DNA from: Dehalococcoidia bacterium | GTDB lineage: Bacteria; Chloroflexota; Dehalococcoidia; Lucifugimonadales; UBA3495 | Direction of reading: 5' to 3' | NCBI GenBank assembly: GCA_965220625.1 | Contig: CBDCQN010000003.1 | Location: forward strand, 1,402,764-1,466,763 | Length of the DNA stretch: 64,000 nt | Part shown: piece by piece, positions 1 to 64,000 of the stretch | Position numbering within the stretch: position 1 is the first letter of the stretch | Layout of the letters: every line of letters begins with the position of its first letter | Notes under the pieces: model-generated | Told to the model about the DNA's origin: nothing | What the model saw: the letters and a program-made list of their open reading frames with translations, nothing else | Database searches by the model: none | Program-made: the position numbers and the translations under genes

Positions 1-334
1 GTACTGCTTCCAGCAACTCTTCGTCGTCTATATCGTCTTCGCGTCGGAGGCTCTCTGCGCCAACCGGGCCGTGGAGCAGGACCGGGGCGCGGCGTTCCAG
101 CTTCCCCGCCGTGATGCCGGCGGCGACCGCCCGTCGCAGCAACTCCTCCCCTTTCATGGCCCGGGCAACATCGTGGCCCAACGCGGCCAGTTCAGTCCGC
201 TGGATGTCAACGTGATGGCGGGACGACAACTCGAAGGCGATGTCCCGGACCCGGTAGATATGGGCCTGCAGACCCTCGGGCAGTAAACCCACCCTGTCCT
301 GAAGACGCTGGAGGCAGACCCCCGAGGTGGTCAA
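1..334 (-). CDS. yqeK: HD-domain Ap4A hydrolase YqeK-like (3' end outside window)
   Basis: Not in the ORF track. Manual minus-strand translation from TTG at 334 gives ...LPEGLQAHIYRVRDIAFEL...AALGHDVARAMKGEELL...PVLLHGPVGAESL...DDEELLEAV, matching the YqeK H...HD...LLHG pattern. Confidence 0.8.
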   Translation of the reverse strand, partial: MTTSGVCLQRLQDRVGLLPEGLQAHIYRVRDIAFELSSRHHVDIQRTELAALGHDVARAMKGEELLRRAVAAGITAGKLERRAPVLLHGPVGAESLRREDDIDDEELLEAV

Positions 335-342
335 CGCGACCC

Positions 343-690
343 CTAGCCCATGTCGCCGAGCTTACGGCCGCCCAGCAGGTGGATGTGGGGATGCACGATC
401 TCTTGGCCGGAGTCGGCGCCCTGGTTGAGCACCAACCGGTAGCCGCTGAGGGTCACTCCCTCGCGGCGGGCCATCTCCTCCGCCACAACGAAGAGGTGGC
501 CCATGATGGGCACTTGGCCAGGGCCGACGTAGGCCAGGGAAGCGATGTGCATGTTGGGAATCACCAGCAGGTGCACCGGCGCTTTGGGATTGATGTCCCG
601 CACCACGAACGAGCGTTCGTCCCGGTAGATGGGCGCTTCGTGGGCCGGGTCCCGGGCCATGGTGCAAAAGATGCAGTTGCTGGTTGTCAT
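343..690 (-). CDS. Histidine triad (HIT/Hint) nucleotide-binding protein
   Basis: CIFC N-terminus, DINPKAPVHLLVIP, HPHIHLLGG triad. Confidence 0.92.
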   Translation of the reverse strand: MTTSNCIFCTMARDPAHEAPIYRDERSFVVRDINPKAPVHLLVIPNMHIASLAYVGPGQVPIMGHLFVVAEEMARREGVTLSGYRLVLNQGADSGQEIVHPHIHLLGGRKLGDMG

Positions 691-758
691 CGGCGGTCGT
701 CTCCCTGACCTCGCTCCCTGGCCGAGACCAGGAAGTTAATGAGGCGGCAGTTGATGGA

Positions 759-1892
759 TCAGGGGTTATCGATATTGGCGAGGGCCAACTCTTTGTGGTG
801 GTTGGCGTCCCCGTAGCTAAGCTCGTGCACCTTGGCGCGGCGTGTGTAAAGCTGCAGGTTATGTTCCTTGGTGAAACCGATGGCCCCGTGACACTGGTGG
901 GCGGTGGAGCAAACCCTGCGGTAGGCCTGGCTGACCCAGGCTTTGGCCATGGAGATCTCCCTCTGGGCCGGCAGGTCCTGGGCCAGCCGCCACGCCGCCT
1001 GGTAGGCGACGCCCCGGCAGCCCTCGACGTCGGTGGCCATCTCGGCGCAGTGGTGCTGCACTGCCTGGAAACTGCCCACAGCGCGTCCGAATTGGGTCCG
1101 TTGCTTGACGTACTCCACCGTCATGTCCAGCACCGCAGTTGCCCCGCCCAGCATCTCGATGCACCGTCCGGCCGTCGCCCGCTGCACCGCCCGTTCGGCC
1201 ACCGGCCAGCCCTCGCCGGCCCTGCCGAGTATCGAGCCCGGTACGGCGGCGTTCTCCAACCTGACCTCGAATTGCCGTTCGGAGCCGATGGTATTCACCG
1301 CTTCCACCGTTACGCCCGGCGTTCCGGCCGGGACCAAGAACAGGGTGATGCCTTGGGCCGCGTCGGCAGACGGCGACGTCCTGGCGGCCACGATAATAAT
1401 GTCAGCTACGTGGGCGTCGGGAACGAAAAGCTTGACCCCGTTCAACACGTAGCCGTCGCCCTGCCGTTCCGCAGTGGCCTCCACTCCCCACGGTTCGTAG
1501 GTGGCGCTGGCTTCGGTGAGGGCCAGCGTCATGAGCAGTGACCCATCGCAGATGCGGGTTACCAAGTCGGCCTTTTGTCCGTCGGAACCGCCGTCCATCA
1601 CGGTCATGCCGCCAAGCACGACGGTCGAGAAGTATGGCGCTGGCGCCAGCGCCCGGCCCATCTCTTCCAGCAGCACCGCCAGGTCAAGGAAATCGCCGCC
1701 CGTGCCGCCGTATTGTTCCGGGAACGGGACTCCGGTCCAGCCCAGATTAATCATTTGTCGCCAGAGGCCGTTCGGATACCCTCGCTCGTCCTCCTCCATC
1801 TCCCGGACCAAGGTGGCCGGGCATTCACGGGACAGGAACTCTAGGGCGCTGGTTTTCAGCATCTGCTGGATTTCGCTGAGACCGAGGTCCAT
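759..1892 (-). CDS. Acyl-CoA dehydrogenase family protein
   Basis: MDLGLSEIQQMLK start (ATG at 1892, GAGG upstream), ALTEA, LNGVKLFV, RTQFGRAVGSFQAVQH, HGAIGFT motifs. Confidence 0.92.
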   Translation of the reverse strand: MDLGLSEIQQMLKTSALEFLSRECPATLVREMEEDERGYPNGLWRQMINLGWTGVPFPEQYGGTGGDFLDLAVLLEEMGRALAPAPYFSTVVLGGMTVMDGGSDGQKADLVTRICDGSLLMTLALTEASATYEPWGVEATAERQGDGYVLNGVKLFVPDAHVADIIIVAARTSPSADAAQGITLFLVPAGTPGVTVEAVNTIGSERQFEVRLENAAVPGSILGRAGEGWPVAERAVQRATAGRCIEMLGGATAVLDMTVEYVKQRTQFGRAVGSFQAVQHHCAEMATDVEGCRGVAYQAAWRLAQDLPAQREISMAKAWVSQAYRRVCSTAHQCHGAIGFTKEHNLQLYTRRAKVHELSYGDANHHKELALANIDNP

Positions 1893-2180
1893 GGCGTTAG
1901 CCTCTTCGACAATTGAGTGGTAATGAGTCAAAGTCCGGCGGGTCGGGGAGCGCCGCTAGTATAGCCCATCGTTCCTACCGGCTCAATAATCATGGCTGGA
2001 ACTCAAACCCGGCGCAACCAATACTGAATTCTCACTCAGGGCAATCTCGCTTTGTATAATATATGGGTCGAGCCCACGATTTGACGCGGATCGAACAGCC
2101 CGGACAGAAAACAGCATTGAATTGCGCTAACTGCGGCAGCGAGACCTCTCAAGACGACAGATTTTGTAATGAATGCGGCA
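1647..2180. repeat. Copy 1 of a ~534-bp direct segmental duplication (copy 2 at 38455-38987)
   Basis: Direct comparison shows near identity from cagcgcccggcccatc to gaatgcggca, with scattered substitutions and one 1-nt indel. Confidence 0.92.
2117..2180 (+). pseudogene. N-terminal zinc-ribbon stub of the DUF2339 gene
   Basis: LNCANCGSETSQDDRFCNECG is near-identical to the start of the gene at 38924, then breaks off at the IS1182 remnant. Confidence 0.8.
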
Positions 2181-2321
2181 ACTCCTGCAGCGCCGCGGGC
2201 AGCAGCAACTGCTGGTTGGGATCGCAGGGAAGATAAGTCTTGCCCATTGACCGCCTCGCTCGTCTGATCTCCGTCCCATCATATTCCCAACGGCTCACCA
2301 ACCCTGTTGCTCGGACGAACT
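2181..2321 (-). mobile_element. IS1182-family remnant (left end plus first ~22 transposase codons)
   Basis: ATG at 2247 encodes MGKTYLPCDPNQQLLLPAALQE, a typical IS1182 transposase N-terminus. The putative end is next to CTAG at 2322-2325. Confidence 0.7.
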
Positions 2322-2657
2322 GCTAGGTTGAAGATGCTATGGCTACCGGGTGGCGGAAGGTGCCGCTGAAGAGGTGGACTGATGACTTGAACTACACACC
2401 ATTATTACCACCCTCCCCGGCTTCGCCATCACCGACGCCGAATGTCTGGTTCCAACGCGGGCAGTAGCTCCGCTAGTTTCCGCCGCATCGCCCGATCAGC
2501 CACTGTATAATCGCCGTGCCCTGGGTGGCGGGACCGGCCAAGGTGCCGCGATTCGCCGACTACCCGGGCGAAACGAACATTGGAGCCATGGCGCTGGTGC
2601 GAACCCTAATCCTGTCGGACATCCACGCCAACCTGGAGGCCCTGGAAACTGTGCTAG

Positions 2658-4036
2658 CAGGCTGCTGAAAAACCCGGCGTGGCCCGACAGCGGAGAGAGA
2701 AGAGGTTAAAATAGGACAACCCTGGACGCAACCCCTGGGCGGAGGTTGAGCCGATGCGCGGGAGACAAGATCCACAGGTGACCCTGCTGGCCTTCATTGA
2801 CTTGGAAACGCGGGTGCCATCGGACCATCCCCTGCGTGTTGTCAAGAGGCTGGCGGACCAAGCCCTGAAGGCGCTGTCCCCGGACTTGGACCGGATGTAC
2901 GCCAATGTGGGCCGGCCGTCGATCCCGCCGGAGCGGTTGCTGAAGTCTTCATTGCTGATTGCCCTGTACTCGGTGCGCAGTGAGCGGGCATTCTGTGAGC
3001 AGTTGGACTACAACCTCCTCTTCCGGTGGTTTCTGGATATGAACGTTATTGAACCCAGCTTCGATGCCACCACCTTCACCAAGAACCGGGAGCGGCTGCT
3101 CCGGCATGGAGTGGGCCAGGCTTTGTTCGGAGAAGTGGTGCTGGAAGCGGACCGGCAGGGCCTGCTGTCGGATGAGCACTTCACGGTGGATGGAACCCTG
3201 ATTGAGGCGGCAGCCAGCCTGAAGAGCTTCAAATCCAAGGAGGGCGACCCGCCCCGGACAACCGACGCTGACCCGGGCAACCCCTCGGTTGACTTCCATG
3301 GGGAACGGCGCGGCAATGCCACCCATCAGAGCACAACGGACCCGGAGGCCCGGTTGCTGCGCAAGGGTAAAGGCAAGGAAGCCAGGCTGGTCTTCATGGC
3401 CCACGCCTTGATGGAAAACCGGCATGGAATGCTGGTGGACTTTCAGACCACCCAAGCGACGGGCACGGCGGAGCGGGATATTGTGCCGGAGTTGTTGGGC
3501 CAAGCCCGGGAACGGGGCTTTCATCCCCAAACGCTGGGCGGGGACAAGGGCTACGACACCCGGGACTGCGTGGCAGACCTGCGCCGGCGCCGTGTGACGC
3601 CTCACGTCGCGCAGAACACCAAGGGGCGGTCCAGCGCCATTGACGGCCGGACCACCCGGCATCCGGGGTACGCGCTCAGCCAGCGGATTCGGAAACGGGT
3701 TGAGGAGATCTTTGGGTGGATGAAGACGGTGGGCGGGTTCCGGCGGACCCGTTACCGGGGACTGGACCGGACTGGTCTGGCGGGGCACTTGGTGGCCACG
3801 GCCTACAACTTGGTTCGGATGGCCAAGCTGCTGGGTCAGGCAACGACAACTCCGAAAGCCCGGATGGCATGACCTGACAATGGGCTAGCTATGCCCGGTG
3901 CCCCAAAAGGGCCGGTCCGCAAAAGCCGAAGGGGCTGAAAGTCCCGTGTGAACGGCACAATTCCCTCCAACAGGACCCAGGCTCCAACGACTTGAACCGT
4001 ATATTCCCGACCTGAACACATTTGTTCAGCAGCCTG
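2658..4036 (+). mobile_element. Complete IS5-family insertion sequence, 1379 bp
   Basis: Terminal IRs CAGGCTGCTGAAAAA and TTTGTTCAGCAGCCTG; 4-bp target duplication CTAG at 2654-2657 and 4037-4040; single transposase. Confidence 0.95.
2754..3872 (+). CDS. IS5-family DDE transposase
   Basis: GRPSIPPERLLK, SERAFCEQLDYNLLFRWF, VDGTLIEA, GDKGYD, RKRVEEIFGWMK. Confidence 0.95.
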   Translation: MRGRQDPQVTLLAFIDLETRVPSDHPLRVVKRLADQALKALSPDLDRMYANVGRPSIPPERLLKSSLLIALYSVRSERAFCEQLDYNLLFRWFLDMNVIEPSFDATTFTKNRERLLRHGVGQALFGEVVLEADRQGLLSDEHFTVDGTLIEAAASLKSFKSKEGDPPRTTDADPGNPSVDFHGERRGNATHQSTTDPEARLLRKGKGKEARLVFMAHALMENRHGMLVDFQTTQATGTAERDIVPELLGQARERGFHPQTLGGDKGYDTRDCVADLRRRRVTPHVAQNTKGRSSAIDGRTTRHPGYALSQRIRKRVEEIFGWMKTVGGFRRTRYRGLDRTGLAGHLVATAYNLVRMAKLLGQATTTPKARMA

Positions 4037-4751
4037 CTAGAGGACGCCGCCCTCCGAGGCGGTTTCGATCAGGTCTGGTGCCTGGGCGATTCCGTAGGCT
4101 ACGGCCCCGACCCCGGCCCCTGCCTGGAACTGCTCCGCAACCATGATCTGGTGGCCGTGGCCGGAAACCACGATCAGGCAGCGGCCGGGACGCGCGGCGT
4201 GGACGATTTCAACCCCGCCGCAGGGGCTGCAGCTCGATGGACTGCCCGGCAGCTTCCGGATAGCGACGCCGCGTTCCTCGCCGCACTGCCGCTGACCGAA
4301 AAGCGCGGACCCTTCACCCTCGTTCACGGCAGCCTGAGGCGTCCCACCGAGGAGTACCTGCTGGACAACGAGGCCGCCAGGGCCACCCTGGCCCTGTTGC
4401 GGGGTCGCTACTGTCTTGTGGGCCACTCCCATCTACCCTTTGTCTGCAGCGAAAACGGAGGCGACCCCCGGTTTGAATGGTTTACCAACGATAAGGCGTA
4501 CCGACTAACGGACGAACGCCTTATCCTCAACCCAGGCAGTGTCGGCCAGCCCCGGGACCGGAACCCGTGCGCCGGCTATGCCGTCTACGACGGTGCCCGG
4601 CAGACCGTGGAGTGGCGCCGGGTGAGATACGACATAGCGAAGACGCAACGGAAGATGCGAGACGCCGGACTTCCCGACAGCCTCATCGACCGTCTCGATC
4701 ACGGAATATGAACTGGTTTCCGTTGGCAGCGCCCACCAACGAACTCGGCTC

Positions 4752-4907
4752 GTCGTGCACGTTCACCCTGGTGGGAAGGCTTACGTGGTGGAATTCATGG
4801 CGCTGGATGGGGACACAATAGCCATTGCCACCGTTCTACCATCTCAGGCGCGGTCGGTGACCAGCCGAGACCTTACTCACACCCGCCACGTGGAGACTGC
4901 TGTTTGA
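4752..4907 (+). pseudogene. DUF4926-like protein, C-terminal fragment
   Basis: Manual translation VVHVHPGGKAYVVEFMALDGDTIAIATVLPSQARSVTSRDLTHTRHVETAV*; no start codon or N-terminus. Confidence 0.55.
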
Positions 4908-4987
4908 AAGCCATACATATCCTATACGTCTTAGACAACCAGAATCACCGCGCGACCGACCTCTCCGGCTGTATTCTGGCAGGGCAT

Positions 4988-5044
4988 AGCCTCAGGAAAG
5001 CTAACGACAGGGAGATAGCACGATATGAACGCGAACAGGCCTAG
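4988..5044 (+). pseudogene. BrnT-type toxin C-terminal remnant
   Basis: SLRKANDREIARYEREQA* overlaps the start of the BrnA-like gene. Confidence 0.5.
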
Positions 5045-5370
5045 GCTCGTGCGCAACACCCCCGAGGAAGAGGCAGAGATAGCCAAGCAGATCGCCGAAA
5101 ACCCCGACGAGGCGGAGTGGACCGACGAGGACTGGGCCAACTCCATGACCAGCGAACAACTATCCCCTGAGTTCGCCATGTGGGCTAAGGAAAGACAAGC
5201 CGCCCTCAAGGCCGGGCTGCTCGAGCATGTCACCATTCATCCTCGACCGTGACACCATCAACTGGTTCAAGGCCCAGACGGGCGAGGACGGAGACACCGG
5301 TGGAACAAAGTGGATGACTCTGGCGGAGAAGACGCTTCAAGAGCATGCCCGACGGGAAGCCAAGGTCTGA
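5025..5370 (+). pseudogene. BrnA-type antitoxin, frameshifted near 5240
   Basis: One extra base separates VTIH from LDRDTINWFKAQ...KWMTLAEKTLQEHARREAKV*, matching the BrnA VTlRLD...WFK pattern. Confidence 0.72.
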
Positions 5371-6120
5371 CAGAAAAGCAGACGACCGGCAGCGTCACTC
5401 TCCACCGAATGCACACCTGACTCCCCGAATTAAAACACATTCTGTACAATGAATCGGAATTAAAAAGGATTCATTGTGCAAAGCCTTGCGGTGGGTTGAA
5501 CTATCCGAAATGCGGGAAATCGGCGTCCCATCCCGTCCGGCTTTACAAGGAGCCACCACTGGCATAAGAACGACGGGAATCTGTTGAACGCTGAGACCCT
5601 GGCGGGTCAACCCTTGCTTCCTGTTCAGACTGACAGTAGGCTTCGCCGCGACCGTGAAGGTGGCGGTTCTGTGAATTTCCTCGTAGCTGCCACCGTTACC
5701 AGCACAGTTTCCGCCTGCCGCATGTCTCTGGCAAGACCCGCTCCATCTCCTGGCGCCCCTGCCAAAACGCAGGCCCGCTGTCTTCTTCTCAACTCTTTTC
5801 GCGCCCGAAACTCACTCAATGCGCTGGCCGGGCGGCGTGGCCCTCAAGAGCGACGACGCCGCGGCCCGCATGGACGCGCTGCTGGCACAGTTGCGCTATG
5901 GCCGGTAGGATGGAAGTACCATGCCGGATGTGTTGAGGGAAGGGCCCTACCGGGGCTTTGCACAATAATGTTTTTTTAATTCAGATTTATTGTGCAGGAT
6001 TTCTTGAAATTCATGAATCGTGTATGTAGGCGGGTCGAGGATTGTTTGGCCGACTGGCCGGGGTACCTGCCGGGGCCTCCGGTCAAGCCGGTAGGGGGCA
6101 GGCGGTTTCCGGGTACGCGG

Positions 6121-6992
6121 CTAAAACCTTCTCCGGCTTCTCCGGAACATCAGCATACCGGCCACTAACAGGCCGGCAACTGCCACTCCAGCCCCAAAGC
6201 CCGCGACAAACCAGACCACATTGGACATTATGGGGCTGGGCTCCTCGTCTTCAATCACTGGAATGGCCGGAGGCGGCGTTGGCATCGGCGTGGCCGTCGG
6301 CTCCGGCGTGGGTGTGGCGGTCGGTTCAGGTGTGGGCGTGAGTGTCGGCTCCGGGGTTGAAGTGGCCGTCGGCACGGGCGTGGGCGTAGGTTGCGGTGTG
6401 GGCGTGAGTGTCGGCTCCGGCGTGGGTGTGGGCGTGGCCGTCGGTTCAGGTGTGGGCGTCGGCTCGGGCGTGGCCGTTGGTTGCGGTGTTGGTGTGAGCG
6501 TCGGCTCCGGCGTGGGTGTGGGCGTGGCCGTCGGTCTCGGAGTGCGGGTGGGCCCTGGCGTCGGACGGGGGCCGACCCTGATTGTATCGGCGCCGCCTAC
6601 CATCCGTTCAACTTGGTTATGTCGGTCAGCGTCCCGAAAAATGTGTACGTGCCCTCTTGGCTGGGGGCGACCATGGTGTAGGTGACGCCGGTCTCACCGA
6701 GGAGTATGACGGTCAAAGTCTGGCCGCTGAAGGTTGCCGCGCTTCCCAGGTCCGAACCGACATACCGGAACCCAGGGGGCAGGGTCTCCACGATCTGCCC
6801 CAGACCGCCGAAGTTGGTGGCCCGGACTGTCACCCGCACCTGTCCCTCCGGCTCGACCCAGGGTGAAGAAAGGCTGCGCTGGGCGTCGGGCGTCTGCGCC
6901 TGTGCCGGTCCCGACAGCACCAGCGCCGCCAGGCCGAGCGCCACCCCCGATGCCGTCAGGACCGCCAGCACCTTCCTCAACACCCCTTTCAT
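6121..6992 (-). pseudogene. Secreted, C-terminally membrane-anchored Pro/Thr-stalk protein, split by a 1-nt frameshift near 6608
   Basis: ORF 6597-6992 has a signal peptide (AQA) and a beta-rich domain; ORF 6121-6603 has a PT stalk, a TM helix and an RRSRRRF tail. Adding one G (ttg [g]aa cgg atg gta) joins them as [18 protein letters not shown]. Confidence 0.75.
6280..6560 (-). repeat. Degenerate tandem repeats encoding a PTPTPEPT stalk
   Basis: [10 protein letters not shown] recurs three times among PTATP/PEPT units. Confidence 0.85.
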
Positions 6993-7045
6993 CTGCTATC
7001 CACGCTCCATTGCTATCCAGGCGTCACGGGTTCCTTGCGGCAAAA

Positions 7046-10000
7046 TCAGCCGATGAAGTATAGCCTGACTATCTTCAAGACGTCTTCCAGACTGATGAGT
7101 CCCGTGAAATAGTCCCTCACGGCTTCCAGGGCCTCGTCGAGATCTATGGACAGGCTGTTGTCCGCGTCGTATTCGAGGGCCCGGCTGTCGGCGAAGGCCG
7201 CAGGGGCCACGTTGACAGAGACGTACACCCGCTGCGGCGGGTTCCTGAACCCGGTCCCGGCGATGACCACCTGGGCCCGGTGACTGCCCGGTGACAGGTC
7301 CGACGCGTCCACGCTCACCATCAGGGACAGCCGGTTGCCGGGACCGGCGGAAAAGCCGGACACGGGAGCGACGGACAGCCAGGGGGCGCTTCCGGACACG
7401 TTGAAGTTCATGCGCCGTGATACGGGGCTCCACAGTTGCAGCGGCCGCGCCGGGGGATTCTCCCCTCCGGCGTAAGCGGTGAAGCGGAGGATTCGCGGCG
7501 ACACGCCGGCCAGCGGCAGGAGCACGGGCGCCGGGGACACGCCCCCACCGCCCCCACCGCCCCCACCGCCGCCGCCGCCGGTGGACGGCGGGGTAGCCGT
7601 CGTTTCCTCCCTTTCCTCCGGAGGAGGAGGCAGGGGCGGCGGAGGAGGGGGCGGCGGAACGTAGCCCGGCCTGCCAGTGCGTGACGGCGACCATTCGCCG
7701 TATTGACCGTTAACGTTGTTCATCGCCCTGACCTGCACCTCGTAGGTGGTGTCCTTTGTCAGGTTCTCGACGGTGTGGGAGCGGTCCGTTCCGCTGACAG
7801 TCTCGGGAATCCAACTTGCACTGCTATTCGACACCCGGAATTGCAGGTCGTAGCCGGTAATGGATGTGCCCGAGGGAGTGCGGGGGGTCGACCAAGTGAC
7901 GCGAAGGCTGGTGTCGGATGCCGAGGTTACTCCGGGCCTGCCGGGGGCGCAGGGCGGCTCGCCGGCGGTGCGGCACTCGTCCGTAACGGTGACGGTCACG
8001 GTTATTGTGGCCGTTTGACTGTCGGGAGCCGTGGCCGTGATCAACACCTCCGCTTCAGGTCCTGGTTGGGTCTCGTAGTCCAGTCCGGTGTCGCTGGTAA
8101 GCAGTTGGCCATTTGTGTCGTTGATGGTGAAGTAAGTGGTGTCGCCTCCTGTCAGGGAGTAGGTCAGATTGACGTTGTCGGGGTGGCTGGCCGTGAACCG
8201 AGAGCCGACATTCTGATTCTCGGCGGTGTTCTCCCGAATGCTGCGGGTGTCAGTGTCCGTGGGGAAGTAAGGTCGCAGCTCTACGGCTCTGGAAAACTCG
8301 TAAGTCTCCGTCTTGCCGGATCCCTCCCGGTCGCGGTAAATCGCGACCACTCGCAGTTCCTTGCCGTTGTCGTCCCTGGTGGGAGTGTAGGAACGGGACG
8401 TGGCCCCAGGAATAGGGCCCCAAGCGGTTCCTCCATCTGAAGAACTCTCCCACTTCCATTCGATCGATCCCACACCGCCGTCGGGGTCCTCCACCGTGGC
8501 CGTCAGCCTTTGGCCAACACGCGGCTCGCTGACCGGGACCTCCACCACGCCAGGCTCGTCCACGTTGCTGACGCGGACGGTGACGCTCAGGCGGTCGACG
8601 CTGGTGCCGGGACTCTGCTCCCGGGCCTCGATGGTGACCCGGTAGCTGTTCTTCTCCTCGTAGTCGGGAACGGCATTGAAGGTCAGAGTGCCGCCGGACA
8701 GGGTGAATGCGTCACTGTCGGTGCCGGTGAGGCCCCAGTCGATTCCAGTGTCGTCCGGGTCGGTGGCCGTGTAGGTCGCGACGTTGGTGCCACCGTTCTC
8801 GGCGACCTCCGGGTTGTTGGGACCGGAGATCTCCGGCGTCTCGTCCACGTCCTCGACGGTGATGGTTACGGGGACGGTGTCTGACCGATTGGAAGGGTCG
8901 CTGGCTGTGACTGTTACTGTGTGGGTGGCTTGGTCCTCGTGGTCGAGCGCGGCCTTGGTGCGTATCTGGCCGGTGGAGTCTACGATCTCGAAGTAGTCCG
9001 ATGCAGGGATGCTGTAGGTCAGCCGGTCGTTGGTTGGGTCGGTGGCCCGGACGGGCAGGCCGACACTTCGCCCCGCCGGTTGGTTCTCCCGGATGGTGCG
9101 GTTGTAGTCGCGGCCCATTGGAAACTCCGGCGGCTGGTTCTGCGGAGGCACTTCTTGAACCTGGTTGGAGCTGACGGCAACGGCGGATTTGCCGTCTCCG
9201 TGGCCGTCGTCATAGGAGGCGACGACGCGAAGGAATCTGCCTACGTCATCGGCCAGGGGCGTGTAGGTTGCGGATACGGCATTGGTGATGGCCGTACCCG
9301 AGCTGCCGCGGCTGGAGGCGCGGTACCATTGCCACGTTGTACCGGTGGGGATGTCATCGTCCTCCAGCGTGGCCGTCAGCGGCGTTTCGGCCTGGGGTTG
9401 CACCGTAGACAGGGTCACCGTTCCGGTTTCTTCAAGGTTCTGGATGTTGACCGTTACGGTCCTGGTCGCGCTATTGGTAATGTCTGTGGTGCCGGTGCCG
9501 ACCTTGGCCCTGACGGTGAAGCTGTAGCTGCTCCGTTCCTCGTAGTCCGGCGATTCCTCTAAGGTAACGACGCCGTTGCTGGCGAGGTTAAAGTCGTCGC
9601 TGTCCGTTCCGGTCAGCGACAAGGTGACCGTGGCGCCCTCGGGGTCGGTGGCGGCGTAGCGGGCGACCTGCCGGTTGGTAGCGGAGTTCTCCGGGAAGTC
9701 GTCAACGGGGTCCGGGCCGGTGATTTCCGGCGGTTCATCCACGTTCTGGACGATCACGTCGACGTGCAGCTCGCCCTGCTTGTTGTTGGAATCTGCCGTT
9801 TGCACGGTGATATCGTAGACGTTGTTGCGGCCCGAGTCCGCCGGGCGCTCGTAGTCCGGCGCATCCTTGAAGGTGAGCACGCCCGAGTTGCTGATATCGA
9901 AATCTCCTCTGTCAGCACCGGCCAAAGTCCACGTAACCTGATCGTCATTGCTGTTGCCCGGGGTCTCAGGGTCGTCGGCAGCGTAGTCTGCCACATCGCC

Positions 10001-13000
10001 GGTGCCGTTCTCGTCGTAGTCGTCGATGGTGTTAAGACCGGTAACGACGGGCGGCTCGTCGACGTTGGTGACAGTCACGGTCACGTCTAACATCCCGGCC
10101 ATCGTTCCGAGCGGAGATGCCGTGCCGTCCCCGAGATTTCCATCGTCCGTGGCGACCACCAGAAAGTCGTACACGTTGTCCCCGCCGGAGTCGGTCGGGA
10201 CCTCATGGTCTGGCTCCCCGTCGAAATACAGGTTGCCGGAGGAGTCGATACGGAATTCATCCTTGTCCGTTCCGTCCAGCGACCAGGTGACCGCCCTCTT
10301 CTCGGGGTCAGTGGCGGTGTAGCGGTCGAGCACCCTTGCGGTGGCCGTGTTCTCCTGGAATGAAAGGGTGTCGGCTCCAGAGATGGATGGAGGCTCATTC
10401 AGGTCCTTGACGGTTACGGTGACATCGAAGCGTCCCGTCTTGGCCGGAGTTCCATCGTCGGTGGCGCGCACCTGCACGTTGTAGACGTTGTTGCGGCCCG
10501 AATCTGCGGGCGACTCGAAGTTTGGGGTGTCCTTGAATGTAAGTTCGCCGCCAGTGCTGATGTCGAAATCGCCGCTGTCCGTTTCGGACAGGCTCCAGGT
10601 GAAGGTGGTGGTCGCTCCCTCCGGGTCACTGGCAGCATAGGAAGCAACAGGATGATCGGCATTCTCATCATAGTTGATGGTGGTGTCTCCGGTGATCTCC
10701 GGCGGCTCGTTAACGTCTGTTACGGTCACGGTGACTTCGAGTTCGGCCCTCTCAGTGGGGGTTCCGTCGTCGGTGGCGACGATGGTGATGCTGTGGCTGG
10801 ACTTCGTCTCGTGGTCGGGCTGGCTGGCGAACCGCAGGTTGCCGCTGGTGTCTATGGTGAAATCGCCTCCGTCGGTTCCCTCCACCGACCAGGTGATGGA
10901 ACCCTTCTCCGGGTCGGTGGCTCTGTAGCGATGCAGCACCCTGGTTGTGGCGGTGGCCTCCGGGTAGGACAGCGCGTCATCACCGTCGGTGCGGGTGATG
11001 ACGGGCGGCTCGTTTACGTTGGTGACCAGCACTTTGACCTCGATCTTGTCTTCCAGGCCGTCGGTGGTCCGGTCGCTGACCTCAACATCCATGGTGTATT
11101 CCTGGGTACCGGTCTCGTAGTCGAAGGGGTGGGCGACAGGCGGGTCGGTAGCGGATACCGAGATCTGGCCGTTGCTGTCGATCTCGAAGAGCCCGCTGGG
11201 GTCGTCCAGCGTGTAGGTCAGGATGTCTCCGGTGTCCAGGTCGGTGGCCGTTATCGGGCTGCCGACGGTGGCACCCTGGGCGGCGGTTTCCGGGAGGTCG
11301 CGCGTGGTCTCCAAGCCGTCCTCGAAGTACGGCGCGCGGTTATCGTCGGTTACTGTAACTTTTACGGAGGCCCAGGAAACCTCCTGACCGTCGAAGGTAG
11401 TTCGGTGCCGGATGTGCGCCACGTCGTCGAACGTGTCGTCGTCGGCCACACTTGTCACGGTCACCGTCAGGGGCGTATTCCAGTTCCCGCTCGTGCCCAC
11501 GGTGAATGTGTGATTCGACGGGGCAACGGTTACTGAATCCACATCGCTGCTGAGGATGCGGATTGCCAGGTTTGAGGCGGGTTCAGTTGCGGGAACGATG
11601 GTGTAGGTTGCCGTGCTCCCTTCACTGTCAATGGTAATCTCCTCGACGTCGACGCTGTTCTGCTGGTAGGTCAACGCGGGCAGGCCCGTGTCTTGGATGA
11701 GGGCGCGCACCCGGCCCAGCACGTAGTCCTTTCCGTTTATCCTCGTCTCGTGGGAGACGATCTCGATCTCGATCTCGATTCCGGCATCGGAGTCCGACAC
11801 CGCCGTCAGGGTGACGGTCTGGGCATCGTCCCACTCGTACTTGTCGGAGGCGGATGCCTCATCCGTCTTGGTGAACGTTATCGAACTCGGTGAGACAGTC
11901 AGGGCACCCGTATCCGAGCTGTCCAGGTCGATGGTAACGTCGCCCTCCGGCTCGCTGGCCATCTGTACGGTGTAAGTTGCGGTGTCGCCCTCGTTGAATC
12001 GATTGGCCTCGTCGGCGCCGAAGAGCCCGTCGAAGAAGTGCCCAACGGAAGCGTCGGTGGGAAAGTCGGCCGTGGCGTGGGTGCTGGCCAGCGTCAGCCC
12101 CGGCGCGTCGTCGTCGGTTACCTCTACGGGAATGACCGCTGTCATGTACTCGTTCCCGCCGATGGAGATCAGGTGGCGTATCGTCGTCGCCTCGTGGTCC
12201 GCATCGTCGTCGGAAACTCCGGTCACCGTTATAGTTTCGGAGAAATCTGAATTGGTGAAGGTTGTCTCCGTCGGGGAGACGGTAGCCACGTCCGTATCGT
12301 CGGATGACAGTTTGACCGTCATGTCGGAGGAGGGAGCGGAAGACAAGCCAACCGTGTACGTGGCTGCTGTGGCCGCATCCTCCGTCGCCGCAACCGAATC
12401 AACGGAAATATCCAGCTCGGGCAAATCCACTCGGGCCACGCACGGGGCGAACTCTGAGGTGGACCGCACATCCGTGTCGGTGGATGTGGCGGTTACGTGC
12501 GTGGCCGTGGTTCCGCTGAATTCGCGAAATTGCCCCAGGAGGGTACTGGCGGTGAGTGTTGCCGAGCCCGTGACGTCAAGCGAACCCGAGGTGAAGCCCA
12601 GCCCGGTCTGGCCCTCGCCGCTGGTGGACGAGTCACAGGCGTAGAAATCGATGACGTAAGTGCGGTTCGACGTAACATCCAGGGTGAAACGCACCGAGAC
12701 GTCGTCGCCACGGGTGGCGAAGGTGATGTTGGACGGGTAGTTTTGCAGGTGGTTGGGGCCGCTGTCGCGGTCGCGCTCGTCGTTGGCGGTGACGCCGTCG
12801 TCGCCAAGGTCGATGCCGTGGCCGTCGTTGTCGTGGATGGAGTTCTCCCAGATCGTGTTGCCCAGCGAGTTGTTGCCCGTGATGGTCACGCCGTCGAGGC
12901 TGTTGTGCGCGATGACGTTGCCCTCCACCGTGTTGTCGTCGGGGCCTCCGCTGATGTGTACGCCGGAACCGCCGTTGCCCAGGTCAGCGCCGCTGGCGTT

Positions 13001-15784
13001 GGCGCCGATCCAGTTTTCGGCGATCAGGTTGTCCTGGACGTGCGTGCCGGACAGTCTTACGCCGTGGGAGCCATTGCCGCCGATGACGTTCTTGGCGACC
13101 AGGTTGTTCTTGGGGTCTCCGTCGAAGAAGATGCCGGAGCCGGTGTTGGCCAGGGCGGCCGTCCCGGCGTCGTTGGTGCCTATGCGGTTGTTCTCGATTA
13201 CCGCGTCCTCGGTCACTTTGTTGTCTAGGTGGACGCCGTGGCTGTCGTTGCCGGAGATTACGTTGTCCTGCATCACGACCTGCCGCGTCGAGATGTAGGC
13301 GCCCACCCCGGAATTGCCGACGTCGGCGGTTCCCGCAGCGTTGGCGCCGACCTTGTTGCCGTAGAAATGTAGCCTGCCGCCAATGTTGGTGGCGACGCCG
13401 TGGCCGTCGTTGCCGGATATGACGTTGTCCCGCAGCAGCACATCTTCTGAGCGACTGATGTGCACGCCACTCGAACCGTTGCCCTCGTCGGTTGAGCCGG
13501 CGGCGTCGGTTCCGACCATGTTGCCGACGAGGACATTGTTGCGGCTCGAGCTGATTGCGATGCCGTACCGGCTGAAGCTGTTGACCGCCAGCCCCCGCAC
13601 GTAGTTGCCGTTGCCCTGGAGCATCAGACCGTCCACGCTGCTTCCCGCGTTGGTGCCGTCGATCTCGATGAGCACGGCGCCGGCGCTGGCCCCAGGCTGG
13701 CTGTAGCCGTCGATGAACACCGGCTTGGTGATGGCTGGCAGGGCCGATGCCGGGCTGATGGTCTGCACGCCGCTGCCGGAGATGTCGAACTTGATGGCCG
13801 CGCCGGTCCCCGCGTTGGTCTGCTGGATGGCGGCCCGCAGGGTGCAGTTGGTGGAGCCGTCCACCGTCCCGTCGTCGCAGACGCCGTCGGTGGTGTCGTC
13901 GTCGGCGCCGTCGCCGTTGGAGTTGACCGTGTGGGTGTCCGCGTACGAGGTCAGCGAGTACAACTCCAGCGCATCGTTGGATGAGTCACCGGCCAGGGAC
14001 GTGATGGCGGCCCAGGCGTCGGCGCGGCCATAGCCGAAGGTGTTGTCGTGGCCGGTCTCGCCCAAGTCGATGGCGGTGTCCTTCAGCTTCTGCGTGACGG
14101 CGTCGGCGACCGCCTTTTTGCCCATGGCCGGGTCGGCCTTGCGCTGGGCCTCCATTACCAGCGCGGCGATGCCCGCCACGTGGGGAGCAGCGGCGGAAGT
14201 GCCGAGAAACAAACTGAACGGAGAAACGGGATTCACTATGCCGAATCCCCCTGCGCCGGTGATCATCACGCCGTCGATGCCCATAAGGTCGGGCTTGTTC
14301 CGGGTCTCCCGGTGTGGGAAGTAGATTTCAATAGGACCCCGGTCACTGAAGAACTGCGGCTCGTCGTTGCCGGGGTCGGCGGCATATATGGCGCCGATAG
14401 ACAGCAACCCCGGCACGGCTGGATGTCCGATAATGCCGCCCTCTGTGACTCCGTGCTCCAGGACTTCGCCGTGAGTAACGAACAGCTTCAGTTGCCGCGG
14501 GTTGCCGGAGAATTTCCGAATGTATACGTCCGCTGTCGAGTAATCGAGCGAAGAGGTGTAAATGCTCTCGTAGGGGTTGTCGTCGCCATCCTGCTCCCGG
14601 TCGCTTTTGTCGCACACATCGTTCTGTAGGTTGAACTTGACTGGCTTCAGACCTGGCGGACAGACAAAGAGATCGTAGTCATTACCGGAGGACCCGAACT
14701 GGTCGTTCCACTGGAGATGAAGCTTGAAGCCGAGCGCGACTCTCAGCGCGATGTCCGTCTCGCTGGAATCGTCGAAGTCGTGGTAGTCGTCGCCACCGTC
14801 TATGAACTGCCCCGTGTAGTGACTTACGGCGTTGTTGCCGGCGGCGGAGGTGAACACAACGCCGCCGGTCACGGCGTCCTCCGCCGCCAGCGCAATCAAT
14901 CCGTCCTCGAAATAAGGTTCAGTGTAGTGGCCAATGTCGTCGACGATGATGTCGGCGCCCTCGCCGTCGAAGGCCTCGGTGGCCAGCCAGAGAATGGACT
15001 CCACCATGTCCAGGGAGGTCTCCGGCCCAGAGAAGGCCAGCTGGGCGCTGGGGGCCAGGTCGTGGATGATTTCCAGCAGCGCCGTCCCCTCGTCACCCGA
15101 CCCGCGATTGTCCGGGTCAATCTCGATGCTGTCAGGGAGGTCGTTGCTGCTCTGTGCGGTGCCTCGGGCATCAACGCCGTCGGAGATGGCCCCGACCTTG
15201 ACGCCCCTGCCGCTGAGGCCGCTGAAGGCGCGCACCAGGTCGGCGCGGTGGATGCCGTCGCCCTCGGTGACAATTCGCCCCGCCTTGGTCTGGCCGTAGT
15301 CGGGGGCCGTAATCTCCTCAACCGCATCCAGCGCCGCGATATCGTCGAGGGCCGTGGTGGGCACCCAGGCCTGGACCACGTTAGCATCGGAGTTGGCGAT
15401 CTCGATGTCGGCGCCCAGGTCCCGGAGTTCCTGCAGCGTGTCGTTGTCCGTGTTCTCCAGGTGAATGTACACCTGCACGTTGCCCGAGGAGTCGAACCGT
15501 ACCGGGTCGTCCGTCGCGCCCGATTTTGACGGCGCGGCGGCCGCCGCAAGCGCGTCCTTGGTGGTCAGGCCGCCGGAAAGAGAGCGGGTGAACTCACCGC
15601 TATCCCGCTGCGATGCCCCCTGTGCCGCTGGGGACTCGAGTTGCTCGATGAATTGCTGGAGCAGCGGGCTGACGACTGAGTCCTGCTTGCCCGCGCCGTA
15701 CGGCGGGTCGTCGGCGAACGCCGGCGTGCCGAAAAGCACCAGACAGGCCAAGGCTACCAGGGCCCCGAGTGTTGCAATTCTCAT
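7046..15784 (-). CDS. Giant (~2,912 aa) secreted S8/S53-like protease-adhesin: prodomain, peptidase, CSLREA, beta-helix, 3 Calx-beta-like, ~9 cadherin-like, 2 other Ig-like, FN3, poly-Pro/Gly, BACON-like, C-terminal dockerin/EF-hand-like tag
   Basis: Signal peptide MRIATLGALVALACLVLFGTPAFA (ATG 15784; an alternative ATG is at 15823). Motifs ISDGVD, GDEGTALLEIIHDLAP, SAAGN, GTSAAAPHVAG; CTLRAAI; repeated NVNEPP/DEN...YTATDP; YDADNSLSIDLDEA. Confidence 0.88.
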   Translation of the reverse strand: MRIATLGALVALACLVLFGTPAFADDPPYGAGKQDSVVSPLLQQFIEQLESPAAQGASQRDSGEFTRSLSGGLTTKDALAAAAAPSKSGATDDPVRFDSSGNVQVYIHLENTDNDTLQELRDLGADIEIANSDANVVQAWVPTTALDDIAALDAVEEITAPDYGQTKAGRIVTEGDGIHRADLVRAFSGLSGRGVKVGAISDGVDARGTAQSSNDLPDSIEIDPDNRGSGDEGTALLEIIHDLAPSAQLAFSGPETSLDMVESILWLATEAFDGEGADIIVDDIGHYTEPYFEDGLIALAAEDAVTGGVVFTSAAGNNAVSHYTGQFIDGGDDYHDFDDSSETDIALRVALGFKLHLQWNDQFGSSGNDYDLFVCPPGLKPVKFNLQNDVCDKSDREQDGDDNPYESIYTSSLDYSTADVYIRKFSGNPRQLKLFVTHGEVLEHGVTEGGIIGHPAVPGLLSIGAIYAADPGNDEPQFFSDRGPIEIYFPHRETRNKPDLMGIDGVMITGAGGFGIVNPVSPFSLFLGTSAAAPHVAGIAALVMEAQRKADPAMGKKAVADAVTQKLKDTAIDLGETGHDNTFGYGRADAWAAITSLAGDSSNDALELYSLTSYADTHTVNSNGDGADDDTTDGVCDDGTVDGSTNCTLRAAIQQTNAGTGAAIKFDISGSGVQTISPASALPAITKPVFIDGYSQPGASAGAVLIEIDGTNAGSSVDGLMLQGNGNYVRGLAVNSFSRYGIAISSSRNNVLVGNMVGTDAAGSTDEGNGSSGVHISRSEDVLLRDNVISGNDGHGVATNIGGRLHFYGNKVGANAAGTADVGNSGVGAYISTRQVVMQDNVISGNDSHGVHLDNKVTEDAVIENNRIGTNDAGTAALANTGSGIFFDGDPKNNLVAKNVIGGNGSHGVRLSGTHVQDNLIAENWIGANASGADLGNGGSGVHISGGPDDNTVEGNVIAHNSLDGVTITGNNSLGNTIWENSIHDNDGHGIDLGDDGVTANDERDRDSGPNHLQNYPSNITFATRGDDVSVRFTLDVTSNRTYVIDFYACDSSTSGEGQTGLGFTSGSLDVTGSATLTASTLLGQFREFSGTTATHVTATSTDTDVRSTSEFAPCVARVDLPELDISVDSVAATEDAATAATYTVGLSSAPSSDMTVKLSSDDTDVATVSPTETTFTNSDFSETITVTGVSDDDADHEATTIRHLISIGGNEYMTAVIPVEVTDDDAPGLTLASTHATADFPTDASVGHFFDGLFGADEANRFNEGDTATYTVQMASEPEGDVTIDLDSSDTGALTVSPSSITFTKTDEASASDKYEWDDAQTVTLTAVSDSDAGIEIEIEIVSHETRINGKDYVLGRVRALIQDTGLPALTYQQNSVDVEEITIDSEGSTATYTIVPATEPASNLAIRILSSDVDSVTVAPSNHTFTVGTSGNWNTPLTVTVTSVADDDTFDDVAHIRHRTTFDGQEVSWASVKVTVTDDNRAPYFEDGLETTRDLPETAAQGATVGSPITATDLDTGDILTYTLDDPSGLFEIDSNGQISVSATDPPVAHPFDYETGTQEYTMDVEVSDRTTDGLEDKIEVKVLVTNVNEPPVITRTDGDDALSYPEATATTRVLHRYRATDPEKGSITWSVEGTDGGDFTIDTSGNLRFASQPDHETKSSHSITIVATDDGTPTERAELEVTVTVTDVNEPPEITGDTTINYDENADHPVASYAASDPEGATTTFTWSLSETDSGDFDISTGGELTFKDTPNFESPADSGRNNVYNVQVRATDDGTPAKTGRFDVTVTVKDLNEPPSISGADTLSFQENTATARVLDRYTATDPEKRAVTWSLDGTDKDEFRIDSSGNLYFDGEPDHEVPTDSGGDNVYDFLVVATDDGNLGDGTASPLGTMAGMLDVTVTVTNVDEPPVVTGLNTIDDYDENGTGDVADYAADDPETPGNSNDDQVTWTLAGADRGDFDISNSGVLTFKDAPDYERPADSGRNNVYDITVQTADSNNKQGELHVDVIVQNVDEPPEITGPDPVDDFPENSATNRQVARYAATDPEGATVTLSLTGTDSDDFNLASNGVVTLEESPDYEERSSYSFTVRAKVGTGTTDITNSATRTVTVNIQNLEETGTVTLSTVQPQAETPLTATLEDDDIPTGTTWQWYRASSRGSSGTAITNAVSATYTPLADDVGRFLRVVASYDDGHGDGKSAVAVSSNQVQEVPPQNQPPEFPMGRDYNRTIRENQPAGRSVGLPVRATDPTNDRLTYSIPASDYFEIVDSTGQIRTKAALDHEDQATHTVTVTASDPSNRSDTVPVTITVEDVDETPEISGPNNPEVAENGGTNVATYTATDPDDTGIDWGLTGTDSDAFTLSGGTLTFNAVPDYEEKNSYRVTIEAREQSPGTSVDRLSVTVRVSNVDEPGVVEVPVSEPRVGQRLTATVEDPDGGVGSIEWKWESSSDGGTAWGPIPGATSRSYTPTRDDNGKELRVVAIYRDREGSGKTETYEFSRAVELRPYFPTDTDTRSIRENTAENQNVGSRFTASHPDNVNLTYSLTGGDTTYFTINDTNGQLLTSDTGLDYETQPGPEAEVLITATAPDSQTATITVTVTVTDECRTAGEPPCAPGRPGVTSASDTSLRVTWSTPRTPSGTSITGYDLQFRVSNSSASWIPETVSGTDRSHTVENLTKDTTYEVQVRAMNNVNGQYGEWSPSRTGRPGYVPPPPPPPPLPPPPEEREETTATPPSTGGGGGGGGGGGGGVSPAPVLLPLAGVSPRILRFTAYAGGENPPARPLQLWSPVSRRMNFNVSGSAPWLSVAPVSGFSAGPGNRLSLMVSVDASDLSPGSHRAQVVIAGTGFRNPPQRVYVSVNVAPAAFADSRALEYDADNSLSIDLDEALEAVRDYFTGLISLEDVLKIVRLYFIG

Positions 15785-15902
15785 TTCAGGACTTGAAAAC
15801 GGACTCCGAAAATGCGGGACCATTATTGCAACCGCCAGGGTGCGGTGTGAACCGCATTGAGGCGGAGCAAAGGGTCCATTTGCCTGGAACAGCCAGTGGC
15901 GA

Positions 15903-17495
15903 TCAAGGGTCCAGCACCCGTCCAACGAACAGCACAGTGTCTGTCGCGTGGTGGCGGATGATGAGCAGGAACGGCCTGTCCACCACCACCTCGATGGGAT
16001 CGGGTTCAACGCCAACAGCCCTCGTTACGCCGACAATTACCGCAGTGGCTGCGGCGGCCTCGGTGCCTGCCTCGTCGACGGAGACGAAGGCCTGGTGCAG
16101 CACGTCTGAGATGAGCAGGCAGATGTCGCCCCTGGCCCGGCAGAGTTGCCCGTCCATTCCAGAGAAGTTGGCGGCCTGATCGTCGAAGGCGTCGGGCATT
16201 CCCATGGCCTTCAGCGTATCAGACAGGCTGAAGCCGGATTCCATCTCGAACTTGGGCATGGTCAGGCGGACGAGTTCGGATTCAAGGCTTTCCACAATGT
16301 CCCGAACTGACTGGCCGCTCAGGGAACCCTCGAACTCTTCGAACTTGCCGGATTCCGGCAGTAGGATGGTCATGGCTACATCCCCGCCTTTGTAGGGCAG
16401 TTCAACCGCCTGGAACCCGTCGCCGATGGCATAGCGCAGGTTTTCCTGCTGCCACATCATGGCCACATCACGTTGACTGCCGTCGAGCAGGTGGAAGGGA
16501 CGGTCCTTGGTGACCCTTTCGTCGAAAGCGTGGAGCCATGCGGCGTTGAAATAAATGGCGTTGGCCAGCACCAGCCTGGTGAGGGGCGTGAGCGTTCCCT
16601 GGGGTATCAAGTTCCTGATCCTTTCCTCCGTTTCGTCGGCGACCCAGCCGTTGATGCGGACTCTGGCGTCCTCCGGGTCGCGCCGGAAGTCCGCCGCCCT
16701 TACATCCTCGCCGTAGTTCACAGCCAGGGAGTCCAGGAACTCCGGCAGAAAGCTGTAGTCCCGCTGTCCCCAAAGGGAATTGGCCACGTTCAGACGAAAC
16801 GCATCGTCTCCCCCCTTCGGAAGGGAGGCCAGCAAGAGATCAAGGGCGTTGAAGGCCGGATGCAACCTGTTCTGGGGCAGCTTGAAGCCGAGGGAATCAG
16901 CCATCTGCCGTTCGGTCTCTCCCCTGGCCCCGGCGTACGCCATGGCCATGCCGAGGGAAATGCTGTAAGGCGAAAAGAACAGGTTGCCTTCGGAGCCGGA
17001 AAGTTTCCGGTAGAGTTCCAGGCCAAAGGTGATATTGCCGTCCACCAACGTGTCCAGTTCTTCTGCGGAAGCGTTGAGAGAGGTCACTCGCGGCTTCCGG
17101 GAGCCTACCGTCTCCGCAGGCGGCTGGGTCGGCTTGGCGGAAGTGGCCGAAGCGATTGTGGGCGGCAATCGCGGCGCGAGTGCGGTTGCGGCCGCGCCCT
17201 GTCCCGGGGTGCCCGGGATTACCGTAGGAGTTGGGATGGGGTTACGGTCGGCCCTTTGTTGCCCGTTACCTTCCCTTGGGTTATCGGTCTTGGCCGGCGT
17301 GCTGGTTGCCGGAGAAAGAGGGGTGGCAGGGATGGCGGAAGTCGGCGTCTCCTCTCTTCTTTCGAATGCCGAAACAGGCGTCGATGAGCTGGCCGCAGTA
17401 CCGCCTGGTGATGGCGACGCGGGTTGCGACTCGCACGCGGCGAGTCCGCCCAACAGTAACAGGACCAACGCGCCAGGCAACAGCAATTTGATCAA
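15903..17495 (-). CDS. Lipoprotein serpin (serine protease inhibitor) with Pro/Thr/Ala-rich N-terminal linker
   Basis: FSPYSIS, LVLANAIYFNAAW, LTMPKF, VDEAGTEAAAAT hinge, DRPFLLIIRH, LFVGRV; lipobox LAAC. Start uncertain (TTG 17495 or 17579). Confidence 0.92.
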   Translation of the reverse strand: MIKLLLPGALVLLLLGGLAACESQPASPSPGGTAASSSTPVSAFERREETPTSAIPATPLSPATSTPAKTDNPREGNGQQRADRNPIPTPTVIPGTPGQGAAATALAPRLPPTIASATSAKPTQPPAETVGSRKPRVTSLNASAEELDTLVDGNITFGLELYRKLSGSEGNLFFSPYSISLGMAMAYAGARGETERQMADSLGFKLPQNRLHPAFNALDLLLASLPKGGDDAFRLNVANSLWGQRDYSFLPEFLDSLAVNYGEDVRAADFRRDPEDARVRINGWVADETEERIRNLIPQGTLTPLTRLVLANAIYFNAAWLHAFDERVTKDRPFHLLDGSQRDVAMMWQQENLRYAIGDGFQAVELPYKGGDVAMTILLPESGKFEEFEGSLSGQSVRDIVESLESELVRLTMPKFEMESGFSLSDTLKAMGMPDAFDDQAANFSGMDGQLCRARGDICLLISDVLHQAFVSVDEAGTEAAAATAVIVGVTRAVGVEPDPIEVVVDRPFLLIIRHHATDTVLFVGRVLDP

Positions 17496-17591
17496 CGATA
17501 CAGCCGTTTCGCTCGAGAATTGACAGTCGAACCCGCAACAGGTCCAATAGTCGTCTGAGTCCCTTTGCCTTAAAACCAATTTCGAATCGAA

Positions 17592-17624
17592 TTATAATAG
17601 TTCCTATTTTTTTTGTCCTTGGAA
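17592..17624 (-). promoter_or_regulatory. Possible sigma70-type promoter for the serpin operon
   Basis: Minus strand TTCCAA-N18-TATTAT overlapping TATAAT, in an AT-rich patch upstream of the serpin. Confidence 0.35.
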
Positions 17625-17637
17625 CTCCCGCCCCAAC

Positions 17638-17933
17638 CAGGGCAATCGCATCTTAATTGGCCTCAGCCTTGGCACAGGTCACGATGCCGCCGTGGGGAAC
17701 CACCCAAAGTCCCTTCCCCCCTTGAGGGGGAAGGTTAGGATGGGAGTGCCCAGCATGAACGACGACAAGGAACTTCAAGAACTTCCGGCCTTCGGCCCTT
17801 GGTCAAGCCCACCCATCAAACATTCCCCCATCTCACCCTGCCCCCACCCTAACCCTCCCCCACGGGGGGAGGGGATTTGGTTCCCCCTCCCTCTTCGGGG
17901 AATGCTCTCAAAAATTAAGATGCGATTGCCCTG
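17638..17933. mobile_element. 296-bp MITE-like element with perfect 21-bp terminal inverted repeats
   Basis: CAGGGCAATCGCATCTTAATT (17638-17658) and AATTAAGATGCGATTGCCCTG (17913-17933) enclose two inverted REP-like CCCTTCCCCC...GGGGGAAGGTTAGG hairpin units. No clean TSD. Confidence 0.7.
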
Positions 17934-18133
17934 CCGCCTCAACTCGTTGCCGCCATCTCGTAGATGTCCTGAATCAAGACGCCAAGGTTGTGGACTAGCA
18001 GTTTAGCTGGAACTTCGTTCTCCTGGACACTCGAATCCGACCCCCGGACGGTGCCACCGACTTTTCTGTGATCGCGGGAAACGCTGCTTCCACGTTACCG
18101 GGCTTAACGGCCAGGTGACAACGCGGCTTGCGG

Positions 18134-19095
18134 CTATTCGTACCAGCCTGACGCGAAGATCAACCCGTCATGGCGCACTGCCCAGGTGTGCTTCTGCCGA
18201 TCGTCGCCCGTTTCGGGGTTCACCAGCACGTAGTCGACCCAGCGTCCCGACTCGGTGGCGTCCAGCAAGTCGTCCCCGTAAAAATGTCCTGTGGCGTCAA
18301 CACGAAGGCTCGGGTCCCGGCCTCGAAACATCGGGTTGTGGTGCGCTATGGTATAGCCGTCTTCGTCGACGATGAAGACGTACCACTGGCCGTCAATGCT
18401 CTCCCCGGTGTTGTAGTGGGTGACGGTGGCATCGAGACCCTCTGAGTCGTGTTTACTGATGGCCCCTTTGACGAAGTGTTTGGTGTACTCGGCGGATTCC
18501 CACTTGGGGGGTATGGACACTGATTTGGTGCTGGTGGCGGTCCTCGCCTCTGCGACGGCGTCCATGATGCTGGAAAGCACCACGATGCCTTCCATCAATT
18601 CAACGGTCTGTACCGTTTCCTGGTCGGGAGCGGCGGCGGCTCCAGACTCAAAAACCCTGTGGATCTCGCTGTCCAGGCTGCTCAGATGCTCCTTGAAGGC
18701 CGGGTTCCGGGTGTTTTCGATGATGAGATGGACTAAGAAACTATCTCAAAACTGCCGGCCGGCCCTACCCGTCTTTCCCGCGAAAGCGGGAATCCACGCG
18801 CTAGCCGGAAGATTGGCGGCCTTTCAGCAAATCTGCCGGCTTTTGAGATAGTTTCTAAGTTGTCCAGCCGCTCGGAGTCCTGTCTCCGAGCTGTGGACAA
18901 GTCGGTGTCCGACAGCTCTTGCAACTGCTCAGCGATGGAGGCAATCGTGGCGTCATCCATAGAGGGGGAGTCGCCCGCAGGCCCGGTAGGCCCTCGTTCC
19001 CCCGCAGGCCCCGCAGGCCCGGTAAAAGGGCCTACCGGGCCTGCGGGGCCTGCGGGGGAACACACTATCGCTCCCATTAGGGTGCGCACTGTCAT
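18134..19095 (-). pseudogene. Collagen-like repeat plus Cache-like domain protein, interrupted by a MITE
   Basis: GPAGPAG repeats at the N-terminus; C-terminus WYVFIVD...AHHNP...GRWVDYVLVNPETGDDRQKHTWAVRHDGLIFASGWYE. Excising the MITE restores RLDNLVHLIIEN in frame. Confidence 0.8.
18733..18859. mobile_element. MITE (122-bp net insertion) carrying a TTCCCGCGAAAGCGGGAATCC palindrome
   Basis: TIR (G)AAACTATCTCAAAA / TTTTGAGATAGTTT(C); CTAAG repeated at 18733-18737 and 18855-18859 (TSD is CTAAG or TAA depending on the TIR boundary). Confidence 0.88.
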
Positions 19096-19237
19096 ACCCC
19101 TGTCGCGTTGTGGTGGCACATTACCTGCCCCACTAGTTGTATCACCCGCTATGTTACTCCAACAAGCACCGGAACAGAGCCGGCAGGACGGTTTCCGGCG
19201 TTTGCGGTCTGTATGCCAGTGAACTGTGGAGCCATAG

Positions 19238-19297
19238 CTAAGAAACTATCTCAAAAGTCCCTTCCCCCCAGTGGGGGAAGGTTAGGATGGGGGTGGC
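19238..19297 (+). repeat. Orphan left end of the same MITE family fused to a different REP-like hairpin
   Basis: CTAAGAAACTATCTCAAAA is identical to 18733-18751, followed by GTCCCTTCCCCC...GGGGGAAGGTTAGGATGGG as at ~17707. No right TIR seen. Confidence 0.75.
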
Positions 19298-19473
19298 GAC
19301 TAGGAAAATGTCACCGCTGGGTACAAATGGGGCTGACCTAGGCTGGGGTGTTCGACCCAGCAGTGGGTCAAGGGAGGCCAAAGCGACCCTTGCTAGCAGC
19401 TGGGCAGGCTTAAGCGCCGCCCCCGCCGGTCATTCCGGGTTGTGAAGGAATGCACTATTAGGACCCCGTATTC

Positions 19474-19720
19474 TTGCTTCCGCAGGAGACAGGATTCTCG
19501 CGTCCGTCACTGCGCTGTCCGGAAGTAACCGAGGTTACCCCCGCTGGTCTGAATGAGGTTGAACCGCTAGCCGAAGAGCTCGTCTCCCTGCTGGACGCAC
19601 ACCGGGCTTGCCGCGACCGTCTCACCGGGGACGGAACGAATATCTCCTGGTTCAACACCTCCGCAAATGCCGCCGATATCGACCGGCTGCGGGCCGCGCT
19701 TGGCTATGGGCGGCGGAACA
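19474..19720 (+). pseudogene. Alpha/beta-hydrolase (TAP-like) internal fragment
   Basis: ACRDRLTGDGTNISWFNTSANAADIDRLRAALGYGRRN stops just before the expected G-x-S-x-G. Confidence 0.5.
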
Positions 19721-20299
19721 TCGATCACGGACCGGCGTTACATCGTCCGGGCCGAAACCGGCCCATGGGCCGAAGGCGATATGTTCACGGATGATGAGGG
19801 GGCCGTCCGGGTTGTCCGGGGCGTTGCTGAGTTTGGGCCGATGCGAGGGCGATTCCTGGAGCTGCTGGCCCGAAGGGTTGGATAACGCTGATTCCCTAGC
19901 CGGGTAGGGCCGGTGTCTGAAGCGCCAGCTTACATTTGCCGAATTGGGGATGCTGGTCCCATTCTTGAGAGAGTCAGAATACCTAACGTCCCGATCGCCG
20001 CCCATACCGCATACGTCGTGTATGCCGGAATTGGGTCCGGCGCTCCGGCTAACTGCAACATCCCTCCCGGAATGAGAGTCGCCAATACAAACACGAAAGC
20101 GTTATCTAGTAATCCCACTGTCTTACGCTCCCAACGTACCAGGGGCTAATGACTATCTAAACGCTAGTCATATAAGAAGTGATAACAGATTACCAAGGAT
20201 ACGTACTACATAGCTTCTTCTCCTTTCTCTTCTCTTTCCCTTGCCGCTGTAGGCTTTCCTCCGAAGTAGCAGATGCTGTAGGTCTTCGGCTCGGGCAGG

Positions 20300-20625
20300 A
20301 CTGCGTCCGTCTCAGGCCAAACCATTGCCGGTGTGGAAGGCAGGGATCTCCCTCCATTGGGCAGGAGCAAACCCCACGAAATCCTCGCGGTCGTCCTCCA
20401 GCACCCGGCCTTCTTGCCGGCTGATCGCATCCTTGCAGAAAGCCCTAATATCTTGCACATAGGCGTCTTTTGTGCCGGATTATCAGGTCCACCGCATCCT
20501 TGTGCCGGTGGTATATCGCAGCAGCCATTTTCCTCAGTGCCGTTTCCTTGGCCTTCAGCTCCCTCGAATGCCTCCTCCACGAGACGCAATATCATGCTGT
20601 AGTTCGCCGCAGACCAGCATTCCCG
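20300..20625 (-). pseudogene. Degenerate PD-(D/E)XK (PDDEXK_4-like) nuclease C-terminal remnant
   Basis: Frames join as WSAANYSMILRLVEE / RRHSRELK...AIYHRHKDAVDLIIRHK / DAYVQDIRAFCKD...FAPAQWREIP. Confidence 0.4.
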
Positions 20626-20965
20626 GTCGGCGGAGCGAACGGGAGCTGAGCCGTGTGCGTTCCCGGGACGACCGGGGAATCGGTAATCTCCCCGCCGCCG
20701 GGAGTGATGCCTGGGAGTTGGGCCTATCGTATAGGAAACAGGCTACTCGGTACAGGCGGGCGGAGCGATGGCTTTCAACGACCCGCAGGGCCGCCGGGGT
20801 GCTCCGGCACGTGCCCGCCGCTTCGTCCTACTCGGACCGTTGAACCGGTGACGCGATCGTCGATGTTGGGGAAGCCGGGCGCGGCGAGTTGATCGTCCAG
20901 CCGGTTGCTTCCCCCCGCCGTGGCAGGCCACGGGGATTTCCAGGGTGTCGAGAGCTTCCCCGTGG

Positions 20966-21225
20966 TTCCGGGGCGTTGCCTCAGGGCCGGGGCGGCGTCT
21001 GGCAAAGAACTTCGCCATGATGACGATTCCTTTCCCGGTATAGACCGCTGCCACCGCCAGCACCGCGGAGGAGACCGCCATCCGGCCCGCGCCGGTGAGA
21101 ACGGCGTGGACCGTTTCCGGCGCGGTGTCCGAGGTGTTGATGAAGACCTCGTCCCAGAGGACCAGGGCTCCCCAGCTCAAGGCGAAGAAAAGGATGAACA
21201 ACAGGACGCAGAGGGCCAGCTCACC
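20966..21225 (-). repeat. Inverted copy of 28654-28915 (membrane-protein 3' part)
   Basis: Near-identical sequence encoding ELALC.LLFILFFALSWG.LVLWDEVFINTSDTAPETVHAVLTGAGRMAVSS...MAKFFARRRP. Confidence 0.92.
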
Positions 21226-21630
21226 ATGCTCGTCCCTGAGCCGCTGGAAGATCCGCTGGGCTGTGTGGCGCTGCTTCCTGGGACGCCTGAGGTCGTCTAC
21301 CAAGATTTGGTCGATGATGCCGGTGAAGGGCTCCAGCTTGGGACGCCCGGACGGAGTCTGTCGCTGGTAGCTCGGCGGGACCGAGTAGGCCAGCATCTTG
21401 CGTACGGTGTCCCGGTGCAGGCCGATCGTCCGGGCTGCTTCTCGGATGCTCATCCCATCCACCATCACCGCTCGTCGGACCCGTAGATACACGTCCACCT
21501 GGTACATCCATCCCACCACCCATAAGCACGACTTCGAACCTATGGATGGCGGCGGACGGTACATTTTTCAACCGCCACAAGTCAGGCAGTCAATCCGCCC
21601 AGGTCGTCCACTTTACCTCCGCCTTTTACA
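21226..21630 (-). mobile_element. IS21-family remnant: left end plus istA 5' part
   Basis: End TGTAAAAGGCGGAGGTAAAGTGGAC at 21630 with internal repeat GGCGGTTGAAAAATGTACC. ATG 21507 encodes MYQVDVYLRVRRAV...GLHRDTVRKML...HTAQRIFQRLRDEHG. Confidence 0.85.
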
Positions 21631-21845
21631 CGGAGGGAGGGCGTCCGCAACCTGTTCCTGGCCTGTGAGCCGTTGGCGGGCTGGCGGCAGGTGGCGGTGA
21701 CCCAGCGGCGCACCACGGAAGACTTCGCCCGTCAGATGCGTTGGCTGGTGGACGAAGCTTATCCGGATACACCGGTGGTTCGGGTGGTCATGGACAACCT
21801 GAACACGCACCGTCCGGCGTCCCTGTACGAGACGTTCCCGGCTCA
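21631..21845 (+). pseudogene. IS630-family transposase internal fragment
   Basis: RNLFLACEPLAGWRQVAVTQRRTTEDFARQMRWLVDEAYP...VVMDNLNTH. Confidence 0.85.
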
Positions 21846-21924
21846 TCCACATGGAGAGCTCCAGAGCTGACCAGACTCTAGTCCGAAGACCGCCCGGCCC
21901 AGATGTCTACTCTGGGGCAGGCTA

Positions 21925-21992
21925 ACAGGATTCAACCGCCATATGTCAGGGATCTTCCGCCCACGCGGCCCACTTTATCTCCGCCATTTCCA
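21925..21992 (-). mobile_element. Second IS21-like end relic
   Basis: TGGAAATGGCGGAGATAAAGTGGGCC...TGACATATGGCGGTTGAA parallels the end at 21557-21630. Confidence 0.6.
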
Positions 21993-22049
21993 TGTGGTGA
22001 GGTCAGGTCCTGTTCCAGAGTCAGCGTCGAACACTTCCTGGGAAGGTCT

Positions 22050-23606
22050 TCAGGAGTACAACAGCCCCTCATCGTCAAGTAGCTTGGTCGCTATTGGTAA
22101 AATGGCATCCCTGAATCTTTGAGCTTGATCAAGCAAGTCCGGCGCATCAGCATAATCCGGCACCCTCAATACGCCGTTACGCACCAATTCGAACATGATC
22201 TGGCTAAATCTGCCACGAAAATCCTCAGGATGTTCCCTTAAGCTATCCAGCAAATGTTGCACTTCCATTCCTTGCCGCTGACGCCTACGGATGGTTTTCA
22301 TGTACTGGCCAACCTTTCCAGTTGTCCAGAAATCGTCGGGTGATTCACCCTGACTCAATGCTTCCGATGCAATGATGGACAAATACATACATACCAGATA
22401 GTGGTCGGAAACAGGGCTATGCTTGTTGAACAATGTCACCAAGCTGTCATACCACTCGTCATGTCTCAAGTCCTTAAAGCGCTGGCGCCCCTTCCCTGCG
22501 GCTGGTACTACGTCCCAATAGAGCGGTGCCGGTGAATTGTGACGCAGAAGTTCCATTATGCCAGCAGGCGGGTCAATCCATTGACCCGTAGGTTCATGAG
22601 ACAACAACAGTCGCTTCGGGGGATATTCTTCGTAGAAGTCTAGATGTGGCTGTGCTAAGGTCTGAGCGTAATCGATCTGTACTAGCCACACCATCCCTTC
22701 TGTGATGACCGGTCGCGCTGAGTCGAAGTATTCAACAACCAATTTAGGGTCCGCTTGGGAAATTTGCGCTATGTCGCGAACCACCTTTTCTATTTCATCT
22801 TTGGAGCAATGGGGAGGGACAAAAACATAGGCCTCATTGTTCTGTGCTTTCTCCAACCACGCTCGTACCATGTAGCAGCCGAGTAGGAAAGTGTTCGTTC
22901 CCTCGTCCGACATTAAATGGAATTGGCACGGTTCTTGGTCTTGTTGAGACCATTGGTCCAAGATGGCTTGGGCCAAAGGCTCTAACGGACTGTTATCTCG
23001 CTGCGTTTGATAGCTTGTTGGGCCCTGGCATCCCCAACTTGGTCCATTGGCACGTTCCAACAACAATGCCTCGTAAAGTACCCTCCAGCAGGACGCCGCA
23101 ATGCCAGCGGACCGGGCAGCTTGGTGCGACACCTCGCGTTTGTGTTCATCTCCCCTTTGCTTGAACATTTGTCGAATGGTTCGCCAACTTCCTCCCAGCA
23201 TCTCAAATGTCGCTTGCGCTCTTACCGCCATTTCAAGCTTTTTATTCATTTCCGTTTCAGCGATGGAAATGAGAGTAATCTTGTCTTCTATGAAGTCCAG
23301 AAGGTGCACGACTTGGGTTAGGGCCGATGCTATCAGCCCGTCACCTTCATTTCCCTCGCTCAAACCCAAGGCGCCCTGATCGACGGCCCGATTGGAATTG
23401 TGTATAGCCGCGAAGTGGTTCCACATCAGACGACCCGGAGTGGTGATTCCTTCGTTCTCGTTTGACTCATCAGGGCTAACTAGGTGGCTGATTAAGCACA
23501 AATAAGCCCTTGACCGAATCGCTTCTTGGAGCAAATTGCCAAGGAAATCGTCAATGCTGGACGAGACCATTCTTTCCCCCATAGTGTGCAAGGTCGGATT
23601 CCACAA
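22050..23606 (-). CDS. Hypothetical protein (~505-518 aa), visibly lower GC than flanks
   Basis: Uninterrupted long ORF; no motif recognised; start uncertain. Confidence 0.7.
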   Translation of the reverse strand: MWNPTLHTMGERMVSSSIDDFLGNLLQEAIRSRAYLCLISHLVSPDESNENEGITTPGRLMWNHFAAIHNSNRAVDQGALGLSEGNEGDGLIASALTQVVHLLDFIEDKITLISIAETEMNKKLEMAVRAQATFEMLGGSWRTIRQMFKQRGDEHKREVSHQAARSAGIAASCWRVLYEALLLERANGPSWGCQGPTSYQTQRDNSPLEPLAQAILDQWSQQDQEPCQFHLMSDEGTNTFLLGCYMVRAWLEKAQNNEAYVFVPPHCSKDEIEKVVRDIAQISQADPKLVVEYFDSARPVITEGMVWLVQIDYAQTLAQPHLDFYEEYPPKRLLLSHEPTGQWIDPPAGIMELLRHNSPAPLYWDVVPAAGKGRQRFKDLRHDEWYDSLVTLFNKHSPVSDHYLVCMYLSIIASEALSQGESPDDFWTTGKVGQYMKTIRRRQRQGMEVQHLLDSLREHPEDFRGRFSQIMFELVRNGVLRVPDYADAPDLLDQAQRFRDAILPIATKLLDDEGLLYS

Positions 23607-23854
23607 GATACATCGCCCGATTTCGCGTCTTCGTGGGACCTGCCGGTTCTGCTATGGTTCGGTTTGCCAGACAGGGCGAACGGTCAACCTCGGGTGATGG
23701 TCAAGCGCATTCATTGCTTGGAGCATCGCAATGCGCTCAACCACGTGTCGTTCCACTGAATGCGCCGATGCATGTTGGTAGAAATGTCTTTAAATTCACC
23801 ACTTCGACAGGGCGAAGGCTGACACATGAAAATCGGTCCCACGGGGATGATTTC

Positions 23855-24443
23855 GGGCGGCGAGCGCCGCAGGGCCGTGAACAGCCGGTCAAATCCAACA
23901 TCGCCGTCCGCCGTGGTCAGCCAGTGCCAGGACGCCAGCAGGTCTGCGGATGTCACGCTCAGGGCCCTCTGCTGATTTTCGAACACCTCCAGCGCCAGCC
24001 TGGCATCCAGCTCTGGGTCGTTGACCCGCTCCCGCTTCAGCTGCCCGTCTTGGTAGTGCTTCACGAGGTAGTGACGGGTTCTTCGGAAAGGCCAGCGGGT
24101 TGAGCCTGAGGGTGTCCACCGCAGGCAACTGCAACAGCCGCAACTGCGGACTGGCCGCCTGCGGGTGCGGCAGGTCGAATCCGATCAGGTTGTGGCCCAG
24201 CACGAAGTCTGCGCCGTCGGAAAGCTCGTCCAGCTTGGCCAGCGCCGCCGAAAGGGTGGCGCGCCGAGCCGGAAAAGTCAGAACTCTGTCCAGGTCCGGC
24301 CGCACTCCGGCGAAGGAGTGGATGCGGCCATCCAGTTTGCCCACCTCAAGGTCCAGGGACAGGCAGCGCGGCAGAGGGCCACCGGCATGGCCCGGCGCGG
24401 CAACGACATTCCCCCTTCCCGGTTCCACGGTCCCTGTCGTCAT
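23855..24443 (-). pseudogene. N-terminal (exonuclease-like) part of a large RecQ-family helicase, frameshifted near 24073 and truncated
   Basis: CLSLDLEV...GHNLIGFD...DTLRLNPLAFPKNP / HYLVKHYQDGQLKRERVNDPELDARLALEVF; no helicase motifs follow. Confidence 0.7.
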
Positions 24444-24485
24444 GTCACTCCCGACGGTCCGTCATCCGTAATACCGGTTCCCGCC

Positions 24486-24884
24486 TCAGTGATTATCCAA
24501 TCGCAGCCACGCCACGCCGTCCACGGCCTCAAAGTGGCGGTCCGCAGACACGAGGTCGGCTCCCGTTTCCATGGCGTGGGCCGCAATCCACACGTCGTTG
24601 GTCGGGATGGGACTGCCCTTGGCCCTGAGAGCCGCCGCTATCCTGGAATAGCGGTCAGCGGTTATGGGGCCAACAGGCACCAAGGAAGCGTGGGGATTGT
24701 CCAGGAAGGACCGCAGGTCGGCGGCGTTTCTGTCAAACCGCGAGCCGTTCCTGAATCCGTAGAGCAATTCGCCGATGACCACGGCCGACATCAGGATATC
24801 GGTGGCCCCGCGCACCACCGCCGCCGTCTGATCGTCGCCCCGCATCAGCCGCGAGTAGGCATTGGAGTCCAGAAGGATCCTCAT
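24486..24884 (-). CDS. vapC: VapC PIN-domain toxin
   Basis: ILLDSNAY, VIGELLYGF, IPTNDVWIAAHAME, SADRHF. Confidence 0.92.
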   Translation of the reverse strand: MRILLDSNAYSRLMRGDDQTAAVVRGATDILMSAVVIGELLYGFRNGSRFDRNAADLRSFLDNPHASLVPVGPITADRYSRIAAALRAKGSPIPTNDVWIAAHAMETGADLVSADRHFEAVDGVAWLRLDNH

Positions 24885-25144
24885 CGCCAGGCCGCCTTGT
24901 CAATCACCTCAAATTCCTCAAGGGCGGCATCGACTTCGGCTGCTTCGTCATCGCTCCAACTGCCGATCAGATGGTCCAGCGACGATCCAACGGTGTCCGG
25001 CCCCTGGCCTGGACCAGCCACCCCGGCTCCCTTGCGCAGCAGTTTCAGGGCAGCCTGGTTAAGCGATGTGCCATCCCGTTTCGCCAGGAGGCGGATGCGG
25101 TCCGCTAGTTGGTCGTCGAAACCCCGGATCGTCAGTTGATTCAC
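24881..25144 (-). CDS. Ribbon-helix-helix (FitA-like) antitoxin
   Basis: GTG 25144: MNQLTIRGFDDQLADRIRLLAKRDGTSLNQAALKLLR; 4-nt overlap with vapC. Confidence 0.85.
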   Translation of the reverse strand: MNQLTIRGFDDQLADRIRLLAKRDGTSLNQAALKLLRKGAGVAGPGQGPDTVGSSLDHLIGSWSDDEAAEVDAALEEFEVIDKAAWR

Positions 25145-25933
25145 CTCGCCAACCCCCGGTGATGCAATATATGAGTCATTATGGTGCACCATGTTAGACA
25201 ATCGCCACGGCCGGGTCAAGGGCCCGGGTCGATGACGGCTGAGTCCTGCGTACCGGTTTCGTTACCGTAAGCAGCGGAGCCGACCCGGACCACGTGGGTG
25301 GATTGACCGTGCCGTTTCTGCCGGCTGGATGGCCAGGATATTTTCTCTGGACGTCAACAACACGGTGGTGCCATCCACCTCCCCTGATCTTCGCCTCGAG
25401 GAATGGGACGGCGGCAATCTGGATGCGCCGCCGCCGGAGACTCTTGGCGTCCGTTATCCGGCGCAACGCGACCGGTGGCAAGAGCAACCTCACCGTCGCC
25501 GCCACGAACATTGGCGATGCGCCTAAAGCGCCCGATCCATTTAACGTCCGGCTCATGAACATTCGGGTAAATTGCCGCCCTCTCTTCAGTTCCCGCATGC
25601 GGCGATGAAAGCGGCCAGGCCCGGCTCGAACAGCCACTCTACGGATGTTTTCGTGGGTGGTCCAAGGCCGGCGCGCAGCGCGCCGCCCGGCAACCCGTCG
25701 GCCCAGCCGTTTCCCCCGCCTCCGCGTTCCACGGACGGAGCCCACATTGACCCATGTAGCCCAACCGGCGGCCGGCAGGCCCTCCATGAATACCAGACCG
25801 AAGGAGATGCCCATGAAGCAACGCGATCCGGCTAGACACGGCCCGGCGGCTCCGGGCCACAGGACCCACGAACCAGCAGGCCGGGCGAACAACCCGGCCT
25901 GACTTTTGGATACCACACAAGGAGATATGACTC

Positions 25934-26360
25934 ATGGTCGACATGGAAAAGGACATGACCGAAGCCCTCCAGACCTTTACCTTGGGGTTGGAGACACTGA
26001 AGGTCTACGAGGTAATGCGGTCGCAGCTAAACAACGTGCTGGACCTGCTCCTGCCCGGGGACGGGCACGACCTTCTCCCCCTCCGCGGCCAGGACTGGCC
26101 CGCCCTCAAGGACCAGGTCACCGGGTGGATGGCGGACCAATTGCAGGGGATGGCGTACGGGCGCCGTTCTGCGGCAGACCTTCGGGTCCGGCGCCGGGAG
26201 GGTGGACGTCGAGGCCGAGCACCTGCTCGACGACTACTGGTGGGTCACGGCCACCCCGGCCGGGACCGACCCGGACGACGCCGCCATGGCCGTGGTCCGG
26301 ATCCAGGGCAGCAAGCACCCCCTGCGCTACGGGGCGGGCTACTCGGCCCGCATCTCCTGA
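25934..26360 (+). pseudogene. Hypothetical protein, probably frameshifted near 26180
   Basis: AAGGAG RBS; MVDMEKDMTEALQ...MADQLQG continues plausibly in another frame as VDVEAEHLLDDYWWVTA...YSARIS*. Confidence 0.4.
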
Positions 26361-26404
26361 CCGGACGGAGAGGGAGAGCCACCCAGCGTCACTGACAGGT
26401 CCCG

Positions 26405-26873
26405 GTGGCTCCCCCAATCCGCAGTCAGGCAGGAAAACCCGTACCGGCCATACCCCGCCGCTTCGACGAAGACCGCAGGAACAAATACGCCCGGTCGGCC
26501 CAGGCCTGGCTGGCCCTCGTCGCACACGCGGCGCACCGCCGGACCGTCACCTACGACGCCCTGGGAGTGCTGCTCCTCAGCCACCCCATGACGCTCCGCT
26601 CCGACCTCGACCCCATCGACGACTGCAAACGAGCACGGGCTCCCGCCCCTGGCCGTGGTCTGCGTAGACCAGGAAACAGGAGAGCCCAGCCGGGGCAACG
26701 TGGGCGTCTTCCGGCTGGACCAGAACCGGGAACGGGTCTTCAACTACGACTGGTTCGCCCTGGCGCCCCCGACACCCGAGGAAATCAGGGAGGCCCACCT
26801 CGCCCGGAACCCGGTCCCAACCACCAAGCTCAGGGAACCCGGACCGTTGCCAGACCCGCCGCAACGGAGCTGA
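26405..26873 (+). pseudogene. Conserved hypothetical (winged-helix-like) protein, frameshifted near 26640
   Basis: QAWLALVAHAAHRRTVTYDAL...DCKR / PPLAVVCVDQETGEPSRG...RERVFNYDWFALAPPTPEE. Confidence 0.55.
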
Positions 26874-26935
26874 CCCTTAGACCGACCCATGCGTATCCCA
26901 TAAGCGCATAAACGCATAAACGCTCATGCACCCGG

Positions 26936-27340
26936 GTGTACAAACACATCAACCGAATAGCGTACCCGCCGAACGACTATGCGGAGAGGCGGAACGACTA
27001 CGCGGCCTTCGGCATACCCGAGTACTGGAGGTTTGATCCCACCGGCGGCCAATACTATGAGACAGGCTTGGCCGGAGACCGCCTGGTGGACGGGGTGTAC
27101 CGGCCGGTCACCATCGTCCATACCGACGCAACCCACCACTGGGGCCACAACGAAGTCCTCAACCTGGGCATCTGCTGGGAAGACGAACAGCTGCGCTTTT
27201 GGGACCCGGTGGAGAAGCGATACCTACGCACACACCAAGAAGAGAAGCACGACCGAATCACCGCAGAAGCTCAGGCAGACGCCGCCGAAGCCCGTATGAA
27301 AGAACTGGAAGAGGAGCTCCGGCGCAGCCGGGAACAGTAA
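26936..27340 (+). pseudogene. Uma2-family endonuclease, C-terminal part only
   Basis: RNDYAAFGIPEYWRFDPTGG, LRFWDP, coiled-coil tail AEARMKELEEELRR; the N-terminal PD motif is absent. Confidence 0.8.
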
Positions 27341-27781
27341 CCCGGAGACCTCCTCCACCCCGCCGGACACCGCAACCCCACGGCCGCTATGAGCGGCCCA
27401 TAAAACACCCCGACCCGTGCCTCAGCACCATCCCCATCATTCCTGCCTGGAGTAACCATGCCTTCCAAGGAACGATTTACCGTGTCCCACTAGGGGATGC
27501 GGGAGCAGCTCGCCGGCCGCGCCCCATGGTAGCTGGTCCAGAACGCTTGGGACGAGGCGCACAACACCACCAGGGCGAACCGGTCTGCCGAGCAGGCGCT
27601 CCGAATCCGGCGACCGCGAGGTGATCCGGTTCCACTCGCCTTTCAGGCCATCGTGCCTCAGGAGGGATGGGAGGAGGTCCAGCGGCCGAGGGCCCGCAGC
27701 CGGGAACGGCCAAGACGGTCTCTCTCTCGGCGGACCGTCTTCCAGCGGGGACCGCCAGTCCCCCCGTGTCCGGGGAGCTGG

Positions 27782-28216
27782 TTACCTTCGAACGGCACGT
27801 CGGAGCAGAGTCCCGACCCGCCTCAAGGCCCGGCGAAACCCCCGGTCCACGGCGGACAGAAGCCCCAGCCGGGAAGGGCGAGCGCCTTTGGGCCGGTTCA
27901 CAGGGGCCTGGACCACGGGCGAGACCGCCTCCGGCGTCCGGAGCAATGCCCTGCCTCCGAGGAGCCTGAACTCGAAAACCGAGTTGAGGCCCTGACTGGG
28001 CCCCCGCCTCGCCACCAATTCCACTCCGGCGGCGCTTTGGAATATGCGGGTCTCCAGGACCTGGCATATGTCGATGAAGGCGTTCCTGTGGTCCAGCTCC
28101 AAGGCCTCGCGTACGTCTCCGGCACGCACGGTTACCCCGGTTTCGCCCGCGGCCCGGGCGTCGTCGACCAATCCGACGGCGTAGGCGCGAATTCTCGCCG
28201 CGTCTCCCCTGGGCAT
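27782..28216 (-). CDS. Hypothetical protein with a small IRAGD-type putative DNA-binding domain
   Basis: RIRAYAVGLVDDARAAG...VRAGDVREAL...ICQVLETRIF...GPSQGLNSVFEFRL; start uncertain (28216, 28252 or 28282). Confidence 0.5.
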   Translation of the reverse strand: MPRGDAARIRAYAVGLVDDARAAGETGVTVRAGDVREALELDHRNAFIDICQVLETRIFQSAAGVELVARRGPSQGLNSVFEFRLLGGRALLRTPEAVSPVVQAPVNRPKGARPSRLGLLSAVDRGFRRALRRVGTLLRRAVRR

Positions 28217-28560
28217 ATCCCGCTCGACTCCTCGTTCCGGCGGTAAGGACATGACCTCGCTGCGGACCGTGGCTGACAACATCAAAGCACCCTGGGCCGC
28301 ATCATGCAAGCCGTCATAGGAGGCCGCCGCTCTTGCCCGTTCCCGTCCCCGGTCCGGCCAAAAGGCGGCCGCCGCAGAAGCCCGCAGAGACCCGTACCTC
28401 GACGCCGGGCGAGAACGCCACCGCCGGGGTTCAGCCGGCAACGGCGTCGTACGCGCCCGGGGACAAGAAGCCCGTCCCCACGTCCGGGCACCAGCAGCTG
28501 GCGCTTCCAGCCACCCAACAACGGCCAACCTACCACGCCTTGCACCAAAAGGAGGTTCCC

Positions 28561-28899
28561 ATGCGACGAGACGGACCCGAAGGACCGGGACTCCCCTGCG
28601 GGCGGCGCCAGCCGGAGAAAGAGGAGCTGGTGCCCCTCGGGCCCCCGGGGCCGGGTGAGCTGGCCCTCTGCATCCTGTTGTTCATCCTTTTCTTCGCCTT
28701 GAGCTGGGGAGGCCTGGTCCTCTGGGACGAGGTCTTCATCAACACCTCGGACACCGCGCCGGAAACGGTCCACGCTGTCCTCACCGGCGCGGGCCGGATG
28801 GCGGTCTCCTCCGCGGTGCTGGCGGTGGCGGCGGTCTATATCGGGAAAGGGATCGTCATCATGGCGAAATTCTTCGCCAGACGCCGGCCCCGGCCCTGA
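28561..28899 (+). CDS. Small two-TM membrane protein
   Basis: GGAGG RBS, ATG 28561, two hydrophobic segments, basic tail. Confidence 0.6.
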   Translation: MRRDGPEGPGLPCGRRQPEKEELVPLGPPGPGELALCILLFILFFALSWGGLVLWDEVFINTSDTAPETVHAVLTGAGRMAVSSAVLAVAAVYIGKGIVIMAKFFARRRPRP

Positions 28900-29272
28900 G
28901 GCAAACGCTCCGGAAGCAGTCCCGCCCGTCAGGAACCCAGATGCGGCGTCGCCAAGGCGGTCTTTACACTATTTATCGGGGAGCTGACGGCGTTTATCAC
29001 GGCCCCAGTCGCCAAGATGGGCGGCAACATAGTCCTTGCGTATGGAATCAGCTGACAGCGCGCCGTGAAGCGGCCGCCGCGCTAGCGACAGCGGTTCTGT
29101 GTTCAGGACCGACATGGCACCCACTCCACAAGCCGAGAACGAATACGTACCACGACTTCCTTGAGCTCGACGATGCGGAACGAGTATTTGCTAACAGACT
29201 GTAATGCCGATGTTGGTGCAGTGGTGAAACGGCTAGTAAGGCTTGGCCGCCGGGCGGCCAGCCTCTGAGTAC

Positions 29273-30757
29273 TTAACGAGAGCCGAATTGTTGGTTGGGT
29301 AACCACAGGGCGATTTCCGGGAAGGCGATGATAATAGCAATCACGGCGGCCATTACGAACATGAAGGGAAGCACACCGACATAAACGTCGGCGATGGTGC
29401 CTGTTTTCGGCGCGACGCCCTCGGCCGCGGCCGCTTCTTCATCCACGTCCTTGCGAATACCATGAAGGATGTAAAGCTGTATCCCCTCTGGCGGGCTAAT
29501 GAGGGCCGCTTCTACCAGGATGACCATTATTACCCCGAACCACACCAAGTCGACGCCGGTGGCAATGAGGACCGGAGCAAGAATAGGCACGGTGGTCACC
29601 AGCATGGACACGCTTTCCATGAAAGTCCCCAGAGCCAGGTAGAAGACCACCAGGATGATGACCAACTCCACAGCGCTGAGGTTTAGGCCGACGACCCACT
29701 CGGAGAGATCGTGGGCAATGCCGAGGCTGGCGAAGGTGAAGCTCAAGGTGAAGGCGGCGAAAACGATCAGCATCACCATCGATGATGTGCGGACCGTGGA
29801 AAGCGTCGCCAGACGCAGCATGGTCATGTTGACTTCTATCGATTCTTTCACCCTCTCTGAGCCGACCGGTACCGCCGCCGCCGCCCGGAGCCGTTGCCTG
29901 GTCGAGGCGGGCAGGAGGGAGGTGAGGCCCGGAATTCCGAGGAGCCGGGCCAACAGCGGGCCCCAGACCGGTTGAGAATTATTCCAGACGGCCAGTACCA
30001 GCGCGCCCGAGACTCCGAAGGCGGCGGCCTCGGTGGGAGTGGCGATTCCCCTGTAGATGCTGCCCAGCACGATGAGGATTATCGCCACTATTGGTATCAA
30101 CGAAACCAATCCGGTTATCCGAGAGCGCAGGTCGGCCATGCGCTCCCGCGGCGCGGTGTTCCGCCAAATGAGAGACACGACGATGATCATCGCCATAAAC
30201 GAAACCGTAAGCAGAATGCCCGGAAAGAGGCCGGCGAGATAAAGACGGCCGATGGACTCTTCCACCAGCACTCCATAAAGAATCAGGCCGATGCTGGGCG
30301 GAATCAGGATTCCCAGGGTACCGCCAGCGGCAAGAGAACCGATCACTAGCCGCTCGTTGTATCCTCTGGCCCTGAAGGCGGGCAGCCCCACCCGGCTGAT
30401 GGTGGCGGCGGTGGCCACGCTGGAGCCGGAGCAGGCCGCGAAAATGGCGCACGATAGGATATTGGTGTGTATCAAGCCTCCCGGAATGGGGCCCAACCAG
30501 CGAGAGAGCCCCTCGTACATACGCTCACCGAAGCCGCTGCGCAGCATGAGCTCGCCCATCAATATGAACAGGGGCACCGCCACCAGTATGAAATTGAGTG
30601 AGATGACCTCCCACAACTTGTTGCCCAGGATGTTCCACGGAGCAGCGTCGGCAAAGAACCACAGCAGGACGAGGGAGATGCCGCCCAGGGCACCGGCCAC
30701 GTAAAGGCCGCCCATGAAGAAGGCTCCCATCAAGCCAAAGGCTACACCAATCGCCAT
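29273..30757 (-). CDS. dctM: TRAP transporter large permease
   Basis: AVPLFILMGELM, SGSSVATAA, GGTLGILIPPS, GIATPTEAAA, ISPPEG. Confidence 0.93.
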   Translation of the reverse strand: MAIGVAFGLMGAFFMGGLYVAGALGGISLVLLWFFADAAPWNILGNKLWEVISLNFILVAVPLFILMGELMLRSGFGERMYEGLSRWLGPIPGGLIHTNILSCAIFAACSGSSVATAATISRVGLPAFRARGYNERLVIGSLAAGGTLGILIPPSIGLILYGVLVEESIGRLYLAGLFPGILLTVSFMAMIIVVSLIWRNTAPRERMADLRSRITGLVSLIPIVAIILIVLGSIYRGIATPTEAAAFGVSGALVLAVWNNSQPVWGPLLARLLGIPGLTSLLPASTRQRLRAAAAVPVGSERVKESIEVNMTMLRLATLSTVRTSSMVMLIVFAAFTLSFTFASLGIAHDLSEWVVGLNLSAVELVIILVVFYLALGTFMESVSMLVTTVPILAPVLIATGVDLVWFGVIMVILVEAALISPPEGIQLYILHGIRKDVDEEAAAAEGVAPKTGTIADVYVGVLPFMFVMAAVIAIIIAFPEIALWLPNQQFGSR

Positions 30758-30892
30758 AGTCTCAATGGCCTCCTACAACATCGGACCGGACGGAGCCTCC
30801 GCCTGGGGAGATCCTGTCTACCCCGCCGTTTTATGCGTTCTTTCCTGGGGGGACTGGGTTGGGGGGTGAACGGTTGCGCGAATTCTAGCTGG

Positions 30893-31558
30893 TCATGCGA
30901 TTGACGGGGCCTCTGGTGGACCCTCGGTTCGAGCCGTTTCCTCCGGCGCCTCTGATGGGGCTTCGACTCCGGTCAGAAGCTTGTGCAGTTTGGGAAGGGC
31001 CGCTTCCGCCACCATACTGACCATCATCTGAAGGGCAGAGAATGCCAGCAGGCTGATCCCGATCGCCAGGACGGTCTGCGGGATCCACAGGTCGGTGCGA
31101 GGGTAAGAGAGGGACATGGACTGAATGTCGTAGGATATAACGACGTCAACCCAGACCCGCCAGGCCGTAATACAAGCAAGGGCCGCGATGGACCCCAGGG
31201 CCAGCCAGTCGGCCAGCCATCGGACGCGTTTGGGCATGAAGGGTAGCAGTACGTCGATGCGCACGTGTCCCCCGGTCCTAAGGGCGTAAGAAAAACCCCA
31301 GGTGATAGCAAAAGCCATCACGTACCCGCTGTTCTGGTCGGTGCCCAAGGCCATGATGATGCCGGTTTTGCGGGCTATCACCTGGTAAGTGATGAACAGC
31401 GCCAGGAGCAGAAGCAGTGCGCCACAGACGTAAGCAGATCCGGTGTAAAACCGGTCTGTGAAGTTGTTGAAGGCGCGAATACCGCTCAACAATGTTAGGG
31501 CCGGGGAGAGCGTCCCCGGGCCCTTTCCTTTACCGGCCGGTACGGTTACCTCGCTCAA
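30893..31558 (-). CDS. dctQ: TRAP transporter small permease
   Basis: Four TM helices, GGHVRIDVL, DLWIPQ. Confidence 0.88.
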   Translation of the reverse strand: MSEVTVPAGKGKGPGTLSPALTLLSGIRAFNNFTDRFYTGSAYVCGALLLLLALFITYQVIARKTGIIMALGTDQNSGYVMAFAITWGFSYALRTGGHVRIDVLLPFMPKRVRWLADWLALGSIAALACITAWRVWVDVVISYDIQSMSLSYPRTDLWIPQTVLAIGISLLAFSALQMMVSMVAEAALPKLHKLLTGVEAPSEAPEETARTEGPPEAPSIA

Positions 31559-31679
31559 TTCATAACTCCCATGGCCCAGCCAGCTTGTCTAAGTCGTTTG
31601 AGAGAGGCGCCCCGGCCGCTTTTCTTAGGACTCGAGGCGCCTCTGAGGGTTGCCTATCGGGAACCTACCCCCTTGGGTG

Positions 31680-32912
31680 CTAGTCAATGAGTTCGGCCGT
31701 TCCTTCAGGTGTGACCCTGATACCTACGATGGGCGCAACCTTCTCGTTGAAGATCCGGACCGCCTCGGTATCGTACCCGCCGGCCCGGCTCACCCAGTTG
31801 GGAAGAATGATGTCGACGGCGGCCTGCTGGATGGCCTCCTTCATCCTCGGCGTGAAGTCGCTGACTACTATCCCTTCCTGTTCCATGAGGTCGTAACCTT
31901 CCTCAACCCAGACATCCAAACTGGCCAGGTTTTCGGCGTCGGTCCGCTCACCCTCTTCCCTCAGGATGGCCTGGAAATCGGGAGGAAGCTCATCCCACCG
32001 CTTTTGGTTCATCGTTATCAGTGTGTGGACGGCGGCGGGCATGGGGCCGATGACATAATTGGTCAACTCATGCCACTTTTGGGAATGGCCCGAAGTGAGA
32101 TTAGTAACCCCAGCGTCCAGGATGCCCCGCTCCAGGGCAGTGTACACCTCGGCAAAGGGAACCACCTGGCCGTCCGCCCCCAGGCCTCTGGCCAGGTCGG
32201 CGAGGGCAGTACTATGAGCCCTGGTCTTGAGGCCTTGGAAGTCCTCGAGCTTTTCGATGGGGTCCTTGGTCCAGAAGAACTGGTCCTCGTAATAGACGTA
32301 GAAGAGTACCACACCACCGAAGTTTTCCTTAATCAGCCTGATTTCATCCTCCCGAATGGCCTTCAGGACCTGCTTCTGGGTCGCGGAGTCGGGGAACAGA
32401 CCCAGAAGCTCACCCATCTCCACCATGGGGAAGTCACTACCGATATAGCCGCTGTACATCTCAGCGAATCCCAGCGTTCCACTCCCCACGAGCCGCAGGG
32501 CGTCGGCTCCCCCGATGCCCAGCTCCGGGTAGGAAGTCATCTGGATCTCTATCTGCCCGTTGGTGCGCTCACCAACTCGCTCGGCGAACTCCGCCATCAG
32601 CCCGCAGGGCTTCACCGTGCGGCTGATACACACCAGCTGAAACTCGAACTTCTCACCGGTGGTGGCGGGCGCGGCGCTGGCCGCAGCAGCAGTCGGAGCG
32701 GCCGTGGGCGGAGCGGCCGTGGGCGGAGCGGCCGTGGGCGGAGCGGCCGTGGGCGGAGCGGCCGTGGGCGGAGCGGCCGTGGGCGGAGCGGCCGTGGGCG
32801 GAGCGGCCGTGGGCGGAGCGGCCTCCGGCGCTCGCGTAGGGTCGCTACTTCCGCAGGCAGCAAAGATCAGGATTATGAGTCCCACCAAGCCTGGCAATAA
32901 GACCTTGTTCAT
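31680..32912 (-). CDS. dctP: TRAP substrate-binding lipoprotein
   Basis: Lipobox FAAC, GLKTRAH, VPFAEVYTALERGILDA, ITMNQKRWDELPPD. Confidence 0.92.
   Translation of the reverse strand: MNKVLLPGLVGLIILIFAACGSSDPTRAPEAAPPTAAPPTAAPPTAAPPTAAPPTAAPPTAAPPTAAPPTAAPTAAAASAAPATTGEKFEFQLVCISRTVKPCGLMAEFAERVGERTNGQIEIQMTSYPELGIGGADALRLVGSGTLGFAEMYSGYIGSDFPMVEMGELLGLFPDSATQKQVLKAIREDEIRLIKENFGGVVLFYVYYEDQFFWTKDPIEKLEDFQGLKTRAHSTALADLARGLGADGQVVPFAEVYTALERGILDAGVTNLTSGHSQKWHELTNYVIGPMPAAVHTLITMNQKRWDELPPDFQAILREEGERTDAENLASLDVWVEEGYDLMEQEGIVVSDFTPRMKEAIQQAAVDIILPNWVSRAGGYDTEAVRIFNEKVAPIVGIRVTPEGTAELID
32694..32823. repeat. Perfect 15-bp tandem repeat x8 (GCCGTGGGCGGAGCG) encoding (AAPPT)8
   Basis: Eight identical units at 32701-32820 plus partial units on both sides. 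Confidence 0.97.
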
Positions 32913-33203
32913 TCCACTCCTCCTTCGAATAGGGGATTCAAGGAGACCGGCTTCGCGCTATTTTTTAAATAACCGACGATTTACGAATATCAAATGGCTT
33001 GGACTTAACCGCCTCTTGGGATGAAAGTGCGTTATTGTAGTATTCAATAACATATATAGTCAAGAGTTAATCTCAGATCGTAAAACCATCGGAGGCCCGG
33101 GCGAAGTGGTGCTCTATCTCGGGTGGTCTTTACTCGAATCAGCCACGCCGTAGACCCGGGAGGTTCCTAGGTGGGGAGAAAGGTCGGGGATTCCTCCCTA
33201 GAC

Positions 33204-33222
33204 GGTCACATTTTGGTCACAT
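33204..33222. repeat. GGTCACA-TTTT-GGTCACA direct repeat resembling an integrase arm-type site
   Basis: The repeat is seen in sequence; the function is inferred. Confidence 0.35.
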
Positions 33223-33866
33223 ACACGACCATGGACCGGCTCAGCAACCCCGGCAAAGGAATTGGGTCGGACGTGCTACTTATCGCCAAGAAGAATGCTG
33301 GGGACCCCGCTTGGCGACGGGATAGGCCAGAGGAGATAGCTGGTGCGGCCCTCGCTGTCATCAACGGAATGCTTGCCCTGAAGGCCGAATCTCGGGAGCG
33401 TAGGTTAAAGGAGCTGGAAGCTGAAAAGTCGACCCTGCCGCTCGCATCTGATGTCGCCGTCATCAATAAGGCAGCCGAGCGCCTCATCCTTTTCGTGTGT
33501 GGTACCTTCCACGCTCCGTAACAACTCGGTGTGACTGATGCCGGGCTTGGCCAGGACCGGCTGGATAATCCGTGATTTTGCCCGCAATAGCGCGCCTTCG
33601 AGTTCCTTCTCTCGGGTAAGGCCCGACATTTCCCGTATCGTTGACTCTATACTCTCGGCCCATCTGTGAGTCTCGATGAAATCGGACTTGTCGAACCACC
33701 ATTGCGCCACAAACGAGATCCTTCGACAGGTCCGACTGCGTCGAGACTCTCGATGAAATCGGAGCTCAGGATGACCGGTTGATTGACTGTTAAGGATGAC
33801 CGTTGATTGGCTGGTCAGGGCGACGGAATAATTTCGAGTGAGTTCATCAAACCGATATTGTTATGG

Positions 33867-34580
33867 CTAAGAATTCCGAGCTTTTAACTCCCTGACTTTC
33901 TCTTCCAGCAGTTTGCGGTCCACCCCCAACTGCACCGCGATATCGATGTCCCTTTGTGCCTCTTGGTGCTTTTGTTGGATGGTGAGCGCGAACGCTCGAT
34001 TGGCGTAGGCCACGGCCAACGAAGAGTCTAACTTGATCGCTTGTTCCAAATCGAGTATCGCCTGGTCGACCTGGCCCATCTCCATGTAAGTGTCGGCCCG
34101 GTTGTTGTAGGCGACGGCAAAACGCGGGTCGACCCGAATAGCCTGGGTAAAGTCGTCGATGCCAGCCTGGTGCCGTCCGGCGGCTTTGTGCGCGATCCCC
34201 CGCCCGCTGTACGCGTCGGCGAATTTGGGGTTCAGACGAATCGCCTCGTTCAGGTCCCGCACCGCCCGGTCCAGCTGCCCTAGGGAGGTGTGTGCCATTC
34301 CTCGGGTGCTGTGTGCTACAGCCAGATTCGGCCTCAGCTTTATTGCTTCGTCCAAATCAGGAATGGCCAGCTCGGGCTTCCCCAGGTTGATGTTGGCGGC
34401 ACCGCGATTATTGTAGGCCTGCACCAGGCCAGGGTCGAAGCGAATGGCCTCGGTGTAGGCCTGGACCGCCTCGTCTAACTGGCCGCGCCGCTGTAGCCCT
34501 ACGCCGTGGTCGTACCATTGCTGTGCCTCGGATTTGCCGATGGAGCCGTGGAGAAACCGGCCAACTAAACGTAATACCAT
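33867..34580 (-). CDS. Tetratricopeptide repeat protein
   Basis: About 5-6 TPRs (AYNNRG, AYSGRG, AYANRA). Confidence 0.92.
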   Translation of the reverse strand: MVLRLVGRFLHGSIGKSEAQQWYDHGVGLQRRGQLDEAVQAYTEAIRFDPGLVQAYNNRGAANINLGKPELAIPDLDEAIKLRPNLAVAHSTRGMAHTSLGQLDRAVRDLNEAIRLNPKFADAYSGRGIAHKAAGRHQAGIDDFTQAIRVDPRFAVAYNNRADTYMEMGQVDQAILDLEQAIKLDSSLAVAYANRAFALTIQQKHQEAQRDIDIAVQLGVDRKLLEEKVRELKARNS

Positions 34581-34632
34581 CTCGTATTCCCAAGGCCGTC
34601 CGCCGGACGGGTTTGATCCGGGTGGCCATGGA

Positions 34633-35025
34633 CTAGCCGACCCGCGCTTTCATTGCCTCAATCTGCCGTTCCAACGTCGTCCGGTCGGCACCCAAAGCCA
34701 CCGCCCGCTCGATGTCTGGAAGGGCGTCTTCGTGGCGACCGATTAGAGTGTACATCATACTCCGGTTCATGTAGGCCTCAAGGTACCGGGGGTTGTTCTC
34801 GATGGCCGCGTCAAAATCAATGATGGCCCTTTCCGGAGCACCGAGGACGATAACGAGTACGCCTCGTTGGTAAAAAATTTGGGCGTCCTTGGTTTGCAAC
34901 TTGGCGGCGCGTTTGAAGTACCATAGCGCCCGGTGTGGCCGGCCCCATCGGGCGTAAGCCATTCCCCAATTGTAGTAAAAATCGCTGAACAACAGCTTGA
35001 GCCCGTGGTAGGAACTGGAGAGCAT
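34633..35025 (-). CDS. Short TPR protein
   Basis: YYNWGMAY, FYQRG, AYMNRS; start 35025 or 35037. Confidence 0.8.
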   Translation of the reverse strand: MLSSSYHGLKLLFSDFYYNWGMAYARWGRPHRALWYFKRAAKLQTKDAQIFYQRGVLVIVLGAPERAIIDFDAAIENNPRYLEAYMNRSMMYTLIGRHEDALPDIERAVALGADRTTLERQIEAMKARVG

Positions 35026-35077
35026 GGGAACGGCCAAGAAGGTGCCCGACTAAGTACACGTTGACATCCCGGTTACG

Positions 35078-35878
35078 ATGTGCCACGGAATCAGGCCCAC
35101 CGCTGCGGGTGCCCTGCGCCATCCCTTAACCGAGGAGCAATTCAACCCGCTTATGGGAATCGCGGCGGATATGGGGTTCCAGTCGATTAACTATCACCAG
35201 TTGGCGGCATGGCGCGACGGATCCGGCACACTGCCGGAACGGCCGATCATGATCGACTTCGACCACCCTGTGGTGTCGATGCGGCGGGAGGTGTTTCAGA
35301 CGCTGGAACGGTACGGATTCAAGGGGAACCTGTTCATCTACACCTCCCCCTACGATCCGGAATATCCCCGCCCGCTGGCGCTGGCCCAGGTGCCGGAACA
35401 CATGCCATGGTCGGAGATACGGGAGCTCCGGGAGCTTGGCTGGCACATCGGCGCCCATACCGTCAGCCATCCCAACCTCTCAAACCTGGCCGCAGAGGAC
35501 ACGGACGGAGAGGTGATACGGGAGGAGTTGGACCGGTGCGACCGCGTGATCGAGGAGAACATGGACTTCGTGCCTCAGGACTTTGCCTTCACCGGCACCA
35601 GCTGGAGCAGCGCTGCCGAGGCAGAGGTCAGGAAGAGGTACCGCTTCGGCAGGCTGTGGGTCGTAGGGTCGGAATACGAGGCCGACGGCAAGCCCATCCG
35701 CTATGCGGAACTGGCAGGCTCAGACGAACCGGACGAGGCCGATGGCGGGCCGCCCAACAGCAGCAGGTACATCACCGAGCACACCGACCTCCACCGCCTG
35801 CCGTCCATGGAGTTGCAGGCCCTGATCAATGACCCCGGAGCTTTCCGCTCGTACCTGGAGGGAGCGCTTGACGGGTAG
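35078..35878 (+). CDS. Polysaccharide deacetylase family protein (possible 5' nonsense codon at 35051)
   Basis: IMIDFDH, MPWSEIREL, IGAHTVSHPNL, FAFT; an in-frame upstream GTG at 35042 is followed by TAA. Confidence 0.8.
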   Translation: MCHGIRPTAAGALRHPLTEEQFNPLMGIAADMGFQSINYHQLAAWRDGSGTLPERPIMIDFDHPVVSMRREVFQTLERYGFKGNLFIYTSPYDPEYPRPLALAQVPEHMPWSEIRELRELGWHIGAHTVSHPNLSNLAAEDTDGEVIREELDRCDRVIEENMDFVPQDFAFTGTSWSSAAEAEVRKRYRFGRLWVVGSEYEADGKPIRYAELAGSDEPDEADGGPPNSSRYITEHTDLHRLPSMELQALINDPGAFRSYLEGALDG

Positions 35879-35918
35879 GATGGCAATCCGATCCGAAACG
35901 CGAAAGGGAGGGTGACCC

Positions 35919-37030
35919 ATGACGCCCGGACGATTCAGCCTCGCCAGTCAGGCGGGGCGCGTTCCATCCATGACCGTGCCGCTGGACGCGCGGCAGGAAA
36001 GCAGGTTCCAGCGCCTGATGGAAGAGTCGGTCATGATCGACCTCCACCAGCACCCCATGGTCATGCCCGATGACTTCACCCAGTACTGGGACTACCTGCG
36101 CAGCGACGACTACGTCTGGGGCTATGACGCGGTTCGGGAAGGGGGCTTCACCGCCGTCGGGACGGCAAACGTCTTTCGCGGCATGCTGAACACCAACGAG
36201 ATGTCCTTCATTCGTTTTTCCGACCTGCTGGACGAGATCAGCATAATGATTTCGGACATCTCGCGGCATGAGGACGTCGTGCAGGTCGGCAGCGCCGCCG
36301 AGATAGAGGCGGCAAAGCAGCGGGACAAGGTGGGTTTCCTGCCCACGGTGGAGCACCTAGCGATAGGCAACGAGCTGAACCGGGTTGACGTGCTCTACAA
36401 CGCCGGGATACGGCTGGCCGGCCTGACCTACAGCCGCAAGGCCTACATCGGCGACGGTATCTTCGAGCGCAACGACGGTGGGCTCAGCGAGTTCGGCGTG
36501 GAGGTCGTTCGGCGCATGAACGAACTGGGGATGGTGGTCGACGTTTCTCATGCGTCTTACCTCACCGCCATGGACGCCATCGAGGCGTCTGAGTCGCCGG
36601 TGACCTTCAGCCACGACGGCTCTTACACACTGGCCAGCGAAAGCCTCCAGTCCCGCCGGCTGCGCAAGGACGAGGAATTGCTGGCCTGCGCGGCGTCATC
36701 GGCATCACTGCCGTGCCCAACCGGCTCAGCAACGACCCGGAGCAGAGCATCGAGTGCGTGCTGGACCACTACGACTACATGGTGCAGCTGGTCGGCGTGG
36801 ACCACGTGGCCATCGGCACCGACGCCAGCATCGGAGACATGGTCGAGATCAGCCGGGTGATGCTGGGCCGCACTGGCCCCGCTCCTGCGCCATACCTGAA
36901 CGGCCTGGAGTCGCCTGCCGACGGCAAGAACATCATCCGCGGCCTCATAGCCAGGGGTTACTCCGACGAGGACGTGAAGAAGATCGCGGGAGCCAACGTG
37001 CTGGCGTTTTTCAGGCGAATAATGGCGTAA
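35919..37030 (+). pseudogene. Membrane dipeptidase (M19), frameshifted near 36690
   Basis: IDLHQH, VVDVSHAS, FSHDG, LRKDEELLAC / GVIGITAVPN, DHVAIGTD, KIAGANVL; a small deletion shifts the frame. Confidence 0.9.
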
Positions 37031-37247
37031 ACGAGCGCCTCGTTCTGAGCCACCTGGCAGACTTTTCATAGCATCCCCTCCCCAGCTGGAAGCCGCAGGC
37101 AGGACAGGCCGATCCAGTAACGAGCGTGCTGCCTTGTTTTGGAAGCACCCGACTACAGAACGATGCTAAATTACACACGGCAGTCTCGCCATTGGTTTCC
37201 TGGATGATTAAAATCAGGGTTCCTCAGTCACCCCCGAGGAGGACGGC

Positions 37248-38454
37248 ATGAGCGTCCTGATCAAGAACGGGCACATCTTCACTGCGGTGGACAACTACGT
37301 GGCCGACATCCTGGTGGACGACGGAAAAATACGTACCATCGGTATTGACCTGACGGCCGACGGCGAGAAGACAATCGACGCCACCGGCAAGTACGTAATT
37401 CCCGGAGGCATCGATCCCCATACGCATCTGGACTTTCCCTTTGGCGGCACCGTTTCCTCCGACGACTTCAGTACCGGCACCATTGCAGCGGCGGTGGGCA
37501 GCACCACCAGCATCGTCGATTTTGTCGTGCAGCAACGGGGCCAGTCCCGGACCGAGGCGCTGGAAATCTGGCACCAAAAGGCCGAGGGCCAGGCTGCCAT
37601 CGACTATGGTTTCCACATGATCGTCCAGGACCTGCCAGACAGCCGTCTGCCCGAGATGGATGAGATGGTCAGGCAGGGAGTCACCAGCTTCAAGATGTTC
37701 ATGGCCTACCGAGGCGTGGTGATGGTGGACGACGACACCATCTTCAAGGCCATGGTCTGGGCGGCGGACAACGGAGCCCTGATCTGCCTGCACGCAGAGC
37801 ACGGGCACATGATCGATGTTCTGGTGCAAGGGGCCCTGGCCCAGGGACACACGGAACCCAGGTTCCACGCCAGCACCCGCCCGCCGGTGACAGAGGCGGA
37901 AGCCACCCACCGGGCGATACGGATGTCCCAGATCGCCGGGGCGCCGGTCTACTTCGTCCATCTGAGCTGCGCCGAGGCCCTGGAGCAGGTGCAGGCCGCC
38001 CGTGCCCGGCAGAATTACGTTTACGCCGAGACCGGCCCCACTACCTGACTCTGGACAACAGCGTGTATGACCAGGAAGGGTTCGAGGGAGCCAAGTATGT
38101 GCTCACTCCGCCCCTGCGGGACAAGTGGCACCAGGAGGAGCTGTGGAAGGGGCTGCGACGCAACGATCTCCAGGTGGTATCCACCGACCACTGCGCCTTC
38201 CGGTTCAGTGACCAGAAGACCCTGGGCGTCGATGACTTCTCCAAGATTCCCAACGGTGGACCAGGTATCGAGAACCGCCTAAGCCTGCTCTATACCCACG
38301 GTGTGGCCTCTGGGTTGATGGACCTCAACCGGCTTGTGGAGCTGTTCTCTACTAATCCGGCCAGGCTCTTCGGTCTTTTCCCTCTCAAGGGCACCATCGC
38401 CGTCGGAAGCGACGCCGACATTGTGGTGTTCGATCCCGATGCGGAGACGGTGAT
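37248..38454 (+). pseudogene. hydA: Dihydropyrimidinase, frameshifted near 38037 and truncated at 38454
   Basis: PGGIDPHTHLD, SFKMFMAY, HAE, VHLS, AET.P/HYL, VVSTDHC, PNGGPGIE, GSDADIVVFDP; the C-terminus is replaced by the duplicated segment. Confidence 0.92.
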
Positions 38455-38987
38455 CAGCGCCCGGCCCATCTCTTCCAGCAGCACCGCCAGGTCAAGGAAA
38501 TCGCCGCCCGTGCCGCCGTATTGTTCCGGGAACGGGACTCCGGTCCAGCCTAGATTAATCATTTGTCGCCAGAGGCCGTTCGGATACCCTCGCTCATCCT
38601 CCTCCATCTCCCGGACCAAGGTGGCCGGGCATTCACGGGACAGGAACTCTAGGGCGCTGGTTTTCAGCATCTGCTGGATTTCGCTGAGACCGAGGTCCAT
38701 GGCGTTAGCCTCTTCGACAATTGAGTGGTAATGAGTCAAAGTCCGGCGGGTCGGGGAGCGCCGCTAGTATAGCCCATCGTTCCTACCGGCTCAATAATCA
38801 TGCCTGGAACTCAAACCCGGCGCAACCAATACTGAATTCTCACTCAGGGCAATCTTGCTTTGTATAATATATGAGTCTGGCCCGAGATTTGACGCGGCTC
38901 GAACGGCCCGGACAGAAACAGCATTGAATTGCGCTAACTGCGGCAACGAGACCTCTCAAGACGACAGATTTTGTAGCGAATGCGGCA
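38455..38987. repeat. Copy 2 of the duplication, containing an acyl-CoA dehydrogenase 5' stub (38455-38700, minus strand) and the divergent promoter region
   Basis: Matches 1647-2180. Confidence 0.92.
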
Positions 38988-41380
38988 CACCGCTGACCCA
39001 ACAGCCCGGTGCGCCGCTTGGCCCCGGCGAAGGGACGGCGAACGAAGACGCCGACCGCCAGCCTGAAACCTCCGGAACAGCCGCAGCCCAGGCCGGGCCG
39101 CCCAGCCTGCAAGAGCAGATACAGACGCTCCAGACAACCCTCGACGGACTGCGGGGCGAGGTCCGGCGCAATGCCGAGCGTCTCAGAGTCTTGGAGCGGA
39201 TGTTCGGGGTACCCGACGGCCTTCCGGCGCCACAGCAACCAGCCCAACCCCAGCCAACGGCATCCCAACCTGCTGCCACTCAAGCAGCGGGCCAGCCGGT
39301 AACCACCTCGGAGGCCCTACCGGCGGTCCAGCACGTCGTAACCGCCGCGACCCCGCCGCTTGCACCGGCCTCCCAGCAGGCCGCGTCCGGCTGGGCCGGG
39401 CCGACTGGTCCGTGGCAGCGGGTCCAGAGTCTGGACTGGGAATGGCTGTTCGGCGGGAACTGGCTGGCTAGAATCGGGGTTGTGGCCCTGATTGTCGGCG
39501 TGGGTTTCTTCCTCAAGCTGGCCTTCGACAATCAATGGATCGGCGAAATCGGCCGTGTGGTCCTGGGTATCATCGGTGGTCTGGCGCTCTTGGGACTCGG
39601 GGAGTTCTGGCGGCGGCGATACCCCGTTTTGGCCCAACCCGTTACCGGAGGCGGCCTGGCGATACTCTACCTCGCCGTCTACGCGGCCTTCTCCCTATAC
39701 GAATTGATTCCGCCCCTGCCGGCCCTTGGGTTCTTCTTCCTGGTTACGCTTGCCGCAGCGGGACTTGCCCTGCGCTACGAAGCCGTGGCCATAGCCGTCA
39801 TCGGCATTCTCTCCGGATTCGCGACGCCGTTACTGATGGCCGACCAACAACTCTCTGACCAGCGGGTGCTGTTGCCCTACGTCCTGGTCTTGGACTTGGG
39901 GGTGCTGGCCTTGGCCACCTTCCGCAACTGGCGTTGGTTCACCCTGCTGGGCCTCATCGGGTCGCTGCTGCTGTTCCAGTTCTGGCGGGAGGAGTTGGAC
40001 CCCGGCCTTCTGTTGGCTGAGGTGGGTCTAACCGTTATCTTCCTGATTTTCGTCGGGTCAACAACGCTGTTCCATCTGCTCTGGCGGCGGACGCCCGGCA
40101 GATTCGACCAATCGCTGGTGATGCTCAACGGGATGGCCTATTTCCTGTGGAGCCTCGATGTGATGTCCGACGATTTGGGAGAGTGGATGGGCGGATTCGC
40201 CGTTATCCTTGCCCTGTTCTACGGCCTTCTGGGATACGGCATCTTGCTTCGGCACCGGGAGCAGGTACTCCATTCGCTGTTTGCCATCGGTTTGGCTCTT
40301 GTGTTCCTTACGGTTGCGGTGCCCCTCCAACTCGACGGCCCGTGGGTGGGTGTCGCCTGGGCAGTCGAGGGGACTGTGCTGATTTGGGTCTCCAACCTTG
40401 TTGGAATTTCACAATTCCGCCTGTTCGCCGCAGGGGCCTTCGCCGTACTGATCGTCCGGGTGCTGATTATCGACTCCATGCAGGTTTTTGACGAAGCCGG
40501 TCTTCGGCCCTTCCTGAACTATTACACCGTCACCTACGCGGCAGCCATCGCGTCCTGCTACGTTGGCGCCTACTTATTGTACCGGGAGGGCATGCACCGG
40601 CGAGGGCCGGAAGAGGACCGGCCGGCACTGGAATCCTTGCAGTCGTTCCTGTTCCCGGTCCTTTTGGTGGCGGGGACTGTCATCCTGACCGTCGGCATAC
40701 CGGGGCAGTCCAACGGGGTTTGGACTTCTATAACCTGGGCTGTGGAGGGTGTGGCCCTGATAGGACTGTCGTTGAGGCTGGGCCTGGTCGAACTGAGGTT
40801 ATTCGGCCTCGGAGTTTTAGCCGTTACGGTGGTCCGGTTGCTGGCGTTCGATACCTTCGATGTCGATTACATGCTTTTCCGGCCTATCATCAATGAACGG
40901 TTCTTGGCCTTTGCGGTGGGTATTGCCGCGTTTTACCTGTCCGCGTACGCCCTCTGGCGATTGCCGCAAAGGCACGTCGACCCGCGGGAGCGGTTCTTGG
41001 CCCCGGTCATGCTGATCGCCGCTAGTTTCCTCACCTTGTGGGTCCTGAGCGCGGAGGTAATCGCCTCGGTCGACAGCAACTATTTCGACGTTCCAGCCCG
41101 AATAGCGGACAACGTCATCAGCTTGTCCATCAGCATTCTCTGGGCCGTCTATGCCGGCGTTCTTCTGGTGGCCGGCATCAGATTGCGAAACCGCTGGGTG
41201 AGACTGGCCGGACTGGGCCTGCTGGCCATTCCCATTATCAAGCTTTTCGTATTCGACACCTTCGATCTGGAGAGGGAATACCGAGTGGCGGCTTACCTCG
41301 GGTTGGGAGCCATACTGGTGGTTGGCGGTTTTCTCTACCAGCGCTACAGCCGGGTCATCCGGGGGTTCCTTCTTGAGTAA
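38924..41380 (+). CDS. DUF2339 multi-TM membrane protein with N-terminal zinc ribbon
   Basis: CxxC...CxxC, WEWLFGGNWLARIGVVALIVGVGFFLK, GFATP, KLFVFDT...YRVAAY; TTG 38924. Confidence 0.88.
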   Translation: MNCANCGNETSQDDRFCSECGTPLTQQPGAPLGPGEGTANEDADRQPETSGTAAAQAGPPSLQEQIQTLQTTLDGLRGEVRRNAERLRVLERMFGVPDGLPAPQQPAQPQPTASQPAATQAAGQPVTTSEALPAVQHVVTAATPPLAPASQQAASGWAGPTGPWQRVQSLDWEWLFGGNWLARIGVVALIVGVGFFLKLAFDNQWIGEIGRVVLGIIGGLALLGLGEFWRRRYPVLAQPVTGGGLAILYLAVYAAFSLYELIPPLPALGFFFLVTLAAAGLALRYEAVAIAVIGILSGFATPLLMADQQLSDQRVLLPYVLVLDLGVLALATFRNWRWFTLLGLIGSLLLFQFWREELDPGLLLAEVGLTVIFLIFVGSTTLFHLLWRRTPGRFDQSLVMLNGMAYFLWSLDVMSDDLGEWMGGFAVILALFYGLLGYGILLRHREQVLHSLFAIGLALVFLTVAVPLQLDGPWVGVAWAVEGTVLIWVSNLVGISQFRLFAAGAFAVLIVRVLIIDSMQVFDEAGLRPFLNYYTVTYAAAIASCYVGAYLLYREGMHRRGPEEDRPALESLQSFLFPVLLVAGTVILTVGIPGQSNGVWTSITWAVEGVALIGLSLRLGLVELRLFGLGVLAVTVVRLLAFDTFDVDYMLFRPIINERFLAFAVGIAAFYLSAYALWRLPQRHVDPRERFLAPVMLIAASFLTLWVLSAEVIASVDSNYFDVPARIADNVISLSISILWAVYAGVLLVAGIRLRNRWVRLAGLGLLAIPIIKLFVFDTFDLEREYRVAAYLGLGAILVVGGFLYQRYSRVIRGFLLE

Positions 41381-42689
41381 AGTCCGAAGGTTGCTTCTAT
41401 GGGCCTTCATACCGGCGGCGCTGGGGACGCTTCTGCTTTCTGTTGCCCGTGCGGACTTTGCCCTTGAGGACTGGCTTTATTTCAAGGCCATTCAGACCTC
41501 TGCTGCGCTGGACGGAGAGGAATTGGCGGAGCTGGCTTTGGACCGGGAGGTTTTCCAACAATCGGCTTCCGGACAGCGCGACTTGAGAGTTGTCGCCGGA
41601 GACGAGACCGGAGAGGTGGCCTATCAGCTTGTGACCGAGACCGGCCGCCGAGAGCGGACGATGGTGGGAGGAAAGGTGCGGGATTTGTCCCATGTCCCCA
41701 ACCGGCATTCCAGCTTCGTAGTAGACTTGGCGCAAGCGGGTATACTGCACAACCAGGTAGAGGTTTTGACTAGCTCCCAGAACTTCCAAAGAAACGTGGC
41801 AGTCGAAGCCAGCCCCGATGGGCAGTCTTGGTCGCTGGTGCAGGAAAGCAGCCAAATCTTCGACTTCACCGTCGAGGAGCGGGGCTTCACCGCCAAACAC
41901 ACGCGTATTTCCTACCCGGAGAGCAGCCACCGCTACCTCCGCGTTAGCGTGATCAACAACGATGAGGCTCCTTTGGCGATTACCGGCGCGGCGGTCTCTT
42001 CGGTGCGTGAGTCACCCGCATCCGAAACCCGATATCCCGGGTCCATCATTGGGCGTTCGGAGGACCGTGAGGCGCTTACCAGCATTATGGAAATGGACCT
42101 GGGCGGCGAAGGGCTCCCTATCAACCGGTTAATTCTTCACACTTCCGCAGTCAATTTCCATCGGGATGTCTCGGTTATGGGGAGTAACGACCTGGAGACA
42201 TGGAGCACTCTGGCGAGCGGCGTTGCGGTCTACTCCTTTCAGACCCCCAAGTTCGTTGGAGACAGTCTGGAAGTGGCGTTTCCCGAGAGCGCCCACCGGT
42301 ACTTCCGCTTGGTCATTCAAAACCGGGACGACCCGCCTTTAACCGTGGACGAGATGGCTTTCAGCGGGATCGACCGGAAAGTGCTGTTCTTGGCCCAGCC
42401 GGGGACATCCTACGTCCTGTACTACGGCAACGAGGCCGCCCGGGCGCCCTCTTACGATTTAGCGCGCCTCCTGCCCTATCTGGACACCGAGAGCCCTGCG
42501 GCCGCAACCCTTGGCCCGCACCAGGCGAACCCCGAGTACGCCGGGCCGCAGCCTCCGGCCAGCGAGCAATACCCGTGGCTTATCACAGTGGCGGTGGCAG
42601 CGGCAGCCGTGGTTGTTGCCGCTATCCTGTTCGGCGTCTTCCGGCAGGTCCGCAAGGCGTTGCCGCCGCCGGACCCGGCGGAGCAGTAG
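41373..42689 (+). CDS. DUF3999-like exported protein with C-terminal TM
   Basis: DLRVV, LYYGNEAARAPSYDL, ANPEY, PWLITVAVA; overlaps the DUF2339 stop, the usual pairing. Confidence 0.8.
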   Translation: MSKVRRLLLWAFIPAALGTLLLSVARADFALEDWLYFKAIQTSAALDGEELAELALDREVFQQSASGQRDLRVVAGDETGEVAYQLVTETGRRERTMVGGKVRDLSHVPNRHSSFVVDLAQAGILHNQVEVLTSSQNFQRNVAVEASPDGQSWSLVQESSQIFDFTVEERGFTAKHTRISYPESSHRYLRVSVINNDEAPLAITGAAVSSVRESPASETRYPGSIIGRSEDREALTSIMEMDLGGEGLPINRLILHTSAVNFHRDVSVMGSNDLETWSTLASGVAVYSFQTPKFVGDSLEVAFPESAHRYFRLVIQNRDDPPLTVDEMAFSGIDRKVLFLAQPGTSYVLYYGNEAARAPSYDLARLLPYLDTESPAAATLGPHQANPEYAGPQPPASEQYPWLITVAVAAAAVVVAAILFGVFRQVRKALPPPDPAEQ

Positions 42690-42694
42690 GTCTC

Positions 42695-43399
42695 ATGCGA
42701 TTCGGCAAGCCGGTCGAGGTCGCCGATGGCCTATTCCAAGTCCGGGCCTTGGGCGCGAGGGTCACCGTCGTCGTCGAGGACCAGGAAGTCCTCTTGGTGG
42801 ATGCCGGTGCGAGGGGCAGCTTGGCCGCGATCCAGGATGGCCTGAAGGCGTTGCGCCTGTCTGTCGATCAAGTAGCCCGGGTGGCGGTTACTCACCACCA
42901 CCCGGACCACGCGGGCGGTCTCGGCGAGTTAGTCGACGGCAGGGATATTGCGGTGGCCGCCCACTCCAGCGAGGCCGCGATCATCGAAGGGCGGGAACGC
43001 GCGCCCAACCCGCTCCGACACAAACTGCTGGCCGCAGTCGCCCAGCCCCTGATCTCCCGCATGTCGGGCCAACCCGTTCCGGTGGATGAGACCCTGAGCG
43101 ATTACGACACCGTTCCTTTTGGGGCGGAGGTGCGAGTCGTCCATTTACCGGGGCACACCGCCGGCAGTATCGCCTTCTACCTGCCCGCCAAGAAGGCCGT
43201 CATCATTGGCGACGCCCTCCAGTATAAATTCGGACGGAAGCTCGGCCCACCGGCGCCGGGAGTGACCTGGCAGCCCGACCAAGCGTTGAAATCCCTGGAA
43301 AGGCTGCTTGATCTGGACTTCGATATAATCTGCTTTAGTCATTTCCCTCCGGTGAAAGGCGGCGGACGCGAGGCCTTGCGGAGGTTTCTCAACCAGTAG
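42695..43399 (+). CDS. MBL-fold metallo-hydrolase
   Basis: LVDAG, THHHPDHAGG, PGHTAG, IGDAL, CFSHF. Confidence 0.9.
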   Translation: MRFGKPVEVADGLFQVRALGARVTVVVEDQEVLLVDAGARGSLAAIQDGLKALRLSVDQVARVAVTHHHPDHAGGLGELVDGRDIAVAAHSSEAAIIEGRERAPNPLRHKLLAAVAQPLISRMSGQPVPVDETLSDYDTVPFGAEVRVVHLPGHTAGSIAFYLPAKKAVIIGDALQYKFGRKLGPPAPGVTWQPDQALKSLERLLDLDFDIICFSHFPPVKGGGREALRRFLNQ

Positions 43400-43438
43400 T
43401 ATGGCGATTCAACGTATGCCGGATTCCAGAGAACGGGG

Positions 43439-45952
43439 ATGACGCCGATGCAATCTACGAAGAATGGCGGGCCTATGGGAACGACCCTGGCCGATTTTCT
43501 GCGCGACGCGAAGGACAAGAACCGGTCTCGCGACGCGCTGCTGTTCAAGCCGGGTCTCCGATATCAACGCTGGACATACCAACGGCTGTGGGACGAGTCC
43601 GGCCAGGTCGCCGCGTTGCTGCAGGCCAAAGGCCTGGCCAAGGGTGACCAGGTGGTCCTCTGGGGGCCCAACTGCCCGCAATGGGTACTGGCCTTCTTCG
43701 GTTGCATCAGGGCCGGAATTGTAGTGGTGCCCCTCGACCTACGGAGCGCCCCCGACTACGTCGAACGGGTGCTTTCCCGAATTACACCCAAGCTGGCGTT
43801 CACCTCCCGCCTCACCCCCAAGGGCGGCTTGGACCTCGGTGTGCCGGAAATCACCTTCGAGGAATTGGAGTCCGCCATCGTCGACCTTCCCGAGCCGCAT
43901 CCCGTGGTGATCGAACCCCAGGACCTGGCCGAGATAATGTTCACCTCGGGCACCACCGGCGACCCCAAGGGAGTGATGCTCACCCACCGCAATCTGACGG
44001 CCAACATCGAGGGGGTATCCGAATACATCGTCTGCGAAAACTCCAGCCGGTTGATGTCGATTCTGCCATTGAGCCATATGTACGAGCAGATGGGCGGGCT
44101 GTTCCTGGTGCTGCGCTCCGGGGCCAGCGTAACCTACCCCACCAGCCGCCAACCAACCGTCCTCGCCCGCACAATGCGTGAGCGCAGGATCACAACCCTG
44201 CTGCTGGTGCCCCAGGGCCTGGAACTGTTGATGAGCGGGATAGAGCGAGAGATAGCGAGGCAGGGGAAGGCGGCCCTGTGGTCGAAGCTCCTCAAGATAG
44301 CCGAGAAGACCCCCTTCCGCCTGCGGCGTTTGCTGTTCCGGAGGGTCCATAAGCAGTTTGGCGGCAAGCTCGACTTCGTGGTGTCCGGCGGCGCGGCCCT
44401 CGACCCCGACCTGGGCAGGAAGTGGGAGCTGCTGGGTGTCAAGATAATCCAGGGTTACGGCGCAACCGAGGCCTCCCCGGTTATCAGCAATCACACGCTG
44501 GAAGAGCGCCGCCCGGATTCCACCGGCCGACCGTTGCCCAACGTCGAAGTGAGAATCGCCGGCGACGGAGAAATCCAGGCGAGGGGGGAAAGTATTACCC
44601 CAGGCTACTGGAACGCTCCCGAGGAAACGGCAGCCGCCTTTGACGGCGATTGGTACAAGACCGGTGACCTTGGGTTCTTCGATGACGATGGATTCCTGCA
44701 CATTCAAGGCCGCAAGAAGGACATGATCGTTCTGTCCAGCGGCCAGAACGTGTTCCCCGATGACGTCCAGGCCGTGTTGAACCGCCACCCGGCCGTCACA
44801 GACTCGGCGGTGGTGGGCCTGGCCAGCGGCGGCGGCGTCGAAGTGCACGCAGTTCTGGTAACGGAAGACGACAACGCGGCGCGGGAGGCCGTTGCTTGGG
44901 CCAACGGTCAATTGGCCGAATTCCAGAGGGTCAGAGGATTCACTATCTGGCCCGAGGAAGACTTTCCCCGCACCCACACTCTCAAGATCAAGAAGCAGGT
45001 CGTGATCGACGCGATTCGGAGCGACGGCCCGGCGGAGCGTCCCGCCGCAGCCCCGGCCAACGGGGCCGCGCCAGCAGGCCAACGAGGACTGCTGCAAATC
45101 ATCGGAGAGGTGGCCCGGACCGACGCGTCGGGAATCGAGGGCGGGATGGCCCTTGGCGACGACCTGGCCTTGGACTCCTTGGGGAGAATTGAGTTGCTTT
45201 CGGCCATCGAAAGCGACCTGGGAGTGTATCTGGACGAAAGCTTGGTGGGGCCGGGGACCACTGTCGAACAACTAAACGGGCTGGTCGAGGAGGGAGCCAG
45301 AAATCCGGCGGTAATGGCGTTCCCCAACTGGGGCCGGCACTGGTGGTGCCGGATGGTGCGCGGGTTCCTCCAACGCTCCTTCATCTTCCCGGCCGTCAGT
45401 TGGCCGTACGGCCTGAAAGTGACCGGCCGGGAGAACCTGGCAGGTATCGATGCCCCGGTGTTGTTCGTCTCCAATCACCACTTGGGATTGGACAACCCTT
45501 TGATCATCAAGGCAGTCCCGCCTGGGCATCGCCGCCGCATGGCGATCGCCGGGGCCGCCAATCTCTGGAAGAACCCCGTCTGGTGGGTTATCAACCCGTT
45601 ACTGGCCAACGCCTTCCCGGTGGCCAAGGAGGGCGCGGTCCGGCCCAGCCTGGAAAACATGGGGAAGATTATCGACGACGGCTGGTCGGTGCTGATTTAC
45701 CCCGAGGGCGGCCTGACCGTGGGCGGACCGGTGCAGCCCTTTATGAACGGCATAGGCCTGGTGGCGGTGGAAACACGAGTCCCGGTGGTGCCGATGCGCC
45801 TCCACATAGACAACGCCGGTTATCCCGCCAAGTTCCCGGCGCTCAGACGCGGCCGGATCGAGATTCGCATCGGCAAGCCCTTGGAATTCTCATCGTCTGC
45901 CGATTACCAAGAAGCAACGCTGGACATCGAGAACGCCGTCAGGTCGTTGTGA
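43439..45952 (+). CDS. Acyl-CoA synthetase / acyl carrier / PlsC-type acyltransferase fusion
   Basis: FTSGTTGDPKG, QGYGATE, WYKTGDLG; LALDSLGRIEL; SNHHLGLD and YPEG. Confidence 0.9.
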   Translation: MTPMQSTKNGGPMGTTLADFLRDAKDKNRSRDALLFKPGLRYQRWTYQRLWDESGQVAALLQAKGLAKGDQVVLWGPNCPQWVLAFFGCIRAGIVVVPLDLRSAPDYVERVLSRITPKLAFTSRLTPKGGLDLGVPEITFEELESAIVDLPEPHPVVIEPQDLAEIMFTSGTTGDPKGVMLTHRNLTANIEGVSEYIVCENSSRLMSILPLSHMYEQMGGLFLVLRSGASVTYPTSRQPTVLARTMRERRITTLLLVPQGLELLMSGIEREIARQGKAALWSKLLKIAEKTPFRLRRLLFRRVHKQFGGKLDFVVSGGAALDPDLGRKWELLGVKIIQGYGATEASPVISNHTLEERRPDSTGRPLPNVEVRIAGDGEIQARGESITPGYWNAPEETAAAFDGDWYKTGDLGFFDDDGFLHIQGRKKDMIVLSSGQNVFPDDVQAVLNRHPAVTDSAVVGLASGGGVEVHAVLVTEDDNAAREAVAWANGQLAEFQRVRGFTIWPEEDFPRTHTLKIKKQVVIDAIRSDGPAERPAAAPANGAAPAGQRGLLQIIGEVARTDASGIEGGMALGDDLALDSLGRIELLSAIESDLGVYLDESLVGPGTTVEQLNGLVEEGARNPAVMAFPNWGRHWWCRMVRGFLQRSFIFPAVSWPYGLKVTGRENLAGIDAPVLFVSNHHLGLDNPLIIKAVPPGHRRRMAIAGAANLWKNPVWWVINPLLANAFPVAKEGAVRPSLENMGKIIDDGWSVLIYPEGGLTVGGPVQPFMNGIGLVAVETRVPVVPMRLHIDNAGYPAKFPALRRGRIEIRIGKPLEFSSSADYQEATLDIENAVRSL

Positions 45953-46059
45953 CCGGGCGCCATCGTAATCTTGCGACGAGACCGGTTGCCAAGGGACGCC
46001 TTCCCGCTCCAAGTCTGCGTTGGCGCCTCAGGAAGAGATCAGTCCCTCTTGGGGCTGTG

Positions 46060-46490
46060 TCAAGGTAGATTGTAGACAAACGCAATCTGCGGGGCGCGTG
46101 GTATCGGCATCTCTGCAAAGGGCACGTCGATAACCACCGGTGCCTGGCGTTCCAGCGCAAGGGGGATCAGCTTTTCCAGGTCCGTGGGGTCGTCTGCCCT
46201 CATGCCGACTGCGCGAATTTAACGAAGTCCGGATTGTGCAGGTCGGTCCCGTAAGCTCCTTCGAACATGTCGTTCAGGTCGCGGGCAACGTTCCCGTAGG
46301 AGTCGTTTCTGAAGACGACTGTCACCACATTGATCCCGTATTTGACGGCGGTCGAAAGCTCAGATGCGTTGAACATGAACCCGCCGTCTCCGGACATGCA
46401 AATCACGGGACGGTCGGGCTGTGCGACCTTCACGCCCAAGGCAGTCGGGAACGCGTAGCCGAGGTTGAACGAGTAGCCGAATGCCCGTTT
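46060..46490 (-). pseudogene. TPP-dependent enzyme C-terminal fragment, frameshifted near 46212
   Basis: GYSFNLGYAFPTALGVK, SGDGGFMFNASEL, NDSYG, PDFVKF / VGMRADDP...PVVIDVP*. Confidence 0.82.
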
Positions 46491-46663
46491 GTAGGGCCAC
46501 GTCGTCTTACTACTCTCGTAAGGTGGCCGGGGTGCAACCCCACCAGGACCGCTCGTTCGTCTGCGAAGGCAAAGGCGCGTTTCGCTGGGACTGGAGTCCA
46601 GGCTATCCCCATGTACAAATCGGCGACCGTCCGAGGTCTGACTTCGCCAAAGTGCCCGTCTCT

Positions 46664-47035
46664 CTAAACTTCTACGACGATCTCAGTGGGGGTGTTTCGG
46701 GCGACAATGATTTCCAGGGCTTCATCGCCGTCGTTTACCGGCTGGTGCACCGCCTCGGCGGGCACGTAAATAAAATCGCCGGGCCCGATGGAGAGAGGCT
46801 GGTCCAGGTTGTTTCCGACGATGAACCGGCCATGGCCCTTCACCACGTAGATGGCCGATTCGCAATTGACGTGGTAGTGGGGGCTGGAAGCGCAGTGAGG
46901 CGGGATCGTGGCGACCGCCAAGTGAATCCCGGTGGACCCCACCAAATTCTCCGACACGCCCGCCAAACGGGTCATCGCTCCGGACTGTATCTCCACCTCC
47001 AGGCCATCGGGGTGGACCACCCGGCATTCCGTCAT
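46664..47035 (-). CDS. Cupin domain protein
   Basis: PHYHVNCESAIYVVKG, PGDFIYVPAEAVHQPVN. Confidence 0.9.
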   Translation of the reverse strand: MTECRVVHPDGLEVEIQSGAMTRLAGVSENLVGSTGIHLAVATIPPHCASSPHYHVNCESAIYVVKGHGRFIVGNNLDQPLSIGPGDFIYVPAEAVHQPVNDGDEALEIIVARNTPTEIVVEV

Positions 47036-47045
47036 GTTGGACCTC

Positions 47046-48212
47046 CTAGATGCTGCGTACGAAACGGTCCAACTGGTCGATGGCCCGCTTGATGTTTTCT
47101 CGGGAGTTGGCGTAGGAGAGGCGCACGTACCCCTCGCCGTACTCGCCGAAGGCGCTCCCGGACAGCAGAGCGACTCCAGCTTCGGCCATGGCCCGCTCCT
47201 CGAATTCCCGGCTGGTGAGCCCGGTGCCGTGAATGCTTGGAAAGGCGTAGAAAGCGCCCTCCGGCTCGGGGCAGTTGATACCGGGGATGCTGCGCAGGCC
47301 GTCGGTGATCAACCGCCGCCGCGCCTCGAACTCGGCTACCATCGCCACCACTTGGTCTCGCGGCCCTTCCAGGGCGGCGATGCCAGCTTTCTGGGTGAAC
47401 GTGGCGGCGCAGGAAACACTGTTGACCGCCAGCTTCACCACATGGGGCACAAGGTCTTCCGGCATTATCCCGTAGCCCAACCGCCAGCCGGTCATGGCGT
47501 AGCTTTTGGAAAAGCCGTCCAGAATAATCGTCCGCTCTTCCATGTCGGGAAGAGAAGCGATGCTGTAGTGCTCGCCGGTATACAGGATATCCTTGTAAAT
47601 CTCGTCGGCTAACACGTAGAGACCCGGGTGCTCTTTAACTATCCCGGCGATACGCACCATCTCTTCCCGGGAGAGAGCCGAACCGCAGGGGTTTTCCGGG
47701 GAGTTGAGGATGATGAGCCGGGTCTTGTCAGTGATTTGGGCAGCCAGGGTGTCCAGGTCCGGGTGGTAGTTTTTCTCCTCGATCAGCCGCATGGGCACCG
47801 GTGTGCAGCCAGTGAAACGGATCATCGACTCGTAAATCGGGAAGCCCGGGTTGGGGTAGATTACCTCGACGCCGGGCTCGCCCAAGGCCAGCAGCACGTA
47901 GAACATGATTGGCTTGGCGCCCGGAGTCACCACCACGTTGGCCGGGTCAGTGTTGATGCCCCGCACCTCGCGGCTGTTGCGGGCGATGGCCTCCCGCAAT
48001 TCGGGGAGCCCTGCGGTGGGGCCGTAGTGGGTGAACCCGTCGCTGATGGCCTGCATCCCCGCCTCGATGACGTGACGGGGAGTGTCGAAGTCGGGCTCGC
48101 CGATCTCCATGTGAATAATCTCTTTGCCTTGGGCTTCGAGGGCCCGAGCCCGGGCCAGCACCTCAAAGGCGCTCTCGGTGCCGAGGTCGTGCATACGGGC
48201 GGCGACGTTCAT
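47046..48212 (-). CDS. PLP-dependent class I/II aminotransferase (aspartate aminotransferase-like)
   Basis: IGEPDF, NSPENPCG, ADEIY, SKSYAMTGWRLG, GEGYVRLSY. Confidence 0.93.
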   Translation of the reverse strand: MNVAARMHDLGTESAFEVLARARALEAQGKEIIHMEIGEPDFDTPRHVIEAGMQAISDGFTHYGPTAGLPELREAIARNSREVRGINTDPANVVVTPGAKPIMFYVLLALGEPGVEVIYPNPGFPIYESMIRFTGCTPVPMRLIEEKNYHPDLDTLAAQITDKTRLIILNSPENPCGSALSREEMVRIAGIVKEHPGLYVLADEIYKDILYTGEHYSIASLPDMEERTIILDGFSKSYAMTGWRLGYGIMPEDLVPHVVKLAVNSVSCAATFTQKAGIAALEGPRDQVVAMVAEFEARRRLITDGLRSIPGINCPEPEGAFYAFPSIHGTGLTSREFEERAMAEAGVALLSGSAFGEYGEGYVRLSYANSRENIKRAIDQLDRFVRSI

Positions 48213-49039
48213 AGGTCCTCCTGCGGTGCTTCACGGGAGTCGCGGCGCGGCGGTATTTTGGATTGCGCCAACGAGACAATCCGATTGGCGTGGTCCAACG
48301 CTGCCCGAGCTTCTGCCGGTTCCCTGTCCTGGAAAAAGAAGCCGTTGCCTTCTGTTGCATAGCGAGTGTCAATGTAGTAAGCGGTCAACACTCCGGCGGC
48401 TTCGGTGCAGCTGTCGAAGTCAGGGGCTTCCCGGACGCACTGAGCGGCAAGGCTCTGCAGCGAGTGGGTGTAATCCAACGGTACTCCCCGAAAGAGCAAA
48501 AAAGCTTTCAATGCGATTTCGGCCGCCTGCTGGCAATGGAAACATATTCCCGATGCGAAATCATCGGCGCTTGGCATCAACGCTTCGGCAATCTTCAGTT
48601 GATTCTGGGCACGCTCCATCCATACCTGGCCGTTTCTTAAACGTGATTCCATGGTTGGTTCCTTGATACGGGAACGCAGATTGCCCGCCGAGGCGGACGG
48701 GTCGCGGTTGTAGACCACTACCCCGTCAGTAAACGCCGCAGCGACGAATGGGCTTCGGGCCTCAAGACTCCGCTCGAGTTCAGCGGGCGTGTAGACAAAA
48801 ATGTCTACGTCGACTCCTAACATTGACGGCACATGGGCCCGGCATTCAATCATGCGTTCTCGACGAGGGACGTCGGTTTCCTTTACGACGATCAGATCGA
48901 TATCGCTGAATTCGCCCGCGTCACCCCGGGCCAAGGACCCGTACAGGATAATCTGCTCCGGCTCGTAGCCTCTGAGGGCGTCAACAACCTCATCCAAGAC
49001 AGCGGTTAGACGCGGGGTCTCCGAAGACCGAAGCATCAT
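48209..49039 (-). CDS. Minimal nucleotidyltransferase-HEPN fusion protein
   Basis: LYGSLARG...SDIDL followed by CFHCQQAAEIALKA...THSL...YIDTRY. Confidence 0.87.
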   Translation of the reverse strand: MMLRSSETPRLTAVLDEVVDALRGYEPEQIILYGSLARGDAGEFSDIDLIVVKETDVPRRERMIECRAHVPSMLGVDVDIFVYTPAELERSLEARSPFVAAAFTDGVVVYNRDPSASAGNLRSRIKEPTMESRLRNGQVWMERAQNQLKIAEALMPSADDFASGICFHCQQAAEIALKAFLLFRGVPLDYTHSLQSLAAQCVREAPDFDSCTEAAGVLTAYYIDTRYATEGNGFFFQDREPAEARAALDHANRIVSLAQSKIPPRRDSREAPQEDL

Positions 49040-50226
49040 TCGCCCTGCGCTTGATTCTGGGTGCGCACCGGCAGGCCGTAGATCTTGATGAAGCCCTCGG
49101 CGGCGGTGTGGTCGAACTGGTCCTGGCGGTCGTAGGTGGCCAGACCATGCTGGTAGAGGGCCCGAGGCGCCTGCCTGCCTACTACCGTGCAGGACCCTTT
49201 GTGCAACCGCACGCGGATGTCGCCCGTAACGAAGCGCTGCGTGCTCTGCACGTAGGCGTCGAGATCAGCGCGGTGGGCGGTATACCAGAGGCCGTTGTAA
49301 ATCACGTCCGAATATTCCTGCGCGATGCGGGCCTTGGTCCGGGCCTGCTCTTTGGAGAGAGTCATAGTCTCCAAGGCCTTGTGTGCCGCGTGGAGCACCA
49401 CCGCCGCCGGGCACTCGTATATCTCCCGGGACTTGATCCCCACCAGCCGGTTCTCCACGTGGTCTATGCGGCCCACGCCGTGGCCGCCGGCCAGAGCGTT
49501 CAGGTGGCGGATCAGGTCCACCCCTGACATCGACTCGCCATCGACGGCCGTGGGGACTCCCGACTCGAAATGCAGCTCAACGTAGGCCGGTTCGTCCGGC
49601 GCGCTGGACACCGGATTGGTCCACGCGTAAGCGTCTTCCGGGGGCTCGAGCCAAGGGTCTTCCAGCTCTCCGGCCTCGACGCTGCGGCCCCACAGGTTGT
49701 CGTCGGTGGAGAACCGGCTGTTGCGCACGCTGATGGGCAGGTTGCGGGCCTGGGCGTATTCGATCTCGTCTTCACGGCTCATGGCCCAGTCGCGGATGGG
49801 GGCAATCACCTGCAATTCCGGGGCCAGAGCCGCCACGCCTACTTCGAGACGGACTTGGTCGTTGCCCTTGCCGGTGCAACCGTGGGCCACGGCGTAGGCG
49901 TCGTATTGCCTCGCGACCTCCACCAGATATCGAGCAATGAGGGGCCGGCCCAAAGCGGTCGCCAGCGGGTACTGCTCCTCATAAACCGTCCCGGCCTGCA
50001 GGCTGGGGATGAGGAATTCATCGACCAGCGCCTCTTTGCCGTCGACGGCCACCGCGTCGGTCGCGCCGATGGAGAGGGCCCGCTGGCGGATGGATTCCAA
50101 GTCGACCATCCCCAGATCCGCAGTCAGCGTGATTATCGCAGCGCCATACTTTTCCTTGAGCCAAGGAACGGCCACTGTGGTGTCCAGACCCCCGCTATAA
50201 GCGAGGACGATTCTGTTCTGTGTCAT
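49036..50226 (-). CDS. argG: Argininosuccinate synthase
   Basis: LAYSGGLDT, AHGCTGKGNDQVR, ENRLVGIKSREIYE. Confidence 0.97.
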   Translation of the reverse strand: MTQNRIVLAYSGGLDTTVAVPWLKEKYGAAIITLTADLGMVDLESIRQRALSIGATDAVAVDGKEALVDEFLIPSLQAGTVYEEQYPLATALGRPLIARYLVEVARQYDAYAVAHGCTGKGNDQVRLEVGVAALAPELQVIAPIRDWAMSREDEIEYAQARNLPISVRNSRFSTDDNLWGRSVEAGELEDPWLEPPEDAYAWTNPVSSAPDEPAYVELHFESGVPTAVDGESMSGVDLIRHLNALAGGHGVGRIDHVENRLVGIKSREIYECPAAVVLHAAHKALETMTLSKEQARTKARIAQEYSDVIYNGLWYTAHRADLDAYVQSTQRFVTGDIRVRLHKGSCTVVGRQAPRALYQHGLATYDRQDQFDHTAAEGFIKIYGLPVRTQNQAQGE

Positions 50227-50363
50227 TGTGTTTGCGGACTCCGGCTAAGCGTCCATTAGGGCATCCATAAACTGCTGTCGAGCAAGCCGGGCGTCGCGGA
50301 TGATCGCCCGAACAATGCCTCGTCCCAAATCTCTCCCAGAGAGAGAGGGCCTCCTTTGGGCCC

Positions 50364-51554
50364 TTAAATCTTTGCCAGCGCGGTGCTCAGACGCTCCGCC
50401 GCCTCGTCGATTTCTTCCTTGGTGACCGTAAGCGGGGGCATGAACCGCACGGTGTGGGGCCGCGGGCCGTTGAGCAGGAGCCCGGCCTCGTTGGCGTTGG
50501 TCAGCACCAGCCCGGATATGTTGTCGTCGAAGTCCATAGCAGCCAGCAGCCCTTTGCCACGCACCTCGGAAACGAAAGAGAACCGGCCCTTGATGTCGTT
50601 GAGGGCCCCCAACAGGTGACCCTCCATCTCCTTGGCTCGGCCGGGGATGTCGTGTTCGATCAGGTACTGCGTACCGGCGAAAGCGGCGGCCGTGGTCAGC
50701 GCGTTGCCCCCGAAGGTGGAGCCGTGGTCCCCCGGCACCAACGCCTGGCAATGGGCCTTGGACAAGAACGCGCCGATGGGTACGCCATAGCCCAACCCCT
50801 TGGCCAGGGTCATAACGTCCGGTTCGACCCCGTACTCCTGGTATCCGAACAGGCTGCCCAACCGGCCCATGCCGGTCTGGACCTCGTCCAGGATGAGCAG
50901 GATTCCTTGGCTGTCGCACCACTGGCGAAGGCGTTGGAGGTAGTCGTCGTCGGGGATTATCACCCCGGCCTCGCCCTGCACCGGCTCGACCATCACTGCC
51001 GCCGTCCGGTCGGTGGTGGCGTTCATCACGGCTTCGACGTCGTTATAGTCAACGTGGACGAAGCCGGGAAGCAGGGGCGCGAAGTTCTCTTGGTAGTGGG
51101 GCTGCCCGGTGGCCGCCACCGTAGCCTGCGTCCGCCCGTGGAACGAGTTCAGGGCCGTTACGATCTCATAGGCCCCGTCGCGGTTCAGCTTGCCGTAGCG
51201 GCGGGCCAGTTTCATGGCGCCTTCTACGGCTTCGGCCCCGCTGTTGCCGAAGAACACCAGGTCAAGGCAGCTATTCTCTATCAGTGTTTCAGCCAAACGG
51301 AGTTGGGGGACGGTGTAAAACTGGTTGGACGTTTGGATCAGGGTCCCGGCCTGTTCGGTAATAGCCTGGGTGATCACCGGGTGGCTGTGGCCCAGTTGGT
51401 TTACCGCCCAGCCGGCGACAAAGTCGAGGTACTGCTTGCCGTCCGCGTCCCAGACCTCGGTGCCGTCGCCCCGGACGATGACCACGGGTTGGCGGCGTAC
51501 CGTCTGCGCGTAATACTTCTTCTCGACATCAATCCAGTCGCTGCTGTTACTCAT
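50364..51554 (-). CDS. argD: Acetylornithine aminotransferase
   Basis: NSGAEAVE, SFHGRT, EPVQGEAG, DEVQTG, LAKGLG, HGSTFGGN. Confidence 0.93.
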   Translation of the reverse strand: MSNSSDWIDVEKKYYAQTVRRQPVVIVRGDGTEVWDADGKQYLDFVAGWAVNQLGHSHPVITQAITEQAGTLIQTSNQFYTVPQLRLAETLIENSCLDLVFFGNSGAEAVEGAMKLARRYGKLNRDGAYEIVTALNSFHGRTQATVAATGQPHYQENFAPLLPGFVHVDYNDVEAVMNATTDRTAAVMVEPVQGEAGVIIPDDDYLQRLRQWCDSQGILLILDEVQTGMGRLGSLFGYQEYGVEPDVMTLAKGLGYGVPIGAFLSKAHCQALVPGDHGSTFGGNALTTAAAFAGTQYLIEHDIPGRAKEMEGHLLGALNDIKGRFSFVSEVRGKGLLAAMDFDDNISGLVLTNANEAGLLLNGPRPHTVRFMPPLTVTKEEIDEAAERLSTALAKI

Positions 51555-51703
51555 GGTGAGACTCCTTCCAAATCTTCAGGACGAATATTGGCGTAGACGG
51601 TTTAAAGCCCCCAACCGGAGCACTCCATAGATTAGCGCATCGGCCAAAGTATGACCAGTGGGGAGACGCCGGCCGGGGGTGCCGGGACGGTATGGCGGAG
51701 GGG

Positions 51704-52507
51704 CTAGCGGTCTTGGGGGCCGGCGCCCAGGTTGCCAACTATCGTCGTGCCGGTGGAGCGGCCTTGGATGCATTCGAGGAGGGAGCCGGGTTGGCGGCCG
51801 TCTATGATGTCGGCCACAGGTGACCGTTCCAAGGCCCGCAGGCAAGCCGAAAGCTTTGGTATCATCCCGCCTTGGATGACGCCCGATCCGAAGAGAATAT
51901 TGGCGCGGCGACGGTCCAGGCGAGAGATGACCCGGCCTCCCCCGTCCATGACCCCGGTGACGTCGGTCAGGAATATCAGCCGTTCTGCCGCCAAGGCCCG
52001 GGCCAACTCTCCGGCGACGGTGTCGCCGTTGATGTTCAGCGCACAGCCGGCGTTCTCCGACCCGTCCTCAAGGTGGCGGCCCAGCGGCGCGATCATGGGG
52101 ATGTAGCCGGCGTCCAAGAGAGTGCGAATGGGGCGGCAGTTCACCGAGGCGACCTCACCGACGAATCCCAACTGCGGATCGGCGATCTTGCATTCCAGCA
52201 TACAGCCATCGATGCCGCTGAGGCCGATGGCGCTGCCGCCAAGCTGCTGTATTTGGGAAACCAGCTCTTTGTTGATGAGTCCCGTCAAGACGGCGACGAC
52301 GATATCCAGGCTGGCTGAGTCGGTCACCCGAAGACCGCCGACGAACCGGGGCGGTATCCCATGGCGTTGCATCCATTGGGAAATCACGTTGCCGCCGCCG
52401 TGGACTACCACCACCTCCGCACCTTCCCGTTGCAGCGTTACCAGGTCTCTCAGACTGGTGTCGTGGCTTCCCAGGGTGCTGCCACCGATTTTCACTACGA
52501 TTGGCAT
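51704..52507 (-). CDS. argB: Acetylglutamate kinase
   Basis: VVKIGGS, VHGGG, NINGD, GGMIPK. Confidence 0.95.
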   Translation of the reverse strand: MPIVVKIGGSTLGSHDTSLRDLVTLQREGAEVVVVHGGGNVISQWMQRHGIPPRFVGGLRVTDSASLDIVVAVLTGLINKELVSQIQQLGGSAIGLSGIDGCMLECKIADPQLGFVGEVASVNCRPIRTLLDAGYIPMIAPLGRHLEDGSENAGCALNINGDTVAGELARALAAERLIFLTDVTGVMDGGGRVISRLDRRRANILFGSGVIQGGMIPKLSACLRALERSPVADIIDGRQPGSLLECIQGRSTGTTIVGNLGAGPQDR

Positions 52508-52512
52508 TTGAG

Positions 52513-52600
52513 TTAGTGGTCAGTAGTTAGTAGTTAGTGGGATTGCGAAACAGCGAGGCATCATTCGAATCGGCTATTCACTGGTCACTAGCCACTGGCC
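52513..52600. repeat. Inverted heptamer short-tandem-repeat element between argJ and argB
   Basis: AGTGGTC/AGTAGTT/AGTAGTT on the left and inverted CACTAGC/CACTGG units on the right. Confidence 0.5.
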
Positions 52601-52601
52601 A

Positions 52602-53822
52602 TCAGGTCGTGTAGGCGCTGTTGATGACCACGTATTCCTCGGTGAGGTCGCAACCCCAAGCGGTGGCCTGCGCCTCTCCAAGATTCAGGTCTATTCGGAA
52701 GGTCACTTCGTCGCCGCGCATCAGCGCGACCACGGCGTCGCGATGGAAGGGGACCGGCCGTCCCGCCTCCATGATACAAACGCCGTTGATGTAAAGGTCG
52801 ATCTTGCTTTCCACCGCTTGGGCCTGGCTGCGGCCCAATGCAGCCAGCAGACGACCCCAGTTGGGGTCGGCGCCGTAGACCGCCGACTTCACCAGCAACG
52901 AAGAACAGATGGTGCGGGCGGCCGTCCGGGCATCATCGGAGTTCGCGGCATTTACCACTTCCACAACAAGCAGGTGGGTGGCACCCTCGCCGTCTCGCGC
53001 CAAAAGGCGGGTCAATTGGACGCATACCTCCAGCAGACCTGCCTTGAAGGCCTCGGCCTCAGGCGTGCCGGCGGTTATCGGGGCGTTCCCGGCCGCTCCG
53101 TTAGCCAGCACCACCAGCGAATCGTTAGTGCTGCTGTCGCCGTCGACGGTGAGCATATTCAAGGAAAAATCGGCGACTTCCGGCAATACCGAACGCAGGA
53201 AATCTCGATCGACGGCAGCGTCGGTGGCCACGAACGACAGCATGGTGGCCATGTTGGGATGGATCATCCCGGAACCCTTGGCCACTCCGCCGATGCGTAC
53301 CTCCGTCCCCCCGATGTCCACGGTCACGCCGACTTCCTTGGGGTGAGTGTCGGTGGTCATCATCGCCCGGGCCAAGTCATTACCGCCCTGGCCGGACAAC
53401 GCGATTTGCTCCACTCCCTTCTTGATCAGCGTCATAGGCAGTTCCACGCCGATGATGCCGGTGCTGAACACCAGCATTTCTTCGGGCTTCACCCCTACCG
53501 CTTCAGCCCCCAAGGCCGCCATGCCCTTCGCGTCGATGTAACCCTGCTCGCCGACGCCGGCGTTGGCGATGCCGGAGTTGACGACCAGCCCGCGCAACAG
53601 GTGGCCGGCCGCCAGGGTTTCCCGGTTCGCTGTGACCGTGGGCGACACGATGCTGCTCTTGGTGAAGACACCGGCGGCGGTGCACGGCCGGTCCGAAACC
53701 AGCATACCTACATCCATTTTGTCTTCGGAGTAGGTCTTGATCCCGGCGTATGTGCCACCGGCGGTGAAGCCGTGGGCGATCGTGACTGTGCCTTCGTCAA
53801 CATGGTTTATGGACGCGGCCAT
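52602..53822 (-). CDS. argJ: Bifunctional ornithine acetyltransferase/N-acetylglutamate synthase
   Basis: STGIIG, MTTDT, KGSGMIHPNMATML, DSSTND, DPNWGR, WGCDLT. Confidence 0.96.
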   Translation of the reverse strand: MAASINHVDEGTVTIAHGFTAGGTYAGIKTYSEDKMDVGMLVSDRPCTAAGVFTKSSIVSPTVTANRETLAAGHLLRGLVVNSGIANAGVGEQGYIDAKGMAALGAEAVGVKPEEMLVFSTGIIGVELPMTLIKKGVEQIALSGQGGNDLARAMMTTDTHPKEVGVTVDIGGTEVRIGGVAKGSGMIHPNMATMLSFVATDAAVDRDFLRSVLPEVADFSLNMLTVDGDSSTNDSLVVLANGAAGNAPITAGTPEAEAFKAGLLEVCVQLTRLLARDGEGATHLLVVEVVNAANSDDARTAARTICSSLLVKSAVYGADPNWGRLLAALGRSQAQAVESKIDLYINGVCIMEAGRPVPFHRDAVVALMRGDEVTFRIDLNLGEAQATAWGCDLTEEYVVINSAYTT

Positions 53823-54003
53823 GAGCGATTTTCCCCTTCAAAAATTGGTCTGGTGCGGCTCGGCTGGGCAGGGTCGCAGTATACCATATGACAGCTATGG
53901 TCCTTGGCGCCGGCAGCCTACTTCTCCGACAGCATACCAAGCCGTATACTGGTTAGACAGGATCGGGCAGGGCGCCGATCGACTGACCGGAGGATTGGAA
54001 CCG

Positions 54004-54285
54004 ATGGTTGAGCAGAAGAGAGAAGTGAGGAAAATCCCGGTGCGAAAGGTCTCCTCCGAAGACCTGAGGGCGGAACTGGACGCCAAAATCCGCGAGTTTG
54101 AGCATCGCTACGAACGCCAATCTGAGCGGATGCTCCAGTTGCTCACCTGGGGCGAAGTAAAAGAAACGGCGGAGATTCTCGAGTGGATGCAGGCCTATCA
54201 CGTTCGTCGCTACCTCAAGGAGAAGGAGACCCTCACGACTGGAATTCCTACGACCACTATCGAACGATCCACGAAATCCGAATAG
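54004..54285 (+). CDS. Small hypothetical protein, putative antitoxin
   Basis: GGAG-like RBS; ELDAKIREFEHRYE..SE.M...AEILEW; overlaps the downstream gene. Confidence 0.6.
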   Translation: MVEQKREVRKIPVRKVSSEDLRAELDAKIREFEHRYERQSERMLQLLTWGEVKETAEILEWMQAYHVRRYLKEKETLTTGIPTTTIERSTKSE

Positions 54286-54671
54286 ACCAGCATCCTTTTG
54301 TTGACAATGAACGCCCTAACACCATCGTTTTTGATGACACCGAGGCCGATGACGTAATCACCCAACACGGCCGTGTGTATTGCCTACGTGGCGTCGTCCT
54401 GGAAATCGAGAAGAGATTGAGAATCAGTTACTTCGGAGGCCAGCGTAGGGTACGAGGGTTCTCGTACCGCTATGCGGCTTGGGTGCAGAATTTGGGGCCG
54501 GTGCTCAGGTATCACAACCTCCACGCTAACCAGGATGAATACCACCATCGTGTCTTGAACCCGCAGACAGGGGATGAGGTCTTCTACGAACGGTTGCAAC
54601 GGCATCAATTCCCCACCTTCAGCGAAGTACTGGATGAACTGGAATTGGTTACTCGCTCGTTGGACTCATAA
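54183..54671 (+). CDS. DUF6516/TumE-like putative toxin
   Basis: YRYAAW...VLRYHNLH...HHRV; start uncertain. Confidence 0.55.
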   Translation: MDAGLSRSSLPQGEGDPHDWNSYDHYRTIHEIRIDQHPFVDNERPNTIVFDDTEADDVITQHGRVYCLRGVVLEIEKRLRISYFGGQRRVRGFSYRYAAWVQNLGPVLRYHNLHANQDEYHHRVLNPQTGDEVFYERLQRHQFPTFSEVLDELELVTRSLDS

Positions 54672-54724
54672 CCTGACGCCTTCGTTCGGCCTCTGACTTG
54701 GCCCAGGAATAGGCAAGGTGAACC

Positions 54725-56017
54725 ATGGCAGCAGTTCGTCCGTTTAGGGGATGGCGCTACAACCCGGAGCTGGTGGGCGACATCGCTTCGGTATTGTGCC
54801 CCCCCTATGACTTGATCACCCCTGAAATACAGGAGTCCCTGAAGCGGCGGAACCCGTACAACGTCATCCATCTGGAGGCTGGCCAAGGGCTCGACTGGTC
54901 CGCGTTGGTGGAAGGCCAGTACGACGGCGCCGCAAGCCTTTTCGCCGCCTGGATGCGAGATGGGATCCTTCGCCAGGACCCTGAGCCCTGCTACTATCTC
55001 CTCCGCCATTCTTTCCCCATAGGGGGTGAGATGAGGACCCGTTTGGGGCTCGTCGCGTGCGTGGGTCTCGACGACCACCGGAACCTACAGGTGCTGCCGC
55101 ATGAATACACCGAGGCGCCCGCTATCCGTGACCGGGTCGCCCTGATGAAGTCGGTCAGCGCCAATATCAGCCCCATTATGTCCGTCTACCGGGACGCCGA
55201 AAGGGAGTTGGACGTTGTTTTCCAGGCAGTGATGGCCAGACCCCCGGACGTCGACGCCAGCGACGACTACGGCGGCGCAACAACCCTGTGGAGGATCGGC
55301 TCTCCCGGCGAACAAGAGGGCATCCAACGGTTCTTCCACAACCGGCCGGTGTATCTGGCCGACGGTCACCACCGCTACGAGGCGTCCCGCCAGTACCAAC
55401 TGGACCGGCAGGCCGAGGACCCGGCCGCCGACGCCAGTGAGCTGGCCTGCAACTACGCCCTAATGACTCTCATTTCCTTCGATGATCCGGGGCTGGTGGT
55501 GCTGCCATACCACAGAAACCTGCGAGGGCTGGCCGACGAGGCTCTTGCCAGAGTGGTCGCCCGGCTGAACGATGTTTTCCGGTCGGAACCGATGACAGTC
55601 ACGGCTCCCGGCACCATCGTGGCGGAGGTCGAACGGCTGGGCCGGGACCGGCAGGTCATGGCTACTATCGGGCCCGGCGGCACGGGAGCCAGGTTCTGGA
55701 CTCTGGAAAACTCGGCCGTGGGACCGGACTGGGGTCCTCTTTCCGTGTCGGAAGGCTGGGTGCTCGAAGAGAAAGTCCTGCGGCCCGAGCTGGGAGACGC
55801 CACCCTGGAGCACTTGGGGTTTCTTCACGACCACGATGAGGCTGCCGAAGGCGTAGCCAGCGGCGAACTCCAAATGGCCTTCCTGATGAAGCCGTTTCCC
55901 ATGGCCGCCTTCGAAGGCATCGTGGGCGGCGGCCAACGCCTGCCCCGAAAGTCCACCTTCTTCTACCCCAAGCTGCCTACCGGGCTGGTAATCAACCGTC
56001 TGGACGGGAAGCTGTAG
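54725..56017 (+). CDS. DUF1015 family protein
   Basis: VRPFRGWRY, CPPYDLI, PHEYT, ADGHHRYE, KSTFFYPKL. Confidence 0.93.
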   Translation: MAAVRPFRGWRYNPELVGDIASVLCPPYDLITPEIQESLKRRNPYNVIHLEAGQGLDWSALVEGQYDGAASLFAAWMRDGILRQDPEPCYYLLRHSFPIGGEMRTRLGLVACVGLDDHRNLQVLPHEYTEAPAIRDRVALMKSVSANISPIMSVYRDAERELDVVFQAVMARPPDVDASDDYGGATTLWRIGSPGEQEGIQRFFHNRPVYLADGHHRYEASRQYQLDRQAEDPAADASELACNYALMTLISFDDPGLVVLPYHRNLRGLADEALARVVARLNDVFRSEPMTVTAPGTIVAEVERLGRDRQVMATIGPGGTGARFWTLENSAVGPDWGPLSVSEGWVLEEKVLRPELGDATLEHLGFLHDHDEAAEGVASGELQMAFLMKPFPMAAFEGIVGGGQRLPRKSTFFYPKLPTGLVINRLDGKL

Positions 56018-56033
56018 CCCACGCCGGCGGGCT

Positions 56034-56492
56034 CTAGGGCCGGCCTGATTCCCGTTCGTCGTGGTAGCGCTCGGTTATCGATTGCTCGGCGCGTTTGCTG
56101 TTGACGGCGATGAATTCTTCCAGGCGCCGGATCTCCGCCGCGGTTTCTTGGCCTCCGTCCGCCAGGTGCCGCTTCAAATCGGACAGGGTGGTGCGGGCCT
56201 CGTCCACTTGCTTCAAGACGACCAGCGCCTCCAACTCCTGGGACGCGGTACTCTTGATCCGGATCAACCGCCCACGGACGGCTTCGGCGTCTGCCAGCCG
56301 CTCTTCGATCTCCCCCATGGCAGCCAAGGACGTCTCCAACCCGGCCTGACCGTAGACCGCTTGGCGGGGCACCCGCCGCAACTGCTGGCGAAACTGGCTG
56401 ACCTGGGCGTCCAATTGGCGTTCCCGGTCTTCGATCTCGGCCAGCCTGATACGGAGATTGGTCATAGCCAGGTCTAGCTGCGATACGGACAA
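56034..56492 (-). CDS. Coiled-coil hypothetical protein
   Basis: Heptad-rich 152-aa ORF directly downstream of the aminotransferase. Confidence 0.7.
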   Translation of the reverse strand: MSVSQLDLAMTNLRIRLAEIEDRERQLDAQVSQFRQQLRRVPRQAVYGQAGLETSLAAMGEIEERLADAEAVRGRLIRIKSTASQELEALVVLKQVDEARTTLSDLKRHLADGGQETAAEIRRLEEFIAVNSKRAEQSITERYHDERESGRP

Positions 56493-56513
56493 CTTATCAC
56501 CCCTGTCCGGCCG

Positions 56514-57623
56514 TTATCCGCTGAACCCCACCCGGGGAAGAAGCTCGGCCAAGGCCTCCATAACCTCCTCGATGTCCTCCTCGGACACATGCCCAAGGTG
56601 CCCTATACGGAAGATGCTGCCGCTCAATTTGCCTTGGCCGCCGGCCAACACCACGTTTTTCTCTGTCCTGAGCAGGCCCATCAACCTCTGCCCGTCCACC
56701 CCCTCCGGGACCTTTACGGCGGTGACGGTGTCGGAAGCGTAACGTTCATCATCGACCAGCAGTTCCAAGCCCAGCCGACGGACACCGTCCCTGGTGATAC
56801 GAGCGATGTTGGCGTGCCGGCCGAAGACGCCTTCCATGCCCTCCTCCAGCAGCTTGTCCAGCGCCAGGCTCAAGCCGTACATGGCGGCCACGTTGGGAGT
56901 GAAGGGGGTCTGTCCCCGTTCCAGCATCCGCCTTGCCGCTTCCAGGTCGAAATAGAACCGGGGCATTTTGGCAGTCTTCTGCTCCTCCCAGCCTCGTTCA
57001 CTGACGCTTATAAACGCGAGGCCGGGGGGGATCATGAAACCCTTCTGGGAGGCGGTGCCGACCAGGTCGCAGTCCCAGGCGTCTACCGGCAGGGGGATGC
57101 AGCCCAGACTGCTGACAGCGTCCACCAAGAACAGCTTGTCGAACTCCTGTTTGACCACCCGGGCGATCTCCTCCACCGGATGGGTAATCCCGGTGGACGT
57201 TTCGTTGTGGGTGACCATCACCGCCTTGATCTCGGGGTCCGCTTGCAGCGCCTCACGTATGGCGGCGGGTTGTACGGGCGCGCCCCATTCGAACTCCAGC
57301 CGCTGCACGTCCGCGCCGAAGGCGTCGGCCATGTCGGTGAACCGGTCGCCGAAAGAACCGGCGGTGGCGGAGAGTACGCGGTCGCCGGGGGAGAGGGTGT
57401 TCACGAGGGCCGCTTCCAACGCGCCGGTGCCCGACGCTGTCAGAATCAAAACGTCGTTGCTGGTCATGAAGACCTGTTGCAACTGCTCGGTTGTCTTGGT
57501 GATAAGTTCGTCGAACTCCGGCCCCCGGTGGTTGATCATCGGGTTGGTCATCGCGTCGACGATGTCGTCCGGGATGGGAGTCGGGCCGGGAGTCCTCAAG
57601 TTCTGGGGCGAGTTTCTCAGCAT
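56514..57623 (-). CDS. Class V PLP aminotransferase (alanine-glyoxylate/serine-pyruvate family)
   Basis: ATG 57623; TPGPTP, SGTGALE, HNETSTG, DAVSS, SQKGFMIPPGL, FRIGHLG. Confidence 0.93.
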   Translation of the reverse strand: MLRNSPQNLRTPGPTPIPDDIVDAMTNPMINHRGPEFDELITKTTEQLQQVFMTSNDVLILTASGTGALEAALVNTLSPGDRVLSATAGSFGDRFTDMADAFGADVQRLEFEWGAPVQPAAIREALQADPEIKAVMVTHNETSTGITHPVEEIARVVKQEFDKLFLVDAVSSLGCIPLPVDAWDCDLVGTASQKGFMIPPGLAFISVSERGWEEQKTAKMPRFYFDLEAARRMLERGQTPFTPNVAAMYGLSLALDKLLEEGMEGVFGRHANIARITRDGVRRLGLELLVDDERYASDTVTAVKVPEGVDGQRLMGLLRTEKNVVLAGGQGKLSGSIFRIGHLGHVSEEDIEEVMEALAELLPRVGFSG

Positions 57624-57924
57624 TCTTCGGTCCTTCTCGGTTGAGCGTGAACCCAGCACCGATGAAGCCCGCATCCTCTTGACTGACTTTGGCCGGACAC
57701 AAGGGTGTACAACGGCGCTGGAGGGAAACGCGATTATTTTAACATATGTCCCAACCGTGACGGGCATTCCCCAAAGCAATGAGGAACCCGGAGGGCGCAC
57801 CCTTGGCGGCTGCGATATACTACCCGCGGCCTGGCATACGAATGGGCCACGGGGACTGGCCGGAAGACAAATACCGCACTGAATCAAGGTTGGACTAAGG
57901 TTGGACTAGGGAAAGAGGCCTCAA

Positions 57925-58533
57925 ATGGCGCTTGAGTTAAACCCCCACCACACGGCCCTCTTGGCTATGGACTTCGAAAACGACATCGTCCACGAAGAAG
58001 GCGCCTTCAAGGACTTCGGTTTCGCCCGGATGGTCAAGGACAACGACGTCCTGGAGAAAACCGGAAGGTTATTGGCCGCCGCCCGGAACGCCGGCATGTT
58101 GACCATCCACGTCTCGGTCAAGTTCCGGCCCGGCTACCCGGAACGCCCGGCCAACGCCGGGTTGTGGCAGGGGCTCCACGCCGCCAATGCCCTCATCGAA
58201 GGCACTTGGGGCGCGTCGATTCACGACGCCGTGACTCCCATGGAAGGCGAGCCGGTGGTGACCAAGCGAGGCGTTTCGGCGTTCACCGCCTCGGACTTGG
58301 AGCCCATATTGAAGAACAAGCGCATCGGCACCGTGCTGCTGGCTGGAGTGGCCACCAACTTCGTGGTCGAAGGCACCGCCCGGGAGGCCTGCGACCGCGG
58401 TTACAACGTGGTGGTGGTAGGCGACTGTTGCGCCTCGGTGAACCAGGAGGCCCACGACGCGGCTCTCACCGTTGCCCTGCCCTTCCTCTCTACCATTTCC
58501 AACCTGGACGAGGTAGTGGCCGCCTTGGCTTGA
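57925..58533 (+). CDS. Isochorismatase/cysteine hydrolase family
   Basis: MDFEND, KRGVSAF, GVATNFVVEGTAR, GDCC. Confidence 0.9.
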   Translation: MALELNPHHTALLAMDFENDIVHEEGAFKDFGFARMVKDNDVLEKTGRLLAAARNAGMLTIHVSVKFRPGYPERPANAGLWQGLHAANALIEGTWGASIHDAVTPMEGEPVVTKRGVSAFTASDLEPILKNKRIGTVLLAGVATNFVVEGTAREACDRGYNVVVVGDCCASVNQEAHDAALTVALPFLSTISNLDEVVAALA

Positions 58534-58639
58534 TTTATTCACCTCGATATATTCAACAAATGGACCCGGAGAACTCCTGGATTTTTGCACTAACTAAAAA
58601 ACTCTGCGATCTCTGCGGTTAAAGAAGACGGAGGCGTTT

Positions 58640-59062
58640 ATGGCCCTTATTACTTACTTGAATTTTGGCGGCAATTGCCGGGAGGCGTTCGATTTTTACT
58701 GCTCCATTTTTGGAGGGGAGTACCTGGAGGCGCACACCTTCGGCGAAGGGCCACCGGACATGGGGGTCCCCGAATCGGAGCATAACAACCTCATGCACGC
58801 CGCCATCTCCGTCGGCGACGGCGTGATTATGGGGAGCGATATGCCGTCGAATTTCGGGCCTGCGCCCGTGGTCGGCAACAACTTTTCCATCAGCTACTCT
58901 CCCAAGAATCGGGAAGAAGCCGACGAACTGTTCGGCAAAATCTCTGAGGGCGGTTCCGTAACCATGCCTTTGGGCGACCAGTTCTGGGGCGCATACTTCG
59001 GCGCCTGCACCGACAAGTTTGGCATCAACTGGATGCTGAACGTCGAAACTTCCGGGGAGTAG
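58640..59062 (+). CDS. VOC/PhnB (YjdN-like) protein
   Basis: YLNFGGNCREA, MHAAI, GSD, FWGAYFG..TDKFGINWM. Confidence 0.92.
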   Translation: MALITYLNFGGNCREAFDFYCSIFGGEYLEAHTFGEGPPDMGVPESEHNNLMHAAISVGDGVIMGSDMPSNFGPAPVVGNNFSISYSPKNREEADELFGKISEGGSVTMPLGDQFWGAYFGACTDKFGINWMLNVETSGE

Positions 59063-59169
59063 TTTAAACGCCGCGCATTCAGAGACCGTCCGATTTTCAG
59101 ATTTCGGGAGCAACCCAAGAGTCTCTGGTTGCCCGGCCCTCTCGGCGTTTAATGAGATATAATTCCGAT

Positions 59170-61377
59170 ATGACCAACGGGGCGGACGTACTGGAGGGGT
59201 TGAATCCGGCTCAGAGAGAGGCCGTCGAGACCGTCGACGGCCCTTTGCTTATTGTCGCCGGACCGGGCAGCGGCAAGACCCGCGTTATCACCCACCGCAT
59301 CGCCTACCTCGTGCGGGTCTGCGGGGTGAGCCCACACAGCATCCTCGCCATGACTTTCACAAACAAAGCCGCCAGGGAGATGCGCGACCGCCTGGAGCGT
59401 TTGGTCGGCCAGCGGAGCAGCGGACTGACCGTCGGCACGTTCCATGCTTTCTGCGCCCTGCTGTTGCGGCGGGACGGCCACCATCTGGGCCTGCCCCACA
59501 ACTACTCGATTTACGACGCGGACGACCAGACCGCAGCCATCAAGCAGGCCATGGAGTTGGCGGAGCTGGACCCCAAGTCCTATCCCATCAACGTGGTCCG
59601 CGGGGTCATCTCCCGCGCCAAGAGCATCCTGCGGGACTCTTACGCCTTGGCCCGCAACGCCGACGACTACTTCGAGGAAAGCTGTGCCCGGGTATACCGG
59701 CACTACGAGGAAATCCTGACCCGCAACAATGCCGTCGATTTCGACGACCTCCTGCTGAAGTCGGTCCAACTATTGCAAGGCTTCCCGGAGGTGCTGAAAC
59801 GATACCAGGACCGCTACACCTATGTCCTGGTGGACGAGTTCCAAGACACCAATGTCGCCCAGTACCAGCTGGCCCGGCTGCTGGCGGAAGGTCAGCGCAA
59901 CATCTGCGTCGTGGGCGACCCGGACCAGTCCATCTACTCTTGGCGCAGCGCAGATATACGCAATATTCTTAGCTTCCAGCAAGATTACCCCAACGCCAAG
60001 ACCATCTCCTTGGAGCAGAACTACCGGTCCACCTCCACCATCCTGAACGCGGCCAAGAATTTGATCGCGGCCAACGGCCAGCGGATTCGGAAGGACCTTT
60101 TCACCGACAACGTCAAGGGCGAGCCCGTATCCATCCACGAGGCCTACGACGACAATGAAGAGGCCGCGTACGTGGTTTCCCAGATCAACCGGCTGGTACG
60201 GGAAGAGGGGTTTAGCTTGGGCGAGTGTGCGGTAATGTACCGGGTTAACGCCCAATCGAGGGCCTTGGAAGAGGCCTGCTTGCACCAAGGGATGAAATAC
60301 CGTTTGGTCGGGGGAGTCCGGTTCTATCAGCGCCGGGAGATCAAGGACCTGACCTCCTACCTTCGGCTGGTCTTCAACCCCCAGGACGACGTCAACCTGG
60401 CCCGGGTCATCAATGTCCCGCCCCGCGGGATCGGCGCGAAATCGATGCGGGAACTGGGCGCTTGGGCTGGGGGGGAAGGCATCTCCTTGTTTCAAGCGCT
60501 GACCCGGGTGGGCGCGGCCCGCAACGAAGGGCAGGCCTGTCCCATACAAGTGACCCCGAGGGCCGCCGCCGCCATGGCGGATTTCGCCGACCGGATCAAT
60601 CGCTTGGTACGTCTCAGCCAGGAGGCTCCAGTGGTGAGACTGGTGGACCTTGTGTTGGAGGAGACCGGCTTCAAGAAATTCATCCAGGACAGCGACGACC
60701 GACCCGAGGAACGGTGGCAAAACATCCTGGAGTTCCGGGACACCGCCCAGGAATTCAACGCCGAACCGCCGCCCGGCGGCTTGGCCACCCTTTTGGAGCG
60801 GACCGCCCTGGTGGCCGACGTCGATCGCTACGAGGACGCCAACGACTCGATAACCCTCATCACCCTGCACCAAGCCAAGGGACTGGAGTTCCCGGTGGTG
60901 TTCATGGTGGGTTTGGAAGAAGGCCTGCTGCCCCACAGCCGGTCGATGGACAACGAGGACCAGTTGGAGGAAGAACGCCGGCTCTGCTACGTGGGAATGA
61001 CCAGGGCCGAAAAGCGACTGTACCTGCTGCGCGCGTTCCGTCGCGGATTCCAGGGCGGCAGGCAGTCAGGGGCCGCTTCGCGCTTCCTTCGTGACATACC
61101 GGCGGAACTGGTGGCGTCGGGACGGCTTCCCGACGCACCGGCGCCCCGCCGTTCGGCATGGGCCGATTGGCAGACCGTGGCCGCCGCTGCCGTCCCTCTC
61201 AAGAGACCTGCTCTCACGGTCGGCGACGGAGTCCGCCACTCCACCTTCGGAGAGGGGGTAGTCATGGCCGTCGACGCCTCGGTTGCCGACACCGAGGTCA
61301 CGGTGGAATTCGCCGGCGGCGTCGGAGTCAAGCGCCTGCTCCTCAGCTTCGCTCCGCTAGAGAGACTCGTCGAATAG
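59170..61377 (+). CDS. pcrA: UvrD/PcrA superfamily 1 DNA helicase
   Basis: AGPGSGKT, VDEFQDTN, GDPDQSIY, LEQNYRS, TLHQAKGLEF, EERRLCYVG. Confidence 0.95.
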   Translation: MTNGADVLEGLNPAQREAVETVDGPLLIVAGPGSGKTRVITHRIAYLVRVCGVSPHSILAMTFTNKAAREMRDRLERLVGQRSSGLTVGTFHAFCALLLRRDGHHLGLPHNYSIYDADDQTAAIKQAMELAELDPKSYPINVVRGVISRAKSILRDSYALARNADDYFEESCARVYRHYEEILTRNNAVDFDDLLLKSVQLLQGFPEVLKRYQDRYTYVLVDEFQDTNVAQYQLARLLAEGQRNICVVGDPDQSIYSWRSADIRNILSFQQDYPNAKTISLEQNYRSTSTILNAAKNLIAANGQRIRKDLFTDNVKGEPVSIHEAYDDNEEAAYVVSQINRLVREEGFSLGECAVMYRVNAQSRALEEACLHQGMKYRLVGGVRFYQRREIKDLTSYLRLVFNPQDDVNLARVINVPPRGIGAKSMRELGAWAGGEGISLFQALTRVGAARNEGQACPIQVTPRAAAAMADFADRINRLVRLSQEAPVVRLVDLVLEETGFKKFIQDSDDRPEERWQNILEFRDTAQEFNAEPPPGGLATLLERTALVADVDRYEDANDSITLITLHQAKGLEFPVVFMVGLEEGLLPHSRSMDNEDQLEEERRLCYVGMTRAEKRLYLLRAFRRGFQGGRQSGAASRFLRDIPAELVASGRLPDAPAPRRSAWADWQTVAAAAVPLKRPALTVGDGVRHSTFGEGVVMAVDASVADTEVTVEFAGGVGVKRLLLSFAPLERLVE

Positions 61378-61395
61378 GCAGGAGATTTTCCCGAA

Positions 61396-62214
61396 TTGAA
61401 TATCCGGCATATGCGAGAGTCCATTCACCGGACCGTATACGCGCCTGCATTCGAATTCACGGTCATCGCCATTATCGTAGGTAACGGCATACTGCTGGGT
61501 CTGGAGACTTCGCCCGCTTTATCCGACCGGTACGGGGAATGGTTCCACCTCATTCACCAAGCGACGCTCGGCGTGTTCATCGTCGAGGCCGTCCTTAAGA
61601 TGCTGGCCGTCTCCCCGCGGGTCGATCGGTATTTCCGCGATGGGTGGAACGTCTTCGACTTCTCGATAATCGTTTTTTCACTGGTCCCGGCAACGGGCGG
61701 CTTTGCCGTAATTGCCCGGATGGCCCGCTTGCTGCGGCTTCTCCGGCTGATTTCCACTGTCAGGGAACTGCGCTTGATCGTCTCCACACTGGTGCGGTCC
61801 ATACCCAGCATGGTGCATATCGTGGTCCTGATGGGCATCATGGTCTACATCTACGCAATCATCGGGTACCAACTCTTTCACGAACACGACCCGGCACACT
61901 GGCGTAACCTCGGAATCTCCGTGCTGTCGCTGTTTCAAGTGGTGACATTAGAGGGTTGGGTCGAAATCATGGACAAGGCCATGGAGCTTCATCCGCTGGC
62001 CTGGATTTATTTCGTCAGTTTCGTGGTGCTTGGTACGTTCGTAGTCGTCAACCTCTTCATTGCGGTGGTGATCAACAACCTCGACGAGGCCAAGCAGGAA
62101 CGCATCCGCTCGTTGGACCAACCGGAATCGCGGGAGGAAATCCTCCGCGAGCTCCGTTCGACCCAAAGGGCGCTGCGACGGTTGGAAGAACAGCTTGATC
62201 CCCCACCCGACTAG
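61396..62214 (+). CDS. Bacterial voltage-gated (BacNav-like) ion channel
   Basis: WNVFDF, S4 segment RMARLLRLLRL, filter TLEGW, NLFIAVV, C-terminal coiled coil. Confidence 0.92.
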   Translation: MNIRHMRESIHRTVYAPAFEFTVIAIIVGNGILLGLETSPALSDRYGEWFHLIHQATLGVFIVEAVLKMLAVSPRVDRYFRDGWNVFDFSIIVFSLVPATGGFAVIARMARLLRLLRLISTVRELRLIVSTLVRSIPSMVHIVVLMGIMVYIYAIIGYQLFHEHDPAHWRNLGISVLSLFQVVTLEGWVEIMDKAMELHPLAWIYFVSFVVLGTFVVVNLFIAVVINNLDEAKQERIRSLDQPESREEILRELRSTQRALRRLEEQLDPPPD

Positions 62215-62281
62215 ACGCCTGCTTCAATACGGACCGATAGAGACGAACCGATAGAGACGAACCAATCGGGGTCACCGGTAG

Positions 62282-63121
62282 TCAGCGCCCCTCCCGGCAG
62301 GCAGTCTTGCTGTCCGCTACCTCGATGATCCTCCGCTCTACCACCGTCTGCAACTGGCTTCCTTCCGTGTAGTTCGCCGGCACCACCTGGTGCACCCGGC
62401 CGTCGCGGCGGAACTGTTCGGCCTTGGCGGAAGCGTCTGGCGTGGCGGGGTCGAAGACGGCGATTGACAAGCCGCCCTGGTCTGTCACGACCCGGAAACA
62501 GGGCACGTCGGTCGAGCCGTCGCCAATGTAGACCATGTTCTCGAAGGGTATGGGCCGCTCGTGTCCGGGAACGACCGCGTTGATTCTCGTGTTGTCGCTC
62601 AGGTCGTGGGCGCCTTTGTTGATGCGGAACAGGTACTGGGTCTTGTTGGTGTAGTTGATGGCCAAGGCCGGCCAATTGGCGACGCCGTTCTCGTCGAACA
62701 TGAACTTCGACGCGTAGATTGCTTTGAACGCCCCGGCAATGGGCGAGCCCTCGATAATCTCGGCGTTGCCCGAGGACACCAGGTAGTGTTCGACAGCCAC
62801 GCCCGTTCGCCGCCCATACTCGCTAACGCGGTCGAACCATCCCGTGACTCCGGGGAAAAGCCTGATGCCTTCTCCCCGCTTGCGGAAATCGCCCCGGCGG
62901 ACGGGCACACCGGCGGCCCGGGCCTTCTGCAACATGAGGTACATATACATCAATATACCGTCGGCTTGGTGGCGCCTGGACAACTGGTTTACTTCCCGCC
63001 AAAACTCCGGCGGTTCCATCCCGATGTCCGGGATAAACTGGTGTTCCTGCATGTTGCCAGGCGCGAGGGTGCCATCGAAGTCGTAAACGATGGCCATGGT
63101 TGCCTGTCGCCGTTGCATCAT
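62282..63121 (-). CDS. HAD-like hydrolase
   Basis: YDFDGTL, YLVSSG, KTQYLFRINKG, YIGDGSTDVP. Confidence 0.88.
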   Translation of the reverse strand: MMQRRQATMAIVYDFDGTLAPGNMQEHQFIPDIGMEPPEFWREVNQLSRRHQADGILMYMYLMLQKARAAGVPVRRGDFRKRGEGIRLFPGVTGWFDRVSEYGRRTGVAVEHYLVSSGNAEIIEGSPIAGAFKAIYASKFMFDENGVANWPALAINYTNKTQYLFRINKGAHDLSDNTRINAVVPGHERPIPFENMVYIGDGSTDVPCFRVVTDQGGLSIAVFDPATPDASAKAEQFRRDGRVHQVVPANYTEGSQLQTVVERRIIEVADSKTACREGR

Positions 63122-63133
63122 ACGGTCCTTTTT

Positions 63134-63200
63134 CACCGCGGAGGGCACGGAGGTCCCAGAGGATAGCCGTGAATCCCTGCGCTCTCTGTGCTCCCCGTGG
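63134..63200. repeat. REP-like inverted repeat (related half-unit at 58602-58619)
   Basis: CCGCGGAGGGCACGGAG ... CTCTGTGCTCCCCGTGG. Confidence 0.55.
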
Positions 63201-63247
63201 CGAATGATGTATTATAGGCCACGATTTACCGGTATAGGAGACGACTC

Positions 63248-64000
63248 GTGAAAGCCGCTGTCCTCTATGAAACAAAACAACCTCTGGTGCTGGAAGACGT
63301 GGAGCTCGACGATCCCAAGGAGGGAGAGGTCTTGGTCAAGATCGGCGCCGCCGGCATATGCCGCAGCGACCGCCATTTCATGCACGGCGACGCACCCATC
63401 GCACTGCCTGTGGTGCTTGGGCACGAAGGCGCCGGAACCGTCGAGAGGGTGGGTCCCGGCGTCACGACGGTGCGGCCGGGCGAGCAGGTGATCCTCTCCT
63501 TCGTACCCGCCTGCGGCCGTTGCCATTCCTGCCTGGAGGGCAACTCCCAAGTCTGCGACACCCACATGGCTACGGGGCCCAATATGCTGGACGGCACCTG
63601 CCGCCTGCACATAGGCGACCAGTACATCCATCATATGGGCAAGGTCGCCTGCTTCGCCGAATACGCCGTGGTCCCCGAAATGGGCTGCGTATCCGTAGAA
63701 TGGCCTATTCCCATGGACAAGGCCGCCCTCATCGGTTGTTGCGTGCCCACAGGTGTCGGCGCCGTGGTGAACAGCGCCCGGGTCCGCCCCGGCAGCAGCG
63801 TGGCAGTCGTCGGCTGCGGCGGGGTCGGCCTCAACGTTATCATGGGCGCCGCTTTGGCCAACGCCAGCAAGATCATTGCCGTAGACCTGAGAGAGAGCCA
63901 GTTGGAATTCGCCATGAAGTTCGGCGCGACCCACATGGTGAACGCCTCCGACCGCGACCCGGTGGAGCAGGTGAGGGAGATCACCGGAGGCCGCGGCGCG
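63248..64000 (+). CDS. Zn-dependent alcohol dehydrogenase (3' end outside window)
   Basis: GTG 63248: MKAAVLYE...GICRSD...LGHEGAG...CGRCHSC...C; GCGGVG. Confidence 0.93.
   Translation, partial: MKAAVLYETKQPLVLEDVELDDPKEGEVLVKIGAAGICRSDRHFMHGDAPIALPVVLGHEGAGTVERVGPGVTTVRPGEQVILSFVPACGRCHSCLEGNSQVCDTHMATGPNMLDGTCRLHIGDQYIHHMGKVACFAEYAVVPEMGCVSVEWPIPMDKAALIGCCVPTGVGAVVNSARVRPGSSVAVVGCGGVGLNVIMGAALANASKIIAVDLRESQLEFAMKFGATHMVNASDRDPVEQVREITGGRGA

What the first reader, a model, noticed from the sequence alone, without database searches (positions are those of the whole stretch)
7046..7180. C-terminal duplicated Ca-binding-like tag and a possible partner domain in the next gene
Seen: the giant protein has no TM or sortase motif. 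It ends in YDADNSLSIDLDEALEAVRDYFTGLISLEDVLKIVRLYFIG, an EF-hand-like DxDxSxxIDxxE loop followed by two amphipathic helices, which is the dockerin layout. The adjacent gene encodes a ~100-aa beta-rich domain (VRVTVRA...GQIVETLPPGF.YVGS...YTMVAP...YTFFG) on a PT stalk with a TM anchor, the layout of anchoring scaffoldins. Inference: a divergent dockerin/cohesin-like pair, or a lineage-specific sorting tag.
Basis: inference. Interest (0 to 1): 0.7.

Follow-up and report, generated by a model that had tools for sequence, protein, structure and literature searches.

The report
EF-hand tail paired with stalked anchor
The giant secreted protease-adhesin ends in a 40-residue calcium-loop module that, across many Dehalococcoidia genomes, is almost always followed by a gene for a membrane-anchored stalk protein with a small beta-sandwich head. 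The pair looks like a cell-surface docking system that works like dockerin-cohesin but is built from unrelated parts.

Summary
The 2,912-aa secreted protein (7046-15784, minus strand) has one hydrophobic segment, its signal peptide. It ends in YDADNSLSIDLDEALEAVRDYFTGLISLEDVLKIVRLYFIG: one EF-hand loop plus two helices.

The tail is a member of a large module family with no curated model. This genome has 33 copies, and 2,743 cluster representatives match worldwide. The module sits on cadherin, LRR, protease and Ig-like proteins, usually at the C-terminus but also internally or in tandem. It is therefore a domain, not a cleaved sorting signal.

It is not a Pfam dockerin. It has one canonical Ca loop with Glu at position 12, and no copy matches Dockerin_1.

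The next gene encodes a signal peptide, a 103-aa beta-sandwich related to DUF11/CLIPPER, a Pro/Thr stalk and a C-terminal membrane anchor. The beta-sandwich is not a Cohesin.

The pairing is real. In 30 relatives, 21 of 28 tails are followed within 136-321 nt by this domain's gene. The two parts co-occur genome by genome (18 both, 1 one only, 12 neither). They are also fused in single proteins.

My best reading, at about 0.5, is Ca-dependent docking of cargo onto an anchored stalk. Binding itself is untested.

In this strain the anchor gene carries a real 1-nt frameshift.

The parts
7046..15784 (-). Cargo gene: giant secreted protein. Order of parts: signal peptide, S8-like protease, beta-helix, cadherin x7, fn3, poly-Pro/poly-Gly linker, BACON-like Ig domain, EF-hand tail. 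It has no membrane anchor of its own.
   Evidence: Translation; Pfam hits to Cadherin 2e-61, Beta_helix, fn3 and BACON_2; the only hydrophobic segment is the signal peptide; start codon checked.
7049..7171 (-). The 41-aa C-terminal module YDADNSLSIDLDEALEAVRDYFTGLISLEDVLKIVRLYFIG (stop codon at 7046-7048).
   Evidence: Family HMM E=2.6e-19. The module is conserved in relative L001. AF2 pLDDT 86.7.
7133..7168 (-). EF-hand-type 12-residue loop DADNSLSIDLDE. Ligand positions 1, 3, 5, 9 and 12 are kept; position 6 is Leu instead of Gly.
   Evidence: Sequence. D1 and E12 are invariant and I8 nearly invariant in 38 family members. A profile of the family finds EF-hand proteins first in the PDB.
7106..7141 (-). 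Exiting helix LDEALEAVRDYF.
   Evidence: AF2 helix at residues 22-33 of the 52-aa construct; coordinates.
7052..7090 (-). Second helix LEDVLKIVRLYFI. It follows a degenerate half-loop (TGLIS) and is an internal repeat of the first unit.
   Evidence: AF2 helix at residues 39-51; 7 of 16 residues identical between the two units.
6897..6992 (-). Anchor gene: signal peptide MKGVLRKVLAVLTASGVALGLAALVLSGPAQA. The ATG lies 53 nt after the cargo stop codon.
6571..6878 (-). Partner domain (PD): a 103-aa all-beta domain related to DUF11/CLIPPER. It is interrupted by a 1-nt deletion after + strand position 6616 (minus strand ATAAAC became ATAAC).
   Evidence: AF2 on the orthologue's domain gives pLDDT 96.1 and about 10 strands. 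PF01345 matches 14 of 27 family members. Frameshift shown.
6259..6570 (-). Pro/Thr-rich stalk of about 104 aa.
6124..6219 (-). C-terminal TM helix [25 protein letters not shown] (6145-6219) and basic tail RRSRRRF (6124-6144).
   Evidence: The PGF-CTERM model scores below its cut-off (19.3-20.7 against 24.5 bits). The genome has no exosortase or archaeosortase gene.

Best explanation
The tail is one copy of a widespread 40-residue single-EF-hand module that has no curated model. I propose it is a calcium-dependent docking handle.

Proposed mechanism: the giant protease-adhesin is exported by Sec and has no anchor of its own. Its C-terminal module then binds the CLIPPER/DUF11-like beta-sandwich at the tip of the Pro/Thr stalk of the membrane-anchored protein encoded 53 nt downstream. 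That holds the cargo on the surface of a cell that has no sortase-type attachment signal on this protein. In effect it is a dockerin-cohesin-like display system made from non-homologous parts.

Shown here: the module family, its EF-type loop, the domain identities, the anchor architecture, and the strict gene linkage, co-occurrence and fusion.

Inferred only: calcium binding, and physical binding of the tail to the beta domain.

In this particular strain the anchor gene is frameshifted, so this pair is probably decaying.
For: 1. Modularity. The same module ends, or sits inside, many unrelated secreted proteins: GLUG, LRR, cadherin, S8 protease and Big_12 proteins in this genome. Of 96 representatives elsewhere, 36 carry Big_12, 19 LRR, 17 cadherin and 16 fn3.

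2. Gene order. In 30 relatives, 21 of 28 tails have the PD gene starting 136-321 nt downstream on the same strand, and 28 of 33 PD loci have a tail within 2 kb. Three of the five exceptions turned out to have divergent tails. In a class-wide sample, 10 of 11 PD loci are preceded by a tail.

3. Co-occurrence by genome. In the relatives: 18 genomes have both, 1 has PD only, 0 have the tail only, 12 have neither (Fisher 9e-8, not corrected for phylogeny). In the class sample all 9 other PD genomes carry the tail.

4. Different cargos, same arrangement. The arrangement holds for cadherin giants, for this protease giant, for a Peripla_BP_2 solute-binding protein in G145, and for unrelated cargos on low-GC contigs L050 and L051. 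The tail is the common denominator.

5. Fusions. 19 of 150 tail-bearing representatives also contain PD, some as minimal signal-peptide-PD-tail proteins. Within this genome there is an S8-fn3-PD-Big_12-tail protein.

6. Anchors have nothing but PD as a folded part: signal peptide, 1-5 PDs, a Pro/Thr or collagen-like stalk, a TM helix and an Arg tail.

7. An internal parallel. This genome's one true dockerin protein is likewise followed by a membrane-anchored cohesin gene.

8. D1, I8 and E12 of the loop are conserved, and a profile of the family finds EF-hand proteins first (calerythrin, 3.5e-7).
Against:
- Much of the linkage could be inherited synteny of one ancestral operon. The Fisher test is not corrected for phylogeny.
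- In this genome there are 33 tails but only 5 PD loci, and only one intact anchored PD protein. Most tails have no matching anchor nearby.
- DUF11/CLIPPER domains are generally stalk domains of fibrillar adhesins, not receptors (PMC12617251).
- Some genomes have more PDs than tails (G022: 9 PDs, 2-3 tails).
- The window's loop has Leu at position 6, where Gly is usual.
- Foldseek on the tail model gave nothing significant (best E=4).
- Both copies of this anchor type in this genome are frameshifted.
Confidence: 0.5

Rival explanations
1. The tail is a docking or assembly handle, but its partner is not the PD domain. Single EF-hands tend to pair, so tails might pair with each other, linking tail-bearing proteins into complexes. 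Alternatively they might bind an S-layer or a host-matrix component. The PD anchor would then be a co-expressed but separate stalk protein.
For: - Tails occur in tandem (34 of 150 representatives have two or more copies).
- Adaptor-like signal-peptide-PD-tail proteins follow tail-ending cargos (L050, L051), which a tail-tail pairing would also explain.
- In this genome most of the 33 tails have no PD gene nearby.
- Earlier scan notes on other genomes reached 'docking, partner unknown'.
Against: - The Dehalococcoidia anchors have no tail of their own, yet they are the genes most tightly linked to tail-ending cargos.
- Genomes without PD lack the tail almost completely.
Confidence: 0.2
2. The tail is only a calcium-stabilised structural cap on extracellular multidomain proteins. 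The linkage with the PD gene then reflects an inherited operon of two surface proteins that act together without the tail mediating contact.
For: - CLIPPER/DUF11 domains are typical stalk domains (PMC12617251).
- Most linked cargos are cadherin-rich giants that may be orthologous.
- Calcium-binding motifs are common in extracellular adhesins.
Against: - The arrangement recurs with unrelated cargos: a solute-binding protein, this protease giant and a 554-aa protein with no Pfam match.
- A 40-aa cap would not be expected to sit strictly at the extreme C-terminus directly before the partner gene, nor to be fused directly to PD in minimal 190-aa proteins.
- The two-helix part is kept even where the loop is lost (G008).
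Confidence: 0.15
3. The pair is a true, highly diverged dockerin-cohesin pair, homologous to the cellulosomal modules.
For: - The loop-plus-helix layout has no long entering helix.
- A type II dockerin (2y3n_D) ranks second in Foldseek for the tail, though at E=4.
- Two cohesins (2xdh at rank 6, 2w1n at rank 13) appear among the PD fold matches.
Against: - Dockerin_1 and Cohesin HMMs find this genome's true dockerin and cohesins, but none of the 33 tails or 8 PDs.
- hhalign probabilities are 7% and 0.15%.
- There is only one complete Ca loop.
- Glu at loop position 12, as in canonical EF-hands.
- PD matches PF01345 and is about 103 aa, against about 140 aa for cohesins.
- The top fold matches are YcnI and AgI/II domains, with TM-scores of only 0.56-0.70.
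Confidence: 0.05
4. The tail is a C-terminal sorting or secretion signal recognised by a dedicated protease or transporter and removed or modified.
For: It is mostly at the extreme C-terminus (97 of 150 representatives) and sits on many secreted proteins.
Against: - It also occurs internally, followed by Pro/Glu linkers and about 800 more residues, and in tandem.
- It has no hydrophobic segment or basic tail.
- The cargos have Sec signal peptides.
- The genome has no exosortase or archaeosortase.
Confidence: 0.05

Closest known systems
Dockerin-cohesin pairs (Pfam PF00404 and PF00963), including non-cellulosomal ones
   Same: - A small Ca-loop-plus-helix module sits at the C-terminus of diverse secreted cargos.
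- The partner beta-sandwich is presented singly or in tandem on a stalked, membrane-anchored protein.
- The cargo gene is followed by the anchor gene.
- Adaptor proteins carry both modules.
- This genome's own true dockerin-cohesin pair has the same gene order.
   Different: - No detectable homology.
- One complete Ca loop instead of two.
- Glu rather than the Asp I recall as typical at dockerin loop position 12 (my own knowledge).
- The two helices are joined directly, without the linker helix.
- The partner is a roughly 103-aa DUF11/CLIPPER-type Ig-like domain, not a roughly 140-aa cohesin jelly roll.
- Binding is unproven.
Canonical EF-hand (Pfam clan CL0220; EF-hand_1 PF00036, EF-hand_6 PF13405)
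   Same: A 12-residue DxDxDGxIxxxE loop with bidentate-type Glu at position 12 and Ile at position 8, followed by an exiting helix. The best sequence matches in the PDB are calerythrin, lanmodulin and calmodulin loops.
   Different: - A single loop, extracellular, usually preceded by the last strand of an Ig-like or cadherin domain rather than an entering helix.
- Followed by a second helix with only a half-loop.
- Individual copies score below the Pfam cut-offs.
CLIPPER (formerly DUF11, PF01345), the CnaA-like stalk domain of fibrillar adhesins (Costa et al. 2025, PMC12617251; PDB 9ifr)
   Same: PD family members match PF01345 (42 bits for the four-repeat protein; 14 of 27 single domains). 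Relatives carry precomputed PF01345 hits. 9ifr is among the top fold matches (rank 9, TMq 0.64). Tandem repeats occur in surface proteins.
   Different: - There is no invariant Lys, so no isopeptide signature: an invariant Arg stands in the first strand.
- Here the domain is the only folded head at the tip of an unstructured stalk, not a stalk element below an adhesive tip.
- The window's own copy does not reach any Pfam hit.
Haloarchaeal and methanogen S-layer glycoprotein C-termini (PGF-CTERM with archaeosortase A)
   Same: A Pro/Thr-rich stalk followed by a C-terminal TM helix and an Arg-rich tail. There are weak sub-threshold PGF-CTERM and S-layer C-terminus matches.
   Different: The matches are below the curated cut-offs, and the genome has no exosortase or archaeosortase gene. 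It is best read as a plain C-terminal membrane anchor.

Membership tests
Dockerin_1 (PF00404) | Match to the Pfam model at or above its gathering score | tested here: not met
   None of 15 tails matches even at E<=10. A whole-genome scan finds one dockerin (C3:1160840-1160983, 29.5 bits) and none of the 33 tails.
Dockerin_1 (PF00404) | Two tandem Ca-binding loop-helix (F-hand) repeats | tested here: not met
   There is one complete 12-residue loop. The second unit keeps only G-x-[IL]-[ST]-K-x-[EQ] plus the helix. hhalign to the genome's own dockerin aligns 18 columns of the loop only, at 7% probability.
Dockerin_1 (PF00404) | Ca-dependent binding to a cohesin | not testable with these tools
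   No complex prediction or binding assay was available.
Cohesin (PF00963) | Match to the Pfam model | tested here: not met
   The genome scan finds two cohesins at C3:1160447-1161704 and none of the 8 PDs. hhalign of the PD profile against that cohesin gives 0.15% probability.
Cohesin (PF00963) | Nine-stranded jelly-roll beta-sandwich of about 140 residues | tested here: inconclusive
   The AF2 model (pLDDT 96) has about 10 strands in 103 residues. Foldseek lists cohesins 2xdh (rank 6, E 3.3e-4, TMq 0.56) and 2w1n (rank 13) among YcnI, AgI/II and CLIPPER domains of equal or better score.
EF-hand (CL0220) | 12-residue loop with ligands at positions 1, 3, 5, 7, 9 and 12, Gly at 6, a hydrophobic residue at 8 and Glu at 12 | tested here: met
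   The family consensus is D-x-D-x-[DN]-G-x-I-[SD]-[KR]-x-E, with D1 and E12 invariant. The window copy keeps D1, D3, S5, I8, D9 and E12 but has Leu at position 6.
EF-hand (CL0220) | Match to a Pfam EF-hand model at its gathering score | tested here: not met
   The window tail scores 14.7 bits against a cut-off of 25. 13 of 15 paralogues give sub-threshold hits. The family profile finds EF-hand proteins in the PDB at 3.5e-7.
EF-hand (CL0220) | Calcium binding | not testable with these tools
   Inferred from the loop residues only.
CLIPPER / DUF11 (PF01345) | Match to the Pfam model | tested here: met
   Met at family level. The four-repeat paralogue scores 42.1 bits against a cut-off of 24.6. 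14 of 27 single domains match, best 4.6e-6. Homologues carry precomputed PF01345 hits. The window's own copy gives no hit by itself.
CLIPPER / DUF11 (PF01345) | Lys-Asn/Asp isopeptide triad. It is present in many, but not all, members according to PMC12617251. | tested here: not met
   There is no invariant or nearly invariant Lys in 27 domains. The invariant residues are R1, G23, E30, P33, G35, Y66, G75, G81, G95 and V101.
PGF-CTERM / archaeosortase sorting signal (TIGR04126) | Model match above the cut-off and a cognate sortase gene in the genome | tested here: not met
   19.3-20.7 bits against a cut-off of 24.5. No PF09721 match in the genome.
LPXTG sortase substrate (for the giant protein) | LPXTG-type motif followed by a hydrophobic segment and a basic tail at the C-terminus | tested here: not met
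   There is no C-terminal hydrophobic segment. The only LPxxG-like string lies 150 residues from the end, with no TM segment after it.

The most novel reading that the evidence does not exclude
Dehalococcoidia, and at least two other uncultured lineages with lower GC content, use a surface-display system that has not been described. In it, a one-calcium 'half-dockerin' EF-hand module on cargos docks onto an isopeptide-less CLIPPER/DUF11 domain. The cargos include adhesin-like cadherin and LRR proteins, proteases, and even an ABC-transporter binding protein. The CLIPPER/DUF11 domain is displayed singly or in tandem on stalked membrane anchors or on tail-bearing adaptors. This would be a convergent, non-homologous counterpart of cohesin-dockerin.
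Probability: 0.45. Interest if true: 0.8.

Novelty: new variant of a known kind. Interest (0 to 1): 0.66.

Why it matters
If the tail docks onto the CLIPPER-like head, this would be a second, independently evolved modular cargo-anchor system besides cohesin-dockerin.

- It would explain how abundant marine and sponge-associated Dehalococcoidia keep giant adhesins and proteases, and in one genome a transporter binding protein, on the cell surface.
- It would give DUF11/CLIPPER domains a receptor role in addition to their stalk role.
- It would provide a very small (40-aa) Ca-switchable affinity pair for protein engineering.
- It supplies a concrete partner candidate for a module that earlier notes of this scan recorded as 'partner unknown'. 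That makes the question directly testable with two small recombinant domains.

Tried and rejected
- Foldseek of the tail model against the PDB gave nothing significant (best E=4). The domain is too small for the method.
- A profile search of PD against PDB sequences gave only one marginal hit (2kyw, E=0.032).
- NCBIfam gave no family for either the tail or the PD. C-terminal sorting-domain models (PGF-, GPS-, Synerg-, MYXO-CTERM, LPXTG) were all below their cut-offs on eight anchors.
- An exosortase/archaeosortase search of the genome was negative, so I dropped the idea that the anchor's C-terminus is a PGF-CTERM-type signal.
- Literature searches turned up no description of the module or the pair. 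The terms combined dockerin or dockerin-like with Dehalococcoidia, sponge, SAR202 or Chloroflexi, and DUF11 with EF-hand. Only the CLIPPER paper was relevant.
- The listing of cluster members gave no names or taxonomy for the distant representatives.
- I considered that the frameshift in the anchor gene was an assembly error. I rejected this because an exact-match contig in run X1 carries it, beside an intact allele.
- I considered a mirror-tree or covariation test of tail against PD. I did not run it, because both lie in one locus and share history, so it could not discriminate.
- Both structure-prediction jobs went on the separate domains. A natural PD-tail fusion such as P0122 could therefore not be folded.
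Full report
**1. What is at the coordinates**

The minus-strand ORF 7046..16015 translates to a protein ending ...FADSRALEYDADNSLSIDLDEALEAVRDYFTGLISLEDVLKIVRLYFIG*. The likely start is the ATG at 15784, in front of the signal peptide MRIATLGALVALACLVLFGTPAFA.

Pfam finds seven cadherin stretches, a beta-helix region, fn3 and a weak BACON-like Ig domain just before the tail. A hydropathy scan finds no hydrophobic segment except the signal peptide and no sortase-type C-terminus.

The tail holds a 12-residue EF-type loop (DADNSLSIDLDE) and two helices. Their 16-residue units share 7 of 16 residues. AlphaFold2 with a 38-sequence alignment gives loop, helix (LDEALEAVRDYF), turn, helix (LEDVLKIVRLYFI) at mean pLDDT 86.7.

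**2. The tail is a domain family, not a one-off**

- An HMM from this tail and its paralogues finds 33 places in this 4.6-Mb genome. The consensus is YDxDGDGxISKNEAIAAVRDYFSGxLTKEQTIAVIRLYF.
- The carriers are large Sec-exported proteins of several unrelated kinds: GLUG-repeat, LRR, cadherin, S8/proprotein-convertase, Big_12, PPC and CARDB-like.
- About ten copies are internal, followed by Pro/Glu linkers and roughly 800 more residues.
- A profile search of 1.84 billion representatives finds 2,743 proteins at E<=1e-3 and 629 at E<=1e-10. Of the best 150, 97 carry the module at the extreme C-terminus, 53 do not, and 34 have two or more copies.
- Of 96 representatives scanned, 36 carry Big_12, 19 LRR, 17 cadherin, 16 fn3 and 12 PPC.

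The module is therefore a folded domain on diverse cargos, not a cleaved sorting signal.

All 36 loci found in the species-genome collection with the closest patterns are Dehalococcoidia MAGs. The organism is therefore a Dehalococcoidia (Chloroflexota).

**3. What the tail is related to**

- No copy matches Pfam Dockerin_1, even at E<=10. EF-hand_6, EF-hand_1, EF-hand_5 and EF-hand_7 give sub-threshold hits in up to 13 of 15 copies.
- The family profile finds EF-hand proteins first among PDB sequences (calerythrin 3.5e-7, then lanmodulin and calmodulin). No dockerin appears in the top 60.
- The Dockerin_1 model does work on this genome. It finds one true dockerin at C3:1160840-1160983 and none of the 33 tails.
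- hhalign of the tail profile against that dockerin aligns only 18 loop columns, at 7% probability.
- D1 and E12 of the loop are invariant in the family. Glu at position 12 is the canonical EF-hand state. From my own knowledge, dockerin loops typically end in Asp.
- Foldseek on the small model was uninformative (best E=4).

My conclusion is that this is a single canonical EF-type loop with an exiting helix and a duplicated helix that keeps only a half-loop. It is dockerin-like in layout, but it is not a member of that family.

**4. The next gene**

The gene starts 53 nt after the cargo stop codon. ORF 6597..6992 encodes a signal peptide and most of a beta-rich domain. ORF 6121..6603, in another frame, encodes the last strand ([10 protein letters not shown]), a 104-aa Pro/Thr stalk, a TM helix and RRSRRRF.

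An intact 287-aa orthologue that is 97% identical (P0002) reads straight through (...[26 protein letters not shown]...). This places a 1-nt deletion in ATAAAC.

Public runs confirm that this is a real allele:
- In the best-holding run, X1, an exact-match contig carries the deletion (depth 38).
- A second contig in X1 (depth 27, three SNPs) has the extra base behind + strand position 6616.
- Runs X2-X4 carry only the intact form.

A second, decayed copy of the whole pair lies at C3:1695921-1696531. It consists of a 366-aa cargo remnant with a near-identical tail, plus an anchor that is frameshifted at a different place.

**5. What the partner domain (PD) is**

- AlphaFold2 on a 27-sequence alignment gives an all-beta domain of about ten strands (pLDDT 96.1, pTM 0.86).
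- Foldseek against the PDB gives only fold-level matches at E about 1e-4 and TM-scores of 0.56-0.70. They are YcnI, AgI/II C-terminal domains, the Archaeoglobus non-cellulosomal cohesin 2xdh (rank 6), the CLIPPER domain 9ifr (rank 9) and the C. perfringens cohesin 2w1n (rank 13).
- By sequence, the family matches PF01345/DUF11. The four-repeat paralogue scores 42 bits, and 14 of 27 single domains match. It also matches BatD, the 'DUF11-like' family. Homologues carry precomputed PF01345 hits.
- PF01345 has been renamed CLIPPER. It is described as a CnaA-like stalk domain of fibrillar adhesins, often with an isopeptide bond (PMC12617251).
- PD has no invariant Lys, so it lacks that signature.
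- The Cohesin model finds this genome's two true cohesins but no PD. hhalign against one of those cohesins gives 0.15% probability.

PD is therefore a small Ig-like beta-sandwich of the DUF11/CLIPPER kind. It is not a cohesin.

**6. The link between tail and PD**

*Within this genome.* All five PD loci are next to, or fused with, a tail:
- this window;
- its decayed paralogue;
- a 1,282-aa cadherin protein with a tail, followed by an anchor with four PDs, a Pro/Thr region, a collagen-like region and a TM helix;
- two S8-fn3-PD-Big_12-tail proteins, in which PD and tail share one chain.

*In 30 relatives.*
- PD is present in 19 of the 31 genomes searched (G000 and the 30 relatives) and the tail in 18: 18 have both, 1 has PD only, 0 have the tail only and 12 have neither. 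Fisher's test gives 9e-8, without phylogenetic correction.
- 21 of 28 tails have PD starting 136-321 nt downstream on the same strand. One more has PD 22 nt upstream in the same ORF.
- 28 of 33 PD loci have a tail within 2 kb.
- I rechecked four of the five exceptions. Two have divergent tails (E about 5e-6 to 9e-6) directly upstream. One (G008) has a loop-less two-helix remnant. One has none.

*In an even sample of 120 genomes of the class.*
- PD occurs in 9 other genomes, and all 9 carry the tail.
- 10 of 11 PD loci are preceded by a tail.

*In the 36 named Dehalococcoidia loci.* 9 have the PD gene just downstream, and 5 have PD in the same ORF upstream. In relative L001 the order serpin, giant, tail, anchor is kept, although the giant is fragmented.

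*The anchors are uniform.* They consist of a signal peptide, one to five PDs, a Pro/Thr or collagen-like stalk, a C-terminal TM helix and an Arg-rich tail.

*The cargos are not uniform.* Most are cadherin giants. The others are this protease giant, a Peripla_BP_2 solute-binding protein in G145 followed by three anchored PD proteins, and unrelated proteins on two low-GC contigs. On those two contigs the next gene is a minimal signal-peptide-PD-tail protein (L050, L051).

*Fusions and chains.* 19 of 150 tail-bearing representatives also contain PD. L054 shows a chain: tail, then PDs, then tails, then PD.

**7. Interpretation**

The tail is the only element shared by all the cargos that precede PD genes. 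PD is the only folded part of the anchors.

Conserved order, co-occurrence and fusion together are the classic genomic signature of physically interacting parts. This genome's true dockerin protein is also followed by a membrane-anchored cohesin gene.

I therefore favour Ca-dependent docking of the tail onto PD, which would retain Sec-exported cargos on a stalked membrane anchor (about 0.5). No binding evidence exists, and I could not run a complex prediction.

Points against this reading:
- the linkage may be inherited synteny;
- the usual role of CLIPPER domains is as stalk elements;
- this genome has 33 tails but only one intact anchored PD protein;
- some genomes have more PDs than tails;
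- the window's loop has Leu at position 6.

The rivals are tail-tail pairing or another partner (0.2), a structural calcium cap (0.15), true dockerin-cohesin homology (0.05) and a sorting signal (0.05).

**8. Comparison and novelty**

The module and the pair are absent from Pfam and NCBIfam as such. I found no paper describing them.

Earlier notes of this scan had seen the same tail in other Dehalococcoidia genomes and called it a probable docking handle with an unknown partner. Those notes are unchecked AI leads. What is added here is a specific partner candidate with quantitative genomic support.

The system works like dockerin-cohesin but fails the membership tests for both families. I class it as a new variant of a known kind of system.

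In this strain the particular pair is decaying, because the anchor is frameshifted.

Noticed in passing
G000:C3:1158373-1161767 (outside the window): The genome's only canonical dockerin-cohesin genes. An 877-aa secreted protein has repeated PPC-like domains, a Cohesin and a C-terminal Dockerin_1. The next gene encodes an N-terminal TM helix, a Pro/Thr linker and a Cohesin. The cargo-then-anchor order is the same as for the EF-hand tail and PD.
   Followed up: partly
window 6606-6622 (frameshift after + strand 6616): The 1-nt deletion in the anchor gene is a real strain allele. In run X1 an exact-match contig carries it (depth 38) beside an intact variant with 3 SNPs (depth 27). Runs X2-X4 have only the intact allele.
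   Followed up: yes
G000:C3:1695921-1696531 (outside the window): A decayed paralogue of the whole pair. It has a 366-aa remnant of the cargo C-terminus (fn3, poly-Pro/poly-Gly linker, BACON-like domain, near-identical tail), followed by an anchor gene frameshifted near its N-terminus.
   Followed up: partly
G000:C1:1-100000 and G000:C3:2390000-2570000: The tail is greatly expanded in this genome: 33 copies against 0-4 in 18 genomes of the same genus. The copies are concentrated in two regions that share near-identical ORFs, for example C1:4476-6825 = C3:2461899-2464248. The offsets between the copies are not constant, which suggests a large duplication rather than a simple contig overlap.
   Followed up: no
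L041 (G145:C9:8000-16000): An ABC-transporter solute-binding protein (Peripla_BP_2, no lipobox) ends in the tail (...FDPWDYDLDDNEVISKSEAVKSVQDYFNGLIAKAQTVQVIMLYFG). Three PD proteins follow it, at least two with a C-terminal TM anchor. This could be a way to tether a binding protein without a lipid anchor.
   Followed up: partly
L042-L045, L055 (anchor C-termini): Anchors from several families share an acidic run plus G-F-P-x-W directly before the C-terminal TM helix, for example EEEDEGGFPVWAII. No curated C-terminal sorting model matches above its cut-off. It could be an unrecognised sorting or processing motif.
   Followed up: partly
L057 (G008:C1:540500-545000): Here the cargo upstream of the PD anchor ends in ...GLAAVMAAINAYFNGTGTLAEAYAALQSYYG. 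The two helices of the tail are kept but the calcium loop is lost. This suggests that the helices, not the loop, carry the conserved function.
   Followed up: no
alignment A2 (PD, 27 domains): PD has an invariant Arg in the first strand, an invariant Glu in the VETLPxGF motif, and Asp or Asn in most members before the last strand. These may lie where CLIPPER domains have their Lys-Asn/Asp-acid isopeptide triad, so a salt bridge might replace the covalent bond. I did not check this in the 3-D model.
   Followed up: no
L054 (ENA contig, 7.7 kb): Tails and PDs alternate along one strand: a cadherin protein with a tail, then a gene with 3-5 PDs (partly fragmented) continuing into cadherins and two tails, then another signal-peptide-PD gene. 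It looks like a chain of adaptors.
   Followed up: no
The three-gene order serpin, giant, anchor is conserved.
   Followed up: partly

Follow-up and report, generated by a model that had tools for sequence, protein, structure and literature searches.

Gene content and domain organization

The window (the whole stretch of 64,000 nucleotides that was analysed) contains on its minus strand a gene for a giant secreted protein at 7046..15784, which encodes about 2,912 aa from the ATG at 15784 according to the ORF list and the start codons. This ATG is the likely start because the translation beginning there (MRIATLG...) looks like a signal peptide. The sequence-only reading had reported four protease motifs in this gene, with the Glu codon at 15089-15091 and the Ser codon at 14195-14197; read on the minus strand, every motif is as described and the two codons are at precisely those coordinates, and all four motifs lie in a single open frame of 2,989 codons (7046-16015). 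The order of domains is signal peptide, propeptide, Glu-type subtilase, beta-helix, at least seven cadherin domains, fn3, a low-complexity Pro/Gly region and a C-terminal tail, with Pfam matches to Beta_helix (4.6e-16), Cadherin (1.1e-61, seven stretches) and fn3 (7e-14).

The putative signal peptide (MRIATLGALVALACLVLFGTPAFA; 15713..15784, minus strand) was recognized in the translation by its hydrophobic core and AFA motif. The propeptide (15308..15481, minus strand) is of the subtilisin type (I9-fold), with a beta-alpha-beta-beta-alpha-beta arrangement that terminates in a conserved Pro-x-Tyr. A Pfam search of the pro-region returned no match; in the AF2 model (mc312d03ddc05) this region has pLDDT of 91-98, and it superimposes on the prodomain of subtilisin BPN' (chain 3bgo_P) with Z of 9.2 and rmsd of 1.8 A over 68 of 71 residues (VIA). 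The subtilisin-fold catalytic domain spans 13988..15274 on the minus strand (P0002 residues 9-437). Between its Asn and Ser motifs lies a beta-sandwich (jelly-roll) insert at 14429..14821 (minus strand), whose strands are seen in the AF2 model; the insert includes the invariant Trp of LQWND, and by profile it matches the jelly-roll at the C terminus of Tk-SP (3afg).

A co-oriented serpin gene (15903..17579, minus strand; Pfam Serpin 4.4e-110) is found upstream of the protease gene, and its product has an inhibitory-type hinge (EAGTEAAAATA). A serpin gene lies directly upstream of the protease gene at seven of 83 loci (the present one, paralog L002, L004, L005, L006, L008 and L009), all of them in Chloroflexota, and serpin linkage was rejected as a family-wide trait since it is seen at Chloroflexota loci only. 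The upstream serpin is possibly the cognate inhibitor of the protease; alternatively, it could shield the adhesin from foreign proteases. Two genes of the Glu type are present in the same genome, both accompanied by a serpin gene of their own, together with a His-type paralog.

Fold of the catalytic domain and comparison with S8 subtilases

The AF2 model of the catalytic domain (pLDDT 94.8, pTM 0.93) has the subtilisin alpha/beta fold. By VIA, it aligns to Tk-SP over 275 residues with Z of 35.7 and rmsd of 2.3 A, followed by KP-43 (Z 33.2) and CspB (Z 33.1), and more than 40 S8 chains have Z above 20. The conserved-domain search that the sequence-only reading had proposed gave Pfam PF00082 (Peptidase_S8) at 46.7 bits, above the gathering cut-off of 21.8, with a match confined to profile positions 174-288, i.e., the C-terminal half. 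Using local hhalign, we obtained a score of 68 (probability 94%) against S8 and 46 (probability 60%) against S53, both for the C-terminal part only. PDB searches with the single sequence and with a profile aligned only the Ser-side half of S8 enzymes, with no solved relative spanning the Glu region, and NCBIfam gave sub-threshold matches to mycosin and PatA only.

The best structural matches among S8 enzymes (Tk-SP, KP-43 and Vpr; Z 33-36) share with the domain the nucleophile motif GTSxxxPH, the oxyanion-hole motif AAGN and an I9-type propeptide. The two differ in the other half of the active site, where the domain has neither the catalytic His of the H-G-T helix nor the strand-1 Asp of D-[ST]-G: it has Glu for His, Ser in the Asp32 column and Val-Asp-Asp for Asn123-x-Ser125. 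In addition, the Glu helix leads directly into the LAP strand, without the Ca-loop of S8 enzymes. The prospect, raised in the sequence-only reading, that the domain is an ordinary S8 enzyme is made very improbable by the alignments, which set Glu in the His column and Ser in the Asp32 column.

Active-site residues and their conservation

To estimate conservation, we aligned with MAFFT the 140 best full-coverage matches of an exhaustive HMMER search, taken as an unbiased set of representatives. All three of Glu, Asn and Ser occur in 140/140, a level of conservation far above chance. The nucleophile Ser (TCC, 14195..14197, minus strand) of GTSAAAPH aligns with the catalytic Ser of S8 structures, and the adjoining Gly and Thr are conserved in 100% and 99% of the representatives. 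The oxyanion-hole Asn of SAAGNNA (14834..14836, minus strand) aligns with Tk-SP AAGN and with the Asp of sedolisin SGD, in agreement with the sequence-only reading, which took it to be an S8-type Asn. The Glu of GSGDEGT (codon GAG, 15089..15091, minus strand) is in the column of the S8 catalytic His and the S53 catalytic Glu, and is the proposed general base. That Glu stands in place of the S8 His, as first noticed from the motif, is borne out by a full-length BLASTP alignment (E 5e-23) to the His-type paralog that this genome also encodes, in which it falls exactly on the histidine of the paralog's HGT.

By these alignments, the replacement of His by Glu is a family trait and not a lesion of one gene. 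Among 105 additional word-index matches, Glu was found in 98/100. We also collected 80 genome loci by a pattern; this pattern contains EGTA, so these loci are not independent support for Glu conservation. The loci used include none from the unpublished genome G145. The idea that another His acts in catalysis was rejected, since the only near-invariant His is the structural one of GTSxxxPH.

The sequence-only reading had assigned the catalytic Asp to ISDGVD. The residue is there, but the canonical column is not its own: in the Ser-Asp pair of GAISDGVD (15179..15184, minus strand), Ser 15182-15184 occupies the canonical Asp32 column and Asp 15179-15181 the Ser33 column, as placed by alignments to mirolase, Tk-SP, sedolisins and the His-type paralog of the same genome. 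Across the family alignment the Asp32 column is Ser in 97%, and the next residue is Asp in 81% (otherwise N, T, A, V or L).

The Asp-Asp of IIVDDIG (14936..14941, minus strand) lies on the strand that bears Asn123-x-Ser125 in subtilisin, an equivalence taken from the Tk-SP alignment. In subtilisin, the Asn123-Ser125 segment touches both the catalytic acid and the catalytic base (PMC11593635). The first Asp of VDD (D120) is conserved in 100% of the representatives and the second (D121) in 99%. In a motif-anchored tally, Glu-type proteins (n=175) have VDD, CDD or IDD, whereas the His-type sister clade has N-x-S or V-x-S; helix E..D.AP and the inserted beta-sandwich are found in both clades. A BLAST-based tally in which the first VDD Asp was common to the His-type clade was rejected as a gap artefact caused by the DGPGDG loop of His-type proteins. 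Judged from sequence, Glu covaries with the acid of the invariant VDD and not with the Asp of ISDGVD. Strand alternation and covariation point to the second VDD Asp (14936-14938) as the best candidate for the triad acid.

Comparison with sedolisins and Csp proteases

The sequence-only reading had described the domain as an S53-like hybrid. A mixture of S8 and S53 traits is indeed present in the active site: when the family profile is aligned (hhalign) to a profile of 12 sedolisins from this phylum, the family Glu falls on the sedolisin Glu and the family Asn on the sedolisin oxyanion Asp. S53 enzymes (kumamolisin, PSCP/sedolisin and TPP1) carry their Glu base on the equivalent helix, and they share with the domain the Glu-to-LAP spacing and a Glu at +6. 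Membership in S53, however, did not stand. The +4 Asp of sedolisin E-x-x-L-D is absent (it is Leu here, and Met, Leu or Ile across the family), and the oxyanion residue is Asn in all 140 representatives, unlike the Asp of sedolisin S-G-D. The pro-region has the subtilisin prodomain fold instead of a sedolisin-type prodomain; a search of the whole genome gave no match to the pro-kumamolisin activation domain (PF09286), which 47 of 151 genomes of the phylum do have. The overall folds are alike, but Z values of 22-27 are lower than the 35.7 obtained for S8. The domain is thus outside S53 and nearer to S8 in fold.

Csp proteases (CspB, CspC and CspA) have a jelly-roll inserted between Asn and Ser, as does this domain. 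CspB and CspA give the longest structural alignments (376-387 residues), at an identity of just 13-18%, and two pseudoproteases, CspC and CspA, are among the top Foldseek matches. The triad of CspB is the usual Asp-His-Ser, whereas the domain here is Glu-type and found without sporulation context.

Extent of the family and prior knowledge

The family contains at least 1,664 clusters (50% identity) at E<=1e-30, from many bacterial phyla and methanogens, including marine SAR202 and soil and sediment bacteria, and its members keep secretion and sorting domains. In databases the family is labelled as plain 'S8 serine peptidase', and our literature search found no characterisation of it.

An 'E-D-S' subset of prokaryotic subtilases was reportedly predicted from sequence by Siezen, Renckens & Boekhorst in 2007 (Proteins 67:681). 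The subset is said to resemble sedolisins, with the catalytic Asp on a beta-strand and not on the Glu helix, and was reportedly based on a few dozen proteins together with a homology model. The present family is probably this subset. At the sequence level, an E-D-S-like pattern is found here (Glu and Ser 100%, VDD 99-100%, with VDD and Glu covarying). To our knowledge, the 2007 description covers neither the pairing with a serpin nor the presence of Ser in the Asp32 column. Citing papers use the names D-H-S, E-H-S and ED-S. The present analysis adds a documented member and a sharper residue map, not a new kind of enzyme.

Proposed mechanism and alternative explanations

Based on the sequence comparisons and the structure model, we propose, with a probability of roughly 0.6, that the domain functions as a serine peptidase, one that belongs to the Glu-type ('E-D-S') branch within the subtilisin superfamily. 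Its nucleophile/oxyanion half (Gly-Thr-Ser and Ala-Gly-Asn) is the same as in subtilisin, and the acid-base half has been rebuilt together: the equivalent helix carries Glu for His, strand 1 has Ser for Asp, and the neighbouring strand has Val-Asp-Asp for Asn-x-Ser. The Glu would accept the proton from Ser, and the second VDD Asp would orient and tune the Glu, possibly with help from the ISDG Asp, which varies across the family. The oxyanion would be stabilised by the Asn; since this residue is Asn, unlike the sedolisin Asp, the enzyme would not depend on acid pH and an acidic optimum is not required. The protein would be exported with its subtilisin-type propeptide, which is expected to be removed autocatalytically after the conserved Pro-x-Tyr, and the mature enzyme would remain at the tip of the cadherin/beta-helix stalk at the cell surface. 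There, the lipoprotein-like serpin encoded just upstream may restrain it.

The domain could instead be a pseudoprotease, in which the subtilisin fold serves as a binding or scaffolding module on the adhesin tip (e.g., for peptides or the serpin), like CspC and CspA. The domain lacks the catalytic His as well as the canonical Asp, these two pseudoproteases are among the closest structures, and the remainder of the giant protein is adhesin-like. We consider this unlikely. Pseudoenzymes normally lose the nucleophile, but Gly-Thr-Ser, Ala-Gly-Asn, Glu and VDD are 98-100% kept here across bacteria and archaea (hundreds of 50%-identity clusters), the propeptide is kept as well, and many members are not adhesins at all but short stand-alone secreted proteins with T9SS or PKD tails.

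The Ser-Glu centre might also be active in some other acyl transfer, as an esterase, as a wall or S-layer amidase, or in transpeptidation or ligation by which surface proteins mature or are anchored. A rebuilt acid-base half does imply changed chemistry or pH behaviour, some macrocyclases are built on a recruited subtilisin fold (PatG is among the structural matches), and the domain is fused to surface-assembly domains. Such a role seems improbable to us, however, given that the Gly of the substrate-binding strand, the oxyanion Asn and the subtilisin-type propeptide (which in known subtilases binds like a peptide substrate) are all kept, that the conserved neighbour is a serpin, a peptide-bond suicide substrate, and that no specific evidence points to another substrate.

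An ordinary Asp-His-Ser enzyme, with a distant His entering the active site and the Glu being incidental, is very improbable: several His are 86-96% conserved (those of EIIHD, SHY and YHDF 93-96%), but proteins that retain Glu, VDD, Asn and Ser can have Y, Q, N, A, G or T in their place, the EIIHD His is nine residues along the Glu helix at a position that is I, M or V in His-type relatives, and the fully conserved Glu is exactly in the His column.

Implications for the family

As a working serine peptidase, the Glu-type family would represent a third catalytic design in the subtilisin fold. A 2024 review describes only two, Ser-His-Asp and the Ser-Glu-Asp of sedolisins (PMC11593635). More tentatively, and with somewhat less than even confidence, we suggest that this third design combines a Ser nucleophile, a Glu base, an Asp on the Asn123-Ser125 strand and an Asn oxyanion hole in a serine-carboxyl peptidase capable of working at neutral pH, and that in Chloroflexota a membrane-tethered serpin is dedicated to its control. 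Such a serpin would be without known precedent in trapping a serine protease with a Glu base. An enzyme that joins a Glu base to an Asn oxyanion hole would also indicate to what extent serine-carboxyl catalysis can be shifted in its pH limits. The genome offers natural test material, with two Glu-type gene/serpin pairs and the His-type paralog as a built-in control. Rules based on the active site would flag the whole family as inactive; if its members are active, protease annotation would have to change, and so would estimates of how much protein is degraded in the environment.

Architecture of the giant gene and subtilase repertoire of the source genome

The protease region lies within a single minus-strand open frame (7046-16015 in the ORF list), whose probable start is ATG 15784, where a typical signal peptide begins (MRIATLG...PAFA, read from the translation). 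In the product, of ~2,912 residues, the signal peptide is followed by a pro-region and the protease-like domain; then come a right-handed beta-helix, seven or more cadherin domains, fn3 and a tail rich in Pro and Gly (Pfam). The window contains all four motifs named in the sequence-only reading, and the minus-strand codons for the Glu in the base column (GAG, 15089-15091) and the nucleophile Ser (TCC, 14195-14197) lie exactly where that reading had placed them. We note a proline run followed by a 13-glycine run near the C-terminus (about 7400-7700, minus strand); similar Gly runs also occur in the related Chloroflexota locus L009 and in some of the phylum's sedolisins (L085-L088). About 3 kb beyond the end of the giant gene, on its downstream side, is an intact gene for a DDE transposase (DUF772 and DDE_Tnp_1; 2754-3872, plus strand).

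We identified seven subtilase-fold genes in the source genome: four encode canonical S8 domains within giant frames of 1,749 to 3,333 codons, one a His-type protein with a beta-sandwich insert (921 aa), and two Glu-type proteins. Most proteases of this organism seem to be carried on very long surface proteins.

A Glu in the column of the catalytic His

The 921-residue paralog (locus L003) has a normal HGT histidine, and its catalytic domain aligns end to end with that of the window protein (BLASTP, E 5e-23). In this alignment the base helix reads GSG-DEGTALLEIIHDLAP in the window protein and GSNHGTLVAEAVMDIAP in the paralog, strand 1 reads VGAISDG and VGVIDSA, the next strand IIVDDIG and VIAYPLG, the oxyanion motif SAAGNNA and SAAGNEA, and the nucleophile motif GTSAAAPH and GTSQATPH, respectively; the Glu of the window protein therefore aligns precisely with the paralog's HGT histidine. 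A Ser occupies the canonical Asp column, with an Asp following one residue on. Comparison of the family profile with mirolase and Tk-SP (HMMER) gave the identical register. Using profile-profile alignment with 12 bona fide sedolisins of the phylum (retrieved via the pro-kumamolisin domain), we found the Glu aligned on the sedolisin catalytic Glu, the Asn on the oxyanion Asp, the Ser on the nucleophile Ser, and a Leu opposite the catalytic Asp of E-x-x-L-D. No pro-kumamolisin domain was found in the entire source genome.

The AlphaFold2 model of the catalytic domain (80-sequence alignment as input) has a pLDDT of 94.8 and a pTM of 0.93. When the model was searched against representative structures, S8 enzymes came out on top (Tk-SP with Z 35.7, rmsd 2.3 A and 275 aligned residues, Vpr 34.2, KP-43 33.2 and CspB 33.1), and sedolisins ranked below them (kumamolisin-As 27.1, pro-kumamolisin 26.2, PSCP 25.9 and TPP1 22.2). 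Foldseek ranked CspB, CspA and CspC first, because, like the model, they carry a jelly-roll insert between the motifs of the oxyanion Asn and the nucleophile Ser; at the profile level this insert also matches the C-terminal jelly-roll of Tk-SP. The sequence-only reading, a subtilisin His replaced by Glu with an Asn oxyanion residue kept, largely holds, except that it took the Asp of ISDGVD for the canonical one (that column is Ser) and likened the domain to the S53-like group.

In a second model including the pro-region (pLDDT 92.7), the latter forms a beta-alpha-beta-beta-alpha-beta domain that superposes on the prodomain of subtilisin BPN' (Z 9.2, rmsd 1.8 A, 68/71 residues). With its subtilisin-like fold and prodomain-like pro-region, the N-terminal part of the giant protein, as modelled, is laid out like the zymogen of a secreted subtilase. 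A Pro-x-Tyr at the junction of propeptide and catalytic domain (APDY, about 15299-15310) is conserved family-wide and, given its likeness to the P1 Tyr at which subtilisin processes itself, is a candidate cleavage site.

Conservation and distribution of the Glu-type family

Searched exhaustively with HMMER, 1.84 billion cluster representatives yielded 12,302 matches at E<=1e-3, of which 1,664 reach E<=1e-30. Among the best 140 full-coverage matches, the base-column Glu, the oxyanion Asn, the nucleophile Ser and the first Asp of VDD (Val-Asp-Asp of IIVDDIG, its two Asp codons at 14936-14941) are conserved in 100%, the second Asp of VDD and the Thr before the Ser in 99%, and the Ser in the Asp32 column in 97%; the Asp of ISDG is found in 81% (Asn in 12%, T/A/V/L in the rest). 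A second set of 105 proteins, collected via a word index, agrees with these figures. Judged from these alignments, Glu in place of His is a family trait. We sought an invariant His in the Glu-type family and found none apart from the structural His of GTSxxxPH. Four other His are conserved at 86-96% (in the window, EIIHD 15062-15064, SHY 14819-14821, YHDF 14780-14782 and GHPA 14423-14425), of which at least that of EIIHD is replaced by I, M or V in the His-type clade; these His may serve to bind a metal or to support the structure.

Scanning species-representative genomes, we found at least 556 Glu-type loci, which inform distribution and not Glu conservation, the scan pattern having contained EGTA. 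Bacterial hosts include Dehalococcoidia/SAR202, Acidimicrobiales, delta- and gammaproteobacteria, Planctomycetota, Verrucomicrobiota, Patescibacteria and Clostridia; archaeal hosts include many methanogens, among them cultured Methanosarcina, Methanosphaerula and Methanospirillum. In databases these proteins are labelled 'S8 family serine peptidase'. Some members are short and stand alone, for example homologs in Methanosarcina and Clostridium sp. LP20.

Covariation with the His-type clade and a proposed mechanism

The His-type clade (120 proteins, collected with the L003 paralog as query) has in common with the Glu-type family the helix x-G-T-x-x-x-E-x-x-x-D-x-A-P, a beta-sandwich insert with an invariant Trp, AAGN and GTSxxxPH. 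The two differ at three sites together: D-x in the His-type clade is S-D in the Glu-type family at the end of strand 1, the base on the helix is His in the former and Glu in the latter, and N-x-S (or V-x-S) on the next strand is V-D-D. In a motif-anchored tally, 175 Glu-type proteins have VDD, CDD or IDD, and the same strand of the His-type set has NHS, NYS, NRS, NMS and similar. In subtilisin, the Asn123-Ser125 segment touches both the catalytic acid and the catalytic base (PMC11593635). We infer that the triad acid has shifted from strand 1 to the VDD strand, where the second Asp (14936-14938, Ser125 column) would, by strand alternation, face the Glu.

In the Ser-Glu-Asp mechanism proposed from these sequences, the Ser would be the attacking nucleophile and the Glu the general base, one Asp of VDD, perhaps helped by the variable Asp of ISDG, would position the Glu and raise its pKa, and the Asn would stabilise the oxyanion. 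With Asn in the oxyanion hole in place of a protonated Asp, such an enzyme would not be tied to acid pH, which would fit the neutral habitats of its hosts.

Neighboring serpin genes

Upstream of the protease gene, and ending 118 bp from its start, lies a gene for a lipoprotein-like serpin (15903-17579, minus strand; Pfam 4.4e-110) with the hinge EAGTEAAAATA. The second Glu-type subtilase domain of the genome (38% identical; L002, G000:C2:254979-259292, ORF start at L002 3396, minus strand) heads a ~7,004-codon frame, whose start codon is abutted by a serpin gene of its own; the two serpins have the reactive-loop core G-[VI]-T-R-A in common. The arrangement is repeated at five related Chloroflexota loci (L004, L005, L006, L008 and L009), and is absent from the remaining loci compared. 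Because a serpin can trap an enzyme only if that enzyme gets as far as the acyl-enzyme, a cognate serpin-protease pair would speak for catalysis; protection of the adhesin from foreign proteases is an equally possible role of the serpin.

Standing of the Glu-type family

Siezen, Renckens and Boekhorst (Proteins 67:681) reportedly described in 2007 a new subset of subtilases that is sedolisin-like but has its catalytic Asp on a beta-strand, not on the helix bearing the Glu. That study's naming (D-H-S, E-H-S and ED-S) is borne out by papers citing it, and a 2024 structural survey still counts just two catalytic designs in the subtilisin fold (PMC11593635). PDB sequence searches and literature searches turned up neither an assay nor a structure for any Glu-type member. 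Going by its sequence, the window gene is a well-documented new example of a sequence-predicted kind, one of thousands, and the biology of the Glu-type family is testable.
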